A DNA stretch of 64,000 bases from Promethearchaeota archaeon Loki_b32 (GCA_005223125.1 NJBH01000002.1:64001-128000); one strand, 5' to 3'. Shown: positions 1 through 64,000, counted from the first letter of the stretch. Numbers and translations: made by a program. Notes: generated by a model not told the origin, from the sequence alone.

Positions 1-200
1 GTCAAGCAATTTCAGAGGTGGGTGCTGTTATGATAGTTGGAGGCAATATACGATGGGAAACAAGAACTTTTACAACTTCTATTGTACTCCAAACGCGAAT
101 GGGAGAATTTGGAATGGCAATTGCCTTAGGTGTAATTCTTATAACGATTGCTTTTATTGTGAATTATGGATTAACTCGTCTACAAACAGGAGCAGATTAA
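1..200 (+). CDS. tupB: Tungstate ABC transporter permease (TupB-like), 3' fragment
   Basis: Frame open from the window start. AISEVGAVMIVGGNIRWETRTFTTSIVLQTRMGEF...AIALG is the typical TupB C-terminus. Next to an ABC ATPase and Moco genes. Confidence 0.8.
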   Translation, partial: QAISEVGAVMIVGGNIRWETRTFTTSIVLQTRMGEFGMAIALGVILITIAFIVNYGLTRLQTGAD

Positions 201-201
201 A

Positions 202-1299
202 ATGAAACTACTTCAAGTTCAAAATCTAAATAAAGAATATTACAAGGGAGATAAATCTGTAATTGGAGTTCTCTCCGATATCAATTTTTCGGTTAAAAAA
301 GGAGAATGTTTTGTTATAATAGGTCCAAATGGAAGTGGCAAAACGACTTTATTAAAAATAATTGGTTTACTTGAATTACCAACCTCAGGACAAATATTCT
401 ATGATAAGAAAGATTTGATTAAGATTTCAAGAAAAAAAAAAGTTGAATATCGCAGAAAATTTTCATTTGTCAAACAAAAGCCTGTCGTTCGAAATACGAC
501 TGTATTTAATAATATCGCATATGGATTAAAAGTTCGTGGGATTAAATTCGATGATTATCAGAAATCAGTAGATGAAATCATTAAATTCATTGGATTAAAA
601 GGTATGGAAAAACAAAATGCGAGATCTTTATCTGGTGGTGAAATGCAGCGTGTTGCGATAGCAATGAATTTTATTATTAATCCCGAGATTTATTTATTAG
701 ATGAGGTTTCAGCTAACTTAGATTCGATGAATCTTAAATTATTGGACGAATTTATAATGAAAATAAAGCAAGATAAGGAGAAAACTATTATTATAAGTAC
801 ACATGATCCTCTTGAAGCAATAAAATATGCAGATCGCATAGCTGTCCTTAATAATGGTCAAATCGCTCAAATTGGGACGCCCAATGAAATATTCACAGCT
901 CCAAAGGATGAATTCACTGCTCTTTTTGTGGGATATGAAAATATTCTTTATGGGATAGCAGAATTAGATAAAGCTACAGGTTTATCCAAAATAAAAGTTA
1001 ATGACTTGATTATTACAGCTTCAAGTCAACAAGAGGGGGACGTAAAAGTGTGTATTCGGCCAGAAAGCATTGGGATCGTTAAAGGACCTCCTAAAAACAC
1101 AAGTTATAGAAATACCTTTAAAGGAATTGTAGAAAATATTCGTGAGCTTGGAAATATCTGTCATTTAATTGTTAAATGTAAATCTGAGAAATTTTTAATA
1201 ACAATAACAGAATTATCACGGAAGAATTTAGGATTAGAAATAGGCTCCCAAGTGTTCATCAATTTCAAAGCAACCGATATAACTATTCTCTCATCATAA
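202..1299 (+). CDS. Tungstate/molybdate ABC transporter ATP-binding subunit with TOBE domain
   Basis: Walker A GPNGSGKT, signature LSGGE, Walker B LLDE, C-terminal TOBE-like motif (LGLEIGSQVFINFKA). Confidence 0.85.
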   Translation: MKLLQVQNLNKEYYKGDKSVIGVLSDINFSVKKGECFVIIGPNGSGKTTLLKIIGLLELPTSGQIFYDKKDLIKISRKKKVEYRRKFSFVKQKPVVRNTTVFNNIAYGLKVRGIKFDDYQKSVDEIIKFIGLKGMEKQNARSLSGGEMQRVAIAMNFIINPEIYLLDEVSANLDSMNLKLLDEFIMKIKQDKEKTIIISTHDPLEAIKYADRIAVLNNGQIAQIGTPNEIFTAPKDEFTALFVGYENILYGIAELDKATGLSKIKVNDLIITASSQQEGDVKVCIRPESIGIVKGPPKNTSYRNTFKGIVENIRELGNICHLIVKCKSEKFLITITELSRKNLGLEIGSQVFINFKATDITILSS

Positions 1300-1725
1300 T
1301 CCTTTCTTTTCCAAATATGCAAATAAACTTCGAGAGTTAAACCATATTATATCCTTAGAATTCTCAAGGTGTTTGAAGTGTTTTTCATTACCAGACCATA
1401 AGGGACAATTAAGAAATAAAGACACGGTTACGAAAGGTACATCTTCTTTATGGTTTATTAATGATTCTGCTTTTCCTATAAATTTTTCATATTTTTCTTG
1501 TGGAACTTTTAAAATATTAAATTTTGAAATAATTTCATCTACTTCATCAATAAGATAACCTAATTTTTTTACTAAATTTCTTTTAATTTCTTCCCAAAAG
1601 ATATCTGGAGCAAATAATTGAATTTCCACTTCTTCAATTATCAGATTAAATATTTTTCTTTCAAGTCCTTTTAGATTATATAAAGCAGAAAAGAAAATAT
1701 TGGAATCTATTACTAATGGAATCAT
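1294..1725 (-). CDS. PIN-domain toxin (VapC-like)
   Basis: LVIDSNIFFSAL N-terminus, EE, D-x-P-F, LWSGNEKHF; 143 aa; downstream of a small antitoxin-size gene. Confidence 0.8.
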   Translation of the reverse strand: MIPLVIDSNIFFSALYNLKGLERKIFNLIIEEVEIQLFAPDIFWEEIKRNLVKKLGYLIDEVDEIISKFNILKVPQEKYEKFIGKAESLINHKEDVPFVTVSLFLNCPLWSGNEKHFKHLENSKDIIWFNSRSLFAYLEKKGL

Positions 1726-1731
1726 TTTAAA

Positions 1732-1986
1732 TTAATCTATAAAGCCTCTTTCTCGTAAGATTTCATTTCTAATTTCTTCTCCAGATTTTATAATATCATC
1801 TAGAGTTAAACCTCTCTCTCTTAATCTTGCTTTAAAATCTTCACTAAAATTATCAATATATTTTTTTTTTGCTTGAACGATTAAAATCTTTAAAAGCTCA
1901 TCCATCGATTTAGTTTTATAAATTTCTTGTAATTTCTTTAATTCCTTTTTAGTATCTTCTTTAATGGATATGGTTGTATGACTCAT
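1732..1986 (-). CDS. Putative VapB-like antitoxin (RHH-type)
   Basis: 84 aa, HTTISIKEDTKKELKKL N-terminus, 6 nt upstream of the PIN gene. Confidence 0.7.
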   Translation of the reverse strand: MSHTTISIKEDTKKELKKLQEIYKTKSMDELLKILIVQAKKKYIDNFSEDFKARLRERGLTLDDIIKSGEEIRNEILRERGFID

Positions 1987-2148
1987 TTCTTTTATTTTAA
2001 TAATTTAATAGTTTAATTATTCTATAATTCTATTATTTAATTAATTAATAGAATTTACCCTTAAAATTCTTTCGCTTTACTTTAGAAATAAAACATTTAC
2101 TTTATCGTAATAATGTTTTTAAAAATTGGATTTTTCTATTATTTAGAC

Positions 2149-2172
2149 CGATATGTATGGGATGTAATATCG
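2149..2172. promoter_or_regulatory. ModE-box-like palindrome upstream of the moa operon
   Basis: CGATATGTA-TGGGAT-GTAATATCG, 24 bp, resembles the CGNTATATA-N6-TATATANCG consensus; 36 nt upstream of moaC. Confidence 0.45.
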
Positions 2173-2208
2173 ATAAACGATACGCAACAAAACTATTAAA
2201 CAGAAATT

Positions 2209-2640
2209 ATGATTGATATTTCAAAAAAAGAGTCAATTGCAAGGAGTGCTACGGCTTCTGGCAAAATTATACTAAAAAAAGAAACTATTAACAGAATTAA
2301 AAATAGGCAAATTAAAAAAGGGGATGCCTTTACAATAGCAAAAGTATCTGCTATTAATGCTGTTAAAAAAGTACCGGATTTGATTCCGTTCTGTCATCCA
2401 ATCCCAATAGACAATATAGACATCAATTTTACATATGAAAACAATAACTCCATTAAAGTTACATGTAAGGTTAAAAGTATCGCAAAAACTGGTGTTGAGA
2501 TGGAGGCTTTAACTGGAGTCAGTGTTGCTCTTTTGAACTTATGGGATGTAATTAAAATGTATGAAAAGGATAAAGATGGACAATATCCTATGACGAAAAT
2601 TTATGATATCATAGTTGAGATAAAGGTAAAGGATAAATGA
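2209..2640 (+). CDS. moaC: Cyclic pyranopterin monophosphate synthase
   Basis: MIDISKK, LIPFCHPI, KTGVEMEALTG motifs. Confidence 0.95.
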   Translation: MIDISKKESIARSATASGKIILKKETINRIKNRQIKKGDAFTIAKVSAINAVKKVPDLIPFCHPIPIDNIDINFTYENNNSIKVTCKVKSIAKTGVEMEALTGVSVALLNLWDVIKMYEKDKDGQYPMTKIYDIIVEIKVKDK

Positions 2641-3557
2641 AAGATAAATGCAATCGAGAAATCAAGCATATTAGATTCTCAATCACATCTAAATGTAATC
2701 TTAAATGCATGTATTGCGATCGGGAAGGTTTTACTCCTAAAACTTCAGAATTAACTGTAGACGAGATAACGAAATTATGTAAAGTTTTGGCAGAAATCTT
2801 AAACGTTACTAGAATCAAATTTACAGGCGGAGAACCCTTATGCAGAGAAGAAATCGTTCAAATCATCAAGAATGTATCTAATTTGCTCCTATATAAAGAC
2901 ATATCTATGACTACCAACGGACTCCTCCTGTATGAAAAAGCAGAAGAATTATATAAAGCTGGTTTGAATAGAATAAATGTATCGCTTGCATCACTTAAAC
3001 CAAAAGAATATAATAAAGTATACGGTTCAGATTCTTTGGATAAAGTGTTAAAAGGTTTACAAAAGGCAAAAGAAGTCGGATTTGATCCAATAAAATTAAA
3101 TTTTGTATTAATGAAGGGAATCAACGATACTGAAATGGAAGATTTAATTGACTTTTGCAGAAAAAATGGCTTTATTCTTCAACTAATTGAATTACATGAG
3201 GTTTCAGATGCAGTAGGAGGAAATGGTGAATTTTATAAAAAACACCATCTAGACGTTAAACCCATTATAGAAGACTTAGAATCGAAAGCAGAAAAAATAA
3301 TAGTAAGGGGTTCTATGCAAAATCGAAAAGTTTTCATATTACCTAATTCCATGATTGTCGAAACAATCACACCTAGTCACGAATTTTGTATGGGTTGTAC
3401 TAAATTACGCGTTGGATGTGATGGAAATCTTTTTGGATGTTTATATCGATCTGATCTTGGAAAAAATATTAAAGAAGCTCTCCACAATCATCATTCAATA
3501 GCAAAATACGAGCAAATTGTTAAACAGGTTGTGGATTCTCGAGAGCCTTATTATTGA
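2637..3557 (+). CDS. moaA: GTP 3',8-cyclase (radical SAM)
   Basis: CNLKCMYC (CX3CX2C), FTGGEP, MTTNG, C-terminal FCMGC..LR...GCL; ATGA overlap with moaC. Confidence 0.95.
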   Translation: MKDKCNREIKHIRFSITSKCNLKCMYCDREGFTPKTSELTVDEITKLCKVLAEILNVTRIKFTGGEPLCREEIVQIIKNVSNLLLYKDISMTTNGLLLYEKAEELYKAGLNRINVSLASLKPKEYNKVYGSDSLDKVLKGLQKAKEVGFDPIKLNFVLMKGINDTEMEDLIDFCRKNGFILQLIELHEVSDAVGGNGEFYKKHHLDVKPIIEDLESKAEKIIVRGSMQNRKVFILPNSMIVETITPSHEFCMGCTKLRVGCDGNLFGCLYRSDLGKNIKEALHNHHSIAKYEQIVKQVVDSREPYY

Positions 3558-3582
3558 TGTTTATCAAAATATAGTTGAAAAA

Positions 3583-3861
3583 ATGATTGTAGAAGTTCTA
3601 TATTTCGCAGAATTTAAGGATATAACCGGTAAAGAGAAAGAAAAATTTACTTTATCTGATATCACTTTAGAAGGACTACTAAGTTTATTATTTGAAAAAT
3701 ATGAATTAAAAAATTTAATTTGGGATGAAAAAGCTAAAAAGATACACAATTTAGTATCAATTATAATTAATAACCAAACTGTTCATGAAAAAGATCCATC
3801 CTCAATTGATTTAAAGGATAATGATACAATTGCCTTCTTGTTACCCGTCTCAGGAGGATAA
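3583..3861 (+). CDS. moaD: Molybdopterin synthase sulfur carrier (MoaD/SAMP family)
   Basis: ATG at 3583 (MIVEVLYFAEF); ends LLPVSGG di-glycine; followed by moaE. Confidence 0.9.
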   Translation: MIVEVLYFAEFKDITGKEKEKFTLSDITLEGLLSLLFEKYELKNLIWDEKAKKIHNLVSIIINNQTVHEKDPSSIDLKDNDTIAFLLPVSGG

Positions 3862-3867
3862 AAGAAA

Positions 3868-4314
3868 ATGCATTCAAATGAGGATTTTGCTAAATCAGGG
3901 ATATATAACAAAGGAGAAATTGAATTAGAAAGCATAATAAAATCAATAAAGAGAAATCCTAAAATAAAGAAAGCAGGATCTATTCATACATTTACAGGAA
4001 TTGTAAGAGATAGCTCGATAAAAGGCAAACCAGTAATTAGTATGAAAATTGATGCATATGATGAATTAGCAAATCAAAGTATTACTAAAATCTGTGAGAG
4101 CTTGAAACGAGAAAAGGGAATTATAGATGTTATAATAGTTCATTTAAAAGGAGAGTTTGATCTTTCTGAAGATTTAGTTTATGTTGTTGTGGCATCAGCA
4201 CACAGAAGAGAGGGTTTTGCTGCAATTAGTAAGGCTGTTGAGATGTATAAAAAAGAAATAGCAGTATGGAAAAGAGAAAATTTTAATGATGGAACCTCAG
4301 AGTGGATTCATTAA
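3868..4314 (+). CDS. moaE: Molybdopterin synthase catalytic subunit
   Basis: FTGIVR, VASAHRREGF, VWKRE..W motifs. Confidence 0.93.
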   Translation: MHSNEDFAKSGIYNKGEIELESIIKSIKRNPKIKKAGSIHTFTGIVRDSSIKGKPVISMKIDAYDELANQSITKICESLKREKGIIDVIIVHLKGEFDLSEDLVYVVVASAHRREGFAAISKAVEMYKKEIAVWKRENFNDGTSEWIH

Positions 4315-4382
4315 AAATGGTCTATAGAAGATTAAATAATAAATATTGAGTATTTTAAACTAACAAAATAATTGATTCTTTT

Positions 4383-5609
4383 ATGAAATTTCTGAAAACT
4401 ATTAGCGTAGAAGAATTCAAAAATATACTGAATTCAATACAGAAGATAGTAACGGATGAAGAACTAATCCCTTTAGAAGACGCTTTCAATAGGATTATTT
4501 CTAGAAATATTACTAGCACAATAAATGTCCCTCATTTCAGAAAATCACGAATGGATGGATACGCGGTTATTGCAGAGGATACTTTTGGCGCTGAAGAAGA
4601 TAACTTAATAGAACTTGACATAATTGAGACAATTCAAGCTGGAAATATTCCTCAAAAAAGATTGAATAATGGTCAATGTTCATATATAGCAACTGGTGCT
4701 GCAATCCCAGACAACTCAAATGGAGTAGTAATGGTTGAATTCACGGATAAACAAGAAAATAAAGTTTTAATTTCAAAGGCAGTAACACCTGGCACTTTTA
4801 TCATTGAGATCGGACATGATATTAATAAAGGAGATGTAATAGTTAAAAAAGACATGCTAATAGATTTGGCAACTTTAGGTATTTTAGCTTCATGTGGTAT
4901 TAAAGAAGTATCAGTATATAAGAAGCCAATAATAAGTCTTATAAGCACCGGAAATGAACTGGTAAGTCAAGATATAAAAAAATTAGAAATTGGTAAGATT
5001 TATGATATAAATTCAATTGTTTTAAAAAAAGCCATTGAAAATACAGGTGTCCACGTAAATTTCCTTGGTGTTGTTAAGGATGAGTATAAGGATTTGAAAA
5101 ATATTATTGACAAAGCACTAGAAAGTAGTAATATTATAATTTTATCAGGTGGTACATCCAAAGGTGAAGGTGATATCGGTCCCAAAGTCTTAGAAGATTA
5201 TAAAGATATTGAAATATTAATTCATGGAGTAAAAATAAAACCAGGAAAACCAATAATCTTCGCAAAATTGAAGGAAAAAATATTATTTATTTTACCTGGG
5301 TATCCCACTTCTGCATTAAGTTGTTTTTATGTTTTTATTGATAATTTTCTAAGAAAAATGTCCGGTTATCCTTTAAAAGAAAACAATTCAAAAGATATTG
5401 AAGTTGGTGAACGAATTTATAGCACAGTTGGTCGACATGAGTTTAAAGCTGTAAAAATTCAAGTTGTTGATGGTGAAAAAAAGGTTTTTCCTATTAAAAC
5501 AGGATCAGAAGCGATAAGCACTATGTTCTTTGCTGATGGATACATAGAAATAGATGAATTAGAATCAATTATAGAAAAAGGAGATAAAAGAAAAGTCTTT
5601 TTCTTCTAA
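4383..5609 (+). CDS. moeA: Molybdopterin molybdenum/tungsten transferase, copy 1
   Basis: SRMDGYAV, ATGA.IP, STGNEL, SGGTSKG, KPGKP, LPGYP motifs. Confidence 0.93.
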   Translation: MKFLKTISVEEFKNILNSIQKIVTDEELIPLEDAFNRIISRNITSTINVPHFRKSRMDGYAVIAEDTFGAEEDNLIELDIIETIQAGNIPQKRLNNGQCSYIATGAAIPDNSNGVVMVEFTDKQENKVLISKAVTPGTFIIEIGHDINKGDVIVKKDMLIDLATLGILASCGIKEVSVYKKPIISLISTGNELVSQDIKKLEIGKIYDINSIVLKKAIENTGVHVNFLGVVKDEYKDLKNIIDKALESSNIIILSGGTSKGEGDIGPKVLEDYKDIEILIHGVKIKPGKPIIFAKLKEKILFILPGYPTSALSCFYVFIDNFLRKMSGYPLKENNSKDIEVGERIYSTVGRHEFKAVKIQVVDGEKKVFPIKTGSEAISTMFFADGYIEIDELESIIEKGDKRKVFFF

Positions 5610-5645
5610 TAAGAATAAGAATATATTAAAAACGTATTGATTAAC

Positions 5646-6206
5646 ATGAAGGGTAAAAAAAAAGTCCACGAGCAACATAAACGCCAAGCTCCCAAAGAGA
5701 TAAATTTAGCTTTAATAGTAGTAAGCACATGTAGATATAATGAAATTAAAACTGGAAAAAAAACTACAGATAAAACAATTCCTAAAGTGAAACGATTACT
5801 GAAAGATAACCTATCAATTTCATTAACATTTACTAGTATTATACCAGATTCAGAAGAGTATATAAATAATATTTTAACAGAAGTAATGAAAGATAATAAA
5901 ATTGATTCGATCATATTTAGTGGTGGTACTGGATTGTCCCAAAAGGATATTACATATGAAACAATTGAACCCCGATTAGAAAAAAAATTTGATGGCTTTG
6001 GAGAGCTCTTTAGACACCTTTCTTACAATGAAATTGGTACTTCAGCAATGTTATCCAGGGCAACCGCAGGTCTTCTAAGGATTAAAAAGCAAAATAAAGT
6101 TATCTTTTTACTTCCGGGGTCTCCAAATGCAGTAAGATTAGCTTTACAACACATAATAATACCCGAATTAGGGCATATTTTATATTTAATCAATAAAAAA
6201 GAGTGA
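5646..6206 (+). CDS. moaB: Molybdopterin adenylyltransferase (MoaB/Mog)
   Basis: SGGTG...D.T.E, GFGELFR, AMLSRATAG, LPGSP motifs. Confidence 0.9.
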   Translation: MKGKKKVHEQHKRQAPKEINLALIVVSTCRYNEIKTGKKTTDKTIPKVKRLLKDNLSISLTFTSIIPDSEEYINNILTEVMKDNKIDSIIFSGGTGLSQKDITYETIEPRLEKKFDGFGELFRHLSYNEIGTSAMLSRATAGLLRIKKQNKVIFLLPGSPNAVRLALQHIIIPELGHILYLINKKE

Positions 6207-6212
6207 GATTTT

Positions 6213-7460
6213 TTGAAAAAACTTCATAAAATTGGATTTTCAAAATTAACCCCTTTAGTAGAAGCTATAGAAAAGCTGTTTTCGAAAATCCATTTAAACC
6301 CAATTGAAGAAGTTGAAATTAAGGCTGCATTAAATCGTATTTTAGCGGAAGATATTATCAGTTCATTGGATATTCCTCCTTTTGATCGCTCAGCTATGGA
6401 TGGTTATGCAATTCAAGCAGAAGATTCATTTAAAGCTACCCCAAATTCTCCAAAAAAAATTAAACTTGTTGGAATAATTGAAATCGGTGAATCTTCAAGT
6501 CTTAAAATTAATAAAGGTGAAGGTATCAAAATATCCACAGGTGCTCCAATACCAGAAGGATCAGATGCTGTTATAAAAATCGAAGATACTGAAATTGAAA
6601 ATAACAGAATAAGTCTTTATATATCTCTACCTCCTGGAAAGAATATTTCCAAAAAAGGAGAAGATATCAAAGGAGGTACTCAAGTATTAAACAAGGGTAC
6701 AGAATTAAAGGCTGAGCATATCGCACTTTTAACTTCCTTAGGTTTTAATAAAGTAAAGGTACGAACTAAACCAAAAATAAGCATTTTTTCTTCCGGAGAT
6801 GAATTACTTGAACCAGGTGTTTCACTTCAACCCGGAAAGATATATAATTCAAATACACCAATGATAACAGCATTAGTAAATTTATATGGTGGCTTAGTTA
6901 TTAGAGGTGAAAGTGTAAAAGATAACAGGGAAACTATTAAAAATAAATTATTTGAAGCGGCTGAAGACTCTCAGATCATAATATTCACCGGCGGTACTTC
7001 AGTTGGGACAAAAGATTACCTACCTGAGATAATTAATGATACGGGCTCGGTTTTAACACATGGTATCGCTATGAGACCTGGAGCCCCAGTTTTGATTGGA
7101 ACTTTAAAAGAAGGTATTATATTTTGTCTTCCTGGTACTCCTGTTGCGGCTTACGTTTCTTTTTTAAAAATTACCGGACCTGCTATCAGGAAAATGTTAG
7201 GATGCTCTGTTTTAGATCCAAGAATTGAAATTATGGCAATGATTGATAAGGATGTTCCCGTTTCTGGGCTTGGCTATCTACATTATTTAAGAGTAAAAGT
7301 TAAAAAAGAAAAAAATGAATTTATTGCCATTCCAGTCAAATTAAAGGGATCTGGAGTAATAAGTTCTCTCACTAAATCTGATGGAATAATCGAGATTCCA
7401 CCACATCAAGAGGGATTAAAAAAGGGAGAAAAACTAATTGTAAAACTATTTCCAAGATAA
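6213..7460 (+). CDS. moeA: Molybdopterin molybdenum/tungsten transferase, copy 2
   Basis: PPFDRSAMDGYA, STGAPIP, SSGDEL, GGTSVG.KD, RPG.P, LPGTP motifs. Confidence 0.93.
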   Translation: MKKLHKIGFSKLTPLVEAIEKLFSKIHLNPIEEVEIKAALNRILAEDIISSLDIPPFDRSAMDGYAIQAEDSFKATPNSPKKIKLVGIIEIGESSSLKINKGEGIKISTGAPIPEGSDAVIKIEDTEIENNRISLYISLPPGKNISKKGEDIKGGTQVLNKGTELKAEHIALLTSLGFNKVKVRTKPKISIFSSGDELLEPGVSLQPGKIYNSNTPMITALVNLYGGLVIRGESVKDNRETIKNKLFEAAEDSQIIIFTGGTSVGTKDYLPEIINDTGSVLTHGIAMRPGAPVLIGTLKEGIIFCLPGTPVAAYVSFLKITGPAIRKMLGCSVLDPRIEIMAMIDKDVPVSGLGYLHYLRVKVKKEKNEFIAIPVKLKGSGVISSLTKSDGIIEIPPHQEGLKKGEKLIVKLFPR

Positions 7461-7638
7461 TTGACTAAAGATCATCAATTGATATTTTTAAAACAAAAAT
7501 TTTATCATATTTATTATGTATAAAGAAAAGCATATCCTGCTTTATTAGAAATTATTGTATACCCTCTATTATTACTTATGATTGGTTTTGTGTCATTGAA
7601 ATTATGAAAAACTAACTCAAAACCTTCTATTGAATTAT

Positions 7639-8658
7639 CTACACATTAGAGTTTTTTTGTTTTAATTTTTCTTCTAATTCTTCTTTTTCTTCTTCGAGCT
7701 TCTTAATTTTTTTATCTTTTTGTTTCATTTTTAATCCAGTTATGGTAAAGCCTTGCAAATTAAGTATTTTTCTGATAAAAATGAATGTAGCAAAAGAAAT
7801 TCCAACCAAATAAAGAACATTTACAGACCAAAAATAGGGATCTATCATACTCCAAATGTCTTCTACATATGGAAAGCTTAAAAAGGGTAATAATACTGCA
7901 ATTAATCCAATCCATATCATTCCAATTAGTAGGAGTGCTTTTTCCCATAATCTCATTTGCAATCTATAAAAAATGTATAAATGAAGCCAATACAAAACAC
8001 AGATAAATGCAATAGGCATGAATAAAAATGATCCAATTGCTAAAATCAACAATAGATTAACAGCAAACTTGTTACGCCATAAATCTAAAATATCTTTTGC
8101 AGCCATTTGATCTTGGACTTGAGCTTTTGCATATTCTTTTCTTAATGAAAAATACTCCTTTTTTATTTTCCTGGCAACTTTTTTTGCTCCTTTCTTCCAG
8201 AAAGAAAGTTTACTTATTTCAGCAGCTTTATGAAATTGTTCACTCGCTAAAGGGATGATGTAAAGATTCAGTAATAAGGATATTATTCCATAAATATATA
8301 TAATATTATCAAACCATAACCATAACCCCGTTTGGGTGACAGCCGCAGCTTCAGTATAACTTGAAATAATTTTATAAATCGCATAACATATTAAAAATAA
8401 CGGGATAATAATCTCTAATACGATTAAAATGATAGTACCTCGCTTTTTTAATTTACTGCTTATTTTATCCATAAGTAATAAGAAACCATTTGATATACTC
8501 AAGACTAAACCAAAACCAGCTAAGAATTTTACAACCCAGAAGAATATAAGAAATGTAAAGTTTAAAAACACATCTCCAGTAAAAAGAAATAACAACATCA
8601 ATGCTAAAGTGATGATTAGTCCAATAACGTAAATAATTTTGTATGTTTTTTCCTCCAT
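7639..8658 (-). CDS. Hypothetical multi-pass membrane protein
   Basis: 339 aa with about 7-8 hydrophobic segments and a charged C-terminal tail. Confidence 0.7.
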   Translation of the reverse strand: MEEKTYKIIYVIGLIITLALMLLFLFTGDVFLNFTFLIFFWVVKFLAGFGLVLSISNGFLLLMDKISSKLKKRGTIILIVLEIIIPLFLICYAIYKIISSYTEAAAVTQTGLWLWFDNIIYIYGIISLLLNLYIIPLASEQFHKAAEISKLSFWKKGAKKVARKIKKEYFSLRKEYAKAQVQDQMAAKDILDLWRNKFAVNLLLILAIGSFLFMPIAFICVLYWLHLYIFYRLQMRLWEKALLLIGMIWIGLIAVLLPFLSFPYVEDIWSMIDPYFWSVNVLYLVGISFATFIFIRKILNLQGFTITGLKMKQKDKKIKKLEEEKEELEEKLKQKNSNV

Positions 8659-8967
8659 GAATTATCAAAAAGAAAGAGTTTATTTAATTTCTTAGTTAAT
8701 TTTTTGTAAATTCTATTCTGAATTTAATCTTCCCTAAATACAAGAAAAATATAATGGCGTTAGTAGAACTGAAGAATTAGGACAATTAAATTTTATTAAA
8801 TTTGATTCAAAATTTGAAACTTTCTATAAATAAATTTAGATCTGTAAAGATAAATCTTACTTATTAGTTATAACTAAAAAGACCTTTTTTTTTCTAAACT
8901 ATAATTACAAAATGTAAATTTGTTCATTATCTTACTTTAAATAGCAATAAAATATTAGGTTTTAGTT

Positions 8968-9885
8968 ATGGCAACATTAATAGATTTAATAATACCACTA
9001 TTTTTAGCATTTAGAGAAGGATTAGAGGCAACTCTAGTTGTTGTTATCATACTCTTATATTTAAAAAAGACTAATCAACGTGGTTATAATAAATATGTAT
9101 ATTTTGGGTCAATTTTAGCTATATTTTCAAGTATAACCTTTGCAATTATTTTTTCTATGGTCTTCGGAGGATTTTCAGGTATTTTGGAAGAAATATTTGA
9201 GGGATCTACATTTATACTATCAGGGATTTTTATTGTAACCCTAGTCCTATGGGTAAGTAAGGAAGGTCCAAAAATGCGTAAGCATTTAGAAGAAAAATTA
9301 GAAAAATCGATCGAACGACAAAAGGCATTTTCAATTTCTATTTTAACATTTATTGTTATTATCAGAGAGGGAATTGAACTAGTATTATTATTAACTGGAA
9401 CGGCATCCATAGGTTCAATAAATCAAACATCAATAATTCTCGGATCTACCATAGGTTTAGCAATCTCCGTTATTATCGGATTGCTAATATTTTATGGAAT
9501 AAAGACGATTGATTTATCAAAATTCTTTAAAGCCACTAACATAATTTTAATACTATTTGCAGCGGGATTGATAACTTATGGAATCCATGAATTAATTGAA
9601 GCAGGGATAGTTAACCCAATAATAGAAGAAGTATGGAATATCAAACATATCTTACCAGAGGCATTCCCAGATGACAATCCAGCTACACCAGTGTGGCTTG
9701 AAATAATTGGTTCGTTATTAAAAGCCTTATTTGGTTATAATGCGAATCCATCTTTGTTGGAAGTAATAATATACCCTAGTCTCCTAATTTCAATTGGTTT
9801 AATTTCATTGAAATTATGGAAACGAACTAATAAAATTGTTATTCTAGAATTGAAAGAGGAAAGACTTAAGCTTTCTTTAGAATAA
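8968..9885 (+). CDS. FTR1-family iron permease
   Basis: Two REGxE motifs (FREGLEA, IREGIEL) and LFGYN. Confidence 0.9.
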   Translation: MATLIDLIIPLFLAFREGLEATLVVVIILLYLKKTNQRGYNKYVYFGSILAIFSSITFAIIFSMVFGGFSGILEEIFEGSTFILSGIFIVTLVLWVSKEGPKMRKHLEEKLEKSIERQKAFSISILTFIVIIREGIELVLLLTGTASIGSINQTSIILGSTIGLAISVIIGLLIFYGIKTIDLSKFFKATNIILILFAAGLITYGIHELIEAGIVNPIIEEVWNIKHILPEAFPDDNPATPVWLEIIGSLLKALFGYNANPSLLEVIIYPSLLISIGLISLKLWKRTNKIVILELKEERLKLSLE

Positions 9886-9926
9886 TTTTTTTTTATTATT
9901 GTTTAGTAATGTTTAAAGTTTTCAAT

Positions 9927-10802
9927 TTATTTCTTTTCGAATCTAATAAATTCCTTATTGAGTTTAATTGCAAATTTTTCTAAAAGATCAAAAATTTCAT
10001 TAAGCTTAATATTAAAATCCCGTCCCCCCAAAATCTGAAAAGTCTGGTTGTAATTCTTGCCAATAAACTTTAGCTCATTTATAAAAATATATTTCCGAGT
10101 ATGTATAGTAGAATATTTCGAATGTATATCGGGATATTTCAAATAAGGTTGTAAATTTACTTCAATTCTATCAATCTGCATCCAATTTACATGAAATATT
10201 GGTTTAGGTGGTACTATTATTTGAATAAACTTTTCATTTATTAAAAATTTCCTTAATTCTGAAGTTCCTTTTAAGAACTTTCTGTATACAAAGAATGTAA
10301 AAAGACCGACAATTATCCAAATAATTACTAAAATAGGTAATGCTTTAATTCTATATACTGTAATTGCTCCCGTAGATACATAAGTCCAAAAGCCAAGATT
10401 AAATAATAGAAGTATTACCACTGAATTTTTTCCATGCTTCACACTTTCAGTTATTTTAACACCTCCGAATTCTTTTTCTGTAACAGTCTTACCCATATCT
10501 ATTCTATACCACATATATTCAGCAAAAAAAATTAATAAACCGACTACTGAGAATATTCCAACTGTGAAAGAAAATAAGATTACATAAGATTTTTCCTTTT
10601 CAGAAGCTATAAATGCAAGTGTATATGAGAATAATCCGAAAATGAAGTAACAGAAAGAACAGGGATATTTGTTAAAAAATCCCTCTCTATTTATGTAAAC
10701 TTGTTTTCTATTATTAATCATATTACTTAATTCCTTATTATTATGCATAACTTTATCATTACTGCTCATCAGAGTATCCCTATGAAAATACTTAAATTGC
10801 AT
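9927..10802 (-). CDS. Hypothetical membrane protein (start uncertain)
   Basis: About 4 transmembrane segments plus a C-terminal soluble domain. Confidence 0.55.
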   Translation of the reverse strand: MQFKYFHRDTLMSSNDKVMHNNKELSNMINNRKQVYINREGFFNKYPCSFCYFIFGLFSYTLAFIASEKEKSYVILFSFTVGIFSVVGLLIFFAEYMWYRIDMGKTVTEKEFGGVKITESVKHGKNSVVILLLFNLGFWTYVSTGAITVYRIKALPILVIIWIIVGLFTFFVYRKFLKGTSELRKFLINEKFIQIIVPPKPIFHVNWMQIDRIEVNLQPYLKYPDIHSKYSTIHTRKYIFINELKFIGKNYNQTFQILGGRDFNIKLNEIFDLLEKFAIKLNKEFIRFEKK

Positions 10803-10947
10803 AAAAAGAGATTACATTATAGTATTTAAGACATTCTAAAGTTAACACTGGTTTATTCTTAGTGAAAATCTTGCTAGGTAAAACAAGATGTTTTATGTAT
10901 TATCTTATAAACTAAAATTATTTTAGAAATGGTTAATTCTTATAATT

Positions 10948-11829
10948 ATGGTTGATACAACCAAAGTAGTAAAAGAAATACAAGAAGAATATAATGTAAT
11001 TGGTAGAACCGAAGAATTAAGACAGATTGTTTTAGCCCATGCAGTCAACAAGAATATCTTGCTCGAAGGGAACGTAGGAGTAGGGAAAACAACATTAGCT
11101 AAAGCTATTGCCGAATATTATGGTTCTAATGATTCTAATTTCTATAGAGTAGACTGTAGTGAAGAATTACTTCCTCATAATCTTGTTGGATATTTTGAAC
11201 CGCCCCTAGTAATTGCAAAAGGTTATATTGAAGATTCTTATAGATATGGCCCACTGGCCTTAGCGATGATGAATGGTGGATGCTTGTTTATAAATGAAAT
11301 AAATAGGATGCCTGAAAGCACTCAAAATTCATTATTAACCTCATTAGATGAAGGTATACTTGAAATATCTAAATTAAAAACAATTAAAGCCCATAAAGAT
11401 TTCTTTGTAGTAGCAACTCAAAACCCTGCAGCACATGTAGGAGTCACTGTATTAGGGGAAGCCTTGAAAGACAGATTCATATGGGTAAACTTACCTTATC
11501 ACACTTCCGAAGAAGAAATTTTAATTATTAAGCAAGAAGCAAATTTAAATAGCGAAAGTAGGGATAAGATTGCAATAATTTCTCAAAATATAATACAAGT
11601 TACCAGAGAAAGTACTTCTATCCGACGAGGTAGCTCTATAAGAGGAGCAATAGATTTGGCAACTTTAATAAACCAATATAGCAACAGTAATAGCTCTAAA
11701 AATTGGATTGAAGCGGCTGTAATGGCATTATATAATAAAATCGAACTTGAAGATGGATTAACTCAATCCAAAAAAGAAATAATCACAAATATCGTTTTAG
11801 CTGTATTAAATAAATCAGATTTTCAATAA
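10948..11829 (+). CDS. MoxR-family AAA+ ATPase (CoxD-like)
   Basis: LLEGNVGVGKT, LFINEINR, ATQNP, EALKDRF, SSIRGAID. Confidence 0.9.
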   Translation: MVDTTKVVKEIQEEYNVIGRTEELRQIVLAHAVNKNILLEGNVGVGKTTLAKAIAEYYGSNDSNFYRVDCSEELLPHNLVGYFEPPLVIAKGYIEDSYRYGPLALAMMNGGCLFINEINRMPESTQNSLLTSLDEGILEISKLKTIKAHKDFFVVATQNPAAHVGVTVLGEALKDRFIWVNLPYHTSEEEILIIKQEANLNSESRDKIAIISQNIIQVTRESTSIRRGSSIRGAIDLATLINQYSNSNSSKNWIEAAVMALYNKIELEDGLTQSKKEIITNIVLAVLNKSDFQ

Positions 11830-12938
11830 TCGATGATTTCTCTGAGGAAGAGTCTGAAGAGATTGAGAAAAGGCTGCATGTTAGATTAACTAAAAGTAAA
11901 CCAGATAAGGAGATTTTAGAGTATGAAATAATCCGAAAAAAAAAAAAAAAGCCTGATTATTATAAGCATCTTGCCAACACATTAGATTATAAGCAAATAA
12001 AGGAGTTAACATATCTAGCGATACAACATAAAAATCTTGAAGCTCTTATAGGGTTGCTAAAAGCAAACGTGTATGCTTCTACAGATGCTTTAGATACAGA
12101 AGAAGGAGTTAAATTTTTCTCGGAAAAAGCTGCAGAATCAGGAGACTTTATGCCAGAAATATATTTTTTCATAAGACGCCCTATATCTGAAAAATATAAA
12201 ACAATATTTCGCAGGCTAGCGCGACAAAGTATTCTAAAATTATCTTTAAAAATAACTAGTAAGGGAATCAGAGGTCAATTCAAAAAAACTGTACCCTATT
12301 ATCAAATGGGTATGCCTGAATTTAGTATGGATGAAACTATCCAGCATAATCCATTAAAAATTTATAAAAAAAGCTTAAACTATACAGATATTTATGGAAT
12401 TGAAAGAAAACGACAAAAGAGGAAAGTTGTATTAGTACTAGATACAAGTGGAAGTATGTATGGTCGTTTACTACTAAATGCGGCACTGACAGCCTCGGTT
12501 TTAGCCTATAATATGGAGAAGGAAGACTTTGCTATTGTTCTATTTAATTCAACTGCTATGGTTATGAAAAAAATCGACCAGAAGAAGCCAATCATTTCTA
12601 TTATTGATGACATATTAGATTCTGAAGCTGTGGGTTTTACCAATATTTCTATAGGATTAGAAAGAGGATTAAAAGAGTTAAATAAAACAAAAGAAGATAA
12701 GAAAGGTCGGTTCGGTATTTTAATAAGTGATGGCAACTATAACCGTGGTGATAATCCAGTACCTATAGCAAAAGCTTTTCCTAAGCTTCATGTTATCGGG
12801 ATGCCAGCAGATAATGACGCTGATCAGGGTATTGAGACTTGTCGAGAAATTGCTAAAGCTGGAAGAGGAAAGTTTTATGCTGTTAATGAATACAAAGAAA
12901 TCCCGCGAGCTCTAATTGAATTATTATCTCAAACTTAA
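11826..12938 (+). CDS. von Willebrand factor A domain protein (MoxR partner); true start upstream of the track start at 12054
   Basis: MIDAS LDTSGSM, GFTNI, LISDG. The frame stays open back to 11814 with protein-like sequence; ATA at 11826 overlaps the MoxR stop. Confidence 0.8.
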   Translation: MIDDFSEEESEEIEKRLHVRLTKSKPDKEILEYEIIRKKKKKPDYYKHLANTLDYKQIKELTYLAIQHKNLEALIGLLKANVYASTDALDTEEGVKFFSEKAAESGDFMPEIYFFIRRPISEKYKTIFRRLARQSILKLSLKITSKGIRGQFKKTVPYYQMGMPEFSMDETIQHNPLKIYKKSLNYTDIYGIERKRQKRKVVLVLDTSGSMYGRLLLNAALTASVLAYNMEKEDFAIVLFNSTAMVMKKIDQKKPIISIIDDILDSEAVGFTNISIGLERGLKELNKTKEDKKGRFGILISDGNYNRGDNPVPIAKAFPKLHVIGMPADNDADQGIETCREIAKAGRGKFYAVNEYKEIPRALIELLSQT

Positions 12939-13215
12939 AATATAATTATATATATTATGAAAAAGCTATTTTCTTGAAGAATTTTTTTTAGATGAATGTT
13001 AAAAGTTAATAAAGATTTGGTATATTAAACATGTATTCTTCAGTTAAGAGGAGTACAATCTACGCTTCTGAAGTGTCACAACCAGATGTGAGAATTGTTT
13101 AATTTAAATAAAATATCTTTATAAAATTTTATTGTTATATCTTTTATAATAAAATAATACTTATGATGAAATTCTTAAAATAATCTTAATGCTTATTAAA
13201 GGTACTTAAAATTGA

Positions 13216-13809
13216 ATGGGTGAGCAAACTATAATAAAAGAGCAAGAACCTCGATATATTTTTAAAATTTGTCTGATAGGCGACGGAGGAGTGGGAAAAA
13301 CTTGTATTGCTCGTAGATTATGTTTCAACACTTTCAGCGTGAATACTCAACTTACTGTTGGAATTGATTTTTATACTTATGACATTCCTTTTGCATTTAA
13401 TGGGGAGGACGCTTTTGTTAGACTTTCAATATGGGATTTTGGAGGACAAGAACAATTTAAAACACTGTTTAAATATTATATCAATGGTGCAAATGGTATT
13501 TTTTTAGTTTTTGATTTATTAAGAATGGAAAGCCTTATTAAACTAGATTGGTGGTATGATAAGATATCAAAGCACGGTCTTGATGATAGTCCAAAAATTC
13601 TGGTTGGTACTAAACTTGATTTAGCTCAAAAAGAAGACAAACAATATAAAGTAGATAGAATAATTGTTGAGCAGTTCCTTAAAAAGCACGATGAAAAAGA
13701 TTATGTCAAAACATCTTCTAAGGATAATGTAAACATTCAGAACGTTTTTATAGAGATCGTAAAAAAAATTTTAGATTCTCATGGTTTTGATTATAGAAAA
13801 ATAGGATAA
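13216..13809 (+). CDS. Rab-like small GTPase
   Basis: GDGGVGKT, TVGIDF, WDFGGQEQF, GTKLD, TSSK. Confidence 0.92.
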   Translation: MGEQTIIKEQEPRYIFKICLIGDGGVGKTCIARRLCFNTFSVNTQLTVGIDFYTYDIPFAFNGEDAFVRLSIWDFGGQEQFKTLFKYYINGANGIFLVFDLLRMESLIKLDWWYDKISKHGLDDSPKILVGTKLDLAQKEDKQYKVDRIIVEQFLKKHDEKDYVKTSSKDNVNIQNVFIEIVKKILDSHGFDYRKIG

Positions 13810-13844
13810 GAATCCTATCATGAATAGTAATTGATTAAATTTTC

Positions 13845-14390
13845 TTATTCTGTTATGAGATATTCCTTAGGGATTTTGTGTCCATATCCTGCCTTTTTAA
13901 ATTTTTGACCATTTTCAACATAGAGATTAGTACTAAATTCGTTTAATCTATTCTTTGAATATTCTTTTTTTTTAATTGCAGGCACTCCAGCATATAAACA
14001 GAAGTCGTCAGTTTCATCTCTTAAGATTGAACCACCTGCTAAGGTACTCCCCTTTCCTAATTTCGCTCCTTGTAAAATAGTAGCATTTATTCCCACTAAT
14101 GAATTATCTCCAACACTACAAGGTCCATGACACATACATGAATGGGCTAACCTTACATGATTACCAATTTTGCACGTTTCTTTAGGTCTTGAATGCAACA
14201 CAACATTTTCTTGAATACTCGTATTATTTCCTACAATAATTTTTCCCCAATCCCCGCGAAGCTTCGCACCAAACCATATATTTGTATAAGCACCTATTTC
14301 CACATCTCCAATAATTACAACATCTGGAGCAATAAAGGCGGAAGGGTGAATCTTTGGGACGGTTCCATTGAAAGGACTTTTAATTATCAT
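13845..14390 (-). CDS. Gamma carbonic anhydrase family (hexapeptide repeat) protein
   Basis: IGDVEIG, IWFGAKLRGD, IQENVVLH, H..M.HG, AGVPA. Confidence 0.88.
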   Translation of the reverse strand: MIIKSPFNGTVPKIHPSAFIAPDVVIIGDVEIGAYTNIWFGAKLRGDWGKIIVGNNTSIQENVVLHSRPKETCKIGNHVRLAHSCMCHGPCSVGDNSLVGINATILQGAKLGKGSTLAGGSILRDETDDFCLYAGVPAIKKKEYSKNRLNEFSTNLYVENGQKFKKAGYGHKIPKEYLITE

Positions 14391-14845
14391 CGCTAATCAA
14401 GGGTAAGTTAGAATATCTAAAATATATTATGTATAGTAGATAAAGCTTATGTTCACTAAAATTAGATTTCTATATTATTTCTTAAAGATCAAGTAAGAAT
14501 ATTGTGCTTATATTACGATATAATAAATATTTAAACGCGAAATTTCAGTTATTAATATATTCATCGGTTCTAAGAATTACGGAGAGATTCATTTCCTTCT
14601 GAGATACTAATAAAAGCGTCCTATCAGTGTTTGCTAATGAGAAGAAGATTTCTTTTTTATTTGGCTTGATTTCGGTTTTGTCAAATGAAAATTTAGATTA
14701 AACTTTTGTGTCTATGACAACCACACGAAAAATCTGTTGCAACTATGGTACTTATATTCATGATTTAATTGATAGTTTCATAGCTACTTCCTTAGTAAGA
14801 ATTACTTAACAACAAAAAAATATTAAAATAACAGGTGTATTTCAA

Positions 14846-15457
14846 CTGGTAGAAATATCACAATTCTTATCTCAATTAAAGAATTCTCAGCGTTTAATAC
14901 GGATGACCATTATGGGAGATGGAGCAGTAGGAAAAACAACATTAGTACAAGCTCTACTCCGAAAAACAACTAACCACAACCATAATGGTTCGATTAATAA
15001 TGTACTGGAAAATAAGAAAATTTCTCGAACTCCCTTTCTTGAAATTGAATCATGGAATTATAAGGATCTACTTTTTCAGTGCTATGATTTAGCAGGACAA
15101 AGAATTCCGGGAATGCATCCCCTAGATATTTTAAGAAATCAAGTTCTGAATTATATTGATATTTTTATATTTGTTTTTGCGTTAGATCGTTATAAATCAT
15201 TTGAGAATCTAAATAATTGGTTAAGGTTAATCAATCAAGAAAATAGAAAAAAGGCTGAAAATACAGGATTTCTTTTAGTAGGTAACAAAATTGATTTAGA
15301 AAGAAATGTTTCAGGCGCATTGATTCAGACTATAGTTGGTGAGGATAGATATTTTCAAGATTATGTAGAAACAAGTCCTATTTATGGAATAGGAATTAAT
15401 GTGATGTTACAAAAAATTGTCAATATGGGTAAAAAACTCCTTAATTTATGTGATTAA
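14846..15457 (+). CDS. Ras-superfamily small GTPase (probable CTG start at 14846)
   Basis: GDGAVGKT, YDLAGQ, GNKID, ETS. The track start at 14903 lies inside the first beta strand; an in-frame CTG follows an AGGTG SD-like motif. Confidence 0.8.
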   Translation: MVEISQFLSQLKNSQRLIRMTIMGDGAVGKTTLVQALLRKTTNHNHNGSINNVLENKKISRTPFLEIESWNYKDLLFQCYDLAGQRIPGMHPLDILRNQVLNYIDIFIFVFALDRYKSFENLNNWLRLINQENRKKAENTGFLLVGNKIDLERNVSGALIQTIVGEDRYFQDYVETSPIYGIGINVMLQKIVNMGKKLLNLCD

Positions 15458-15460
15458 GGT

Positions 15461-15482
15461 TACAATAAAGGTACAATAAAGG
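15461..15482 (+). repeat. 11-bp tandem direct repeat (TACAATAAAGG x2)
   Basis: Read directly between the GTPase and TPR genes. Confidence 0.75.
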
Positions 15483-15530
15483 TAATAATATACTCTCATC
15501 TTTTCCAAAAATAAGAGATGAGGTGTTAAA

Positions 15531-17750
15531 ATGACTGAGATCAATTGTAAAATTTGTAATGAAAGAATTAATTTTGATCTAAAAAATCCTGATACTTACA
15601 TCCATAAATCAGAATCGGGCAATTTAATGATTGGCCAATTATTTACTATCCGATTAGAACATCAAACTGATTCAGGTTCCTCACATGTAAATGTGGTTGT
15701 TGTTGATAGAAATGGAGAATATCGTGCACATAAAGATTATTATGAAGAAAAAGTGAGTGTTAAAGGAACTCCAGATCTATGGAATAACCTTCAGCGTTCT
15801 ATTCCATTAGAACTTAGATTATATTTATCTTTAGCAAGTGATGATGAGCAAATAGTTCTTTCCTCATTATCAGAGCCATTCGAAAAAACTCCACTAGAGT
15901 GGTATAAATCCTTAAAAGAATTAAGAGATAATAATCCAAATAGTCAATTAATTACATTTTTAGCTGCAAAATGGGGTTTTATTATAGGAAAAGGTAAAGA
16001 ACTTCTAAACTATAAATATGAACCTAGTTCTTGGAGTTATCCAATATATTTACGGTTACAGGCTAGATTTTCACCTTCCTCAGAATTAATATTGATTGCT
16101 AAGAGAATTGATTTCGAATTTGCTCCATTAATTATTCAATTAGAGGCAGCAGTAGCAAAATCAGAAGTTTTTCTTCGTTTAAGTAATTATGAGCTTTTAG
16201 AAGAATTATTTGATGGATGTCAGGAGAAATGGGGTAATCAAACATCTATCGAAGTAAAGACAGGATTAATGCTATTGCAGGGATATTATGGTTTTAGGTT
16301 ATATTTTCTTGGAAGGATAAATGAAGCCGTAGAAGTAATAGAGCCAGTCTTTAATTTTGGTCAAGTTTTAGGTAACCGTGAAATAATAAGTGTAACTGGA
16401 AATTTTTATGCTGCTGTTAATCAATCTAGTGGAGATTTAGAAAAAGCATTAAAAATTTTCGAAATCGTCTTAAAAGTTAGTGAGGAAATTGGTGATGAAA
16501 GAACTAATGCTGTTATTTCATCGAATATGTCTGTGATAGAATCCAAACAAGGTTTATATGATCAAGCCCTGAAACGCCAAAGAGCGATATTAGAATTACC
16601 AATTGTGAAAGAAGAGTTTTTTATAAGAATATCTTTAATGAGCATAATCGGTGAAACTCTTTTTATTTCCGAACGCTATGATGAATCAGAAGAATTATGT
16701 AAGGAAATACTGTTAGAAGAAAATTTACCTACATACTATAAAACTGATATTCTTTCTACATTGAAAAGAATTGCGGGTAAAACTGACTCTCTTGAGCTAT
16801 TAGATTTTGCAAGAAATTATATTCCAGAGGATTCAGAATTTTTAGATTCACCCGTAGGCCAAATTTTTATGCACGATCTTCAAGCAATTGAAGGTGAATT
16901 GCGGGGCAACTGGTCAGAATTGATAAATCACTTAAAAGAAGAAAGAGAAATTATGTTTAAGAATCAATCAGTTGAGGATGCAAGTGATATCGAAATTAGG
17001 CTAGCAGAAGGTTATTTTAAATATTTTCAAGAAACTGGAAAACTTGAATTCTTGAATCATGCCTATAACCATTTGGATTTAGCAAAAACTATTGCAATAG
17101 AAAATCAAAGTTATTTAGATCTATGTAGATTGGTTATGCTTAAAGGATTGCTAGCAGCCGAAAGTAGATTACCAGCACAAGCGAAAATTTATTTCGAAGA
17201 GGCACTTAGAACCGCACAAGAACATAATTTGTCAGGTTTACAAAAAGAGATAAACGAAAATCTAGAAATGCTAAATACAGGTATTATTGAAAAATCAGCT
17301 GATTCAGTATTACGCAGAATGTTTCAACGATTAACATTCAGAAAGTCTGAAGATAAAAAAACAAAAAAGAAAAGTGTTATTTATTCCCTGTTTATAGGAA
17401 CACAAGATTCTGCTTGGGAAATAATATTACGAAATGAAAAGAGCGGTTCTCTCAATGACACTATTTATCTGTTAGGAATTCATGATCTATGGAATAATAT
17501 ACGGAAAACTATGATACAACAACAGGTAAATTATTTTACCGTTCGTAGAGGTGCTGTATTAATAGAAAATTCAGCTCATTTTCAATTATTTGCCTTATGT
17601 GATCAATTGGATTATCTTACTAGATTAACTATTCAAAACCTCTTACCCGAATTAGAAGATTTCTCTTTCAGGCATATTCCAGAAGAATTAGAAGATAAAG
17701 TGTTGAAAACGCTTAACAAGGATATCGGTAAGTTTTCTAAAGTGGAATAA
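15531..17750 (+). CDS. TPR-repeat protein with N-terminal CxxC..H..H domain
   Basis: CKIC...H...H N-terminus, TPR-like helices (GDLEKALKIFE, GLYDQALKRQ), GAGGTG SD. Confidence 0.75.
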   Translation: MTEINCKICNERINFDLKNPDTYIHKSESGNLMIGQLFTIRLEHQTDSGSSHVNVVVVDRNGEYRAHKDYYEEKVSVKGTPDLWNNLQRSIPLELRLYLSLASDDEQIVLSSLSEPFEKTPLEWYKSLKELRDNNPNSQLITFLAAKWGFIIGKGKELLNYKYEPSSWSYPIYLRLQARFSPSSELILIAKRIDFEFAPLIIQLEAAVAKSEVFLRLSNYELLEELFDGCQEKWGNQTSIEVKTGLMLLQGYYGFRLYFLGRINEAVEVIEPVFNFGQVLGNREIISVTGNFYAAVNQSSGDLEKALKIFEIVLKVSEEIGDERTNAVISSNMSVIESKQGLYDQALKRQRAILELPIVKEEFFIRISLMSIIGETLFISERYDESEELCKEILLEENLPTYYKTDILSTLKRIAGKTDSLELLDFARNYIPEDSEFLDSPVGQIFMHDLQAIEGELRGNWSELINHLKEEREIMFKNQSVEDASDIEIRLAEGYFKYFQETGKLEFLNHAYNHLDLAKTIAIENQSYLDLCRLVMLKGLLAAESRLPAQAKIYFEEALRTAQEHNLSGLQKEINENLEMLNTGIIEKSADSVLRRMFQRLTFRKSEDKKTKKKSVIYSLFIGTQDSAWEIILRNEKSGSLNDTIYLLGIHDLWNNIRKTMIQQQVNYFTVRRGAVLIENSAHFQLFALCDQLDYLTRLTIQNLLPELEDFSFRHIPEELEDKVLKTLNKDIGKFSKVE

Positions 17751-17822
17751 CCTTGATTTTTAAATTTAAACCAGAGTATAGTAAATTCCTCATCTTTTTT
17801 TTTTAAAAAAGGATACCGTTTC

Positions 17823-18161
17823 TTAAAGGAGTTTTGTTTCTGAAGTAGGAGTTGGCGTCTTTATAACTAAAAATCGAAAAATTTTATCAGATTCATTTAG
17901 TAATGTATGGGAGATTTTAGCTGGACTAAAAATCAATTGATCTTTTTTAACATGTTCTCTTTCTTTTCCAATCTCTACTATTCCATTGCCTTCAAGAATG
18001 TAAAAATTCACATCTACAGGAGTTATATGCCTTTTAAGAGCTTCTCCTGGTTTAAGTTCAATGTGAACAAATGTTGCATGTTCAAAATTAAATAATTTTT
18101 TTATAGCTACTTTATGAGGTGTATCTGCAATTTGAACGTCTTTAATATCTACTATTTTCAT
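17823..18161 (-). CDS. Cupin domain protein
   Basis: LKPGE..H.TP, FYILEGNG, P....H motif; ATG at 18161. Confidence 0.85.
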   Translation of the reverse strand: MKIVDIKDVQIADTPHKVAIKKLFNFEHATFVHIELKPGEALKRHITPVDVNFYILEGNGIVEIGKEREHVKKDQLIFSPAKISHTLLNESDKIFRFLVIKTPTPTSETKLL

Positions 18162-18284
18162 TTGTTTTTTACCTTTATTTTCAATTTTCAATAAATAAAT
18201 ATTTAGTTATGCAGTTTAAAATTTAATATTATATAAAGTTAAGAATGAACATCTTCGAGATTAAATTATAATTTAAATCAAGTT

Positions 18285-18926
18285 TTAACTGCTAGATTGG
18301 AGATAACTCTCAGCAAGTCTTTTATAAATTCGTCTCATAGTTTCAGAAAGAGCAGATTTAGATATATGAAGAGTTTTAGCAAACTCGGTTAATGAAATTC
18401 TTCGTGGAATATCAAAATATCCGTTTTTACTTGCGATATTTAATATTTCATTTTGTCTACTAGTGAGTAGTGCAGATTTATAGTAATATCCTATACTCTC
18501 AATAGCAGCTTTAATCCCATTTTTTTCTAATTGTATCATGAAGTGATCTACCTTAAACCGATCTGTAATTGCCTCTATTCTTATTTTCCCTGCTTTTACC
18601 AATATTGGATATATTATTAAAAGCTCAGTTTTTACCAACGCGTTTAATATCCATGGATCTACCACCTTTACATTAAATAATACAAGTTCTTCTCCTTCAA
18701 ATAAAATTTGTGATGAAATTTTAGTTGATTTTTCTTTAAAGTCTGAAATAAATCGTGTAACAGATGGACCATTTATTTGATATAAAGTTAATCCAGTTTT
18801 ATCATCAATAAGAAATTTAGATAAGATATAAAAATTTAACTCAGGATATTTTTTGTTTAATTTAGCTAACCATTTATCTTGAGGTATATCTATTTTAAGT
18901 TTAATTTGAACAATATCTTGAGACAT
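18285..18926 (-). CDS. Bat-like (HTH_10) transcriptional regulator
   Basis: LTSRQNEIL..A...GYFDIPRRISLTEFAKTLHISKSALSE C-terminus. Confidence 0.9.
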   Translation of the reverse strand: MSQDIVQIKLKIDIPQDKWLAKLNKKYPELNFYILSKFLIDDKTGLTLYQINGPSVTRFISDFKEKSTKISSQILFEGEELVLFNVKVVDPWILNALVKTELLIIYPILVKAGKIRIEAITDRFKVDHFMIQLEKNGIKAAIESIGYYYKSALLTSRQNEILNIASKNGYFDIPRRISLTEFAKTLHISKSALSETMRRIYKRLAESYLQSSS

Positions 18927-18956
18927 ATTAAAATAAAAAATGCCTTTAAAAATATA

Positions 18957-18970
18957 CTTTACCCGTAAAG
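18957..18970. promoter_or_regulatory. Palindromic operator candidate CTTTAC-CC-GTAAAG
   Basis: Between the divergent Bat-HTH and Fe-S genes; near-identical copy at 22212-22225. Confidence 0.45.
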
Positions 18971-19036
18971 GAAGAAAAATTTTTCTCTTTAATCCTTATA
19001 ATTAATTAAAATAAATTAAAAAAATAACTGATTAAA

Positions 19037-19879
19037 ATGATTTTGCAAAATACAGGAATGAAGTTCGATGTGATTACAGCAATTCCCATGTTTATATTAT
19101 GGATTGCTATATCTATCGTGGCTTTAATTTTAATTAATAAAGGAAAATTGAATAAAAAATATAGTTTGATTATTTATGCATTCGTGATTGTTCTTGGAGG
19201 TGTTATCCTAGGTGGTATACCCAATGCTGTTTTACCAATTCAAACTATTCTTTCGACTATTGGAGTGATCAGGCCTATTATTACCATTCTACCTATGATA
19301 ATAATCTTAATAATATTACTACTAACAGTATTATTATTTGGTCGAATATTCTGTGGTTTTGCTTGCCCAGTGGGGGCATTGCAAGAAATTGTTTCAAAAA
19401 TTAACTTTAAGTCTAGCGTCAAAAAGCAAAAAAATGTGAAATATAAAATAGATATTTCTCTAAAAACCGCAACTATTATACGATGGATTCTTTTTGCAGT
19501 TGTTGTTGTATTAACAATTTTCTGGAGTTTTTCAGTCCTACAAATAATAAATCCTTTCACTGGCTTTAAAATTTTTACTAATCCTCTTGTTCCTCTGTTT
19601 TTAATTCCCGGAATTACATTATTGATAGTAACAGTTGCTAGTATTTTCATATATCGACCTTGGTGTAGACTTGCTTGCCCATTTGGTGCATTGTCTTCTA
19701 TAGTTGGTCGTTTTAGCCGAATTAAATACATAAGAACAGAAGACTGTAATGAATGCGGATTATGTGAAAAAATTTGTCCTACTCATCAAGCAGAACAAAA
19801 TAGCAAAAAAGAAGAATGTTATTATTGTAGTAGATGTGTTGATGTTTGTCCTCAGAATTCCATAAAATTGGGAAAATAA
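19037..19879 (+). CDS. Membrane 4Fe-4S binding protein (NapH/MauN-like)
   Basis: GRIFCGFACPVG and WCRLACPFG motifs, two CxxCxxCxxxCP ferredoxin motifs, TM helices. Confidence 0.88.
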   Translation: MILQNTGMKFDVITAIPMFILWIAISIVALILINKGKLNKKYSLIIYAFVIVLGGVILGGIPNAVLPIQTILSTIGVIRPIITILPMIIILIILLLTVLLFGRIFCGFACPVGALQEIVSKINFKSSVKKQKNVKYKIDISLKTATIIRWILFAVVVVLTIFWSFSVLQIINPFTGFKIFTNPLVPLFLIPGITLLIVTVASIFIYRPWCRLACPFGALSSIVGRFSRIKYIRTEDCNECGLCEKICPTHQAEQNSKKEECYYCSRCVDVCPQNSIKLGK

Positions 19880-20033
19880 TATAAACCCAAATTATTTAAA
19901 ACTTTTTTATTTTTTAATTTAAGATGTTTACACTATCGCAGATCTAATTGTTATTCTTAATAACCTACTTATGTAATAATTCCTACTGATTTAAAAAAAC
20001 TAATTTTCTTTAATTTCTATTTGGCGAGTAATT

Positions 20034-20347
20034 TTAGTGTCCATCTTGAACACCTAAAATAATCAAATTTTCAAGACTTTTTATACCTCTTATTTCATTA
20101 GCTTCGATAAATATAGAATCATTCTTTTTTAATTCATATTCTCCGTCTTTACGGGTAAAAATTCCAGAACCTCTAATATTAAAAAAAATACAGCATAAGG
20201 TTCAGTGTGTGGTTGTATTTCTATTCCTTTTTCTAAGCACACACGAACTATATTAAACATTTTTGATTTAATGATTTTTTTTAGAACTGGTTTTTTTGCT
20301 GAAAATATTACATTAGATAATAGATTATCAGAAATCATTTTATTCAC
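20034..20347 (-). pseudogene. Frameshifted cupin gene
   Basis: The first frame gives ...IQPHTEPYAVFFLILE. The -1 frame continues GSGIFTRKDGEYELKKNDSIFIEANEIRGIKSLENLIILGVQDGH* (stop at 20034-20036). Confidence 0.75.
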
Positions 20348-20353
20348 TATTAA

Positions 20354-21154
20354 TTACCTCATATTTTTTTTCATCATCATTTTTTTCTTACTTGCTGTTT
20401 CGGATAATCTCTTAGGCATCGTTTTCTTATGTAAGATGTAATTTACAATAGATAATGATATTATCCAAAAGATTAACATTAAGATGTCAAATTGAACTAA
20501 GAAAAAATTATTCCCCTCCACGCAAAATCTTAATAAATCGGTTAGAAATGTTATGGGTGATAGAAAGGATATGAATACTAAATTGAATGGCATCATTTGG
20601 AGAGGAACAAAAATTCCGCTTATAAATAGTAAGGGGAACTTAATGAGATTCATGATAATCATCACGTCTGAGGTCATATCTGTTGGGTTAGCAGCTACTA
20701 ATAAACCTAATAGTGAACCTAAGATTGACATGAGTCCAATCCCAAAAAACATTAAAAATATAGTTATTAGTGAATTGAATCCAACTGAAAATATTAGTAC
20801 AAAGATAATAGTAATAATTGAAGTAATAAATAATGAATAAAGAGTGGAAGCCAAGATTATCCCTATTAAAATTTCATTCAATGATATCGGAGAAGATAGT
20901 ATCCTTTCTAAAGATTTTTCACGGGTTTCAATTGGTAAGACAACAGGACTAATTGCCGTAGCTGTGAAAAAAGACGTCATTGCGATAATCCCAATAAATA
21001 CAAGATTTAAAGAGATCTTCCTCCCAATAACCCACGAGAGAGTCATAAAGAAAGGAAACATTAAGCCAAAAATCAGTACTGGCCCCTTTTTAATATACAA
21101 GGTTATATTTTTCTTACTTAAAAGCCAAATTCTAGTTAAACTATCCTGGATCAT
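20354..21154 (-). CDS. ABC-2 type exporter permease
   Basis: Six TM segments, ETREKSLERILSSPIS, FISGIFVP, SPITF. Confidence 0.85.
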   Translation of the reverse strand: MIQDSLTRIWLLSKKNITLYIKKGPVLIFGLMFPFFMTLSWVIGRKISLNLVFIGIIAMTSFFTATAISPVVLPIETREKSLERILSSPISLNEILIGIILASTLYSLFITSIITIIFVLIFSVGFNSLITIFLMFFGIGLMSILGSLLGLLVAANPTDMTSDVMIIMNLIKFPLLFISGIFVPLQMMPFNLVFISFLSPITFLTDLLRFCVEGNNFFLVQFDILMLIFWIISLSIVNYILHKKTMPKRLSETASKKKMMMKKNMR

Positions 21155-22143
21155 TTAGCCATCCCCTCCTCAGATGTTAGGTCATCCTTTATTAGATGAA
21201 TAAATACCTCTTCTAACGATGTTTCTTTTATTTTTAAATCAGAAATCTTTATGTCGTTTTCCTTTGATGTTTGAAATAAGTTTGATATATCCCTTAAAGC
21301 GTTTGTACTAGAGAATACATAATAACCATTTTTATCTTTAACAAGTTTAACTATTTTGGATAAAATTCTTTCTTGTTCACTGGATATCACGCCGTCAATT
21401 TTAAATAGGATTGTTGAAGTAGATTTAAACTGTTCCCGTAGGGTATCTGGACTCTCATCAGCAATGATTTTTCCCTTATTCATGATTAAAATTCTATCGC
21501 ACATATTCTGAGCTTCCCGCATATCATGAGTAGTAATAAGTATTGTTTTACCTTCCTCTTTCAATTTAAGAATTCGGTTTCTCATTAGATTAACAGAAAT
21601 TGGATCTAAACCACTAGTAGGTTCATCAAGAATTAGAATAGGTGGATCATGTAGTAAAGCAAGACAGAGATTTAAGCGTTGTTTAAGTCCTTTTGAAAGT
21701 GTTTTCGTTTTAAAATACATCTTATCTATTAAATTAAATTGAGTTAAAAGTTTTTTTGAGCGTTTTTCAATCTCATCCTTTGAAATTCCATATATCCCAC
21801 CTGAAAACATGAGGTTTTGCCATACACTGTAATCCGAAAACGCATTGCTAATTTCAGGGACGATTCCAAAATTCTTTTTATATTTAGTTGGATTATGTGT
21901 TATATCATCTCCAAAAATTTCTATTTTTGCATTATTTTCTAATTGAAAAACACCCGTTAATAATCGAATTGTTGTGGTTTTACCGGCACCATTAGGACCA
22001 AGAATTCCAACGATTTCACCTTGATTAATTTCAAAAGAAACATCGTTTACAGCAACAAGGGATCCAAATCTTTTAATTAAGTTTATAACCTTAATAGCAA
22101 CTAATTCTGTAATCAAATTTTGATTTTGAGAAATTTCAATCAC
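21151..22143 (-). CDS. ABC exporter ATP-binding protein
   Basis: GPNGAGKTT, LSKGLKQR, LDEPTSGLDP, TTH, SLEEVF. Confidence 0.9.
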   Translation of the reverse strand: MIEISQNQNLITELVAIKVINLIKRFGSLVAVNDVSFEINQGEIVGILGPNGAGKTTTIRLLTGVFQLENNAKIEIFGDDITHNPTKYKKNFGIVPEISNAFSDYSVWQNLMFSGGIYGISKDEIEKRSKKLLTQFNLIDKMYFKTKTLSKGLKQRLNLCLALLHDPPILILDEPTSGLDPISVNLMRNRILKLKEEGKTILITTHDMREAQNMCDRILIMNKGKIIADESPDTLREQFKSTSTILFKIDGVISSEQERILSKIVKLVKDKNGYYVFSSTNALRDISNLFQTSKENDIKISDLKIKETSLEEVFIHLIKDDLTSEEGMAK

Positions 22144-22211
22144 TTAATCTTTTTTGTTATTATGATATTTTAATTAATATGATTAATTAGGAAAAAAAAA
22201 TATATTTTATC

Positions 22212-22225
22212 CTTTACATGTAAAA
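22212..22225. promoter_or_regulatory. Palindromic operator candidate CTTTAC-AT-GTAAAA
   Basis: Upstream of the ABC exporter operon; same motif as 18957-18970. Confidence 0.4.
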
Positions 22226-22293
22226 CTCATTTAAAAGGAATTATATAAATTTCATTATTCATGAAGTACTTAGCTCTTATAATATAAATAATA

Positions 22294-22316
22294 AATAGGA
22301 TGTTGATTCTTTAATA
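22294..22316 (+). repeat. Left 23-bp direct repeat flanking the TA cassette
   Basis: AATAGGATGTTGATTCTTTAATA; 20 of 23 bases match 24189-24211. Confidence 0.65.
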
Positions 22317-22321
22317 GAAAT

Positions 22322-22735
22322 TTAAGGTTCATTTCTTTCGATTTCGTTAATTATGTCGAAATCGCCATCAAAACTGATAATTTTATTAATTTTATTTTCC
22401 AAAGCACTTGCTGCATGAATAGCATCTCTAGGTTGGATATGGTAATTAGCTATCAAATCTTGCGCTCGATTAATAGTTGTTAGTGATAATTTTACTATTC
22501 TCAGGTTTGGAAAAACAAGAAATTTTTTCCCTTTTTCTATAGCGACATGTATGCCAAGAGTTTTCCTTATTATCCAAATAAATTCATCCCAAGTTAAAAC
22601 TGATGTAAATCCTAATTTTTTATTAGTAATTATCTCTTCTAAAAAGTTTTTAGATTTTTTTGCTTCTTGATCTTTATTAATATCATATAAAATTGGATTA
22701 AGAAATATATTTGTATCAATGTAGACTTTTTCCAT
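22322..22735 (-). CDS. vapC: VapC PIN-domain toxin
   Basis: VYIDTNIF, TWDE, PRDAIHAASA, ISFDGDFD. Confidence 0.9.
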   Translation of the reverse strand: MEKVYIDTNIFLNPILYDINKDQEAKKSKNFLEEIITNKKLGFTSVLTWDEFIWIIRKTLGIHVAIEKGKKFLVFPNLRIVKLSLTTINRAQDLIANYHIQPRDAIHAASALENKINKIISFDGDFDIINEIERNEP

Positions 22736-22738
22736 AAT

Positions 22739-22978
22739 TTAATCCTTTGTATATTGCTCGTAGTATAATTTTTTAAAATCTATTTTCTCAGTTAATTTTT
22801 CAGGAGTTTCTAAAAAATCCTTTAAAAATCCTTCCTTATCAGGAGGGAGACTAATTCTTATTTCTTTTTCAATAATCTCTATATAAACTTCACTGCCAGG
22901 TTTAATATTAAGAGCATCTCGTACATCTTTAGGTATAACGACTTGACCTTTTGGACCAACTTTTCTTTTTATTATCAT
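22739..22978 (-). CDS. AbrB/MazE-type antitoxin
   Basis: KVGPKGQVVIPKDVRDALNIKPG; 3 nt upstream of vapC. Confidence 0.9.
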   Translation of the reverse strand: MIIKRKVGPKGQVVIPKDVRDALNIKPGSEVYIEIIEKEIRISLPPDKEGFLKDFLETPEKLTEKIDFKKLYYEQYTKD

Positions 22979-23126
22979 ATTTATCAATTTATAATAGTAT
23001 AAATATTAATTTATACTTTTTCATACTAATAATTCTTACTCTATTATATCTATTTTATTTCCAATAATAAAGAAAAACACTTAAAGAGTTTATTTCAAAT
23101 CATTAGATTTCCTAATTCTCCTAGCA

Positions 23127-23441
23127 TTATTTAAAGAGTTTCTTAGATTGCTCAATTTCAGAGATAATTTCCTCTTTAGATTGGTCCGGAGGATGTATAT
23201 TCTCTCTTTGAACATATTCCATTATTTCATAGAGAGACACATTTGCTTGTGAAGCCGCTTCTTGTAAGCTAACAATACCTTTTTTGTATAAATCTGTCAT
23301 CTGTTTTATTTCATACTCTTTTAACTTTTGTAGTATGAATTTCCTTACAAGAGCTGAACGATCGATATTTTCTTTTTTTGCTATTTTTTCTAATTTTTCT
23401 GCATCTTTATCATCTATTCTAGTACTTATAGTTTTACTCAT
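23127..23441 (-). CDS. UPF0175-family antitoxin with RHH N-terminus
   Basis: TISTRID, DRSALVR, LYKKGIVSLQEAASQANVS. Confidence 0.75.
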   Translation of the reverse strand: MSKTISTRIDDKDAEKLEKIAKKENIDRSALVRKFILQKLKEYEIKQMTDLYKKGIVSLQEAASQANVSLYEIMEYVQRENIHPPDQSKEEIISEIEQSKKLFK

Positions 23442-23940
23442 TTCTTTCTCCCTCATTTGACATTAATTCTAAAAATACTGAGATTCTATTTGCTGAAGTG
23501 CCATTAACACCCTTTAGTTCATTAAGAATGTTGATAAACCTCTTCCTGTCAATAGCTTCTTTCAATAATTGATTATAAAAGAAAGTATCTAATTCCATGA
23601 AAGTCACATTGAAATTTTTAAATTTTTTATTTGCTTTAATGTCTGAACTAATGCAGATACCTTCTTTTTTAGCTAAGATGTAGCAGCTAGTTTCGCCAGG
23701 ATCTCTAAATTTGGATAGATCTGATTTTATGTCTATAGGTATTATGGGGATTTGGTTCTTCTCGAGAAAATCCTTTGCATTATAAGCGTCCGGATATTTA
23801 TTTTCTATACCTTTCTCCACTACTTCATTATATACACTTTTATCAATGACCAAATCATCATCAATCAAATTAATAAAATCTTGCGATAGACCTGTTTTAA
23901 CTAGGTATATAAATGCGTTTGCATCTAATATAAATCTCAT
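23434..23940 (-). CDS. PIN-domain protein (DUF3368-like)
   Basis: ILDANAFI, VYNEVV, DPGE, SSD; overlaps the UPF0175 gene. Confidence 0.78.
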   Translation of the reverse strand: MRFILDANAFIYLVKTGLSQDFINLIDDDLVIDKSVYNEVVEKGIENKYPDAYNAKDFLEKNQIPIIPIDIKSDLSKFRDPGETSCYILAKKEGICISSDIKANKKFKNFNVTFMELDTFFYNQLLKEAIDRKRFINILNELKGVNGTSANRISVFLELMSNEGERNE

Positions 23941-24188
23941 ATATGAATTATATACAAATGATCATATATAAATTTGGTTTGAATACAATTTTAAAGTTTC
24001 ATGGTATCTCTCTAGGACTAGAAATAATGTATTTCGAAGATGATATTTTTAGGAGATGATAAAAAGAATTAATCTTCCCTGAGTAAGACAATAAAGTTTA
24101 TCAGTTTTATACTGATAAATCCTTATTTTAACTCCTGCTAAATCTAAGCCAAGCTCTCCCTTATATCCTATATTTTAAATTTGTTAAT

Positions 24189-24211
24189 AATAGGATGTTG
24201 GTTGCTTAATA
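24189..24211 (+). repeat. Right 23-bp direct repeat flanking the TA cassette
   Basis: AATAGGATGTTGGTTGCTTAATA. Confidence 0.65.
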
Positions 24212-24299
24212 TAAATATTAAAAATTTAAACTCCTTTACCTTTTTTATATTAGAAGAAACTCATTTTTTTAAAGGAAATTAATTTAGAGAGAGAAAAGA

Positions 24300-25631
24300 T
24301 TGGTAAGACCACCAACAGAAAAAAATATTTGTCTTCGATGTAAGGGAGCAAGATTATTATGTGGGAAGAAAACATGCCCAATCTTATTAAAAAAGTCTGT
24401 AATGAAATCTTTAGTCCCTTTTGAGTTGGATAAGACAAGAAGGGATGTTGAAATCTTTGGTGCGAGCCCACCTGGCTTTTTTGTTGGCCATTTCAATTAT
24501 CCAAATGTCTATCTTGGACCGTTAGTGCCATTTCAAGAATTTGAAACCGGACTTGAGATTTCAGATTACCATTTACTTGATGCTCCTGAACTTTGGTTTG
24601 GAAAGTCAATCGTTGAGGTGGTAAGGTATCGATCTAGTTTAGTGCGAAGTAATTTCAAAATAAATGTAAATATAAGTCAAAAGTCAAAGAAAAATACTCC
24701 TTCATTAAAAACACAAAAATTACTAGAAACATCTCAAGAATTATCTATGGCTGCTCGTCCTGTAGATACTGAAACAAAATTGGAAAGGATGAATCTCAGA
24801 ATGATAATGGATAATCATGCTTTACCCATGGGCCCTTCTGGTATAACTGAAAAGATAAAGATAACAGAAAATACTAAAGTTCACCCTCAAGTGGATTATT
24901 GTGTTTCAGATACAGATTTAAAAGCATCTGAAGCCGTTTCAGAAAATCTTTATTTTAAAGGACACGTTCCAGAATCAACAATTAAAAGAGTATTTTCAGC
25001 GGGACTACTTGGTGAAGAAAAAAGACGAAAAATAGTCCCAACAAGATGGGCTATAACTGCTGTTGATGATATTATTTCAAAAGCCTTAATTAAAGAGATA
25101 AAACAATTTCCAGAAATTAATGATTACCAGATTTTTGAGGCTACATATCTTGATAATCATTTCAAAATTCTACTTTTTCCTGGGAAATTCATTTATGAAA
25201 TGAATGAAGTGTGGGCACCAAATACTTTATGGAATATTTCTCTTGATGGGAGAAATCGTAATTTGAAACCACAAATAATGACTGATTTTGAATTTTATAG
25301 AGGGAGAAAATCTTATGCAAACAATATCACAGGCGCGTATTATGCGGCAAGAAAATCTGTATGTGAATATCTCTATAAAATCAAGAGACAAGCAAGAGTC
25401 CTCATATTCCGAGAAGTCTCTGGGGGTTATATTGTCCCACTTGGCGTTTGGGTAATACGAGAGACTGTTAATAATGCTATGTGGACCAGTCAACCAATCA
25501 TTCTAGATAATTTTAATGATTCAATGAAAATTATGGCAGAGGGGTTCATGGTCGATTATAAATATTGGAAAGCAAGCAGTAAATTAATTAATTTCATTAA
25601 AACCCAAAAAACCATTGATACTTTTCTATAA
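24300..25631 (+). CDS. nreA: Nre family DNA repair protein
   Basis: CLRCKG..LLCG..CP zinc motif, SPP.FVG...YP, VPTRWAITAVD, PLGVW.IRE, C-terminal PIP box QKTIDTF. Confidence 0.92.
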   Translation: MVRPPTEKNICLRCKGARLLCGKKTCPILLKKSVMKSLVPFELDKTRRDVEIFGASPPGFFVGHFNYPNVYLGPLVPFQEFETGLEISDYHLLDAPELWFGKSIVEVVRYRSSLVRSNFKINVNISQKSKKNTPSLKTQKLLETSQELSMAARPVDTETKLERMNLRMIMDNHALPMGPSGITEKIKITENTKVHPQVDYCVSDTDLKASEAVSENLYFKGHVPESTIKRVFSAGLLGEEKRRKIVPTRWAITAVDDIISKALIKEIKQFPEINDYQIFEATYLDNHFKILLFPGKFIYEMNEVWAPNTLWNISLDGRNRNLKPQIMTDFEFYRGRKSYANNITGAYYAARKSVCEYLYKIKRQARVLIFREVSGGYIVPLGVWVIRETVNNAMWTSQPIILDNFNDSMKIMAEGFMVDYKYWKASSKLINFIKTQKTIDTFL

Positions 25632-25684
25632 CTCCTCTAGAGAATGAGCATTAATTTCTTAAGCAATAGAGAGTAAAATTTATT

Positions 25685-26542
25685 ATGATTATTGATATGC
25701 ATGTTCATCCCTTTTGTAAAGAGGCTCATTGGGGAGAAGATATAAACAAAATTGCTGAAAAATTACTTGGAAAAGTAAAAACTGGTAGAAGGAGATTGTT
25801 TAAATTTTTTGAAGTAATGAAAGATAAAATCTCTATAGATGATTATGTTTCTACGATGAACAAGTATGAAATTGATAAAGCAGTTATAGTTTCTTTTAAT
25901 TTAATAAGTGCTTATGATATATGTTTAGTTAATAATGAAGATCTAGCGAATTTTGTGAAGAGATATCCAAATCGACTGATAGGTTATGCAGGGATAGATT
26001 TTCCTGCTCATAATGTTTTAGAACAACTTGAATATGCAATCGTATCATTAGGACTTAAAGGAGTAAAGGCTGCTCCACCTGTACAAAAATTCGATATTTC
26101 TGACAAAAAACTTGATCCTTTATGGCGTAAAATGATTGATTTAAACGTCCCGTTATGGACACATACAGCTGACGCAAGAACAGTTATAGGATCAATTACT
26201 AAATATGGACATCCAATGCTTATTGATGAATTAGCAACGAGACATCAAGATTTAACTATTATTATGGGGCATATGGGTATTCCTTGGTTCTGGGAAGCGA
26301 TATCTGTTGTTTTAAGGCATCCAAATGTGTATATTGATATTTCTAACCATCCAATTTATTATAAGTATTTTCCTTGGGATGTTTTTACAGCGGAAGGCTC
26401 AGAAAACAAGTTATTATATGCAAGCGACCATCCCCTGATTAACTGGAATGAGATATTACCCGCAGTGAAAAAATTACCGATTTCAGAAGGATTCCGGAAG
26501 TTAATTTTATATGAAAATGCTAAAAAACTATTAAAAATTTAA
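25685..26542 (+). CDS. Amidohydrolase family protein
   Basis: IDMHVH, HT, GHMG.PW, NVYIDIS, YASDHP. Confidence 0.88.
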   Translation: MIIDMHVHPFCKEAHWGEDINKIAEKLLGKVKTGRRRLFKFFEVMKDKISIDDYVSTMNKYEIDKAVIVSFNLISAYDICLVNNEDLANFVKRYPNRLIGYAGIDFPAHNVLEQLEYAIVSLGLKGVKAAPPVQKFDISDKKLDPLWRKMIDLNVPLWTHTADARTVIGSITKYGHPMLIDELATRHQDLTIIMGHMGIPWFWEAISVVLRHPNVYIDISNHPIYYKYFPWDVFTAEGSENKLLYASDHPLINWNEILPAVKKLPISEGFRKLILYENAKKLLKI

Positions 26543-26567
26543 AATCTAAACTTTTAAATGGTGTACC

Positions 26568-27458
26568 ATGATTTGGAAAACACAAATTACTAAGTTAACT
26601 AAAACAAAATATCCTCTTATTATGGCAGCATTTGCCGGATTAGGCAAAACTAAATTCGCTGCTTCATTTTCTAATGCAGGAGGTCTTGGAATAATAACAG
26701 CTTTGAATTATAACATTAATAACTTTAAAAAAGAATTAGAAAAAATGTATGAACTAACTGATAAACCTTTTGGAGTTAATCTCACAGTTGTTCCCCCAGG
26801 AGTTCGGTTTGGAAATAATAATATTACAAATGATGATTATCTAAATTATTTAGAAGTTGCGTTGAATAAAGGTGTAAACATTTTTACAACCTCCGCTTAT
26901 CAAGCTTCCTTTCTTGGAGAAAGGATACATGAAGCAGGCTGTTATTGGTTTCATAAATGTGCATTAATAAGACATGCAATATCCGCTGAGAAAGCAGGAG
27001 CAGATGCAGTAACACTAATCGGAATGGAAGCTGCGGGATTCAAAAATCCGTACCAACATACAACTTTAGTGAATATAACGATGGCTAAAAAGTTATTAAA
27101 TATTCCTGTAATTGCTGCGGGAGGAATCGGGGATGCACGAGGTTTTCTTGGGGCTTTAGCTATGGGTGCGGAAGCTGTTTGTTTAGGAACCGCAATATTA
27201 ACAACAACAGAAAGCCCCCTTTCGGTAGAAATGAAAGAGAAATGGATGAATACAGATATCTTCAACGAGGATTATCATAAAGGACTTTATCACTTAACTT
27301 TAGGACCTACGAGAGTACCATCGTCAGCAATAGGATTCCAGAAGAAGATAATTCCGTTAAAAATTTTCATTGAAAGTCTAATGAACAACGTAGAAGATAT
27401 TTTAAAATCATGGGGTTTTACAAAAGGGGAATTTAATTCCTTAAAAAATAAAATTTAA
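26568..27458 (+). CDS. Nitronate monooxygenase / FabK-like flavoenzyme
   Basis: SNAGGLG, PFGVN, PVIAAGGIGD.RG, GAEAV.LGT. Confidence 0.85.
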   Translation: MIWKTQITKLTKTKYPLIMAAFAGLGKTKFAASFSNAGGLGIITALNYNINNFKKELEKMYELTDKPFGVNLTVVPPGVRFGNNNITNDDYLNYLEVALNKGVNIFTTSAYQASFLGERIHEAGCYWFHKCALIRHAISAEKAGADAVTLIGMEAAGFKNPYQHTTLVNITMAKKLLNIPVIAAGGIGDARGFLGALAMGAEAVCLGTAILTTTESPLSVEMKEKWMNTDIFNEDYHKGLYHLTLGPTRVPSSAIGFQKKIIPLKIFIESLMNNVEDILKSWGFTKGEFNSLKNKI

Positions 27459-27687
27459 CGAATTCTTGTTTTAAAACCAGCACACATTAAGGTTTTTTTT
27501 CTCACTTATTGAATGCTCTGATTTTGAAGAATATGCTGAAAGATGTGCTGTTAAATTATTAATTTTAGGATGATGGAAATTGATTTTGAAAAGATTAGTC
27601 ATTCCTTAAAATTTATAAATAAATAGTTAATTTTATTCCTCTAATTTAACATTAAAAAAGAGAATTAAAATAAAGTGAATAAGTGAT

Positions 27688-28896
27688 ATGTCTTCTAAAT
27701 CAATAGTATATTGGGCAAGCCCATATGAAATGATGGGATTACCTGACTCCAAAAGCAATATGATAACTAATAATTTAGTAAAAACTCGATTTATATTAGA
27801 TAAAGTTTTGGATAACATCAATCCTGAAGATAAAGTTGGGATTAAGATCCATCCAGGAAACGCATATAATACACACTATTTACGCCATGATTATGTTCGT
27901 GAAGTTGTAAAGGCTGTGAAAGCAAAAGGTGGAATTCCTACTCTTATCGAGACTCAAGGATTGGGGATGTACAGCTATCAAATAAACATGTCTGAGAATT
28001 ATACAATTTGTCTTGATTGTAGAACTAATGCAGATGATCATGAAAAAATAGCCCATCTTCATGGATATTCTGAATCTATAGTTGGAGCACCATTGAAATT
28101 TCTTGATGGTGATAAAGGGATAGAAAGCAGAAATGTAAAAATAGATGGAATTCATTTAAAAGAGGTTGCTGTAGCTGCAGGCCTTTTTGAATATGATAAG
28201 ATTATAGTTGTATCTCACTTTAAAGGACATCCGCAAGCCGCTTTTGGAGGGGCTTTAAAGCAGCTTGGAGTTGGATGCGTGGCAAAAAAAAATAAATTTG
28301 TACTTCATTATTTAGATGATTTGAGTATAAATAATAGAAACTGTAATATATCTAAATGTGCACAAGAATGTATCTCTGAATGTCCAGTAAATGCTATAAA
28401 AATTGAAGGAGAATCTGCGGTCATAGATATCTCGTTATGTGTAGGGTGTACAGCGTGTTTTAAAAAATGTCCTATAAAGAGAGCAATAAAAAGAAAATTC
28501 AACATGACAGATATTAAGGGATTAACCGAAAAAGCAATGGATAATGCAGCTGCTGTTGTTAATTCCTATGGTCCTGATAAAATTCGTTATATTAATTTTG
28601 CTTTTGACATACCTCTAATGTGCGATTGTGTTGTTAATGCTAGTGCACCTGTCGTCCCTGATCTTGGTATTTTTGGGTCGTCTGATCCTATTGCGATTGA
28701 TAAAGCATGTCTTGATGCGGAGACCAACGCTCCAAGCCTTCCATTTCTAGATATGAAAGGCCAATGGACTCAACCAATTAAACCAGGTATAGAGAAATTT
28801 AAAGCATTAAATCCTATGGTTGATACAACATGGCAGATTAATGCAGCAGTAAAAAATAAACTTGGATCTATCGACTATGAGTTGGTAAAAATATAA
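27688..28896 (+). CDS. DUF362 domain Fe-S protein
   Basis: IKIH.G, SHFKGH...FGGALK.LG.GC, ferredoxin cysteines, CDC, SSDPIAID.A. Confidence 0.85.
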   Translation: MSSKSIVYWASPYEMMGLPDSKSNMITNNLVKTRFILDKVLDNINPEDKVGIKIHPGNAYNTHYLRHDYVREVVKAVKAKGGIPTLIETQGLGMYSYQINMSENYTICLDCRTNADDHEKIAHLHGYSESIVGAPLKFLDGDKGIESRNVKIDGIHLKEVAVAAGLFEYDKIIVVSHFKGHPQAAFGGALKQLGVGCVAKKNKFVLHYLDDLSINNRNCNISKCAQECISECPVNAIKIEGESAVIDISLCVGCTACFKKCPIKRAIKRKFNMTDIKGLTEKAMDNAAAVVNSYGPDKIRYINFAFDIPLMCDCVVNASAPVVPDLGIFGSSDPIAIDKACLDAETNAPSLPFLDMKGQWTQPIKPGIEKFKALNPMVDTTWQINAAVKNKLGSIDYELVKI

Positions 28897-29003
28897 CTAA
28901 TATAAAATTTTTTTTTAATTTTTGTTTCGTATCCTAATTATCAATAATATTGATAAGATATGGACATTTAATATTTTGCATATAAAATTTTATTTAAATA
29001 CTA

Positions 29004-29552
29004 TTGAAATATTCTAAGGTTAGTTTAATGAATAGTGTAATTGAAGGAGACGAAAAAAAGTCATTAGGTTTTGAAGAAAGAAGTATCAGCATTAAAATTG
29101 CATTAATTTCTATTACAGCAGCTTTATATATTGCATTAGGTTATATTTTCCAACCAATAAGTTTTTTAGCATTACAATTTCGCGTAGCAGAACTAATAGT
29201 GGGAATGTGCATTATTTTTCCTTTTGAAGGATTAGTTGGTAATGTTATAGGAGTATTTTTTGTTAATTTAACCTCACCTTTAGGTCATATTGATTTAATT
29301 AGTTGTATAGTGAATATACCTGCCCTATATTGTATTATCTTCTTTAGAGATAAAGGTTATTTCAAATATTTAGGTGGATTATTGTATGCAATTATTATCT
29401 CTTTATATGTGGCGATTGTATTAAAAATTGTTTTAAATTTACCAATTTGGATAAATTTTCTTTATGTATTAGTTCCCGAAGTTATCTTAGCAACAATAGG
29501 GATAATTTTGTTTGATATTATCAAAACCCAATTTAATTTTGACTATTCTTAA
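29004..29552 (+). CDS. QueT-family ECF transporter substrate component
   Basis: AALY..L...PISF..LQFRVAE, NL.SPLG..D. Confidence 0.75.
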   Translation: MKYSKVSLMNSVIEGDEKKSLGFEERSISIKIALISITAALYIALGYIFQPISFLALQFRVAELIVGMCIIFPFEGLVGNVIGVFFVNLTSPLGHIDLISCIVNIPALYCIIFFRDKGYFKYLGGLLYAIIISLYVAIVLKIVLNLPIWINFLYVLVPEVILATIGIILFDIIKTQFNFDYS

Positions 29553-29752
29553 TTTGCACTTAAGATAAGATCAAGCAATATAACTAATTCTATTTTCTTT
29601 AATAAGAAATTCAAAACATAATGTGAATTAATAGATCTAATTCAGAAAATAGCCTATTTGTTAATAATTTACTCAAAATAAAGCAATAAGTCATTATATG
29701 ATGTACTTTCTGTTCTATTAGAAAAACTAATTTTAAAAGGAAAATCTTTCAT

Positions 29753-32700
29753 ATGTTACTAAAATATTTTTTTTCTCTAATTAAAAAAAAAAATTTTAAG
29801 TGGAAGATTTTAATGAAATTTTTCAAATACAAGACTTTTTTGGCACTAATTCTAATAATGAACCTCATTTTGCCAATCTATATTATAATGCCCTTTTACA
29901 TGAATAAAAATCATCAACTAAATGAATCCTTTGATATATCTTCTCAAGCTGTTGACCGTTCCGGGAAAATTTTCGATAATATTACAAGATTTAGTAAAAA
30001 TTGTTTTATTAATAGAGAACAACCAAGTTTAAACGAGCAACCAAGTGTTAATATTCCCAATTATAATATTTCGTATGCTGAGATGTCTTTTGAGAATATA
30101 ACTGCCGTAAATTATACAAGATCTATTGAAAGCGACTTCTCAGAATTTATTTTTAGCTCTCAGAATGGTCCTACTTGTGTATATCAAAAATTTGCTGTAG
30201 AGATGAATCAATACGTTAACAATGTGAGTATCCTTATCCAAGATATTAATAATCCAAGTTCATTTACAGATGAAAATTCATGGGAAGTAAGTATTGTGAA
30301 TTGTCTAAGCGATTCAGTTGGTACTCCTAATTCTTTTTCTAATGGAACCTTAGGTTCATTGCAAAAACCTCATCCCATAACCTATGCTGCTCATTGGGAA
30401 GTTTTTGATTTTAAAAATGATGGTACAGGTCCTATTTTCTTAAATACATCGAATACAAAAATGACTAATGATGGAAGATATTGGTTTGCCTTTAGAATTA
30501 AGATCCCTCAAGATGATTCTTATTTTGATGGCGGTCCAAAATTCCTTTATTTTAATCCGGATGACGATGATATAGGAGAAGGTGATATATATGCTATATC
30601 TCCCGACTTTTCTTATGATGCTTATACAATAAATGATGTAAATGTGTCAGAAGTAACAAGCGGAATATATATAAAAGGTGATCTTGACTCGTTCAAATAT
30701 AGTGATGAAGATAGATATTTAACAACTGATTCTAATAATGTAACCATAGACCTAAAAGTACATTTAGATAATTTGAAAAACTCACCTTTTAATTACACCG
30801 AGTTATTGATTCTTCACAAATTGCTTAACTGGCCTTTTGACCATTATAAGTATATTTTTAGTTTTGATTTTTATCTTATAGTAAATGTTTCTGATATCTC
30901 TCGGATAAAAAACGCTACTCTTTCAATATATAATTATAAAAGTCTAGGATGGGTAACTCTTCCGTATGATATTATACAAGAAAATGAAACAATGATTTAT
31001 ATTTCTATAAGAAATCCTTGGGAAAAAATAGAGATATTGAGATATATGGATAATTTAGCTAGCATTAATAATACTCTTAGATTTCAACTTGAATATATTG
31101 GAAATGGTCTTGGCGATTTCAATATATCTATTAATCATTTTAAAGTTGAAGTTGGTGAGATAGAAAATCTTCGGACAATTCAACGTCATGATCCATTAGT
31201 TCAAGAATTAGCCTTTCCTAGCAATATAGGAATTGTTAACGGGAGCACCGCAAGTTTCGGAGATCAAACATTAGATTCTTTAGAAGCGAATGATGATGAT
31301 TATTATCAAGCACAAGCTCTTACAAATAATCTAACCTTTTTTATGACTTTTAATGTATTAAATAATATGGATAGTTCTTTATGGGATGTGGATTATTATG
31401 ATTGGTTAGTCTCTTATCCAAATCCAGCTATTCCTTTAATGGACATACGTATCAGCTCAAATGTTAGTAAACCTGAAAATCTTGAATATGCTATATTAGC
31501 GTTACATAAAGGTAACGCTACATTTGATATTCTTGAACCCGATGCTAATAAAGCTGAATGGATTATTTTGAGTAGACCTAGAGAATTTGCTCTTATGAAT
31601 GAAACTACAACAATACTTCATTATGATGCTGGTTTCACATGGATCTTTCTTAATTTACTAAATGAATCAAGAAACAATGAAATTAATCTTGTATTGTTTT
31701 ATTATACAAACGAATCATCTGATCATGGATTTATTGTTTCTATTAATGAATTTAGCTTAAATTTCTATATTCAAAATGCCATACCTTCCGACATCTCATC
31801 TTCTATAGGATTGGGAATAAATAGCAATGCATTAACTCCCTCTGATATAAGATTACAAAATTTTGGTATAGATATAGGTGATACAGGAATAGGGAGCGGA
31901 TTTTGGGAGGGTGATATAGATAACGCTGTTTTTCCTCAAGGAATATTTGAATTCAATATTACTTCTTTATGGCATTCTATAAGATTTGATGTAAACGGTA
32001 CATATGAAATTTTCAAAATAGAACCGATTTTAGAATTTGTAGAAACCCCTGCTTCTCAATATATGACTGGAACTACCTTTATTTCTGTATTAATAACGGG
32101 ATATGGAGGAAAACCATTAGAAAATTTTGAGATAATATTTGAGGTACTAAATTCTAATGGTATCACTATTTATGAGGCCTCTTCAATATCTAATGAGGAA
32201 GGTATCGCAACTGTAACAATACAGTTTGAAAGTACGGGAGAAAGATATTCGATTCAGGCAGAATTTGCTGAATCAGGATTTTATGCAAGTGTCGCAATCG
32301 TTTCTGGATATATCCGAGTAGTGAATGAATTTATTCTATTTATGGATGAATTCCTAAACGTTTTACCATACATAATTATAGGTGCTCTTGCAATTGCTTC
32401 ATATGTCACTGTGAGAAAAGTTAAACATGGAAAACAAAGGAAATTCTGGGCAAGTGAAGCAAAGATTTTAGATGATTTGGTAAAAATCGCTCATTTTATG
32501 ATTATCCATAAAGACGTGGGTGTCTCGATATATAATAAGCAAATCTCACTTGAAGGTATTGATTCAGATCTTATCTCTGGGTTCCTCCAAGCAATTTCAC
32601 ATTTTAGGAGTGAGATTAAAAAAGACTCCACTGCTGCTGAAGGGAAAGGATTTGAAATGGATTACGGAGACTTTAAAATTGTTATTACCGATGGAAACTA

Positions 32701-33106
32701 TGTTAGAGTTGCCTTAATTTTGGATGGAACACCCTCTGAAAAACTAAAAGAAAATCAGTGGTTATTCACAGAAGATTTTGAGAGAAGATATGGTAAGTTA
32801 TTAAAGGATTTTATAGGTGATATTACACCTTTTAGAGAAGCAGATGATTTAATTGAAAAACGTTTCAATATTTCTCTAATTTATCCTCTCCAATTAGGAA
32901 AACACTATGGCGTTATTAAATTAAAAGGATTAGAAAAAGCTCTAATAGAAGTTGGAGAACAGATCCAGAAAGAACGGAAATTTTTCTTTATTTCTAGCCT
33001 TTTAAACTTTGCATTAGCCGGAAGAAAAGCATCTAGGGACGAAATAATAAGTGCTATAATTGACTTAAAAAGAAAAGGATTGATAATTCCCGCAAAAGTA
33101 GAATAA
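29753..33106 (+). CDS. Large membrane-anchored protein with extracellular region and C-terminal cytoplasmic longin-like domain
   Basis: N-terminal hydrophobic segment, N-x-S/T-rich ectodomain, TM (LPYIIIGALAIASYV), then IIHKDVGVSIY...DSDLISGFLQAISHF. Confidence 0.7.
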   Translation: MLLKYFFSLIKKKNFKWKILMKFFKYKTFLALILIMNLILPIYIIMPFYMNKNHQLNESFDISSQAVDRSGKIFDNITRFSKNCFINREQPSLNEQPSVNIPNYNISYAEMSFENITAVNYTRSIESDFSEFIFSSQNGPTCVYQKFAVEMNQYVNNVSILIQDINNPSSFTDENSWEVSIVNCLSDSVGTPNSFSNGTLGSLQKPHPITYAAHWEVFDFKNDGTGPIFLNTSNTKMTNDGRYWFAFRIKIPQDDSYFDGGPKFLYFNPDDDDIGEGDIYAISPDFSYDAYTINDVNVSEVTSGIYIKGDLDSFKYSDEDRYLTTDSNNVTIDLKVHLDNLKNSPFNYTELLILHKLLNWPFDHYKYIFSFDFYLIVNVSDISRIKNATLSIYNYKSLGWVTLPYDIIQENETMIYISIRNPWEKIEILRYMDNLASINNTLRFQLEYIGNGLGDFNISINHFKVEVGEIENLRTIQRHDPLVQELAFPSNIGIVNGSTASFGDQTLDSLEANDDDYYQAQALTNNLTFFMTFNVLNNMDSSLWDVDYYDWLVSYPNPAIPLMDIRISSNVSKPENLEYAILALHKGNATFDILEPDANKAEWIILSRPREFALMNETTTILHYDAGFTWIFLNLLNESRNNEINLVLFYYTNESSDHGFIVSINEFSLNFYIQNAIPSDISSSIGLGINSNALTPSDIRLQNFGIDIGDTGIGSGFWEGDIDNAVFPQGIFEFNITSLWHSIRFDVNGTYEIFKIEPILEFVETPASQYMTGTTFISVLITGYGGKPLENFEIIFEVLNSNGITIYEASSISNEEGIATVTIQFESTGERYSIQAEFAESGFYASVAIVSGYIRVVNEFILFMDEFLNVLPYIIIGALAIASYVTVRKVKHGKQRKFWASEAKILDDLVKIAHFMIIHKDVGVSIYNKQISLEGIDSDLISGFLQAISHFRSEIKKDSTAAEGKGFEMDYGDFKIVITDGNYVRVALILDGTPSEKLKENQWLFTEDFERRYGKLLKDFIGDITPFREADDLIEKRFNISLIYPLQLGKHYGVIKLKGLEKALIEVGEQIQKERKFFFISSLLNFALAGRKASRDEIISAIIDLKRKGLIIPAKVE

Positions 33107-33221
33107 ATATAAAAAAATAAATTAACTTTTTTTTTTCTTTAGATTATACATATATAATTTATATTTAATTGGATAAAGGGAATTTAATATTAAAGAAAAA
33201 GACGTTGATACTACCCTCAAT

Positions 33222-34484
33222 TTGATTTTAAGATTTAAACAAAGAGAAACTAGCACTTTATCAGTTGAATTACGTAAAAATATCAATATAATTCATTATT
33301 ACAATGAAATTATTCGCTTTTGGAATAAGTTGAATTTCATTATTATGAATACTTTCAAAGCCTCTAACTCTCTTGAAAAAGAGATACAGCCTCAATATTT
33401 CTATGCTACTTATAGATTATTATGGGAGCATGCTTCTGAGAAACAAATTCTTAATGAGTTACCAAATTTCGAGAAAGGATTCATAAAAAAAGTTAGAACA
33501 TTTTCTTGGGATAAAGCTCTTGCTCATAAAAATGAGAAAGAAAAACTTAGTATTTCAGCGGCAATCCCTAGTTTCATGATTGATCGTCTCATTCCAGTTA
33601 TGAGTAAAGATTTTATCAGAAGTAATGTTAAATTTATGAATAGATTAGAAGAAAGAACTGAAATCACTTTAAGGATTAATAATCTTAATGGAAAAATAAA
33701 TTCTCAAGAATTGTTAAAACAAGTCGTGGACACATTCAAAAAAAATAAAGTTCATTACCATAAAGATCATGAAATTCCCGAACTTTTTTGGATCCCCCTC
33801 TCACAAAAGAACAAAGTTATTAGAAATACGGCTTATCAAGATGGCAATCTTATTTTTCAAGATAAAGCTTCTGTCGCTGTAATTCACACTTTAGCCCCTA
33901 ATCCTGAAGATAAAATTTGCGATATGTGTGCTGCTCCAGGAATTAAAACTAGTCTAATTTCTCAATATATGAATAATAAAGGTCATATTATAGCAGGTGA
34001 ATTTCTCACTGAAAGAGTGAAAGTGATGAGATCTTTGTTTAATCAATTAAATGTTTTAAATTCTCACATCCTAAATACAGACAGTATTATTCTTCCCATT
34101 CGATTTCAAAATTATTTTGATAGCGTGTTGCTAGATGCTCCATGTACGGGATCTGGAACATTTTTGGCAAATCCAGAACTAAAATGGCGTCAAAATGAAA
34201 AATTTTTACATCAAAATGTTTTTTTACAGAAAAAATTATTTGAAAGTGCTCTAAAAATATTAAAACCAGGGGGAATTTTAGTCTATTCGACATGTAGTCT
34301 TTATCCAGAAGAAGGAGAATATCAAATTTTAGATTTTATGGATCGACTAGAACCTTTAGATATACCAAAGTGGTTCTCTCCAAGTTATAGAATTGATAAT
34401 AAAACTATTCAGGGAACTGGTAGGTTATTTCCTTCTGTTCATCATACTCAAGGATTTTTTATAGGAAAATTCAAAAAAAAGTGA
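33222..34484 (+). CDS. RsmB/NOP2-family RNA m5C methyltransferase
   Basis: FQDKAS, DMCAAPG.KT, LLDAPCTGSG, VYSTCS...EEGE, QGFF. Confidence 0.92.
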   Translation: MILRFKQRETSTLSVELRKNINIIHYYNEIIRFWNKLNFIIMNTFKASNSLEKEIQPQYFYATYRLLWEHASEKQILNELPNFEKGFIKKVRTFSWDKALAHKNEKEKLSISAAIPSFMIDRLIPVMSKDFIRSNVKFMNRLEERTEITLRINNLNGKINSQELLKQVVDTFKKNKVHYHKDHEIPELFWIPLSQKNKVIRNTAYQDGNLIFQDKASVAVIHTLAPNPEDKICDMCAAPGIKTSLISQYMNNKGHIIAGEFLTERVKVMRSLFNQLNVLNSHILNTDSIILPIRFQNYFDSVLLDAPCTGSGTFLANPELKWRQNEKFLHQNVFLQKKLFESALKILKPGGILVYSTCSLYPEEGEYQILDFMDRLEPLDIPKWFSPSYRIDNKTIQGTGRLFPSVHHTQGFFIGKFKKK

Positions 34485-35308
34485 TAATTACACTCAATAT
34501 GTCAAAAAGAAAATTTTGGACGGTAGGTCAGATTGACGCCACCGGTGTACGAGGTCCACATGAGAAGGAACTCGAAGATATTAGTATGGCGAAATATCCG
34601 CTTTTTATTAACTTAGATAAGAAAGTATTAGAAGATATTGTTGATAAGGAATTAGGGGGTAAAATTGAAAATATCGGTTTTAGCGAAGATTGGGCAATTA
34701 ATATTGAAATGTTTCCAGAAGTAAACATTCATATGGCTTATTCATATTTTGGAGATGAGTTTGGGGATGATATTGAAGCTGAATTCAAGTTTTATTTTTC
34801 AGGAAAGCGAGTTTGCTGGGTTCCTGGAGAAGATAGTGCTACATTTATTGATATTGTTATGGGTCTCATCGAAAGAAAACTAAGAGCTCAAGAACCTTTT
34901 GAAATGAATTATAACATAAAAACAGATTTAATGGAAACAGTCTTAATCCAAAGAAGTGAACCATTTAAACTTCTAAAAGAAGGTGATAAACACGATTTAG
35001 CTACTTTTATGGGGGCAAAAGTCTGGAAAACAGAGAATGGATGGCGAATAAAAAAAGAATTTTTCACAGAAATTTTTATTGAAATTATATGGAATAAAAA
35101 TGAATTAGACATTAAATTCTCAGGTGAAAATTTATCTAAAAATATAGATAGTTATCATGTGGAATTTTTAGGTATTTTCATGCTCAATCACATTCTTAGA
35201 TTTATAACTGTAAATAACTTTGATAAAGATCTACCTGATATATGCTATATAATGTTCTCACGCTATTATACCAAAAATATTGGAAACTGGGACCATAGGG
35301 TAAGATAA
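34481..35308 (+). CDS. Hypothetical protein with an internally duplicated domain (DUF3786-like)
   Basis: GTGA overlap with the upstream gene; two similar halves (LGGKI..W.I.IEMFPEVNI...FSG / MGAKV..W.I.KEFFTEIFI...FSG). Confidence 0.6.
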   Translation: MIITLNMSKRKFWTVGQIDATGVRGPHEKELEDISMAKYPLFINLDKKVLEDIVDKELGGKIENIGFSEDWAINIEMFPEVNIHMAYSYFGDEFGDDIEAEFKFYFSGKRVCWVPGEDSATFIDIVMGLIERKLRAQEPFEMNYNIKTDLMETVLIQRSEPFKLLKEGDKHDLATFMGAKVWKTENGWRIKKEFFTEIFIEIIWNKNELDIKFSGENLSKNIDSYHVEFLGIFMLNHILRFITVNNFDKDLPDICYIMFSRYYTKNIGNWDHRVR

Positions 35309-35339
35309 AATTAAAAAGAAAAATAATAAAAAAATTGTG

Positions 35340-35900
35340 TTAAATTGCTGTCCATAGAATTGATCTTCCCTTTTTTTCAGCACGTTTAATTTTCTTTGAA
35401 TTTTCGAGATCTGACATTATTTTCCAAATTTGCGAATTACTTAATTTGAAGTATCTTCTCAATTCTGGAGTGGTCATTTTTGTACCATTCAATAAATTTG
35501 GGATCAATCTTTTAATTTCATCGATGGTATTCTCATCAGAATCTTCATCTTTTTCATTTTCTTCAACGTTTGTTTTCATTTCTGTAATGATTTTGGAAGC
35601 AATTTTGTTTAACTGCTTTATATTATTATCAATAAGATTTTTGGGTCTCATAAAAAGACAGCAAAGTTCTAAATCCCTTGGAAATGCCACAATATAAAAT
35701 TTATCATATAAAATGGCTCTAGGTTTTTTAACTGATTCGTTTCCGCCGCGAAAAGCTAAATAAAAATTCATCGCAAAGTCATTTAAATTCACGCTATTTT
35801 TGATATCATCAAATTCCTTTTTCCACTTAATAAATGGACCATCGATCATATCAAATCCAATTAAGGCAGCTCCAAAAATTTCATTTTCAGTAAAATTCAA
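35340..35900 (-). CDS. Longin/uDENN-like domain plus C-terminal winged-helix protein
   Basis: N-terminal IGFDMIDGP motif; C-terminal TTPELRRYFKLSNSQIWKIMSDLE...KKGR wHTH; TTGA overlap with the GTPase. Confidence 0.55.
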   Translation of the reverse strand: MNFTENEIFGAALIGFDMIDGPFIKWKKEFDDIKNSVNLNDFAMNFYLAFRGGNESVKKPRAILYDKFYIVAFPRDLELCCLFMRPKNLIDNNIKQLNKIASKIITEMKTNVEENEKDEDSDENTIDEIKRLIPNLLNGTKMTTPELRRYFKLSNSQIWKIMSDLENSKKIKRAEKKGRSILWTAI

Positions 35901-36424
35901 TTCTTCAACCTCCTCCTTATAACTATTTTATTTAATTCTTTTTTAATAATACTCAATAATTTCATTCGTTCTGAAGGGTTTATAGCACTTAGTCCGTAAG
36001 TTTTAATGTGTAGTATATCTTCAACTCTTTTATGATCCATCCGCCCATCACTTTTTACTAAATCCTGTTTATTTGCAATCGCAATTATAGGACACGCTTT
36101 TCCTACAAAATGACAAGCGTAATTAATGAGATCTCTTGAACTTAATACATTTCTAGGTGTTGAGTCAGTAACAACAAATATAATATCAGATCCTAATAAA
36201 TAATCCTTGGAATAGGTTTTTAAGTAGGTACTTTGGCCTCCTAAATCCCACACTCTCAAAATATAATCATCAAACTTAACTGTTTTAAGATCTAAGCCAT
36301 GAGTGGGAAAATACAATTGATTTATTTCATTTTCAGATAAGAGTTTCGCTAATGTTGTTTTACCTGTTGCGGGGTAACCTATTAATGTGATTTTAACTAA
36401 TTTATCTATTTCAGAACTCAACAT
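35897..36424 (-). CDS. Arf-like small GTPase
   Basis: GYPATGKTT, PT.G, WDLGGQ, FVVTDS, ANKQD, SA. Confidence 0.9.
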   Translation of the reverse strand: MLSSEIDKLVKITLIGYPATGKTTLAKLLSENEINQLYFPTHGLDLKTVKFDDYILRVWDLGGQSTYLKTYSKDYLLGSDIIFVVTDSTPRNVLSSRDLINYACHFVGKACPIIAIANKQDLVKSDGRMDHKRVEDILHIKTYGLSAINPSERMKLLSIIKKELNKIVIRRRLKN

Positions 36425-36563
36425 TTCAATTCATCAATCAATCGATGATTCTTTAAGAAAATTGAAATGAAAAAGAATATGAATCTGCGAAATATCCAGA
36501 TAATACAAGAAGAAATTTAGAAGTAAGTTATAAAAAAATTTTAAAATTTTAGATAAAAACTGG

Positions 36564-37289
36564 TTATTTACTTCTTAAAAGGCACTTTTTCATCCACTTT
36601 GGCAATAAGAATCCTCCATACCAACAAATAGCGCTTATTATTAAAATTATTCTAGTTATTATTATCGTTACTTCATTTAGAGTTATCGCTGAGTCTAATA
36701 ATGCCCCAACAGCAAAAGCAATATAAGCGATTATTAATAGTTTCCCTTTGAGTTTTACTTCTGGATCTTTGGATTTTAATGAAAGATTAGCAAATAAAAA
36801 GCCTGTAACTACAACTATTAGTAGAAATGATATTAGAAATATCATAATGAACGAATTATACCTGACATCAACAGGAGGATTTAGTTCTCCTATTATATTT
36901 GGATCTATAAAAAGAAATGAAAAGAAAAGAATCTCAAAGATTAATCCATATAGAGCAAATACCAAAAGTATTAGTTTACGTTTTTCAGTATACAAAAATT
37001 CTGTAAAGGCTAATAACCAAAGAGTTATTGCAAAAGGTACCAGAATATTTCCTATCATAAAATATGCCTCTGGTGTAATTCCAACACCGTTAGACAATGC
37101 TACAAGAAAAGATAGGCTGGAACTCCACCATGGACAACTGATAAGTATCCATGTTGCTCCAACCATTAAATAAATCCTTTCTTTGTATTTAAAGTATCTT
37201 GAGAGAATTATAAAACCTACTAATAGAGAGATCGCCACAAAAATGAGAGAACATACTCCATTTACAGTATCTAAAAGACTTAATGACAT
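36564..37289 (-). CDS. Hypothetical 7-TM membrane protein
   Basis: About 7 hydrophobic helices in 241 aa. Confidence 0.7.
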   Translation of the reverse strand: MSLSLLDTVNGVCSLIFVAISLLVGFIILSRYFKYKERIYLMVGATWILISCPWWSSSLSFLVALSNGVGITPEAYFMIGNILVPFAITLWLLAFTEFLYTEKRKLILLVFALYGLIFEILFFSFLFIDPNIIGELNPPVDVRYNSFIMIFLISFLLIVVVTGFLFANLSLKSKDPEVKLKGKLLIIAYIAFAVGALLDSAITLNEVTIIITRIILIISAICWYGGFLLPKWMKKCLLRSK

Positions 37290-37386
37290 AATACAAACTT
37301 GAATTCATTTTATTGTTATAAATATAAATTAAGAGGTTGGATTATATAAATTTTGAAACTTTTTGAGTGAATTCAAACTAAAAATT

Positions 37387-39276
37387 CTAGATATTATATA
37401 AAAAGATTAATAGAATCAATGAAAAGAAAGTTGGACCAATCAAACTTATTGTTAATAAACTTTGAGATACTTTTAGACATTCTTTAAGGGTATCAATAAT
37501 AGTATTGAAATACTGTGGGTCACCCCAAACTTTAACTTGTTCATATGAGTCCTTGTATAAAAACTCAACGGGTTCTAAATCTTTTTCAGCTTTTTCAATT
37601 AGGATTTTTAATTTTTCAAGTATTATATCAATTTTAATTTTATCACCAATTGGGGAGTATCCTCTGCTAGAAAACTGTCTAGCAACTGTATGTGAATCAG
37701 AGGTAGTAATCTCACCTTTTTCAATTCCCTGATTTTGTAGCATATTCAATATAAAAGATCTTATTTCTAAAAATGCATTATTTCCATCGAAATGAATTAA
37801 CACGGTTTTTTGGTTATTAAATGTATTTTTAAATAAATGAACAACAATCCCTCCAAAACCTATTCCATCGTTTTCTGAAAATTCTTTCATTGGATCTTTT
37901 GCTACGCCATACATTAAAGTTGTTTTTTCAGTAAGCCCTGGTTTATTCTTTTTAATGAACTTCTCAGCTACATCTATTAAATCATTAGCTTCAATAGAAT
38001 TTTTTTCTATTAATATTTCATCACCAATTATTGAGTTATGAGAATCAATAACTATAACATCTTTAAATCCTTCTTTCTTTGCTATTTTGAGTATATCATT
38101 GCCTACTTCAACTTGAATATCATCAGAAGGTAAAGGATGCCTTGTTAAAAAGAGAAGTGGTGTTTGGTTAACAACCATTCCGATAAGTTTAGCCGAATTA
38201 GATATTTTTCTTGAAAAATCAATAACTTCTGAATTCCATTCTAAGGAGCTATTGCCAGCAACATCTTCTATATCTTGTTTAATTCGGGTGAGTACCTTGT
38301 CAACATCAAACTGGGATGTTAAATTTTGTGCATGTGTATTAGTTGTGTGATATACTGTTGTACCTTTTATGTCTGAAAATGCTTTATATATATGTTCAGG
38401 TAAATCAGAAGACCCACAAGTCTTAAAAGGTCCAAAATGAACGTTAGGAATCATGAATAGCCCCTTTAACCTTTTTGTTTCCTTACTACGAATTATTAAA
38501 TATTGAATTTTAACTTCAGATTTTATTCCAACTCTATCAAAGTAGCTTTCTATTAAATCATCATTCCCATCTGTTAACATAGAAAGAACAAACGCTCTAA
38601 TGAATGGATATCCCCCCATTCCTATTGCTTCCTGAAAAATATTACTTACTCGGAATAATCCTCTCCTGTACGGAATTGCGAATAATAGAGCACAAACTAC
38701 AAAGAAAATTAGAGCTTTCACAAAAAAATACATATCAAAAAATTGAAACGTGTAAAGGCTATAAAGAATTATTGTTGCTATGGGTTGAACTAACGATAGG
38801 ATTAAATAACCTGGACGTCCAGAGGTAGTAAATGAAAAATATAAAACAAAAGCTACAATAAATGCGAGAATAGTTCCTAATATCAGAAAAACTTCCTGTA
38901 ATTTAATATCATCTAAAAGAATGGCGACTATTTGACCAAAAATAAATGTAACCTGTATAATTGCACTAATAAATGCATTCAATTGAATTGACCACCCAGT
39001 TGGAGGTGCTCTTAAAATTGGGACTCTCTTTGAATAAAGCAAAATAGAAAATAAAGTGCCGAAACTAGAAGATACTAAAAATAGAAATATAAAACGAAAA
39101 AAATGAAAAAAATCAAAATATCTTCTTAGCAAGAAATAATTTAATAAAGATGATAGCAAACCTAAGATAATAGGAGTGCTTAAAAATATAGAATATGCTA
39201 ACTTTTTTGACGAAAATAATTCCATATATGAGATTATTCCCGGAATTTGGCGGCTTGTTTTTTTTCTTATGATCAT
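37387..39276 (-). CDS. DUF2070-family membrane protein
   Basis: N-terminal TM segments, VHFGPFK.CGSS, H...H, DSHN, DGNN, TSDSH. Confidence 0.82.
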   Translation of the reverse strand: MIIRKKTSRQIPGIISYMELFSSKKLAYSIFLSTPIILGLLSSLLNYFLLRRYFDFFHFFRFIFLFLVSSSFGTLFSILLYSKRVPILRAPPTGWSIQLNAFISAIIQVTFIFGQIVAILLDDIKLQEVFLILGTILAFIVAFVLYFSFTTSGRPGYLILSLVQPIATIILYSLYTFQFFDMYFFVKALIFFVVCALLFAIPYRRGLFRVSNIFQEAIGMGGYPFIRAFVLSMLTDGNDDLIESYFDRVGIKSEVKIQYLIIRSKETKRLKGLFMIPNVHFGPFKTCGSSDLPEHIYKAFSDIKGTTVYHTTNTHAQNLTSQFDVDKVLTRIKQDIEDVAGNSSLEWNSEVIDFSRKISNSAKLIGMVVNQTPLLFLTRHPLPSDDIQVEVGNDILKIAKKEGFKDVIVIDSHNSIIGDEILIEKNSIEANDLIDVAEKFIKKNKPGLTEKTTLMYGVAKDPMKEFSENDGIGFGGIVVHLFKNTFNNQKTVLIHFDGNNAFLEIRSFILNMLQNQGIEKGEITTSDSHTVARQFSSRGYSPIGDKIKIDIILEKLKILIEKAEKDLEPVEFLYKDSYEQVKVWGDPQYFNTIIDTLKECLKVSQSLLTISLIGPTFFSLILLIFLYNI

Positions 39277-39418
39277 TTATGATTGAATTGAATTTATTAA
39301 AAATGATTATACTTAATTGAAAAAATAACTTCTATAGTTATGAATAAATTCATATAATTATATCTTTATGTAAAAGACCATAATAAAATATAAAATAAAA
39401 CATTTTTTTATAAAGAAT

Positions 39419-40507
39419 ATGGAAAATAATTCACAAAGATTAGTTCATCTCGCAAATAAGAACTTCAGTGAAGTTCTTAAAGATGGATTTAAGCTTTTCA
39501 TCCAAAATTATAAAACACTAATTTTACCCTTAGCTTTTTTTCAAGTTATTTTAATTATTTTAAATGTTTTTTTGTTAACTGATTTGAATTGGTTTATTGA
39601 TTCTTTAGGAATAACACTTGCAGATACAATGGAAAGCCTTGTTGAATCAACCTCTCTTACTCCAGACGAATTTCAAACACTAATGCGCTACACATTTTTG
39701 AATTTTGCCTCTCTCTTTTTACAAAATTTAATAGGAGCAATAATTATTACAATTGCGATGTGTTCAGTTGGTAATTACGTTTTTAGGAAGTATATGAATG
39801 AGGATGTTAGGTTTGTGGATTCATTTAAATCTGCTTTTAATAAAAAGATATTTTTCGCAATTTTAATATTGGGAATTTGTTTACCTGTAAGCTTTATAAT
39901 ATATATTCCAGCGATATTTATTTTTGGATTTTTTATTTTTTTGGTGTTCACTTATAATATGGAAGTGAAAAAAAATCCCATATCAGAAGCTCGTGCAATT
40001 GCTAAAGGTAATTTCTGGAAAATTATTGGAGTTTTTATTATCAATATACTCATCATTTTAACAGTTAGCCAAATATTTACTTCTATAATAGACTTTTTTC
40101 TAATAAATGATTCAACAATCCCGATTATAAATAGTTGGTATGATCCTGCAACAAGAAATTTTGGAATGTTAATACTATATAATATCTTTTATAATATTGT
40201 TGATATAATTCTTGCTCCATTATTTGTATGTTTATTAACTGCATTATTTTCATCTTTGAAAGCTAAGAAAGATTTAGGCTTTCAATATCAACAAGATTAT
40301 CAGCCTTCAAGAGACATGTATCAAGAATCATATAAATATCTTAGACCAGAACCCTATATTGTTCCCGAGACCGAAGAATCTACAACACTCCCTCAGATAA
40401 GAGTGGAAGGCAGGTTTTATTGCCCATTTTGTGGAACCCTAATTCAAACTCCAAAGAAATTCTGTCCTAATTGTGGAGAGAACCTCAAAGATATTATTGG
40501 TAATTAA
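39419..40507 (+). CDS. Membrane protein with C-terminal double zinc ribbon
   Basis: TM helices plus CPFCG...KFCPNCG. Confidence 0.75.
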   Translation: MENNSQRLVHLANKNFSEVLKDGFKLFIQNYKTLILPLAFFQVILIILNVFLLTDLNWFIDSLGITLADTMESLVESTSLTPDEFQTLMRYTFLNFASLFLQNLIGAIIITIAMCSVGNYVFRKYMNEDVRFVDSFKSAFNKKIFFAILILGICLPVSFIIYIPAIFIFGFFIFLVFTYNMEVKKNPISEARAIAKGNFWKIIGVFIINILIILTVSQIFTSIIDFFLINDSTIPIINSWYDPATRNFGMLILYNIFYNIVDIILAPLFVCLLTALFSSLKAKKDLGFQYQQDYQPSRDMYQESYKYLRPEPYIVPETEESTTLPQIRVEGRFYCPFCGTLIQTPKKFCPNCGENLKDIIGN

Positions 40508-40525
40508 AAGAAAGAAATAACAAAA

Positions 40526-41314
40526 ATGTATATAAATATTGAGAAAAAGTTTGATTTAGAAAAGGAAAATATAAAAAATCCGATTTTATTGATAGGATGG
40601 CCAGGGATAGCATTAGTTGCTAAATTAGCAATTACATCAATACAAGAATCATTAAACGCTAAAGAATTTATGAATATTCAATACTTTGATTTCCCTGCGA
40701 AAGCAGTTGTCGAGAATGGAACTCTAGAAATCCCTAATGCAACTGTATTTTATAAAGCTGCTGAAAAAGATGATGGTAATGATTTTTTTATTCTTACCGG
40801 CACTTACCAACCCCAAACACCTGAGGGTGTTTTTGAATTTTCTAAAGCTTTTTGTGAAGAGATACATAATATAACTGGAGGAGTAAAAATGTATGTAAGC
40901 ACCGGTGCTATGATTTCAGATATCGTCCATGATGCACCTTCAGTATATGTTTGTGGAACTGACGAAGATTTAGTTCAGACATTTTTAAAACTAGAAAATA
41001 CTAAACTATATGAGGGAGGATATATCTCTGGAGCAAATGGTATCTTACCCGCATGGGCAGGATCGAAAGGTTATGCCCCGGGAGTTTGTCTTTTAGCAGA
41101 AACTCTTCCTTTACCAATGATGACATTAGATCCGCGTTCTTCAAAAGCCCTTGTTTCTATATTAAAGGAGTATTTTTCTCTAGAAATGGATTTTAGTAAA
41201 TTAAATGAAAAAATAAAGGAAATGGAAGCCATTTTTGAATCATTTAAGAAACAAGCAGATCAATTTATGAAACCCCCTCGAGAAGATAGAGGTCCAGATT
41301 CTTATTTCCGCTAA
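40526..41314 (+). CDS. PAC2-family proteasome assembly chaperone
   Basis: LLIGWPGIALVAKLA, QP, ISGANG.L, CLLAET, DPR.S. Confidence 0.85.
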   Translation: MYINIEKKFDLEKENIKNPILLIGWPGIALVAKLAITSIQESLNAKEFMNIQYFDFPAKAVVENGTLEIPNATVFYKAAEKDDGNDFFILTGTYQPQTPEGVFEFSKAFCEEIHNITGGVKMYVSTGAMISDIVHDAPSVYVCGTDEDLVQTFLKLENTKLYEGGYISGANGILPAWAGSKGYAPGVCLLAETLPLPMMTLDPRSSKALVSILKEYFSLEMDFSKLNEKIKEMEAIFESFKKQADQFMKPPREDRGPDSYFR

Positions 41315-41405
41315 AGGTTTGTTAGCCTATTCTAAATTAAAAATAGTTTATAAAAAAAGGAAAATGTAACTTTATTTAATACTAAATTCGTATAATTGAC
41401 CCATA

Positions 41406-42395
41406 TTGCAAGATATAAGTATCATCGAACGTAATAGGAAAATCAAAGATAAAATTTCTAGTAGATTAGATGGAATTAATGAACAATCCCGTAATTATAT
41501 AGAGGATATTATTACTCTGATTAATAGAGAGGTTGGGGTTAATAAAGTCTTATCTATTTTATTATTTGGGAGCCAAAGAGATAAAAATAATGAAGACATC
41601 TCTATTTTGTCTGATTGTGACTTACTGATAATTTTTAAGGATAGAGTTTCAAATCGTCACATTAAGGAAATTGAGAAGTATTTTATTTCATTAGAAATTA
41701 AGCATAAATTCAGAGAATTTAGTGATCATCTCTCTAAAAAAATCTTAGGTGTAATAAACCAAACTACTGGCATATTTATGAGTCATTTTCTAACTAAAAA
41801 GAGATATTGGAATGAAATTATCTTTCATAAAATATTTCGGGTGAATAAAGTTTTTTCATCAGTTTTTGCCCCTCGTAAAATTGTGCTTGGTAATATTCTT
41901 CTTAATAGTTCTATCCTCTATGGAGATGATTTAAGAGAGGAAATTAGGCCTAAAATTCAAATTACAATGCAAGAAATGTTTAGAAGTACTGTTATGAATC
42001 TTATGATCTCTCTTTTCTCTATTGCCATATCATTCCTTAAAAATTTAAATCCAACCAAATATCAATTAGAAGCAATAAAATGGTCTTTAAAAGCATCGAA
42101 TTATTATTGTTTTCGGGATTCAGAAAATCTAAATAATATTACTCAACGGTTTATTTCATTTGAAGGAAATAGATCGCAACCGAAGGCTACTAGATTTTTT
42201 TCTGAGTATCTTCAGTTAAGAAATTCACCACGTAATAATATGGGTTTTATGATTCGATGTCCAATAAGAATAATAAAAATTCATACGAAAGCTATCTTGT
42301 ATAAAAAATTGATTAAAAGAAAACAAAATTTAAGAATTCCTTATAGACCAAAGGAACCAATTATCCCAGATCGTACTTTTCCCTTAAGATTTTAA
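41406..42395 (+). CDS. Pol-beta superfamily nucleotidyltransferase domain protein
   Basis: LLFGS...SDCDLLI motif, ILYG.D. Confidence 0.72.
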   Translation: MQDISIIERNRKIKDKISSRLDGINEQSRNYIEDIITLINREVGVNKVLSILLFGSQRDKNNEDISILSDCDLLIIFKDRVSNRHIKEIEKYFISLEIKHKFREFSDHLSKKILGVINQTTGIFMSHFLTKKRYWNEIIFHKIFRVNKVFSSVFAPRKIVLGNILLNSSILYGDDLREEIRPKIQITMQEMFRSTVMNLMISLFSIAISFLKNLNPTKYQLEAIKWSLKASNYYCFRDSENLNNITQRFISFEGNRSQPKATRFFSEYLQLRNSPRNNMGFMIRCPIRIIKIHTKAILYKKLIKRKQNLRIPYRPKEPIIPDRTFPLRF

Positions 42396-42557
42396 TCAAG
42401 GAATTACATATTTGAAAACAAAAATGTCTTATAAAAAAATTTAAAAATAAAATAAAAATATAAATATTTTTTAAATTATTTAGAATTGTGTTGGTAAAGA
42501 AATTTTTATTACAAAAGCTTATTAAAATAATAAGAATTTAATAAAGAGGAGAAAAAT

Positions 42558-43106
42558 ATGGCAGAAGAAGTTGATATTCGCGAATTGTTTTTTGATATAT
42601 TAGATATTGTAAAATTTGAGCTCAAATTCTATAGATATAAGGAATCTCCGATGTTTGAACGCATTGTAAAAACTCGGGTATTTCAACAAAAGCTTCAAAA
42701 ATTGAAAGATTTTATCAACACTTATTTTGATATTATGTATAAAGATGAAGATAGTCCAATTAACCAAGTTGCTCTTCACACTCAACTTGATAATATAGCT
42801 CGCCTAACTAATTATTATGATGATTTATCCGACTTTTATACAGATCATACTAAAATTATGATTACAAGGGAAAAATTACAAGGGTTAATTGACTATTCAC
42901 ACGTCGAGATACTATTCTTGGTGTTCACTAATATCCTCGATTGGGAGCATTACAAGGCCAGTTTATTATTTCCCACTGATAAGGCTAAAGAAAAACTACT
43001 GAAAGAATTCCTCGCCAAACTGGCTAGCTCCGATATTAAAGACGTAGACGATATTGTTGACTTAGAACAAGCTATTGATGACTTTGTTCAGAGTATCGAA
43101 GCTTAG
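42558..43106 (+). CDS. Hypothetical helical protein
   Basis: 182-aa ORF with a GAGGAG SD; no recognised motif. Confidence 0.7.
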   Translation: MAEEVDIRELFFDILDIVKFELKFYRYKESPMFERIVKTRVFQQKLQKLKDFINTYFDIMYKDEDSPINQVALHTQLDNIARLTNYYDDLSDFYTDHTKIMITREKLQGLIDYSHVEILFLVFTNILDWEHYKASLLFPTDKAKEKLLKEFLAKLASSDIKDVDDIVDLEQAIDDFVQSIEA

Positions 43107-43246
43107 TTTTCAAGTAAATCTTTCTTATTTTTATTTAACACTTATTTTTAATCCATAAAAGGAATATTTATATTAAAGCTGGCTTGTTCTTTTCATGAGA
43201 AATTACAAATTTATAATTATAAACATAAATTTTATGTTCAAAATAC

Positions 43247-43525
43247 ATGACGATAAAAGTAAAATTATATGGAGATTTAGTTGAAAAAGCACCTCAACTT
43301 AGTAATAACTTTGGTATTCCAAGTAATTTAATTATCGAAACCGATGGGATAAAAACTGTACAGGATATTTTAAACAGATGCTTTATAACAACGGAATAAA
43401 TCAGTCATATCTTTGTAAATGGTAAATACTCCGGACTAGGAAAAGAAGTTAAAAATGGAGATCGCGTTGGAATATTTCCTAAGAGGATGGGATTAATATT
43501 TGTAGAAATTGAATCGCCTTTTTAG
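43247..43525 (+). pseudogene. MoaD/ThiS-like beta-grasp protein with an in-frame TAA (not in ORF track)
   Basis: MTIKVKLYGDL...TVQDIL...TTE*ISHIFVNG...VKNGDRVGIFP...; premature stop at 43397-43399. Confidence 0.72.
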
Positions 43526-43666
43526 AAATATTGACCAGTAAATACCTTTTTTCCTATGAGAAAATCGACAATAAATACAATTAAATATGTAATTCATTAT
43601 GTGTTTGCTTAAGCAGTGTAGAAATAAAAAAAAATAAGGTAAAATTAAGGGATATTATTTTTTAAA

Positions 43667-43933
43667 ATGGCCGATTGCTTCGACAAAATCTTGGAAATAT
43701 GTGAGAATAGTGAGATAAAGAGATACAAGGCTCTAATTAAATTGATGCAGGATCTCGATAAAGAAATATCAAATGCAATACGAGTCAGAAATTGTTTGAT
43801 TTTATTAGTTAATCTATGCTTTAATCCTGATTCACCGGATTATGCCTATAATAAAGGTAAATCATCAGAATCTCTTTCAGCAGAAGAAAGAGTTGAAATG
43901 CTCGAATTATTAAAATGTGAATTTAATAACTAG
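43667..43933 (+). CDS. Hypothetical protein
   Basis: 88-aa ORF with coding-like composition, convergent with the MFS gene. Confidence 0.6.
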   Translation: MADCFDKILEICENSEIKRYKALIKLMQDLDKEISNAIRVRNCLILLVNLCFNPDSPDYAYNKGKSSESLSAEERVEMLELLKCEFNN

Positions 43934-43941
43934 TTCTAATA

Positions 43942-46215
43942 TTAAAAAACTTTAAAATCGGTTTCTTTCCACCTTTCATATAGGTTGAAGATATCTTCAA
44001 TTTTTCCCAAAGTCTCTATGAGTACTTTTTGAGTTTTTTTATCATCTTGAAATGTATCGACAATTACATCGTAAATTTCTACATCAAATTCTTGAGCAAG
44101 ATCAGAAATTTTTCTTAAATCTTCTATTTGAATACCTTCTTCCTTTAAATGATTGAAAGCATTTTCTACTACTTTTCTTAATTTGATAGTAGCATTTAAT
44201 GAGTTAGAACATTTATCAAATAGTTCTTGTTCTTTATCGCGTACAATTGACTCCTCTTCTGATAAATCAGGCTTCTCTTCGACAATTTCTAGTCTTTCAT
44301 TTAATAAATATTTCACACGTTCGTAGATTTTAATGGCTTCATCAATTTTACCTAAGCTTTTTATCAAATGATTAGTGCTATTAAGTCTAGCTTCAAGAAT
44401 TTTTAAGTAGGCATCTTCATAATAGGTTTGAATTTCACCGAAGGTACTTTTTTCATATTCGCTGATTCTATAGTAGATCTGTCCCAATTCATTCTTTAAC
44501 TGATTTATTTCCTGAGCAGTTAAATTTTCGTTATTTAGCTGTTTATAAATCTGGTTGGTTTCTTGTCTAATTAATAAAATTCTTAAATACATTATATGGG
44601 CTTTTTTTTCTATATTAGTAATACTCCGAGATACACCCTCTCGCTCACAGAATTTAAAAATCTTTAATGAATCATTAATCAATTTATTGAATTTCTTTTG
44701 ATCCTTTCGAATATAATATTTTGAGTCTTGAAATTTTTGAATAGCTCTATCCATTTGAATTTCTAATTCAAATATATAATCAATTAAACTAATCTGTTTT
44801 CGTTCTGATAAAATTCTCGATTTATAAGTCATATCCTTTTCTACATTTCTACTAGCTAAGAACCATAATAATGCCGCAGGAAGCCAAAAAAATATTGAAA
44901 AAAATATCATGTTAAAAATGCTTCCAAGTAAAGTGATAAGAGTAAAGGATATTAACAATGTTACACCCTTACTTATTTGTTCCGATAGTTTGAAAAAGGA
45001 AGCAGCAGTTCCTTTATGTTCTGGCATATTAACATCAATCATCACGGCATTCCGATTAGCTACAGGGCCAGCTCCCAGCATTGAAGCCATTAACGCAAAA
45101 ATAAAGAAAACAATATATGTAGGATATGCTACAAATATTTGACCAATAGTACGTATAATATATGAAAAAAGGTCTTCTGTAGGAATTGGGCTTGGATAAT
45201 CAATATCTAATATAGTAAGATTAATTGGTCTTAATGAAAGAAGTAATATGATAGCAAAAGGTATTGAAAAAATCAGGCATATAGTCGCCAATCTAGCTCT
45301 ATTTTTTTTATTGCGTCTAAATAATATATCTCCTAAACGGGCAAAAATCGCATTTCCAAGAAGATACCCCACTCCAACCATACCTGCAAATATCGTAGAA
45401 GTTTGCAATCTAATTTCTGCAGGAATCTGATGAAAGTATTGGAGGGTTAACATTGAAGTTGTAAAATAAACTAAAACTGTACCTGGTATAATAGAAAAAA
45501 AACCCTGAACAATTAAATATAGATTTGTCTTTTTCCTTATTATTCCTCCTAAATCTTTTTTAGAAATTCGATAACTGTATTCCAAATCTAATTCGATTAA
45601 TTCTAAAAGTTCATCTTCACCTGCGCCACGCTGAGGAATTTTAACAAAAAACAGAATGAAAATTACTATAATACTTATCCCAGACAAGAGAAGAAACGGA
45701 AACCTCCATGTGAATATAGGTCCAAGAAAAGATGACATTCCTTGACCTACTCCATTGGATATGGAACTTAAAATTGCTAAAGTTCCAAACCAACCAGATC
45801 TTTCTTCAGCGGGGATCGCATCTGAAATTACTGAATATCCAACTGGTAATACACATCCTAAACCAGCTCCGCTTGATACTCTTGAAATTACTAACATAAA
45901 GTATGTTGAAGAAAAAGCAGTTAAAAGCATTCCTAAAGTCCATGAGAATGCTCCTATTATGAGTACTTTCCCTCGATCAACGCGATCTGCCCAATAACCC
46001 CATAATAAAGCAAAAACGGCGCTAATTAGTACAAAAAAAGCATCTGGAATTGCAATTAATGCTTCAGGGATATTAAACTCTTGCTGTATCGCCGCATAAC
46101 TAGGAATGAGCATATTAGCACATGCAGTCGATACAAAAAGTAATAGCATGACTAATATAATTGGTGCCAGATCTTTGAATTTCACCGTAGTTAGTTGAAA
46201 GCGTCCAATAAGCAA
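43942..46215 (-). CDS. MFS transporter with long C-terminal helical extension
   Basis: Motif A GYWADRVDRG, 12 TM segments over about 460 aa, then about 290 aa of charged helices. Confidence 0.85.
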   Translation of the reverse strand: MLIGRFQLTTVKFKDLAPIILVMLLLFVSTACANMLIPSYAAIQQEFNIPEALIAIPDAFFVLISAVFALLWGYWADRVDRGKVLIIGAFSWTLGMLLTAFSSTYFMLVISRVSSGAGLGCVLPVGYSVISDAIPAEERSGWFGTLAILSSISNGVGQGMSSFLGPIFTWRFPFLLLSGISIIVIFILFFVKIPQRGAGEDELLELIELDLEYSYRISKKDLGGIIRKKTNLYLIVQGFFSIIPGTVLVYFTTSMLTLQYFHQIPAEIRLQTSTIFAGMVGVGYLLGNAIFARLGDILFRRNKKNRARLATICLIFSIPFAIILLLSLRPINLTILDIDYPSPIPTEDLFSYIIRTIGQIFVAYPTYIVFFIFALMASMLGAGPVANRNAVMIDVNMPEHKGTAASFFKLSEQISKGVTLLISFTLITLLGSIFNMIFFSIFFWLPAALLWFLASRNVEKDMTYKSRILSERKQISLIDYIFELEIQMDRAIQKFQDSKYYIRKDQKKFNKLINDSLKIFKFCEREGVSRSITNIEKKAHIMYLRILLIRQETNQIYKQLNNENLTAQEINQLKNELGQIYYRISEYEKSTFGEIQTYYEDAYLKILEARLNSTNHLIKSLGKIDEAIKIYERVKYLLNERLEIVEEKPDLSEEESIVRDKEQELFDKCSNSLNATIKLRKVVENAFNHLKEEGIQIEDLRKISDLAQEFDVEIYDVIVDTFQDDKKTQKVLIETLGKIEDIFNLYERWKETDFKVF

Positions 46216-46275
46216 CTACCATTTGAATGTAATTATAATAAATAGCATTTGAGTCTTAAAAAAATTTACAATGAT

Positions 46276-46983
46276 TTATTTCAATGACAAGTAATAATCC
46301 AGTGTCGCGTCAACATGGATTTGTAAAGTATCAAATAATTTAATTTTAGTATCATTTTGATTTAAAATTAACGGTAGCTCAGTGCATCCTAAAATAACTC
46401 CATCTACTTCATAATTATTTATAATTTGAAGTAAGTTTTTCTTAGATTCTTGCTTAAAAAAACCAATTACTAGTTCATCAAAAATGATTTTATCTATAAT
46501 ATCTTGTTCTTCATTGGAAGGAGTTATAGCCTCTATACCTTGTTCTTTGCAATGTTCTTGATAAAAAGTAGATTGCATTGTGAATTTTATACCTAAAAGT
46601 AATAATTTTTTCATTTTTTCTTGTTGTGCTTTCTCTGCTGTGGCTTTTACAATACTTAAAATTGGAACTTTTGCTAATTTATCCAGATCTTCATATACGG
46701 CATGTGGTGAGTTTGCTGCCATTACAATAAATGATACTCCCCCATTTTCTAAAGATTTTATACCACTCATTAAATATTCTATATACTTTGCTTTATTATT
46801 TCCGAGTTCATAATCAGTAAGTTTCTGAAAATTCAAACTAAAAATTAATAACTCGGGATAATTATAATCATTAAACTTCTCATAATACTTCTCGAGTATT
46901 AAATCATAATATTTAATAGTTGATTCATAGGACATCCCTCCTAAAATGCCAATCCTATTCACTTTTTTTAAACCTCCTATCAA
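46276..46983 (-). CDS. Aspartate/glutamate racemase family protein
   Basis: IGILGGMS.EST..YY, AANSPH, ILGCTELP. Confidence 0.9.
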   Translation of the reverse strand: MIGGLKKVNRIGILGGMSYESTIKYYDLILEKYYEKFNDYNYPELLIFSLNFQKLTDYELGNNKAKYIEYLMSGIKSLENGGVSFIVMAANSPHAVYEDLDKLAKVPILSIVKATAEKAQQEKMKKLLLLGIKFTMQSTFYQEHCKEQGIEAITPSNEEQDIIDKIIFDELVIGFFKQESKKNLLQIINNYEVDGVILGCTELPLILNQNDTKIKLFDTLQIHVDATLDYYLSLK

Positions 46984-46998
46984 GTTTAAAGTCGATAA

Positions 46999-47547
46999 CT
47001 AATAATAAATTCTATCTGTAAAAACTTTTCCTTTCTCTGAAATCTCTATTCCTTCCATTTCTAATAGGGCACGTTTCATTTTAATACCACCTTGATATCC
47101 TCCGAGATTACCATCTGTTTTGATTGCCCGATGACAAGGAATAATAATGGGAAATGGATTTTTGGCCAAGCAGTTTCCAACTACTCTCGCTCCATTATTT
47201 ACCCCTATTTGATTTGCAATTCTTTTGTAGGTACTTACCCACCCTCTTGGTACCCGAAATTCTGCCAAGAGTACCTTTTCTTGAATTTCAGAACATTTTG
47301 TAAAATCAACTAATTCCAATTCAAAATCTACCTCTTCGCCTTTTAAAAATCCTTGGATTTTCTCACAAAGCGCTGTAATTAAATGAGATGTTCCTAATTC
47401 AATTCTTTTGAAAGATCCTTGAGCTTTCTCTTCTGATTTTTGCTCAGGATCGCTAAGAAATATACGTTGTAGTTTTAAATCAGAACTCGTCTCCTTCCAT
47501 ACAATAGTGAACGTATCAAATGGAGAAGAAAAAGTACTATACTCCAT
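46999..47547 (-). CDS. ogt: Methylated-DNA-protein-cysteine methyltransferase
   Basis: STYKRIA, ARVVG, NP.PIIIPCHR active site, LLEME. Confidence 0.95.
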   Translation of the reverse strand: MEYSTFSSPFDTFTIVWKETSSDLKLQRIFLSDPEQKSEEKAQGSFKRIELGTSHLITALCEKIQGFLKGEEVDFELELVDFTKCSEIQEKVLLAEFRVPRGWVSTYKRIANQIGVNNGARVVGNCLAKNPFPIIIPCHRAIKTDGNLGGYQGGIKMKRALLEMEGIEISEKGKVFTDRIYY

Positions 47548-47596
47548 GCTTTATAACCATAATCAATAAAATTTAAAATTTTTTTATAAAATTTAT

Positions 47597-47618
47597 TCGT
47601 GAAATCATCGTTTCACGA
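47597..47618. promoter_or_regulatory. Perfect 8-6-8 inverted repeat upstream of ogt, at the island edge
   Basis: TCGTGAAA-tcatcg-TTTCACGA, next to TTTATAAA (47583-47590). Confidence 0.4.
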
Positions 47619-47679
47619 TCTTTTATAATATATTAATCTCAATATCATTCTAATAATATTAGAGAGATATATTCGAGAA

Positions 47680-48051
47680 TTAATCAATTTCATAAACTTT
47701 TCCTGATTTGATTAACTTACATAAAAATGGGATATCATTATCCGGATTTCCTGTCATCTTACTTGAGATTGCTTTTAACTTTTTTCTCGGATGAAAATGG
47801 TGAGGCCGTGTGATAACATCCCATTTATCATCATAGTTATCATATCGACAACGATCTAATTCAAATTTCGAAAAAATAATGCTATAACTATATTCTCCAT
47901 AATTGTTATATCTAATAAATATTTGGACGTTATCCCTCAGTATAACATGAATTCTTGCTAGTTTGGGTTCAAAATTAATAGTTTTTAAGAGAATAGATAA
48001 GTGTTGATGAAGGAGTAATTTTGCTTTATCTAGTAGCTTTAAGCCTAGCAT
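47680..48051 (-). CDS. DUF6516/TumE-like putative toxin
   Basis: YSY...RYDN......TRPHHFH motif. Confidence 0.65.
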   Translation of the reverse strand: MLGLKLLDKAKLLLHQHLSILLKTINFEPKLARIHVILRDNVQIFIRYNNYGEYSYSIIFSKFELDRCRYDNYDDKWDVITRPHHFHPRKKLKAISSKMTGNPDNDIPFLCKLIKSGKVYEID

Positions 48052-48067
48052 TAAAGATCATTTAAAT

Positions 48068-48310
48068 TTATTGATCATTCCATTCTTTTTTCAATAAAAA
48101 TAATTCTTCTCTTTGATCTAACAAATGTCTTAAAGTGATAGCATCGTCTTCTGCTTCCTCAATAGTTCCATCTTTTGCATCTTTAAGGAATTTAGAAGGC
48201 TCTTCATAATCCCATTTACTTAATATTTTATCAATTTCCTCATATAAGAACTTTAGTTTCAAATCTACTAACTCTTCTAATAATTCCTTTTCTACACGAA
48301 TACTAGTCAT
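48068..48310 (-). CDS. Putative antitoxin partner
   Basis: 80-aa acidic helical protein immediately upstream of the DUF6516-like gene. Confidence 0.6.
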   Translation of the reverse strand: MTSIRVEKELLEELVDLKLKFLYEEIDKILSKWDYEEPSKFLKDAKDGTIEEAEDDAITLRHLLDQREELFLLKKEWNDQ

Positions 48311-48396
48311 TTGCTCAACACCATCCTCTAGAAAACCTACTAAATATAAAAATCTTTATTTTTTATTGAAATTTGCTTGTCTTTAAATTTTTTCTG

Positions 48397-48513
48397 CTAC
48401 ACATATATGACCTCTTCAAGGATATATTGTTTCAATTCCTCTTTTAAGCTAGATTTTGATACTATATCAACTTTTTTAGTTTTTTTGAGAATCTCTTCTT
48501 TATAATTTACCAT
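48397..48513 (-). pseudogene. Internally deleted MNT (minimal nucleotidyltransferase) antitoxin remnant
   Basis: MVNYKEEILKK joined directly to KKVDIVSKSSLKEELKQYILEEVIYV*, a typical MNT C-terminus; the GS..D.D core is absent. Confidence 0.55.
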
Positions 48514-48649
48514 TTTTCTGACATTTTTTATACGATATTTTAATCTGGAGATATATTTTTTGGATGAAATGAAATTGGATTTTAGGAGAGTTAAGCTAAA
48601 TTGGATAAAAGGCGATTAATATATCTGATGTAAAAGATAAATGTCGAAA

Positions 48650-48796
48650 TTATTCCTCAATGATAAAATCAGGCTGATAAATCTCATCATCTTCACTATC
48701 ATCTGGATCTTTCATGAATTTTAATAGGGCTTCAACAATTTTGTCTGGTCTCTTACCCTTTCCTGCTAACGCTTCAACTTTTTTACGATTCTTTAA
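48650..48796 (-). pseudogene. 3' fragment of a truncated gene
   Basis: LKNRKKVEALAGKGKRPDKIVEALLKFMKDPDDSEDDEIYQPDFIIEE*; no N-terminal start; opens where the integrase fragment begins. Confidence 0.45.
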
Positions 48797-48797
48797 T

Positions 48798-49160
48798 TAC
48801 ATCCCAAAAAGCTTGGTCAAGTTTTTAGAGATTTTTCTTGAAGAAAGAAAATTAAAGAATGTAAAGACTAAAGCTTTATTTCTTTTCACACATTTAAAAA
48901 GATACAATGAAAGAGTGTTTAACGTATATTTAAAGAAAGTATTGAATGATTTGATTATTGAAAAAAATATCACCTGTCACACATTTAGAAGAACTTTAAA
49001 TACACTTAGAAAAGTTATGGGATGCCCTAATGAAGACCGAAAAATACTATTGAACCATAAAGTTCAAGATGTGAATGTAGAATCCTATGTAAAGATGAAT
49101 TATAAACAATATATCGAACTATATGATAAATGGTATCCTTATTATGAAGTAGTTCTTTAA
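48798..49160 (+). pseudogene. Tyrosine recombinase/integrase, C-terminal fragment
   Basis: ITCHTFRRT (HxxR), LLNH, ESY catalytic Tyr; N-terminal half with the first Arg is missing. Confidence 0.8.
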
Positions 49161-49243
49161 ATTTTTCTTCATAAAAAGTCAATTTAATAAAAAAACCACA
49201 TAAAATGCTAAAAAACTCATACGATTAATCCTAATTTTACCAA

Positions 49244-49429
49244 TTACTTATTAATATTTTCTTTCAATTCTAATTTTACTTTTCTTATTCTTTTATTGGT
49301 TTCAAAAAGAGTTTTTTCATAATTTTCATAAGATTTAATTAATGTTTTAATCAAATCTTCTCTATCTTTGTTAGTTAATTCCAAATTTTCATTTTTTCTT
49401 AATTTCTTAAAATTAAATGAATCACTCAT
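49244..49429 (-). CDS. Small hypothetical coiled-coil protein
   Basis: 61 aa, GGTGAG SD, ATGA-coupled to a 38-codon upstream ORF (49426-49542). Confidence 0.45.
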   Translation of the reverse strand: MSDSFNFKKLRKNENLELTNKDREDLIKTLIKSYENYEKTLFETNKRIRKVKLELKENINK

Positions 49430-49778
49430 ATGAAAGGTTTCTCACCATTATTATTGTTTGAATTTTTATTATTTGTAAAAACCTCTTTGAGAGCTCGAGA
49501 GTAAGATTTAAGCACATTATTTATTTTATTCTTTATCTCCATTTTTATTTTAATAATAATTAACCTTTCTTAATTAAAAGACCTTTGTATTAATGTATTA
49601 TGCGTATCAAATGTTTCAATTGAAACTTTTTACAGAATATTTAATTAAAACTTATAGATATAAATTATCTTAATTTATGATAAATTATCATATGATATAT
49701 AAATAAATTATAATTATAATTTACTTTTTCTTAGGTTTAAATTATAATAATCTTAGAAAAGTGCGTAATCAAATCAAA

Positions 49779-49847
49779 ATATAGTTATATTTTATGCAAA
49801 AAATGACTATATTTTAGTTCAAATATGACTATATCTTACATAGTTAT
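49779..49847. repeat. Four copies of ATRACTATRT (two direct, two inverted)
   Basis: 49779-88 (rev), 49803-12, 49825-34, 49838-47 (rev); upstream of the HEPN gene. Confidence 0.55.
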
Positions 49848-49891
49848 TAAAATAATTTCAAAAGTATATTACAATATTTTTAATATTTAAA

Positions 49892-50464
49892 ATGATTTTT
49901 CTATGTGATATAAAATTGAAAAATTATAGAAATCTAGAGCTTAACCTTGAATTATTCCAAAAAGAATTTAGGAAAAGAAATAATACTTATGAGAGGATTG
50001 TTGAATGGAAGAAGATTGCTGAAGAAGAATCAAATGAAATAAAGAAATTCATTTTTAGATGGATATCATTCAATGGATTATATACAGCATCATATGCAAT
50101 GGATCATAGTCAAGAAGAAGCTGAGAGAGAAAATGAAATCAGATTAATTGAATCATTTTGTTATAAATTTATATTGACTAATAAAAATCTTGCGTCTAAA
50201 ATTTATTCTAAAGAGTTGAAAGAAGTATTCGAAAATAATATCAAAGAAAAATCTAGGAGCATGGGGAGATATTTAGAACATCTAAAATGTAACGAAAGTG
50301 TAGAAGTAAAAGCCAAGAATATGATATTGATTGCTTATAAAATTAGATGCAGGCTTTTTCACGGGGAAAAGAATCCTCTCTTAGAGGTAAATCAAGCAGT
50401 AATTAAAGCAGCAAATCAAGTTATTGCTCCGATATTGAATCATATTGCTAAAGAGAACAAGTAA
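49892..50464 (+). CDS. HEPN domain protein (ApeA-like putative RNase)
   Basis: FIFRWISFNGLY and YKIRCRLFHGEK (R-x4-H) motifs. Confidence 0.75.
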   Translation: MIFLCDIKLKNYRNLELNLELFQKEFRKRNNTYERIVEWKKIAEEESNEIKKFIFRWISFNGLYTASYAMDHSQEEAERENEIRLIESFCYKFILTNKNLASKIYSKELKEVFENNIKEKSRSMGRYLEHLKCNESVEVKAKNMILIAYKIRCRLFHGEKNPLLEVNQAVIKAANQVIAPILNHIAKENK

Positions 50465-51161
50465 TTTATTCTTCATTATTAAAGAAATTTTTAAAAGTTC
50501 TTTTACGTTTTAATTCTTCACGTTCTTTCTCAAAATTTGAACTTTATCACTATAAATTTGATTTATATTAAGCAATTTATAAATCATGTCTATATTTTAA
50601 AATAATTTATTATAAAATATTACTAATTATAAAACTAAATTATAAATGAGAGATGTAAATCTTTTTTTACATGTCTTTGATTAATTTTAGACATCAGATT
50701 ATAATTTAGGTAATAATACCTATTATCTTCTTTTACTACATTAATTTTTTTATTTTATTACCAAAAATAGTGATAATATAATATGTAGATAATACTCCAA
50801 AAAGCATATACAAAGTATATACAATTAATTATTCTATCATCTATAGGTATCTTAGAAAACAAAAATAGTAATTTAAAAAAGGATTAAAAAAAGAAAACAT
50901 CCGAAAAAGCTGAAGAATTATTTACTAACTTAAAGCACGATTATGTGATTCCGCAATTTCTAAACTGTTCCCAATTAATTGAATTATAAAAACTTTGAGT
51001 AGGTATATAAAACCCCATAATATCAACTTTACTTGGATATTTAACATGTTTATTTATCCAATATAATCCATTATATACATTTTTTTATAGACTTACAAAT
51101 CTTCCCAATAAATGATAATAAAAATCCATGATTATAGTGGAATTATATAATACTATTTATT

Positions 51162-51509
51162 TCATTTATCTTTGTTTTTAGTTAAACAGGCAAACAAATA
51201 AAGGAATTTTTCAGATGTAGGAACTACGTTAATATTTTTATCTTTTACTAATCCCTTAGCATATTCAAAATCCTTCTCTTTAACGACTAAGGTAGGATTT
51301 TCACACAGACCAATATCTTTGGCTTCTTCTAATTTGTCCATTGAATATGTAATTCTGCTTTTAGTGAATTCAACTTCTGCGCATGTGTTTTCCAATTCAT
51401 TTTGGCAGTCCAATCTTCTATTACTTTCTAAGACTTTCTCCGTTTTATTTTTGGAGCCACACCCACAGGCAATACTTTTCCAGACTTTATGTTCAGGACC
51501 TTCAGGCAT
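51162..51509 (-). CDS. Small Cys-rich putative PD-(D/E)xK nuclease-fold protein
   Basis: EGPEHK, E......RRLD, AEVE pattern; CGCG. Confidence 0.5.
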   Translation of the reverse strand: MPEGPEHKVWKSIACGCGSKNKTEKVLESNRRLDCQNELENTCAEVEFTKSRITYSMDKLEEAKDIGLCENPTLVVKEKDFEYAKGLVKDKNINVVPTSEKFLYLFACLTKNKDK

Positions 51510-51765
51510 TAATCATCATAAATTATACTCTTTTTCTAATATAAATAATTTCTGTTATCATTTGTTATTCTTCCTTTTATAAAATTTCTATTATAATATC
51601 AAAATTAAGTCTAAACCAAAATTATGCAGAATACGAAATAAGTTAAAATCTATTTGGTCACCTTTTTTGTTAGTGCAAAATAAAAGATCTTGAAAATCTA
51701 TCTCTGAAGTCTAAAATCATTAATTTACATACACATTTTTAATTTTAAAATTCAATAGTAACTAT

Positions 51766-52899
51766 ATGAAAAAGATAGAGAACCTAATAAAGACAATTCA
51801 AAACCATATTGAACAAAAATCATTTAGTAAAGAAATAAGACAACAGATTTTAAAAGAATCCAATGATATCGTTGAAGAAATATATCAAAATTTATTCACA
51901 AAGAAAGAAATTCTATTAAATGATTTGAATTTTCTTAATCTTAACGAATATAAAATATTTGATTTAGATGGCAATTTTGTTAATGATTATTCCCGAGATT
52001 TTTATCATTTCAAATGTTTTTTAAACGCATTACTATATGATTACGAACTCAAAGTTTTTATTGAAAATTATAAAAATTCAAAATTAATCGATTCAACTCT
52101 TTTAAAATGTTATGAAGCAATAATAAGGTTATTTAACTGCTATTTTTATTTTTGGAGTTGCGAAAGACATTATGTACATAGAAGTGAAATCGAAAAAATA
52201 TTAACATTATTAGAAAATTATGAAGTTCTATTAATCAAAGAATTTGATGTTAAATTCACAGTTAATAAAAAAACAAGATATAATTTAGAAGATAAACCAG
52301 ATGAATATCTTATCAGTTTTGATGAACTTCAAATAGCTATTCATATGAGTGGTGATATTGCAGGTCATATATATACAGGATTATATGACCATACCCCTAT
52401 ATTTGAGTTTTTAAAGTCTATTAAAAAGGAATTAAATATAGGACTTACTCAATTTATTCAAGAGCTCTTTTGGAGACCATCAAAGGATAAAAGTGATACA
52501 TCATTGTTTTCAGAGTTAAGTCACTCTGATCTTCTTGATTTAATTGTTAGAAAGCTTCGAAATCTAAATTTAAAAAACATTCATAATTTTCGTGATGAGG
52601 CTAGTACTGACTTAATCTTAAATGAAAAAGGATATAAAATTGGAATTCAAGTAGAAGTAAATAATGATATTAAAGAAACCACAAAAAAACATACATTTAC
52701 TAAATCAATCAAATCTCAGATTCAAGACGCTCGAAGAATTCCTGGATTGGATAAATATATTATTCTTTTATGTATCGATTTAAATATAAAAAGTTATAAT
52801 ACCAAATTGCGAATAACCTTTTCCCAACTTGAACAGATGAATGATAATTTCTTTACATACATTACTCCTGAAAATTTAGTTGAATTTTTTTCTGATTAA
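51766..52899 (+). CDS. Hypothetical protein with C-terminal PD-(D/E)xK-like domain
   Basis: H..RDEASTDLILNEKGYKIGIQVE, QIQDA, ITPE.L. Confidence 0.55.
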   Translation: MKKIENLIKTIQNHIEQKSFSKEIRQQILKESNDIVEEIYQNLFTKKEILLNDLNFLNLNEYKIFDLDGNFVNDYSRDFYHFKCFLNALLYDYELKVFIENYKNSKLIDSTLLKCYEAIIRLFNCYFYFWSCERHYVHRSEIEKILTLLENYEVLLIKEFDVKFTVNKKTRYNLEDKPDEYLISFDELQIAIHMSGDIAGHIYTGLYDHTPIFEFLKSIKKELNIGLTQFIQELFWRPSKDKSDTSLFSELSHSDLLDLIVRKLRNLNLKNIHNFRDEASTDLILNEKGYKIGIQVEVNNDIKETTKKHTFTKSIKSQIQDARRIPGLDKYIILLCIDLNIKSYNTKLRITFSQLEQMNDNFFTYITPENLVEFFSD

Positions 52900-52944
52900 A
52901 TCTCACTTCCATTTTGATATATCAGATTTGTCTCGCAGGAGTTT

Positions 52945-53652
52945 TTAATAGCAATTTGAAAATATTAAATCCATCTGCATATCTATGTAATTTTCATTCT
53001 GATATTCACACGCACTACAAATTAAGTGAGTTATAGTACTTAAATAATTTATAATATCCTCTAATTCATCTGAATATTTTACTTGATTAAAACTAGAAAC
53101 ATTTAGAAGGAGTTCTTCATATTTGCTTTGTGAAAATGAAGACTTCTGTTTTAATAATTGATTATGGATTGCCATATATTTCATTAACTCCAAATTTTTA
53201 TCAGATGGCTTCAAAATAAATATTGATTCTATTTGCATCCAAATATGAAATGCTAGCTCTTCTAATATCGATGAAAATGCATATCTTTGCTGAACTGCTT
53301 TTAAAAAGAACTCTCGATATAATGGATAAAGATCATCAATTCTACTGACTTTAAAATTTACTATATTATTAATTAAATGGTCTAAAATCCCGAGGATGTT
53401 ATCGTCAATTCCCTCTATAACTGGAGGACTTGAAAGAATGAGGCAACCCGTTTTTTTAGTCAAATGAACATGACCTAACTCATGAATTATATCATAATCT
53501 TTACCTGATTCATTGAGAATTAAAATATACGTCTCTTGTGCCTGATCAAACTTAATACTAGTCTTAGAAGAAGACATAATCAGATTAATATTTACATTAT
53601 TTATGGATAATAAGTCTTTGTAATTATTTACTTTTTGAATCCATTTTTCCAT
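52945..53652 (-). CDS. HExxH zincin-like (ImmA/IrrE-type) putative metallopeptidase
   Basis: YDIIHELGHVHL; GAGGT SD overlapping the upstream stop; last gene of the operon. Confidence 0.6.
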   Translation of the reverse strand: MEKWIQKVNNYKDLLSINNVNINLIMSSSKTSIKFDQAQETYILILNESGKDYDIIHELGHVHLTKKTGCLILSSPPVIEGIDDNILGILDHLINNIVNFKVSRIDDLYPLYREFFLKAVQQRYAFSSILEELAFHIWMQIESIFILKPSDKNLELMKYMAIHNQLLKQKSSFSQSKYEELLLNVSSFNQVKYSDELEDIINYLSTITHLICSACEYQNENYIDMQMDLIFSNCY

Positions 53653-53662
53653 AAATATAACC

Positions 53663-54586
53663 TCAAAGTTTATAAAAAATGATATTCTCTCCTTTAAATG
53701 CTATACCCAGACCAGAATTTAGATCTCGAATTCTATATTCTAAATTGTTTTTATCGAAAATAATCTGTTCAAGTTTAAATTTTAATGAATTTTGCACTAT
53801 CTTATATATTTTTTTTATTTTTGACTTAATAGCGGTTTCTCCTTTAATAATCTCTTTTTCTACCCGTTTTAGATTCTTAATTAAAATATTACAATAATTT
53901 TTATCTACTATATTATATTGCGTAATCACCATTCCACCTCCAGGACAAAAATAAGTAGTTCCATCATCCATAACGATGGGAGTATTTGTCCCCCCATTTC
54001 TCCATAATTCTCTATCACTGTCAGAGGTTTTTTCACATGAATTCATTCTAATTTTAAATCGTGCAATTAAACTTGGCCAATTTCTGTGAACAATATTTAT
54101 TATTTCCTTGTTTGTCCAATCTTTATGAGTTAAAATCTGTATAAAATAAAAATGATTCTCGTCGAACATTGCAAACAGTATTTCATTTTGACCCTTTGAA
54201 AGTCTTTTAAGACCTTTAAATCCTCCAAGATGTAAATGATATGTTCCCCATTCATTAAGTGTCACATCTGGAAAATCTAATTTCTTTAATTTTCTACTTA
54301 AAAAAGGAGTAAGGTCTTCTCCTTTTATAATTCTATTCTCTAAGTCTTTAAGATTATTTTCAAGTCCTTTTGGACAATTAAATTCTTTTGATTTTAAAAT
54401 AGTTCTAGGTTTAGACTCAATTAAACTCCGATTTAAGTTCATATAAAGAAGGCATAGTTCATCAACATTATCCAAGTTCTTAATTTTCTGCTCATATTTC
54501 ATTTCCTTAAGTCGTTTGCTATTTTCTCTTATCATAGCTTTTAAAATTTCTTTAAAATCCTTAAGTAAATTAATTTCTATCATCAT
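53663..54586 (-). CDS. Hypothetical protein (EWGTYHLHLG motif)
   Basis: 307 aa; DLTPFLSR, D.TLNEWGTYHLHLG, FIQILTH..W; operon member. Confidence 0.65.
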   Translation of the reverse strand: MMIEINLLKDFKEILKAMIRENSKRLKEMKYEQKIKNLDNVDELCLLYMNLNRSLIESKPRTILKSKEFNCPKGLENNLKDLENRIIKGEDLTPFLSRKLKKLDFPDVTLNEWGTYHLHLGGFKGLKRLSKGQNEILFAMFDENHFYFIQILTHKDWTNKEIINIVHRNWPSLIARFKIRMNSCEKTSDSDRELWRNGGTNTPIVMDDGTTYFCPGGGMVITQYNIVDKNYCNILIKNLKRVEKEIIKGETAIKSKIKKIYKIVQNSLKFKLEQIIFDKNNLEYRIRDLNSGLGIAFKGENIIFYKL

Positions 54587-54609
54587 TAAATCATTGCATT
54601 AAAAAATTT

Positions 54610-56028
54610 TTATAACTTTTCTAATTTCAAGCATTTCGAAGCCATGATCCCAATTAAACGAGTCAATTCTAATTCAAATCCTCTTGAAATATCTTCACAT
54701 CTACTGAGACAATGTCCTGTCTCATGAATTAAGGTCCCAAAATAATGCTCTAATTTTCGTAAAGTACTTCTTTTTATAATTATTGTTCCAGTAGATTCTT
54801 CCCAAAGTCCATCAACTTCTCTGAATGTATAAGGATCTTTTCTCATTGTCTCGGAAATCTTTATTTTTCTTACTCTTCTTGGTTTTCCACCAATAAGCTC
54901 GAAAATTTTATCTGTTAAATTATAGATTTTCTTTTCTGATTCATTTAACTCTTCATGATCTATGAACTTAAATTCAAAACTTTCATGATCTTCAATGATA
55001 AATTGATCGATATCTCTGATAACATTACCTGAAATATCTTTTAAATCATGAATTTTTTCTCTTAAGCTATCTGGGATTGTAACTATATTCATTCCTCTAG
55101 ATTTGGCATCATCTATCAGATGAAAAGAATTTTGGATTTCAGAAGAAGTAACAAAAATTGCATTTAATTTTGAGCTAAGAATGCTTACTGCATGCTTTTG
55201 AACATCAATCCAACTTAATTCGTCATGATTTGTCCCTTGCTCAATCTTTTGTAAGTCTTCCATTAGCATTTTTGCAATATTTTCACCCTTGCAAGATAAT
55301 AGTATTTTCATAATTCTATCCCGGTATGCATTTCTCCCTACATTAGTTCTCTCTCTGTTTAATGCTTTTCTTATTTGTTTTGTTAAAGATGTAATGTTAT
55401 AACTAAATAGAAAGTATTCCTCTTCTGCCACTTTAACTCCATTTATATAGATAAATGCTTTTTCTTTAGTATTTTTATAGACATCTCCATAATCCGTTGA
55501 TTCAACTAATTTTTCCCCTGAAAACCTTAAAAATAATGCTTTTGCATTTTCTATACTCTCCACAGTAATATCTCCTAATAGAACATCGGTACCGATTAAA
55601 TCTGGGTCTGATGGGTGCAAGATCACTGCATGTAAGGTGTCTATATCTTCGAATCCATGCTTTTCGGATGTTTCTATCGTGATATCTCCAAATTTTGATT
55701 TGAGTAAAACATATACGCCATTTCTATCAAAAGTTGCTAATGCGTCTTTTAGACCTATTCCAAATTTTCCAATTAAATTTGGGTTCTCTAATTTCTCTTG
55801 ATTTTCATTCTGAGTTAAGTGATCATATTTGAGACCTCTACCGAAATCTCTTATATGCCAAAACCCATCTTCATCTTGAAAGACTTGTATATCTTCTGTC
55901 CCTGTAATCTTCTGTTCATCTATTGCATTAGCGATGACTTCCCTGATACCATGATGAACTTCCCAATCCTCTAAAATCTTTTCTATATTTAAATCAAAAC
56001 TTCTTTTGTCTTTCATAATTCCTTTCAA
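54610..56028 (-). CDS. GHKL-type ATPase fused to a C-terminal HExxH zincin-like domain
   Basis: REVIANAIDE (N box), IRDFGRG (G1), GKFGIGLK (G2), GT; C-terminal LIHETGH. Confidence 0.78.
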   Translation of the reverse strand: MKGIMKDKRSFDLNIEKILEDWEVHHGIREVIANAIDEQKITGTEDIQVFQDEDGFWHIRDFGRGLKYDHLTQNENQEKLENPNLIGKFGIGLKDALATFDRNGVYVLLKSKFGDITIETSEKHGFEDIDTLHAVILHPSDPDLIGTDVLLGDITVESIENAKALFLRFSGEKLVESTDYGDVYKNTKEKAFIYINGVKVAEEEYFLFSYNITSLTKQIRKALNRERTNVGRNAYRDRIMKILLSCKGENIAKMLMEDLQKIEQGTNHDELSWIDVQKHAVSILSSKLNAIFVTSSEIQNSFHLIDDAKSRGMNIVTIPDSLREKIHDLKDISGNVIRDIDQFIIEDHESFEFKFIDHEELNESEKKIYNLTDKIFELIGGKPRRVRKIKISETMRKDPYTFREVDGLWEESTGTIIIKRSTLRKLEHYFGTLIHETGHCLSRCEDISRGFELELTRLIGIMASKCLKLEKL

Positions 56029-57464
56029 CCTTCTTTTTCCATTTCTTCTAAATGCTTTTTAATTTCTTCATCCCCTGGACTTAATTCATTTGCTTTTAAA
56101 TAAGCTTTTTTAGCTTTTTCTAGATCTCCATTGTATTCATAAGCAATCCCTAAATTATCCCATATCATTGCATCATCTGAATCTGTCTCTAAAGCTTTCC
56201 TATAATGATCAATTGCATTCTGATATTCATCTATACAAATATAAGCTAAGGCAATATTAACTAAAGCATCAATATCATCTGGAACCTGATCTAAGATATT
56301 TTTATAGATCTTAATAGACTCTTCAAAATTTTTTGTTTCATAGTACGATTCGGCTAGACTGTGAGCATCTTCAATTGTAAATCCATTAGGAGCATATCTT
56401 GCTCCTATTTGATATACACGAATCTCAGTTATTCCGTCCTTAATTTTTGTATAAAATGAGATGGTATCGATTTTTATAATTCGATGATTATAACCAATTA
56501 TCTCGGTCGGGACTCCTTCTGGAGATAGTTTTTCCATATTATATATTGGTTGAGAATCAATATAATGAAAAGTTATATCTTTTCTTGTATCATCCATCGA
56601 AATTCTAAAATTAACATCAAATTTCGTAATTTCATAATCAGAATAATTTAGAAATCCTTGGGGGCTCTGTGTTAGGAGATTTCCAATTAAGTCAGGAGTT
56701 AATTCAGGTAAAGTTTCTCCCTCATCAATTTTAACTTCCCTTCTATAAATAATAGATTTTGTAGGGGGGCGTTTTTCCCTCTCTACTTTAAAATTTTGAG
56801 TATAACTCTCATACTCATCAATATCGGTTTGTTGAGCATTAATTTTATCGTCTAACTCTAAGCTATAGAGTTCCTCAGAAAAACGAGATCTTGCTTCATC
56901 AATCCAATCTTCGTCTGATATTTCTTCTAAATGGAATAGATTAGCCTGTATTTCTCTCAAGATATAAGATTTAATAGCAACGTGAAAATCTGAATATTGA
57001 TCACTATTTCTTAATTCTAAAAAATATTTATATTTCTGCTGACCATTTAAGTTGTCCAGCTTTGGGGATAATTTTACACTAAACGACTTAACGATATCAT
57101 CAAACCAAGATTCGAATTTACTTACTCTATAAATCTTGAGTTCAATTTGATCTTTAGCTTTAGAGAAAAAAGAAGCAATATCCATTCTATGGATGTTTTT
57201 TGATATTTTGAACTCCTTTATTTTATTTGCTTCATTTATAATTGGTGTCTTATATTTAAAACTGAGTGTGAAATCCTTGCGAGTGTTTTTTAGAATCCCC
57301 CGGAAATTTAATGGAAAATTTTTCACTTCATATTTCATAGAAGTAGGCATTGAGTTAATCCCTCCTATAAGACCTCGTTCTTTCAGATATTCAATTATAT
57401 CCTCTATTGTTAATCTAGAAATCTCTTTTACTAACTCTTTATATAATAATTTTTTTACTGTCAA
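56025..57464 (-). CDS. TPR protein with duplicated N-terminal domain
   Basis: Three C-terminal TPRs (DALVNIALAY, IWDNLGIAY..GDLEKAKKAY); GAGGTG SD with TTG start. Confidence 0.75.
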   Translation of the reverse strand: MTVKKLLYKELVKEISRLTIEDIIEYLKERGLIGGINSMPTSMKYEVKNFPLNFRGILKNTRKDFTLSFKYKTPIINEANKIKEFKISKNIHRMDIASFFSKAKDQIELKIYRVSKFESWFDDIVKSFSVKLSPKLDNLNGQQKYKYFLELRNSDQYSDFHVAIKSYILREIQANLFHLEEISDEDWIDEARSRFSEELYSLELDDKINAQQTDIDEYESYTQNFKVEREKRPPTKSIIYRREVKIDEGETLPELTPDLIGNLLTQSPQGFLNYSDYEITKFDVNFRISMDDTRKDITFHYIDSQPIYNMEKLSPEGVPTEIIGYNHRIIKIDTISFYTKIKDGITEIRVYQIGARYAPNGFTIEDAHSLAESYYETKNFEESIKIYKNILDQVPDDIDALVNIALAYICIDEYQNAIDHYRKALETDSDDAMIWDNLGIAYEYNGDLEKAKKAYLKANELSPGDEEIKKHLEEMEKEG

Positions 57465-57473
57465 AATCTCACC

Positions 57474-58958
57474 TCATTTTCTTTTTTCTAAATTAAAATT
57501 ATATTCTAATATCTCATTATACCATTCTAATAAAAATTCTTGCTCAACTCTTCCATTGATTAGAATAAATTGAGCAAAATTATTTAATTCAGAAATCTCT
57601 GATTTAATAAATGCTTGTAAAGAATCGATTTGTCCAAGGGGTATCTCTCGATATGGAATGTGAAATTTTAATGGAATTCTTATTATTTTTATATTTTCAA
57701 ACCCTAATCTAGTGTAAATTTCTCTAAATATATTGCATCCTCCTAGGTCATAATCTAACCATACAAAATATTTAATTTCTGGATTATTTCTAATAATTTT
57801 TTTAAGAATTGACTTCCTAAAATGTCCAGAAATTCCCATTCCTTTAATAAAAATAAGTAATGCGTTATTCTCAGTAGCCCAATTATCTAATACCAGTTGA
57901 GCAAACACCGCGAGATTTTCGATAAGCAAAACTATATCTGCATTCAGCTCAATAGAATTAATATTACTATAAGATAAATTAGAAAATGAAACTGATGGTC
58001 CAGCAATCTTAATAGATTTTCCATTCTGCATTTTTAAAATTAATTCTCCAGAAAATGTAAATGAATCTAATGCCAGTATAAGACCAATATCTTCACAATT
58101 CTTACTCGAAAAGTTCTTTATAATGGAATTAATGTCATTTGAGTATTTATCAAGGACTTTAGAAGGATCTTCATTGAATGAGAGTTCTGATTCCTGAAAT
58201 GCTCTTGCTGATACTTCTCGTAATGTTAAATTGTCTCGATAAATTTGTAACCATGTACACAATCCGTATAAAATAATTAGAAATTTTGGAGGATTGGTTG
58301 CTGAGTTCTGAGGTTTAATTGAGGTTCCGTTATTCTTTATCCATTCAGGATTTCCTTCCTTTAATAATTCTAATTGAACATTTAATAAAGAAAAAATGAT
58401 TTTCTTGTTTGCCTCTAAATCATCTTTATTAAAGATATCTAATGTATTATTAATTTTTTCAATTCCAAGAGCTATTTGCTCTTCTACATTTAAGAATCCA
58501 GTTAATTCTTTCAGCTCTTGTTTTCCATCATCTGTTAAAGAATAATATATTTTTTCATTATTAGATGTTTGAATAACATCAATTCTTTTGAGGATTAACC
58601 CTTTTTGAATAAATCCTTCTGAGATTTCATCAAGATCTTGATTCTTATAATAATTCTTTAATTTCTTTTTCCAAATATTTTCATTGATTTTATCATCCCA
58701 TAGTACTGAGATAATTGATCTGAAGAACGCTAATTCATTTTCTTCGAAATTATAATTTTCAATTGGAATTGTGCAAGTAATTAGTTTTTTTTCTTTTCTA
58801 CGTTTTCCCCAAGTCATTTTATGTAGTGGACATTCTTTAATTTCGAAACTATGAATTACCTGATAAGGCCCCTCAGTTATTTCATATACTTTATTAACCC
58901 ATTCAAATGAATCTGAGGGACATTCGCAAGGTTTTTTCTTAATGCTCTCGGATGGCAT
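57474..58958 (-). CDS. jetD: Wadjet JetD-like Toprim nuclease
   Basis: LREVSARAF...DPSKVL, LLIENL (Toprim Glu), WLDYDLGG (DxD), VEQE; directly downstream of the SMC gene. Confidence 0.8.
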   Translation of the reverse strand: MPSESIKKKPCECPSDSFEWVNKVYEITEGPYQVIHSFEIKECPLHKMTWGKRRKEKKLITCTIPIENYNFEENELAFFRSIISVLWDDKINENIWKKKLKNYYKNQDLDEISEGFIQKGLILKRIDVIQTSNNEKIYYSLTDDGKQELKELTGFLNVEEQIALGIEKINNTLDIFNKDDLEANKKIIFSLLNVQLELLKEGNPEWIKNNGTSIKPQNSATNPPKFLIILYGLCTWLQIYRDNLTLREVSARAFQESELSFNEDPSKVLDKYSNDINSIIKNFSSKNCEDIGLILALDSFTFSGELILKMQNGKSIKIAGPSVSFSNLSYSNINSIELNADIVLLIENLAVFAQLVLDNWATENNALLIFIKGMGISGHFRKSILKKIIRNNPEIKYFVWLDYDLGGCNIFREIYTRLGFENIKIIRIPLKFHIPYREIPLGQIDSLQAFIKSEISELNNFAQFILINGRVEQEFLLEWYNEILEYNFNLEKRK

Positions 58959-61830
58959 CAGTTAAATCTCTTACTCGTTTTATTTCTTTATCAAAATTAA
59001 TTAATGTAATCTGAGATTCTTTATTTTGATTTTTCCAAATTTGAATAATATGGGGAAATATTCTTATATAACCGGGTGTAGGGGTATATGGAGATATGCA
59101 AATTAATTTTTTATTAGGTAAATGTTGCTCGATGACCCTTGCTAGAAGTTCCTTATGGTCATCAGCTATATTTTGATCAAACTCGTCCCATACCGAAAAT
59201 GGTGAAGGAGATTCGGCTAATATTGCGATCTCAAATGCTATAGAAGCTCTAAGTCTTTCACCTTTACTAAAATTCGCATATTCGATAGCATCTAATGACC
59301 CATCAATTGTATTTGAGACATTTATATTTAATTGATAATCTCCCTCAATTTCTGTTGGATTGAACTTTAATTCTCCATCTAAATTAAGCCCTCTCATTAC
59401 TGATCTGTAACGACGACTTACTATATCTTGCCATTTAATAAGCTTGTCTTTTAAATTATCAACAGCAATTAAAAATGTATTTTGGCATTCATTTTTTTCA
59501 TATTCATATTGTTGATTTAATTCTTCCAAAGTTTGAATATCTTTTTTAGAAACTTCATAAATTTTGACAATTGAGGAATCTATATCTTGATACTGATCAA
59601 GGGCTGATCTCGTCTCAATAATTCTTTTTTCTAATGCTTCTAATGTTTCAGAAGGTTTCTTGATTTTGTGTAAAATTGTCTTAGCTTCATTGGTTATCGC
59701 ACGATACTGAAAATTTTCATCAATAATATAGTTATCAACTATTGAAACTGTTTCTTGGTTATCCTCAATATTTTCCAAGAGAGTCCAATTCTCTACTAAA
59801 TTATTAAACGTATTTGCGGTGTTCGTTAAATCTTTTATTAATATAGTTAGTTTATTTATATTTTCATTAATAGAATTTTTTTTTTCTTCCCTAGTTTTTT
59901 TAAATCTTTCATTATCCTCTTTCAGACGCTCTATATTTTGTCTAGGAAATGAGAGTATAGAAATTAACTCATTTAATCTATTAGATAAATCTCCTTTTTT
60001 TTCTATAATTTCATCAATATCTTTCTCTTCTTCTCTCAATGCGAGATATTCTAATTTTTTATTTATTGTTTCTAGATTTTGCTGTCTTTCTGAAATTTCA
60101 GATTTAAAATCTCCCATTTGCTTCTTCAAATTTTCTATAAGCATAAATAATCGATTTTTTTCTTTCTCAGGTGCGCCTTCTCCTATCATGTAGGGGGTAT
60201 TGATAAAATGGAATTTTCTTTGAGAATAAATATTATAGGTGTACCCATCTTGGCAATAAATTCTAGAATAAGGGGCATCTTCTAAAAATAATTCCTTTTC
60301 TTCAAAAGTATTCGCGAAATAAAAATTATGCATCATTAAATTCATTAAATCTTCAATTGTTTCTGAAGGAAGTGATTGGGGGCACACTTCTAACAAGTCT
60401 GACCAATCTCGTAATCCTTTTTTTCCCTTTAATACATAATTTTTTCGAGGACTTAAAATAATTGCATCTGATTTTAAATCTCTATTGATTTTTTCAGCAA
60501 TCCTGCCGTGTTTTTCATCAACAACTATACCTGTTTTATATGAAGCTAAAATATTTTCAATATATTCTTGCCATCTTTCAGTTCCTTGTTTAAAATCCAA
60601 AGTCTCATATAATAATTCAGAGTTGATATCTCTTTGTTTTAAGGCATTTTGAACCTTGAAGATATCAGAAGGAATATCAAATTTCTTTTGTTCTAATTCT
60701 TTTAATTTTTTATTATACTCGCGATATTCTCTTTGGATAATTACCAAGTTTGCCTTTATTTCATCTAACTTTTGTTCTTTTTGCTCTTTTTCTTCTTGAA
60801 TGAATAATTGATCAGATATCTCTGAAAGTTCTATATTAAGATTTTGTAAATATGAGATAACAACTTCGTATTTATCTTTATAATTTCTTATCTCATATTC
60901 CATATCATAGACTTCTTGTTGTACTTTATCCTTCTCTTCTTTTTGGGATTGGAATTTTTCTTCTATATTAGTGATTTTAGTTTTATTGTTTTTTATCTCA
61001 TTTCTTAATCTTTCAATATCTTCCTTTAACTTTTCATTCTCTTCATAAATACTTATAAAATCTTTTTGGTTATCATCAAAACTATTAAATGTAAAATGGA
61101 TTTTTGCTTTAAGTTCCTTTATTTGAAGTTCTGCCAAATACCTCTCAAACTCAACCTTTTTTTGATATCTTTTGTAAGTTGCTTCAATATTTTGGAATTT
61201 TATATAAAACTCCCTTAATTTATCATTTGCTTCATCTAATTTCTTGTCAGCCTCATCAAGCTCATTTCTTGTTATTTTAACCTTTTCTTTATAATCTTCG
61301 ATTCCAATAAATTTTGAAACTGCATTATATCGTTCTTTCGGCGATTTTTGAGTCCATATTGCGGTCTGTTGATCATCAATAAAAATAAGAGGGTCTTTCC
61401 ATTCTCCGAAATTTTTTAACTCTTCTTTAGTAATTTTTTTTTCCTCTCCTTTAATTCTTATATAACGTCTATTCCTCTTTTTCTTACCTTTAAAGGCCTC
61501 AAGACCTATAGTTATTTCTTCGTCAATTGGATAGATATTTAGGGCATCTGGGCCTGTATTTAATACAGCTAATTCAATTTTAGCATGATTCTTATAGACT
61601 TTACTTTTAGTACCCCCTTCTTCAATTTCCTCATAAGTAAAAAATTCATTATCTCGTTCAATTTTTCTTCCTAAAACATACTGTACTGCATTAAGGATGT
61701 GTGACTTACCTGAACCGCTACTTCCAGTAACATAGCAACGATCACTGAGATCTCCGAAGGAAATAATCGTATTTTTATGACTTCCAAAATTTTGTAAAAA
61801 TAATTGTTTTAGTATAGGATAACTACCCAT
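58939..61830 (-). CDS. jetC: SMC-family ATPase (JetC position)
   Basis: Walker A GSSGSGKS, long coiled coils with a central hinge, signature FSKGE, Walker B VWDEFD. Confidence 0.85.
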   Translation of the reverse strand: MGSYPILKQLFLQNFGSHKNTIISFGDLSDRCYVTGSSGSGKSHILNAVQYVLGRKIERDNEFFTYEEIEEGGTKSKVYKNHAKIELAVLNTGPDALNIYPIDEEITIGLEAFKGKKKRNRRYIRIKGEEKKITKEELKNFGEWKDPLIFIDDQQTAIWTQKSPKERYNAVSKFIGIEDYKEKVKITRNELDEADKKLDEANDKLREFYIKFQNIEATYKRYQKKVEFERYLAELQIKELKAKIHFTFNSFDDNQKDFISIYEENEKLKEDIERLRNEIKNNKTKITNIEEKFQSQKEEKDKVQQEVYDMEYEIRNYKDKYEVVISYLQNLNIELSEISDQLFIQEEKEQKEQKLDEIKANLVIIQREYREYNKKLKELEQKKFDIPSDIFKVQNALKQRDINSELLYETLDFKQGTERWQEYIENILASYKTGIVVDEKHGRIAEKINRDLKSDAIILSPRKNYVLKGKKGLRDWSDLLEVCPQSLPSETIEDLMNLMMHNFYFANTFEEKELFLEDAPYSRIYCQDGYTYNIYSQRKFHFINTPYMIGEGAPEKEKNRLFMLIENLKKQMGDFKSEISERQQNLETINKKLEYLALREEEKDIDEIIEKKGDLSNRLNELISILSFPRQNIERLKEDNERFKKTREEKKNSINENINKLTILIKDLTNTANTFNNLVENWTLLENIEDNQETVSIVDNYIIDENFQYRAITNEAKTILHKIKKPSETLEALEKRIIETRSALDQYQDIDSSIVKIYEVSKKDIQTLEELNQQYEYEKNECQNTFLIAVDNLKDKLIKWQDIVSRRYRSVMRGLNLDGELKFNPTEIEGDYQLNINVSNTIDGSLDAIEYANFSKGERLRASIAFEIAILAESPSPFSVWDEFDQNIADDHKELLARVIEQHLPNKKLICISPYTPTPGYIRIFPHIIQIWKNQNKESQITLINFDKEIKRVRDLTDAIREH

Positions 61831-62494
61831 TATTAGGTTCCTCCTCTTTCTTTTGTTGAATTACATCCATCACACTTAATTGTCTAGTGGTTGGTTTAAG
61901 TATTTTCCTCAATTCTAAATAATCTTTAGGCAAATAGGGTTCTAAATTAATATCAGTATATTCTTCATCTATTTCTCTTAATATACGTTTAAGCATTTCT
62001 GGAGAAATACAGGCTTTTAAGACTGTTGTAGGGTGGTATATTATAATATTCTCTCTTTTAATTTCTATTATCCATCGATTGTGTCTTAACTCTCTTAATA
62101 TTCCTCTCAATTCATTCGCACTTATACTGGTTGATTGTAGTTTTTGTTCTAAGAGATCAAAGGTTGGTCCCTGAGAATATTCAAATTCATGAAGAAGAAT
62201 AATACAAACAAGTGCTATTGCCTTATTTGAAATTGCTCGCCTTTTTGATTCATAAGCATCAGGATTTATGATAATAGGAACAATTTTATCTTCAGTCTCG
62301 ACAATTTGAAGAATTCCTTCGAAATATCGATTTGTCGTTATAATAAATTTTTTAATTTCTTCTGTATTGGGGAAATTTAATAATTTTGAACTTATACCTG
62401 GACCTTTAGATGTTCCTTGAAGAATTATAGAAATCTTTCTCAAAGTTTCTTTATCTAATCCCATTTTATCATAATTATATAAATCTTTCTGCAT
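61823..62494 (-). CDS. jetB: Putative KITE subunit (JetB/MksE-like)
   Basis: 223 aa, winged-helix pattern (LRGILRELRHNRWIIE...YHPT); overlaps both neighbours; position in the operon. Confidence 0.6.
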   Translation of the reverse strand: MQKDLYNYDKMGLDKETLRKISIILQGTSKGPGISSKLLNFPNTEEIKKFIITTNRYFEGILQIVETEDKIVPIIINPDAYESKRRAISNKAIALVCIILLHEFEYSQGPTFDLLEQKLQSTSISANELRGILRELRHNRWIIEIKRENIIIYHPTTVLKACISPEMLKRILREIDEEYTDINLEPYLPKDYLELRKILKPTTRQLSVMDVIQQKKEEEPNNG

Positions 62495-63858
62495 TAATGT
62501 CCCTCCATTATTTTTTCATCAATTATATTATATTTTCTAGCAGTAAATTTTTCAATATATCTTTTGGAATCATTAATTATACGAAATTTGTTTTCAAGTT
62601 GGATTTTCTGTTCAAGAGATAGAGTATAAAACATTAATAAGTTTTCTAGAAAAGTACGAGGTTTTTTATTCTTTACGATTTGGTAATCTTCCTCTGGATT
62701 AAATTTAATTGCTTTCTTTAACAGTTCTTCCTTTAACGGAATAAGATCTGATTTTTCCACCACATTTTCAATAAAAGATTTTTCCTCCAAAATAGAGCTT
62801 GGAGCTTCGGGTAATTCTTCAAATTCCGTATCTTCTACTTTTCTTAGAACATTGATTAACGCTCTTTTTACATAATAAGAATTGATTTTCATAGGATATT
62901 GTACTGGAATAGCACAAGTATTACAATTAAAAAATATCTCTTGCCAATTTTTATTGGTAAAATTATTGAGAATAAAATCTTGCATTTTAATAAAGGGAGT
63001 CTCTAATAGCCCACCTCTTGATTTTGCCAATTTAAAGTCGTATTTTGCAGAAGCTATATTTAATAATTGAATGACCGCATCAAATATGCTAGTGCTAATT
63101 TGAACATGATGTTGAATAGTCAGACTTGAATTTCCCAATTCATCCTTATTTTGAAATTCTAAAATTTGATCTATTAATTTATGAATTTCACGGATTTTTT
63201 CATCGATATCGGGATCTTCTAAAATAATATTTCCTTCTCGTTTTAAATTTTCTACAAAATCTTTTAATGCATTAATTAATCCATAAATCCAATTCAATTC
63301 TAACCCGTATTGTTCAAAACTTATAAAAGAACGTATCATTTCAACCATAACAAATAAATCCTCGAAAATTCCATAACGCTTCATTGCGATTGTTTCTAAC
63401 TTGAGTTTTTGGTAAGTATGAACGAGAAATTTTCCCATAGAAGTAAGTTTTAATATCTCCCCAATATTTTGAAGAGGGCTTAAAATGGATCTTCCTGTAA
63501 GTTTGGATAAGAGATCTTCAAATTTTTCCCATGAAATAGATTCAAAATCTTTGCAAAAACCTTCGAATATTGAATATTTAGATTGTTCTCCTTCAAAACT
63601 TCTCTTCATTCCAATATAGAATAAAATTTTCATTGCTGTATTTAAATCCTCTTGATTGGAAAATTTCCCCATATTTTTTCCAAAGGATAATAACATTTTA
63701 TCAGCAGCTTTTGATTCATGAGAATCACATGACATAACTTCATCGATACTTATTTTTGGAATAAGTTTCCTTAAACTATCTTGAGTTTCTTTTGAGAGAA
63801 AAAAACTGTTCTTTTTTGATTCAATTTCATTTTGGGTATTTTCTATATTTTCTTTCAT
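62494..63858 (-). CDS. jetA: Putative kleisin subunit (JetA/MksF-like)
   Basis: 454 aa; N-terminal wHTH ending LKLTSMGK, helical middle; C-terminal FLENL.MFY.L....KIQL resembles a kleisin wHTH; first of the four core genes. Confidence 0.6.
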   Translation of the reverse strand: MKENIENTQNEIESKKNSFFLSKETQDSLRKLIPKISIDEVMSCDSHESKAADKMLLSFGKNMGKFSNQEDLNTAMKILFYIGMKRSFEGEQSKYSIFEGFCKDFESISWEKFEDLLSKLTGRSILSPLQNIGEILKLTSMGKFLVHTYQKLKLETIAMKRYGIFEDLFVMVEMIRSFISFEQYGLELNWIYGLINALKDFVENLKREGNIILEDPDIDEKIREIHKLIDQILEFQNKDELGNSSLTIQHHVQISTSIFDAVIQLLNIASAKYDFKLAKSRGGLLETPFIKMQDFILNNFTNKNWQEIFFNCNTCAIPVQYPMKINSYYVKRALINVLRKVEDTEFEELPEAPSSILEEKSFIENVVEKSDLIPLKEELLKKAIKFNPEEDYQIVKNKKPRTFLENLLMFYTLSLEQKIQLENKFRIINDSKRYIEKFTARKYNIIDEKIMEGH

Positions 63859-63910
63859 TTAACTTCTACTTATTCTTTCTTTTAATTAGGTTTGCTAAAT
63901 TAATTTTTTT

Positions 63911-64000
63911 TCAATAGAATTCTTGAACTTTGGACACATTATCAATTATATTTACTTCAAACAATGTATCGGCGATATCTTCTAATTCATTATGATGAGT
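63911..64000 (-). CDS. 3' end of a Rad50/SbcC-like ABC ATPase (not in ORF track)
   Basis: Reverse strand reads THHNELEDIADTLFEVNIIDNVSKVQEFY*, matching the H-loop and terminal strands of Rad50/SbcC. Confidence 0.6.
   Translation of the reverse strand, partial: THHNELEDIADTLFEVNIIDNVSKVQEFY

What the first reader, a model, noticed from the sequence alone, without database searches (positions are those of the whole stretch)
52945..64000. Extended Wadjet-like operon: SMC-nuclease core coupled to TPR, GHKL-peptidase and second peptidase genes
Seen: eight co-oriented genes with junctions of 1-nt, 8-nt and 20-nt overlap, 9-nt gap, 4-nt overlap, then 23-nt and 10-nt gaps. Two SD motifs overlap upstream stop codons, which suggests one translationally coupled unit. 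Established: Wadjet (JetABCD/MksBEFG) is a four-gene anti-plasmid system of kleisin, KITE, SMC and Toprim nuclease. Inference: four extra genes (duplicated-domain TPR protein, GHKL ATPase-zincin, unknown protein, HExxH peptidase) and an upstream Rad50-like gene may make this a larger, proteolytically regulated archaeal system. I do not recognise it as a described subtype.
Basis: partly seen in the sequence, partly recalled or inferred. Interest (0 to 1): 0.9.

Follow-up and report, generated by a model that had tools for sequence, protein, structure and literature searches.

The report
Asgard Wadjet operon with variable tail
This is a very divergent archaeal version of the plasmid-cutting Wadjet SMC system whose steady neighbour in other genomes is an upstream DNA-end-resection operon, while the four downstream genes are a changeable stack of separate defence-type genes and not one fixed eight-gene machine.

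Summary
Eight co-oriented minus-strand genes have exactly the reported junctions, and two Shine-Dalgarno motifs overlap upstream stop codons.

The first four genes are a divergent Wadjet-type core, so far seen only in Asgard archaea:
- A is a MukF/JetA-like kleisin by predicted fold.
- B is a tandem winged-helix KITE by predicted fold.
- C is an SMC ATPase.
- D is a JetD Toprim nuclease with an added N-terminal Cys/His cluster.

The core is rare (5 of 400 Asgard genomes) and PADLOC finds no JetA or JetB in it.

The four-gene tail is not a conserved unit:
- G is a PD-T4-7 homologue, a known abortive-infection gene. G and H follow D only in the window's own lineage.
- F is a GHKL ATPase fused to a SprT-like zincin. 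Its large family is mostly solo and also sits inside type I restriction operons. Yet F lies directly after D in at least two, probably three, separate D lineages.
- E, a TPR protein with a duplicated unknown domain, accompanies F in three lineages.

The consistent partner is upstream. A NurA/HerA/Mre11/Rad50-type operon precedes the core in 9 of 11 loci, in three mutually non-orthologous versions and with mosaic recombination. My inferred mechanism is that the core linearises circular DNA and the resection module destroys it. I class this as a new variant of a known kind.

The parts
63911..64000 (-). 3' end of rad50 (895 aa, zinc hook). It is the last gene of a NurA-HerA-Mre11-Rad50 operon that continues beyond the window and ends 52 nt before A.
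   Evidence: L013 ORFs. Pfam AAA_23 2.3e-24, Rad50_zn_hook 1e-9, DUF87 4.3e-36, NurA 1.8e-11, Metallophos 6.7e-14.
62494..63858 (-). A: kleisin-like subunit (JetA/MukF type), 454 aa. No SD; an AT-rich TATA-like stretch lies upstream.
   Evidence: No Pfam or PADLOC hit. AF2 model pLDDT 62. Top Foldseek hits are MukF (prob 0.97), JetA, Nse4, Rad21 and the ScpA cWHD. VIA Z 9.5 to N. vireti JetA over 211 residues and Z 9.0 to MukF. Conserved in all related loci.
61823..62494 (-). B: KITE-like tandem winged-helix subunit (JetB/MukE/ScpB/Nse3 type), 223 aa.
   Evidence: AF2 model pLDDT 76.5 with two WH domains. Foldseek hits: ScpB 3.2e-4, Nse3 in Nse1/3/4 6.5e-4, MukE, JetB 8dk1_E TMt 0.50.
58939..61830 (-). 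C: SMC-family ATPase, 963 aa. Walker A GSSGSGKS, signature-like FSKGE and Walker B VWDEFD are present.
   Evidence: Pfam SMC_N 4.8e-12 and AAA_23. PADLOC JetC 2e-12, weak and mostly coiled coil. By sequence the closest PDB heads are Smc and Smc3/Smc1, not MukB/JetC.
57474..58958 (-). D: JetD-like Toprim nuclease, 494 aa, with an N-terminal Cys/His cluster (C11, C13, C43, H46).
   Evidence: Pfam JetD_C 24.5 bits (cut-off 22). PADLOC JetD1 4e-16. E347 and D402xD404 are invariant or nearly so across 16 homologues down to 25% identity.
56025..57464 (-). E: protein with two copies of an undescribed ~75-aa domain plus three C-terminal TPRs. Its SD overlaps D's stop codon.
   Evidence: TPR Pfam hits at residues 365-472. 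Internal repeat 45-115 versus 277-354, 32% identity, E 2e-9. Only two full-length homologues were found. The domain occurs in 9 of 400 Asgard genomes, mostly away from the core.
54610..56028 (-). F: GHKL (Bergerat-fold) ATPase fused to a C-terminal HExxH zincin (MPN635_N family). The likely true start is Met5 at 56016.
   Evidence: N-box E30/N34/D37, G-boxes D61xGxG65 and G87-G92, and H435-E436-xx-H439 are invariant in 19 homologues. HATPase_c matches 18 of 19 members; SprT-like and MPTase-PolyVal match weakly. More than 5400 homologues.
53663..54586 (-). G: PD-T4-7 family defence gene, 307 aa. It is preceded by a T6 run and a TATA-like TTATAAAAA, and has no SD.
   Evidence: PADLOC PD-T4-7 2.8e-33 and 2.1e-26. 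Upstream sequence. Follows D only in the near-identical L056.
52945..53652 (-). H: small HELGH zincin-like protein, 235 aa. Its SD overlaps G's stop codon.
   Evidence: Weak Peptidase_M78 hit, 0.025. Rare family, 24 cluster representatives in 1.84 billion. Not beside G homologues elsewhere.

Best explanation
The stretch is the 3' half of an archaeal defence island. Its centre, A-B-C-D, is a highly divergent Wadjet-type SMC nuclease: kleisin A, KITE B, SMC ATPase C, and a JetD-like Toprim nuclease D with an extra Cys/His cluster. This family has so far been seen only in Asgard archaea. By analogy with JetABCD, it would load on DNA, extrude loops, recognise small circular DNA and cut it with D.

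The component that travels with this core in other genomes is the co-oriented NurA/HerA/Mre11/Rad50-type operon directly upstream, not the downstream tail. Archaea lack RecBCD, and Jet-cut ends are free. I therefore infer that the resection module degrades the DNA the core has linearised, which would make restriction irreversible.

The downstream genes are modular add-ons. E and F form a facultative cassette that is translationally coupled to D here and has joined the 3' end of this operon in at least two, probably three, lineages. F is otherwise an autonomous gene of variable regions and defence islands that also sits inside type I restriction operons, so it may act as an accessory or back-up module of DNA-translocating restriction machines. 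G is an independent PD-T4-7 abortive-infection gene, probably with its own promoter. H is a rare zincin coupled to G only in this lineage.

Shown here: gene content, folds, catalytic motifs and co-occurrence patterns. Inferred: loop extrusion and cleavage, the resection hand-off, and any role of E and F.
For: Core:
- D matches JetD (Pfam JetD_C above cut-off; PADLOC JetD1 4e-16) and C matches SMC_N.
- A folds like MukF/JetA and B like ScpB/Nse3/MukE/JetB.
- The Toprim E...DxD residues are conserved.
- The same four genes, with the same sizes and overlaps, occur in every related locus.

Accessory nature of the core:
- D is present in 5 of 400 Asgard genomes and 2 of 53 in the genus.
- It is flanked by pAgo-APAZ, PD-T4-7, a TumE toxin and an integrase fragment.

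Upstream link:
- A Mre11-like plus Rad50-like module, with HerA and NurA where sequence is available, precedes A in 9 of 11 loci.
- It occurs in three versions that BLAST cannot relate to one another.
- Gaps to A are as small as 3 nt.
- The L002-type Rad50-like protein was found in only 2 of 400 genomes, both beside ABCD.
- Either half can be swapped while the pairing persists: L002 versus L008 are 88-91% identical upstream but 32-48% identical in ABCD. Window versus L001 are 74-89% identical in ABCD, yet Mre11 is about 25% identical and Rad50 aligns only in short terminal segments (25-33%).
- The window-type Rad50 was found full-length in only one other of the 53 further genus genomes, so it is not a universal housekeeping gene.
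- Jet-cut ends are free and RecBCD-sensitive (papers 10.1101/2022.10.04.510915 and 10.1101/2025.03.10.642339).

Tail:
- F directly follows D in the window lineage (window/L056, with E in between; L012 and L030, directly), in CR_4 (D 29%, F 51%) and in L038 (D 35%, F 84%).
- E-F recurs in L055 and, in permuted form, in CR_4.
- G and H are absent after D in every other lineage.
- G matches PD-T4-7 at 2.8e-33. PD-T4-7 is an Abi-type, TA-like defence that is enriched in Asgard archaea.
- F lies between hsdS and hsdR on Salinibacter pSR56 and before a type I restriction-modification operon in L023.
Against: - No functional data exist for any gene here.
- JetA and JetB profiles do not hit A or B. 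The A model is only moderately confident (pLDDT 62) and its Foldseek E-values are weak (best 1.9e-3).
- C's heads look more like Smc than MukB/JetC, so its descent from bacterial Wadjet is unproven.
- Two loci (L012, L021) lack the resection module directly upstream.
- In G184 a window-type resection operon sits beside BREX with no Wadjet. The upstream link could therefore reflect defence-island clustering.
- The loci are few and come from related Asgard lineages, so the counts are not independent.
- A TATA-like element and the missing SD before A suggest A may start its own transcript.
- F's closest relatives on 14-24 kb contigs show no D on the same contig, judged from contig lengths.
Confidence: 0.68

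Rival explanations
1. One reading: all eight genes, plus Rad50, form one translationally coupled, proteolytically regulated super-Wadjet system in which the TPR protein, the GHKL-zincin, G and the HExxH peptidase control the SMC nuclease.
For: All eight genes are co-oriented with short gaps or overlaps, and SDs overlap stop codons at D/E and G/H. The whole D-E-F-G-H order is kept in L056. F and E recur after D in divergent lineages.
Against: L056 is 95-98% identical, so it is the same lineage and adds no independent support. G is a member of the stand-alone PD-T4-7 family. G and H are missing after D in every other lineage. A T6 run and a TATA-like box separate F from G. Close relatives L012 and L030 have D-F without E. 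Most core loci have none of E to H.
Confidence: 0.07
2. Pure defence-island stacking: the resection operon, ABCD, E, F, G and H are all independent systems that sit together only because defence genes cluster. No two of these units cooperate.
For: The island also holds pAgo-APAZ, a TumE toxin and an integrase fragment. A window-type NurA-HerA-Mre11-Rad50 operon lies beside BREX in G184. F is solo in 6 of 8 Asgard genomes that carry it and in most plasmid contexts. E-domain proteins mostly occur elsewhere.
Against: Island clustering gives variable neighbours. Here one functional class (Mre11 plus Rad50-like, with HerA and NurA) sits immediately 5' of A, co-oriented, in 9 of 11 loci, in three non-orthologous versions and despite recombination on either side. 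The L002-type version was found only with ABCD. F sits immediately 3' of D, sometimes overlapping it, in at least two D lineages, although each gene is present in only 1-2% of Asgard genomes.
Confidence: 0.2
3. The core is not an immune system. It is a chromosome-maintenance or repair SMC complex (Smc5/6-like or MksBEF-like) that works with the Mre11-Rad50 double-strand-break repair operon on the host chromosome.
For: C's head is closest by sequence to canonical Smc/Smc3. B resembles Nse3/Nse1 as much as it resembles JetB. The core is adjacent to a repair-type operon.
Against: The distribution is very patchy: 5 of 400 genomes and 2 of 53 in the genus. A JetD-type Toprim nuclease with intact catalytic residues is always present, except in one kinase-swapped variant. 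The locus shows mosaic cassette exchange and has defence-gene neighbours. The adjacent Rad50 was found full-length in only one other genus genome.
Confidence: 0.05

Closest known systems
Wadjet / JetABCD (MksBEFG, EptABCD), types I-III
   Same: Four genes in the order kleisin, KITE, SMC, Toprim nuclease with overlapping junctions. D passes the Pfam JetD_C cut-off and matches PADLOC JetD1. A folds like JetA/MukF and B like JetB/MukE. The distribution is patchy and sits in a defence island.
   Different: PADLOC JetA and JetB profiles do not detect A or B. C is short (963 aa) and its heads are closer by sequence to Smc/Smc3 than to MukB/JetC. D carries an N-terminal CxC...CxxH cluster. The family is seen only in Asgard archaea, and it is usually preceded by a NurA/HerA/Mre11/Rad50-type operon, which I did not find described for Wadjet (0 papers hold Wadjet, NurA, HerA and Mre11 together).
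Archaeal HerA-NurA-Mre11-Rad50 end-resection operon
   Same: The upstream genes have the canonical domains: NurA, DUF87/HerA, Metallophos, and Rad50 with a zinc hook.
   Different: The window-type Rad50 was found full-length in only one other of the 53 further genus genomes, so it is not a universal housekeeping copy. The genome has a second HerA/Mre11/Rad50-like set on another contig. In other loci the module is replaced by very divergent versions, including one with an extra 233-aa protein.
PD-T4-7 (E. coli single-gene abortive-infection defence, Vassallo et al. 2022)
   Same: G matches both PADLOC PD-T4-7 profiles over about 260 residues (2.8e-33).
   Different: G is an archaeal homologue of unknown activity. 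Here it is followed by a translationally coupled small zincin (H) that is not seen beside other G homologues.
Genes embedded in type I restriction-modification loci (for example PrrC between hsdS and hsdR; recalled from memory, not tested here)
   Same: F-family genes sit between hsdS and hsdR (Salinibacter pSR56) or just before hsdM (L023). They also sit at the 3' end of this Wadjet-like operon. In each case F is attached to an ATP-driven DNA-translocating restriction machine.
   Different: F is a GHKL ATPase fused to a SprT-like zincin, not an anticodon nuclease. No guard function has been shown for it.
Topoisomerase VI (A subunit Toprim/Spo11 plus B subunit GHKL)
   Same: D has a TopoVI-A-like Toprim domain and F has a GHKL ATPase domain, and the two genes are adjacent in several loci.
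   Different: F has no transducer-domain match and carries a zincin. Most F genes occur without any D, and most D genes occur without F. The complex prediction gave no verdict.

Membership tests
Wadjet (JetABCD) | JetA: a kleisin with an N-terminal WHD plus helical bundle and a C-terminal WHD | tested here: met
   Fold level only. The Foldseek top list is dominated by kleisins: MukF prob 0.97, JetA 8q72_E/8as8_E/9qxt_E, Nse4, Rad21, ScpA cWHD. VIA Z 9.5 over 211 residues to N. vireti JetA. The model pLDDT is only 62. There is no sequence-profile hit.
Wadjet (JetABCD) | JetB: a KITE subunit with tandem winged helices | tested here: met
   Model pLDDT 76.5 with two WH domains. Foldseek hits: ScpB 3.2e-4, Nse3 6.5e-4, MukE, JetB 8dk1_E. 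No PADLOC JetB hit.
Wadjet (JetABCD) | JetC: an SMC ATPase of the MukB-like branch | tested here: inconclusive
   SMC_N 4.8e-12 and intact Walker A, signature and Walker B motifs. PADLOC JetC hits are weak (2e-12) and mostly in coiled coil. PDB sequence search returns Smc, Smc1 and Smc3 heads, but no MukB or JetC.
Wadjet (JetABCD) | JetD: a Toprim nuclease with catalytic E and DxD | tested here: met
   JetD_C 24.5 bits against a cut-off of 22. PADLOC JetD1 4e-16. E347 is invariant and D402 and D404 are nearly invariant.
Wadjet (JetABCD) | Operon order jetA-B-C-D with tight coupling | tested here: met
   Overlaps of 1, 8 and 20 nt. The same order is found in all related loci.
Wadjet (JetABCD) | ATP-dependent cleavage or restriction of small circular DNA | not testable with these tools
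   Needs biochemistry or a plasmid-restriction assay.
PD-T4-7 | Match to the family profile over most of its length | tested here: met
   G: PDLC04066 2.8e-33 (residues 6-260 against profile 9-272 of 337) and PDLC04065 2.1e-26.
PD-T4-7 | Abortive-infection protection against phage | not testable with these tools
   Known for the E. coli gene only (10.1101/2022.05.12.491691).
HerA-NurA-Mre11-Rad50 resection operon | All four domain families present, co-oriented and abutting | tested here: met
   L013: NurA 1.8e-11, DUF87 4.3e-36, Metallophos 6.7e-14, AAA_23 2.3e-24 plus Rad50_zn_hook 1e-9.
GHKL ATPase / MPN635_N family (F) | Bergerat-fold N-box and G-boxes conserved; family profile match | tested here: met
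   Motif residues are invariant in 19 homologues. HATPase_c matches 18 of 19 members. PF25856 is the precomputed annotation on homologues of 95% identity and below. The local Pfam copy gave no PF25856 hit for F itself.
SprT/Wss1-like or MPTase zincin (C-terminus of F) | HExxH zincin domain matching the family profile | tested here: inconclusive
   HExxH is invariant. Only weak sub-threshold hits were found: MPTase-PolyVal in 8 of 19 members (best 0.0031) and SprT-like in 6 of 19 (best 0.0052).

The most novel reading that the evidence does not exclude
An Asgard-specific composite immune machine of eight or nine genes. A loop-extruding Wadjet-like SMC nuclease is hard-wired to its own HerA-NurA-Mre11-Rad50 resection engine, the archaeal counterpart of JetABCD plus RecBCD. 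The two halves are exchanged as cassettes, and a GHKL-SprT-like protease (with or without a TPR adaptor) docks as an optional third module that it shares with type I restriction systems. One relative has replaced the JetD Toprim domain with a Ser/Thr kinase, which hints that the SMC sensor can drive different outputs.
Probability: 0.4. Interest if true: 0.78.

Novelty: new variant of a known kind. Interest (0 to 1): 0.6.

Why it matters

- A divergent Asgard lineage with Smc-like heads and a MukF/JetA-like kleisin widens the known range of SMC immunity. Standard defence finders would probably not call it complete, because the PADLOC JetA and JetB profiles do not match.
- A conserved link to a dedicated Mre11-Rad50-HerA-NurA module suggests a testable answer to what destroys Jet-cut DNA in organisms without RecBCD.
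- It also suggests that accessory copies of 'repair' operons in archaeal genomes may be immune effectors.
- The repeated docking of the widespread but uncharacterised GHKL-zincin family onto Wadjet-like and type I restriction operons gives a first functional lead for that family.

Tried and rejected
- Complex prediction on D plus F gave 'no answer' (score 0.00). This is no evidence either way.
- The search for related loci with the wide D alignment failed for lack of a conserved stretch. The narrower alignment found only 2 genome loci and 9 metagenome loci.
- Pfam, NCBIfam and PADLOC gave nothing for A and nothing usable for B or H.
- PDB profile searches gave only borderline matches: GyrB N-box for F (0.013) and TopoVI-A for D (0.028).
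- I rejected 'F is a phage gene'. Atlas neighbours include clusters labelled viral, but a tblastn of 50,697 phage genomes gave one 24% match.
- I rejected 'G-H is a conserved pair'. The two other G homologues (G144, G265) have no H within the fetched loci, about 1.5 kb on each side where the contig allows. The H homologue in L057 has no G; it sits convergent to an E-like TPR protein, an unexplained hint.
- I rejected 'the window's Rad50 operon is the housekeeping copy'. A full-length homologue turned up in only one other of the 53 further genus genomes (G184, 47% identity). The contig-58-type Rad50-like gene is commoner, at 70-80% identity in 3 of 5 sampled genomes, but is not universal either.
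- I did not test the first-stage idea of Smc5/6-like head motifs in C beyond noting the Smc/Smc3-like sequence matches.

Full report
**1. Observation**

The window has about 29% G+C. It carries eight co-oriented minus-strand ORFs between 52945 and 63858: A 454 aa, B 223, C 963, D 494, E 479, F 472, G 307 and H 235.

- GAGGT-type SD motifs overlap the TGA stops of D (before E) and of G (before H). B and C have GGAGG-type SDs.
- A and G have no SD. Both are preceded by AT-rich TATA-like stretches, and a T6 run follows F's stop. From sequence alone this hints at two units, A-F and G-H.
- F probably starts at Met5, because homologues and the Atlas record begin there.
- The last 90 nt of the window encode the C-terminus of a zinc-hook Rad50. 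It ends a NurA-HerA-Mre11-Rad50 operon, which a short pAgo-APAZ pair precedes.

**2. The core**

- D passes the Pfam JetD_C cut-off and matches PADLOC JetD1 at 4e-16. C is an SMC_N ATPase with weak JetC matches.
- A and B have no sequence-family hits. With 11-sequence alignments, AlphaFold gave a moderate model for A (pLDDT 62) and a good one for B (76.5).
- A's best PDB matches are kleisins: MukF prob 0.97, JetA, Nse4, Rad21 and the ScpA cWHD. VIA-align gives Z 9.5 to N. vireti JetA and Z 9.0 to MukF over about 200 residues.
- B matches KITE proteins: ScpB, Nse3/Nse1, MukE and JetB.
- An alignment of 16 D homologues keeps an N-terminal C11/C13/C43/H46 cluster. It also keeps Toprim E347 and D402xD404.
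- C's heads are closer by sequence to Smc, Smc1 and Smc3 than to MukB/JetC.

The architecture is therefore that of Wadjet, but the lineage is far from the described types.

**3. Distribution of the core**

- D has only 16 homologue clusters (at least 51% identity) among 5.8 billion proteins. All of them that carry a name come from Asgard MAGs.
- D occurs in 5 of 400 Asgard genomes and 2 of 53 in the genus.
- Scans of genome and metagenome collections added few loci.
- In every locus the A-B-C-D sizes, order and overlaps are kept.

**4. Downstream genes**

What follows D differs between loci:
- restriction-modification methylases on the other strand (L001);
- an HNH gene (L002);
- an Mrr-like nuclease plus a 966-aa TPR protein (L005);
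- small unrelated ORFs (L008, L010, L022).

*G and H.* They follow D only in L056, which is 95-98% identical to the window and so belongs to the same lineage. G is a confident PD-T4-7 homologue (2.8e-33). PD-T4-7 is an Abi-type, TA-like defence from E. coli and is reported as enriched in Asgard genomes. G homologues occur in 3 of 341 genomes sampled and have no H beside them. H belongs to a rare family of 24 representatives.

*F.* It does recur after D:
- directly after D in L012 and L030 (D 81-83% identical);
- in L038 (D 35%, F 84% over the part present);
- in Lokiarchaeon CR_4 (D 29%, F 51%, with the N-terminus possibly frameshifted).

On a D tree these fall into a well-supported window clade and a deep CR_4/L038 pair. 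That gives at least two, probably three, separate junction events.

F's family is nevertheless very large (more than 5400 hits) and unusually conserved, at about 60% identity across archaeal and bacterial phyla. Its GHKL and HExxH motifs are invariant, and its zincin domain resembles SprT and MPTase only weakly. Its other contexts are varied:
- Six of the eight Asgard genomes with a full-length copy have F as a solo gene.
- On plasmids it sits between hsdS and hsdR (Salinibacter pSR56), beside pAgo plus PLD (Natrinema), or alone.
- In L023 it lies between a NurA-HerA-Mre11-Rad50 operon and a type I restriction-modification operon.

*E.* The tandem repeat is real (E 2e-9). Full-length relatives exist only in L056 and L055. 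In L055, E-F is preceded by an in-frame remnant of D's last 34 residues, so the cassette can outlive the core. CR_4 has a permuted E-like gene (TPR followed by one copy of the domain) after F. The domain occurs in 9 of 400 genomes, mostly without D or F.

In sum, E-F is a facultative cassette, while G and H are add-ons specific to the window lineage.

**5. Upstream genes**

In 9 of 11 loci with sequence upstream of A, a co-oriented Mre11-like phosphoesterase plus Rad50-like ATPase directly precedes A. HerA and NurA are present where the contig reaches far enough. There are three versions:
- window type, also found in G184;
- L001/CR_4 type, with a 1047-1161-aa Rad50-like protein;
- L002 type, with a 446-aa protein, an 813-aa HerA-like protein, a 473-aa Mre11-like protein, an 870-aa Rad50-like protein and a 233-aa protein.

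BLAST cannot relate these versions beyond P-loop segments. Gaps to A are as short as 3 nt.

The pairing persists although either half can be exchanged:
- L002 versus L008 are 88-91% identical upstream but 32-48% identical in A-D.
- Window versus L001 are 74-89% identical in A-D. Their Mre11 proteins are about 25% identical, and their Rad50 proteins align only in short terminal segments at 25-33%.

Further points:
- The L002-type Rad50-like protein occurs in 2 of 400 genomes, both beside ABCD.
- A full-length window-type Rad50 was found in only one other of the 53 further genus genomes, so it is not a universal housekeeping gene.
- The genome has another HerA/Mre11/Rad50-like set on contig 58. 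That type is found at 70-80% identity in 3 of 5 relatives sampled.

Exceptions and caveats:
- L012 and L021 lack the module directly upstream.
- In G184 the window-type operon sits beside BREX without a Wadjet core.
- All loci are Asgard and are not independent samples.

**6. Mechanism (inferred)**

JetABCD cleaves small circular DNA, and the ends it makes are free and RecBCD-sensitive (10.1101/2022.10.04.510915 and 10.1101/2025.03.10.642339). It is established knowledge that archaea lack RecBCD and use HerA-NurA with Mre11-Rad50 for end resection (PMC12977600 abstract). The most economical reading is a two-stage system: the core linearises invading circular DNA and the linked resection module degrades it.

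F's habit of attaching to type I restriction operons and to this operon may be meaningful, because both encode ATP-driven DNA translocases that cut on stalling. This suggests an accessory or back-up role, but the idea is speculative. A D-F complex prediction gave no verdict.

**7. Comparison and novelty**

PADLOC has reported Wadjet in a Lokiarchaeon culture (10.64898/2026.02.13.705702), so Wadjet in Asgard archaea is not new. The new points here are:
- this divergent family, which the PADLOC JetA and JetB profiles do not detect;
- its conserved linkage to resection operons;
- the modular 3' add-ons.

A full-text search found no paper that holds Wadjet, NurA, HerA and Mre11 together.

**Verdict**

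I class this as a new variant of a known kind, with interest of about 0.6.

Noticed in passing
L021:9611-11365 (G253:C290): A relative of the core (A 42%, C 41% identical) has a D whose N-terminal JetD-like part (residues 4-294) is fused to a Ser/Thr protein kinase domain (Pkinase 9e-43) in place of the Toprim nuclease. No ATG, GTG or TTG start is evident for the N-terminal part.
   Followed up: partly
L002, L008, L010, L028, L005: The composite locus is mosaic. Breakpoints lie between Rad50-like and the 233-aa gene, and between that gene and A. For example, L002 versus L028 are 87% identical in Rad50-like but 55% in the 233-aa protein, whereas L028 versus L005 are 57% and 88%.
   Followed up: partly
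L013:6992-9907 (just beyond the window, G000:C21:134792-137707): A short pAgo (492 aa) with an APAZ-type partner (473 aa) lies head-to-tail upstream of the NurA-HerA-Mre11-Rad50 operon, with a 192-nt gap.
   Followed up: no
L067 (G184:C30:53000-72999): A window-type NurA-HerA-Mre11-Rad50 operon (47-70% identical) is followed by BREX genes brxA, brxB and brxC instead of a Wadjet-like core. An unannotated 1388-aa protein precedes it.
   Followed up: partly
L055:250-1827: The E homologue's called ORF begins with an in-frame remnant of the last 34 residues of D (74% identical). E-F therefore persists where most of the core appears to have been deleted, or this short contig may be chimeric.
   Followed up: partly
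L025:5144-8261: In a bacterial assembly an F homologue stands alone between two 227-aa PF01168 (YggS/Ala_racemase_N) genes on the opposite strand. This looks like an insertion with duplication of the target gene.
   Followed up: no
L005:11485-15165: Another core locus carries different co-oriented 3' add-ons: an Mrr_cat nuclease (247 aa, 14 nt after D) and a 966-aa TPR protein. TPR proteins may be a recurring accessory theme.
   Followed up: no
L057:1090-3269: The only closer H homologue (37% identical) lies convergent to an E-like protein (repeat domain plus TPR, 25% identity over 192 aa), with no G or F nearby. This is an unexplained hint of an E-H link.
   Followed up: partly
window 47680-49160: A TumE-family toxin gene (47680-48051, minus strand) and a 148-aa phage-integrase fragment (48714-49160, plus strand) lie just beyond the island's 3' side. 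The local G+C is low at 23-24%, consistent with a mobile or variable region.
   Followed up: no
L029:11543-12755 (Lokiarchaeon CR_4): The F homologue after D matches in two frames (residues 11-52 and 95-468) with overlapping coordinates. This suggests a frameshift or a deletion in its GHKL domain.
   Followed up: no
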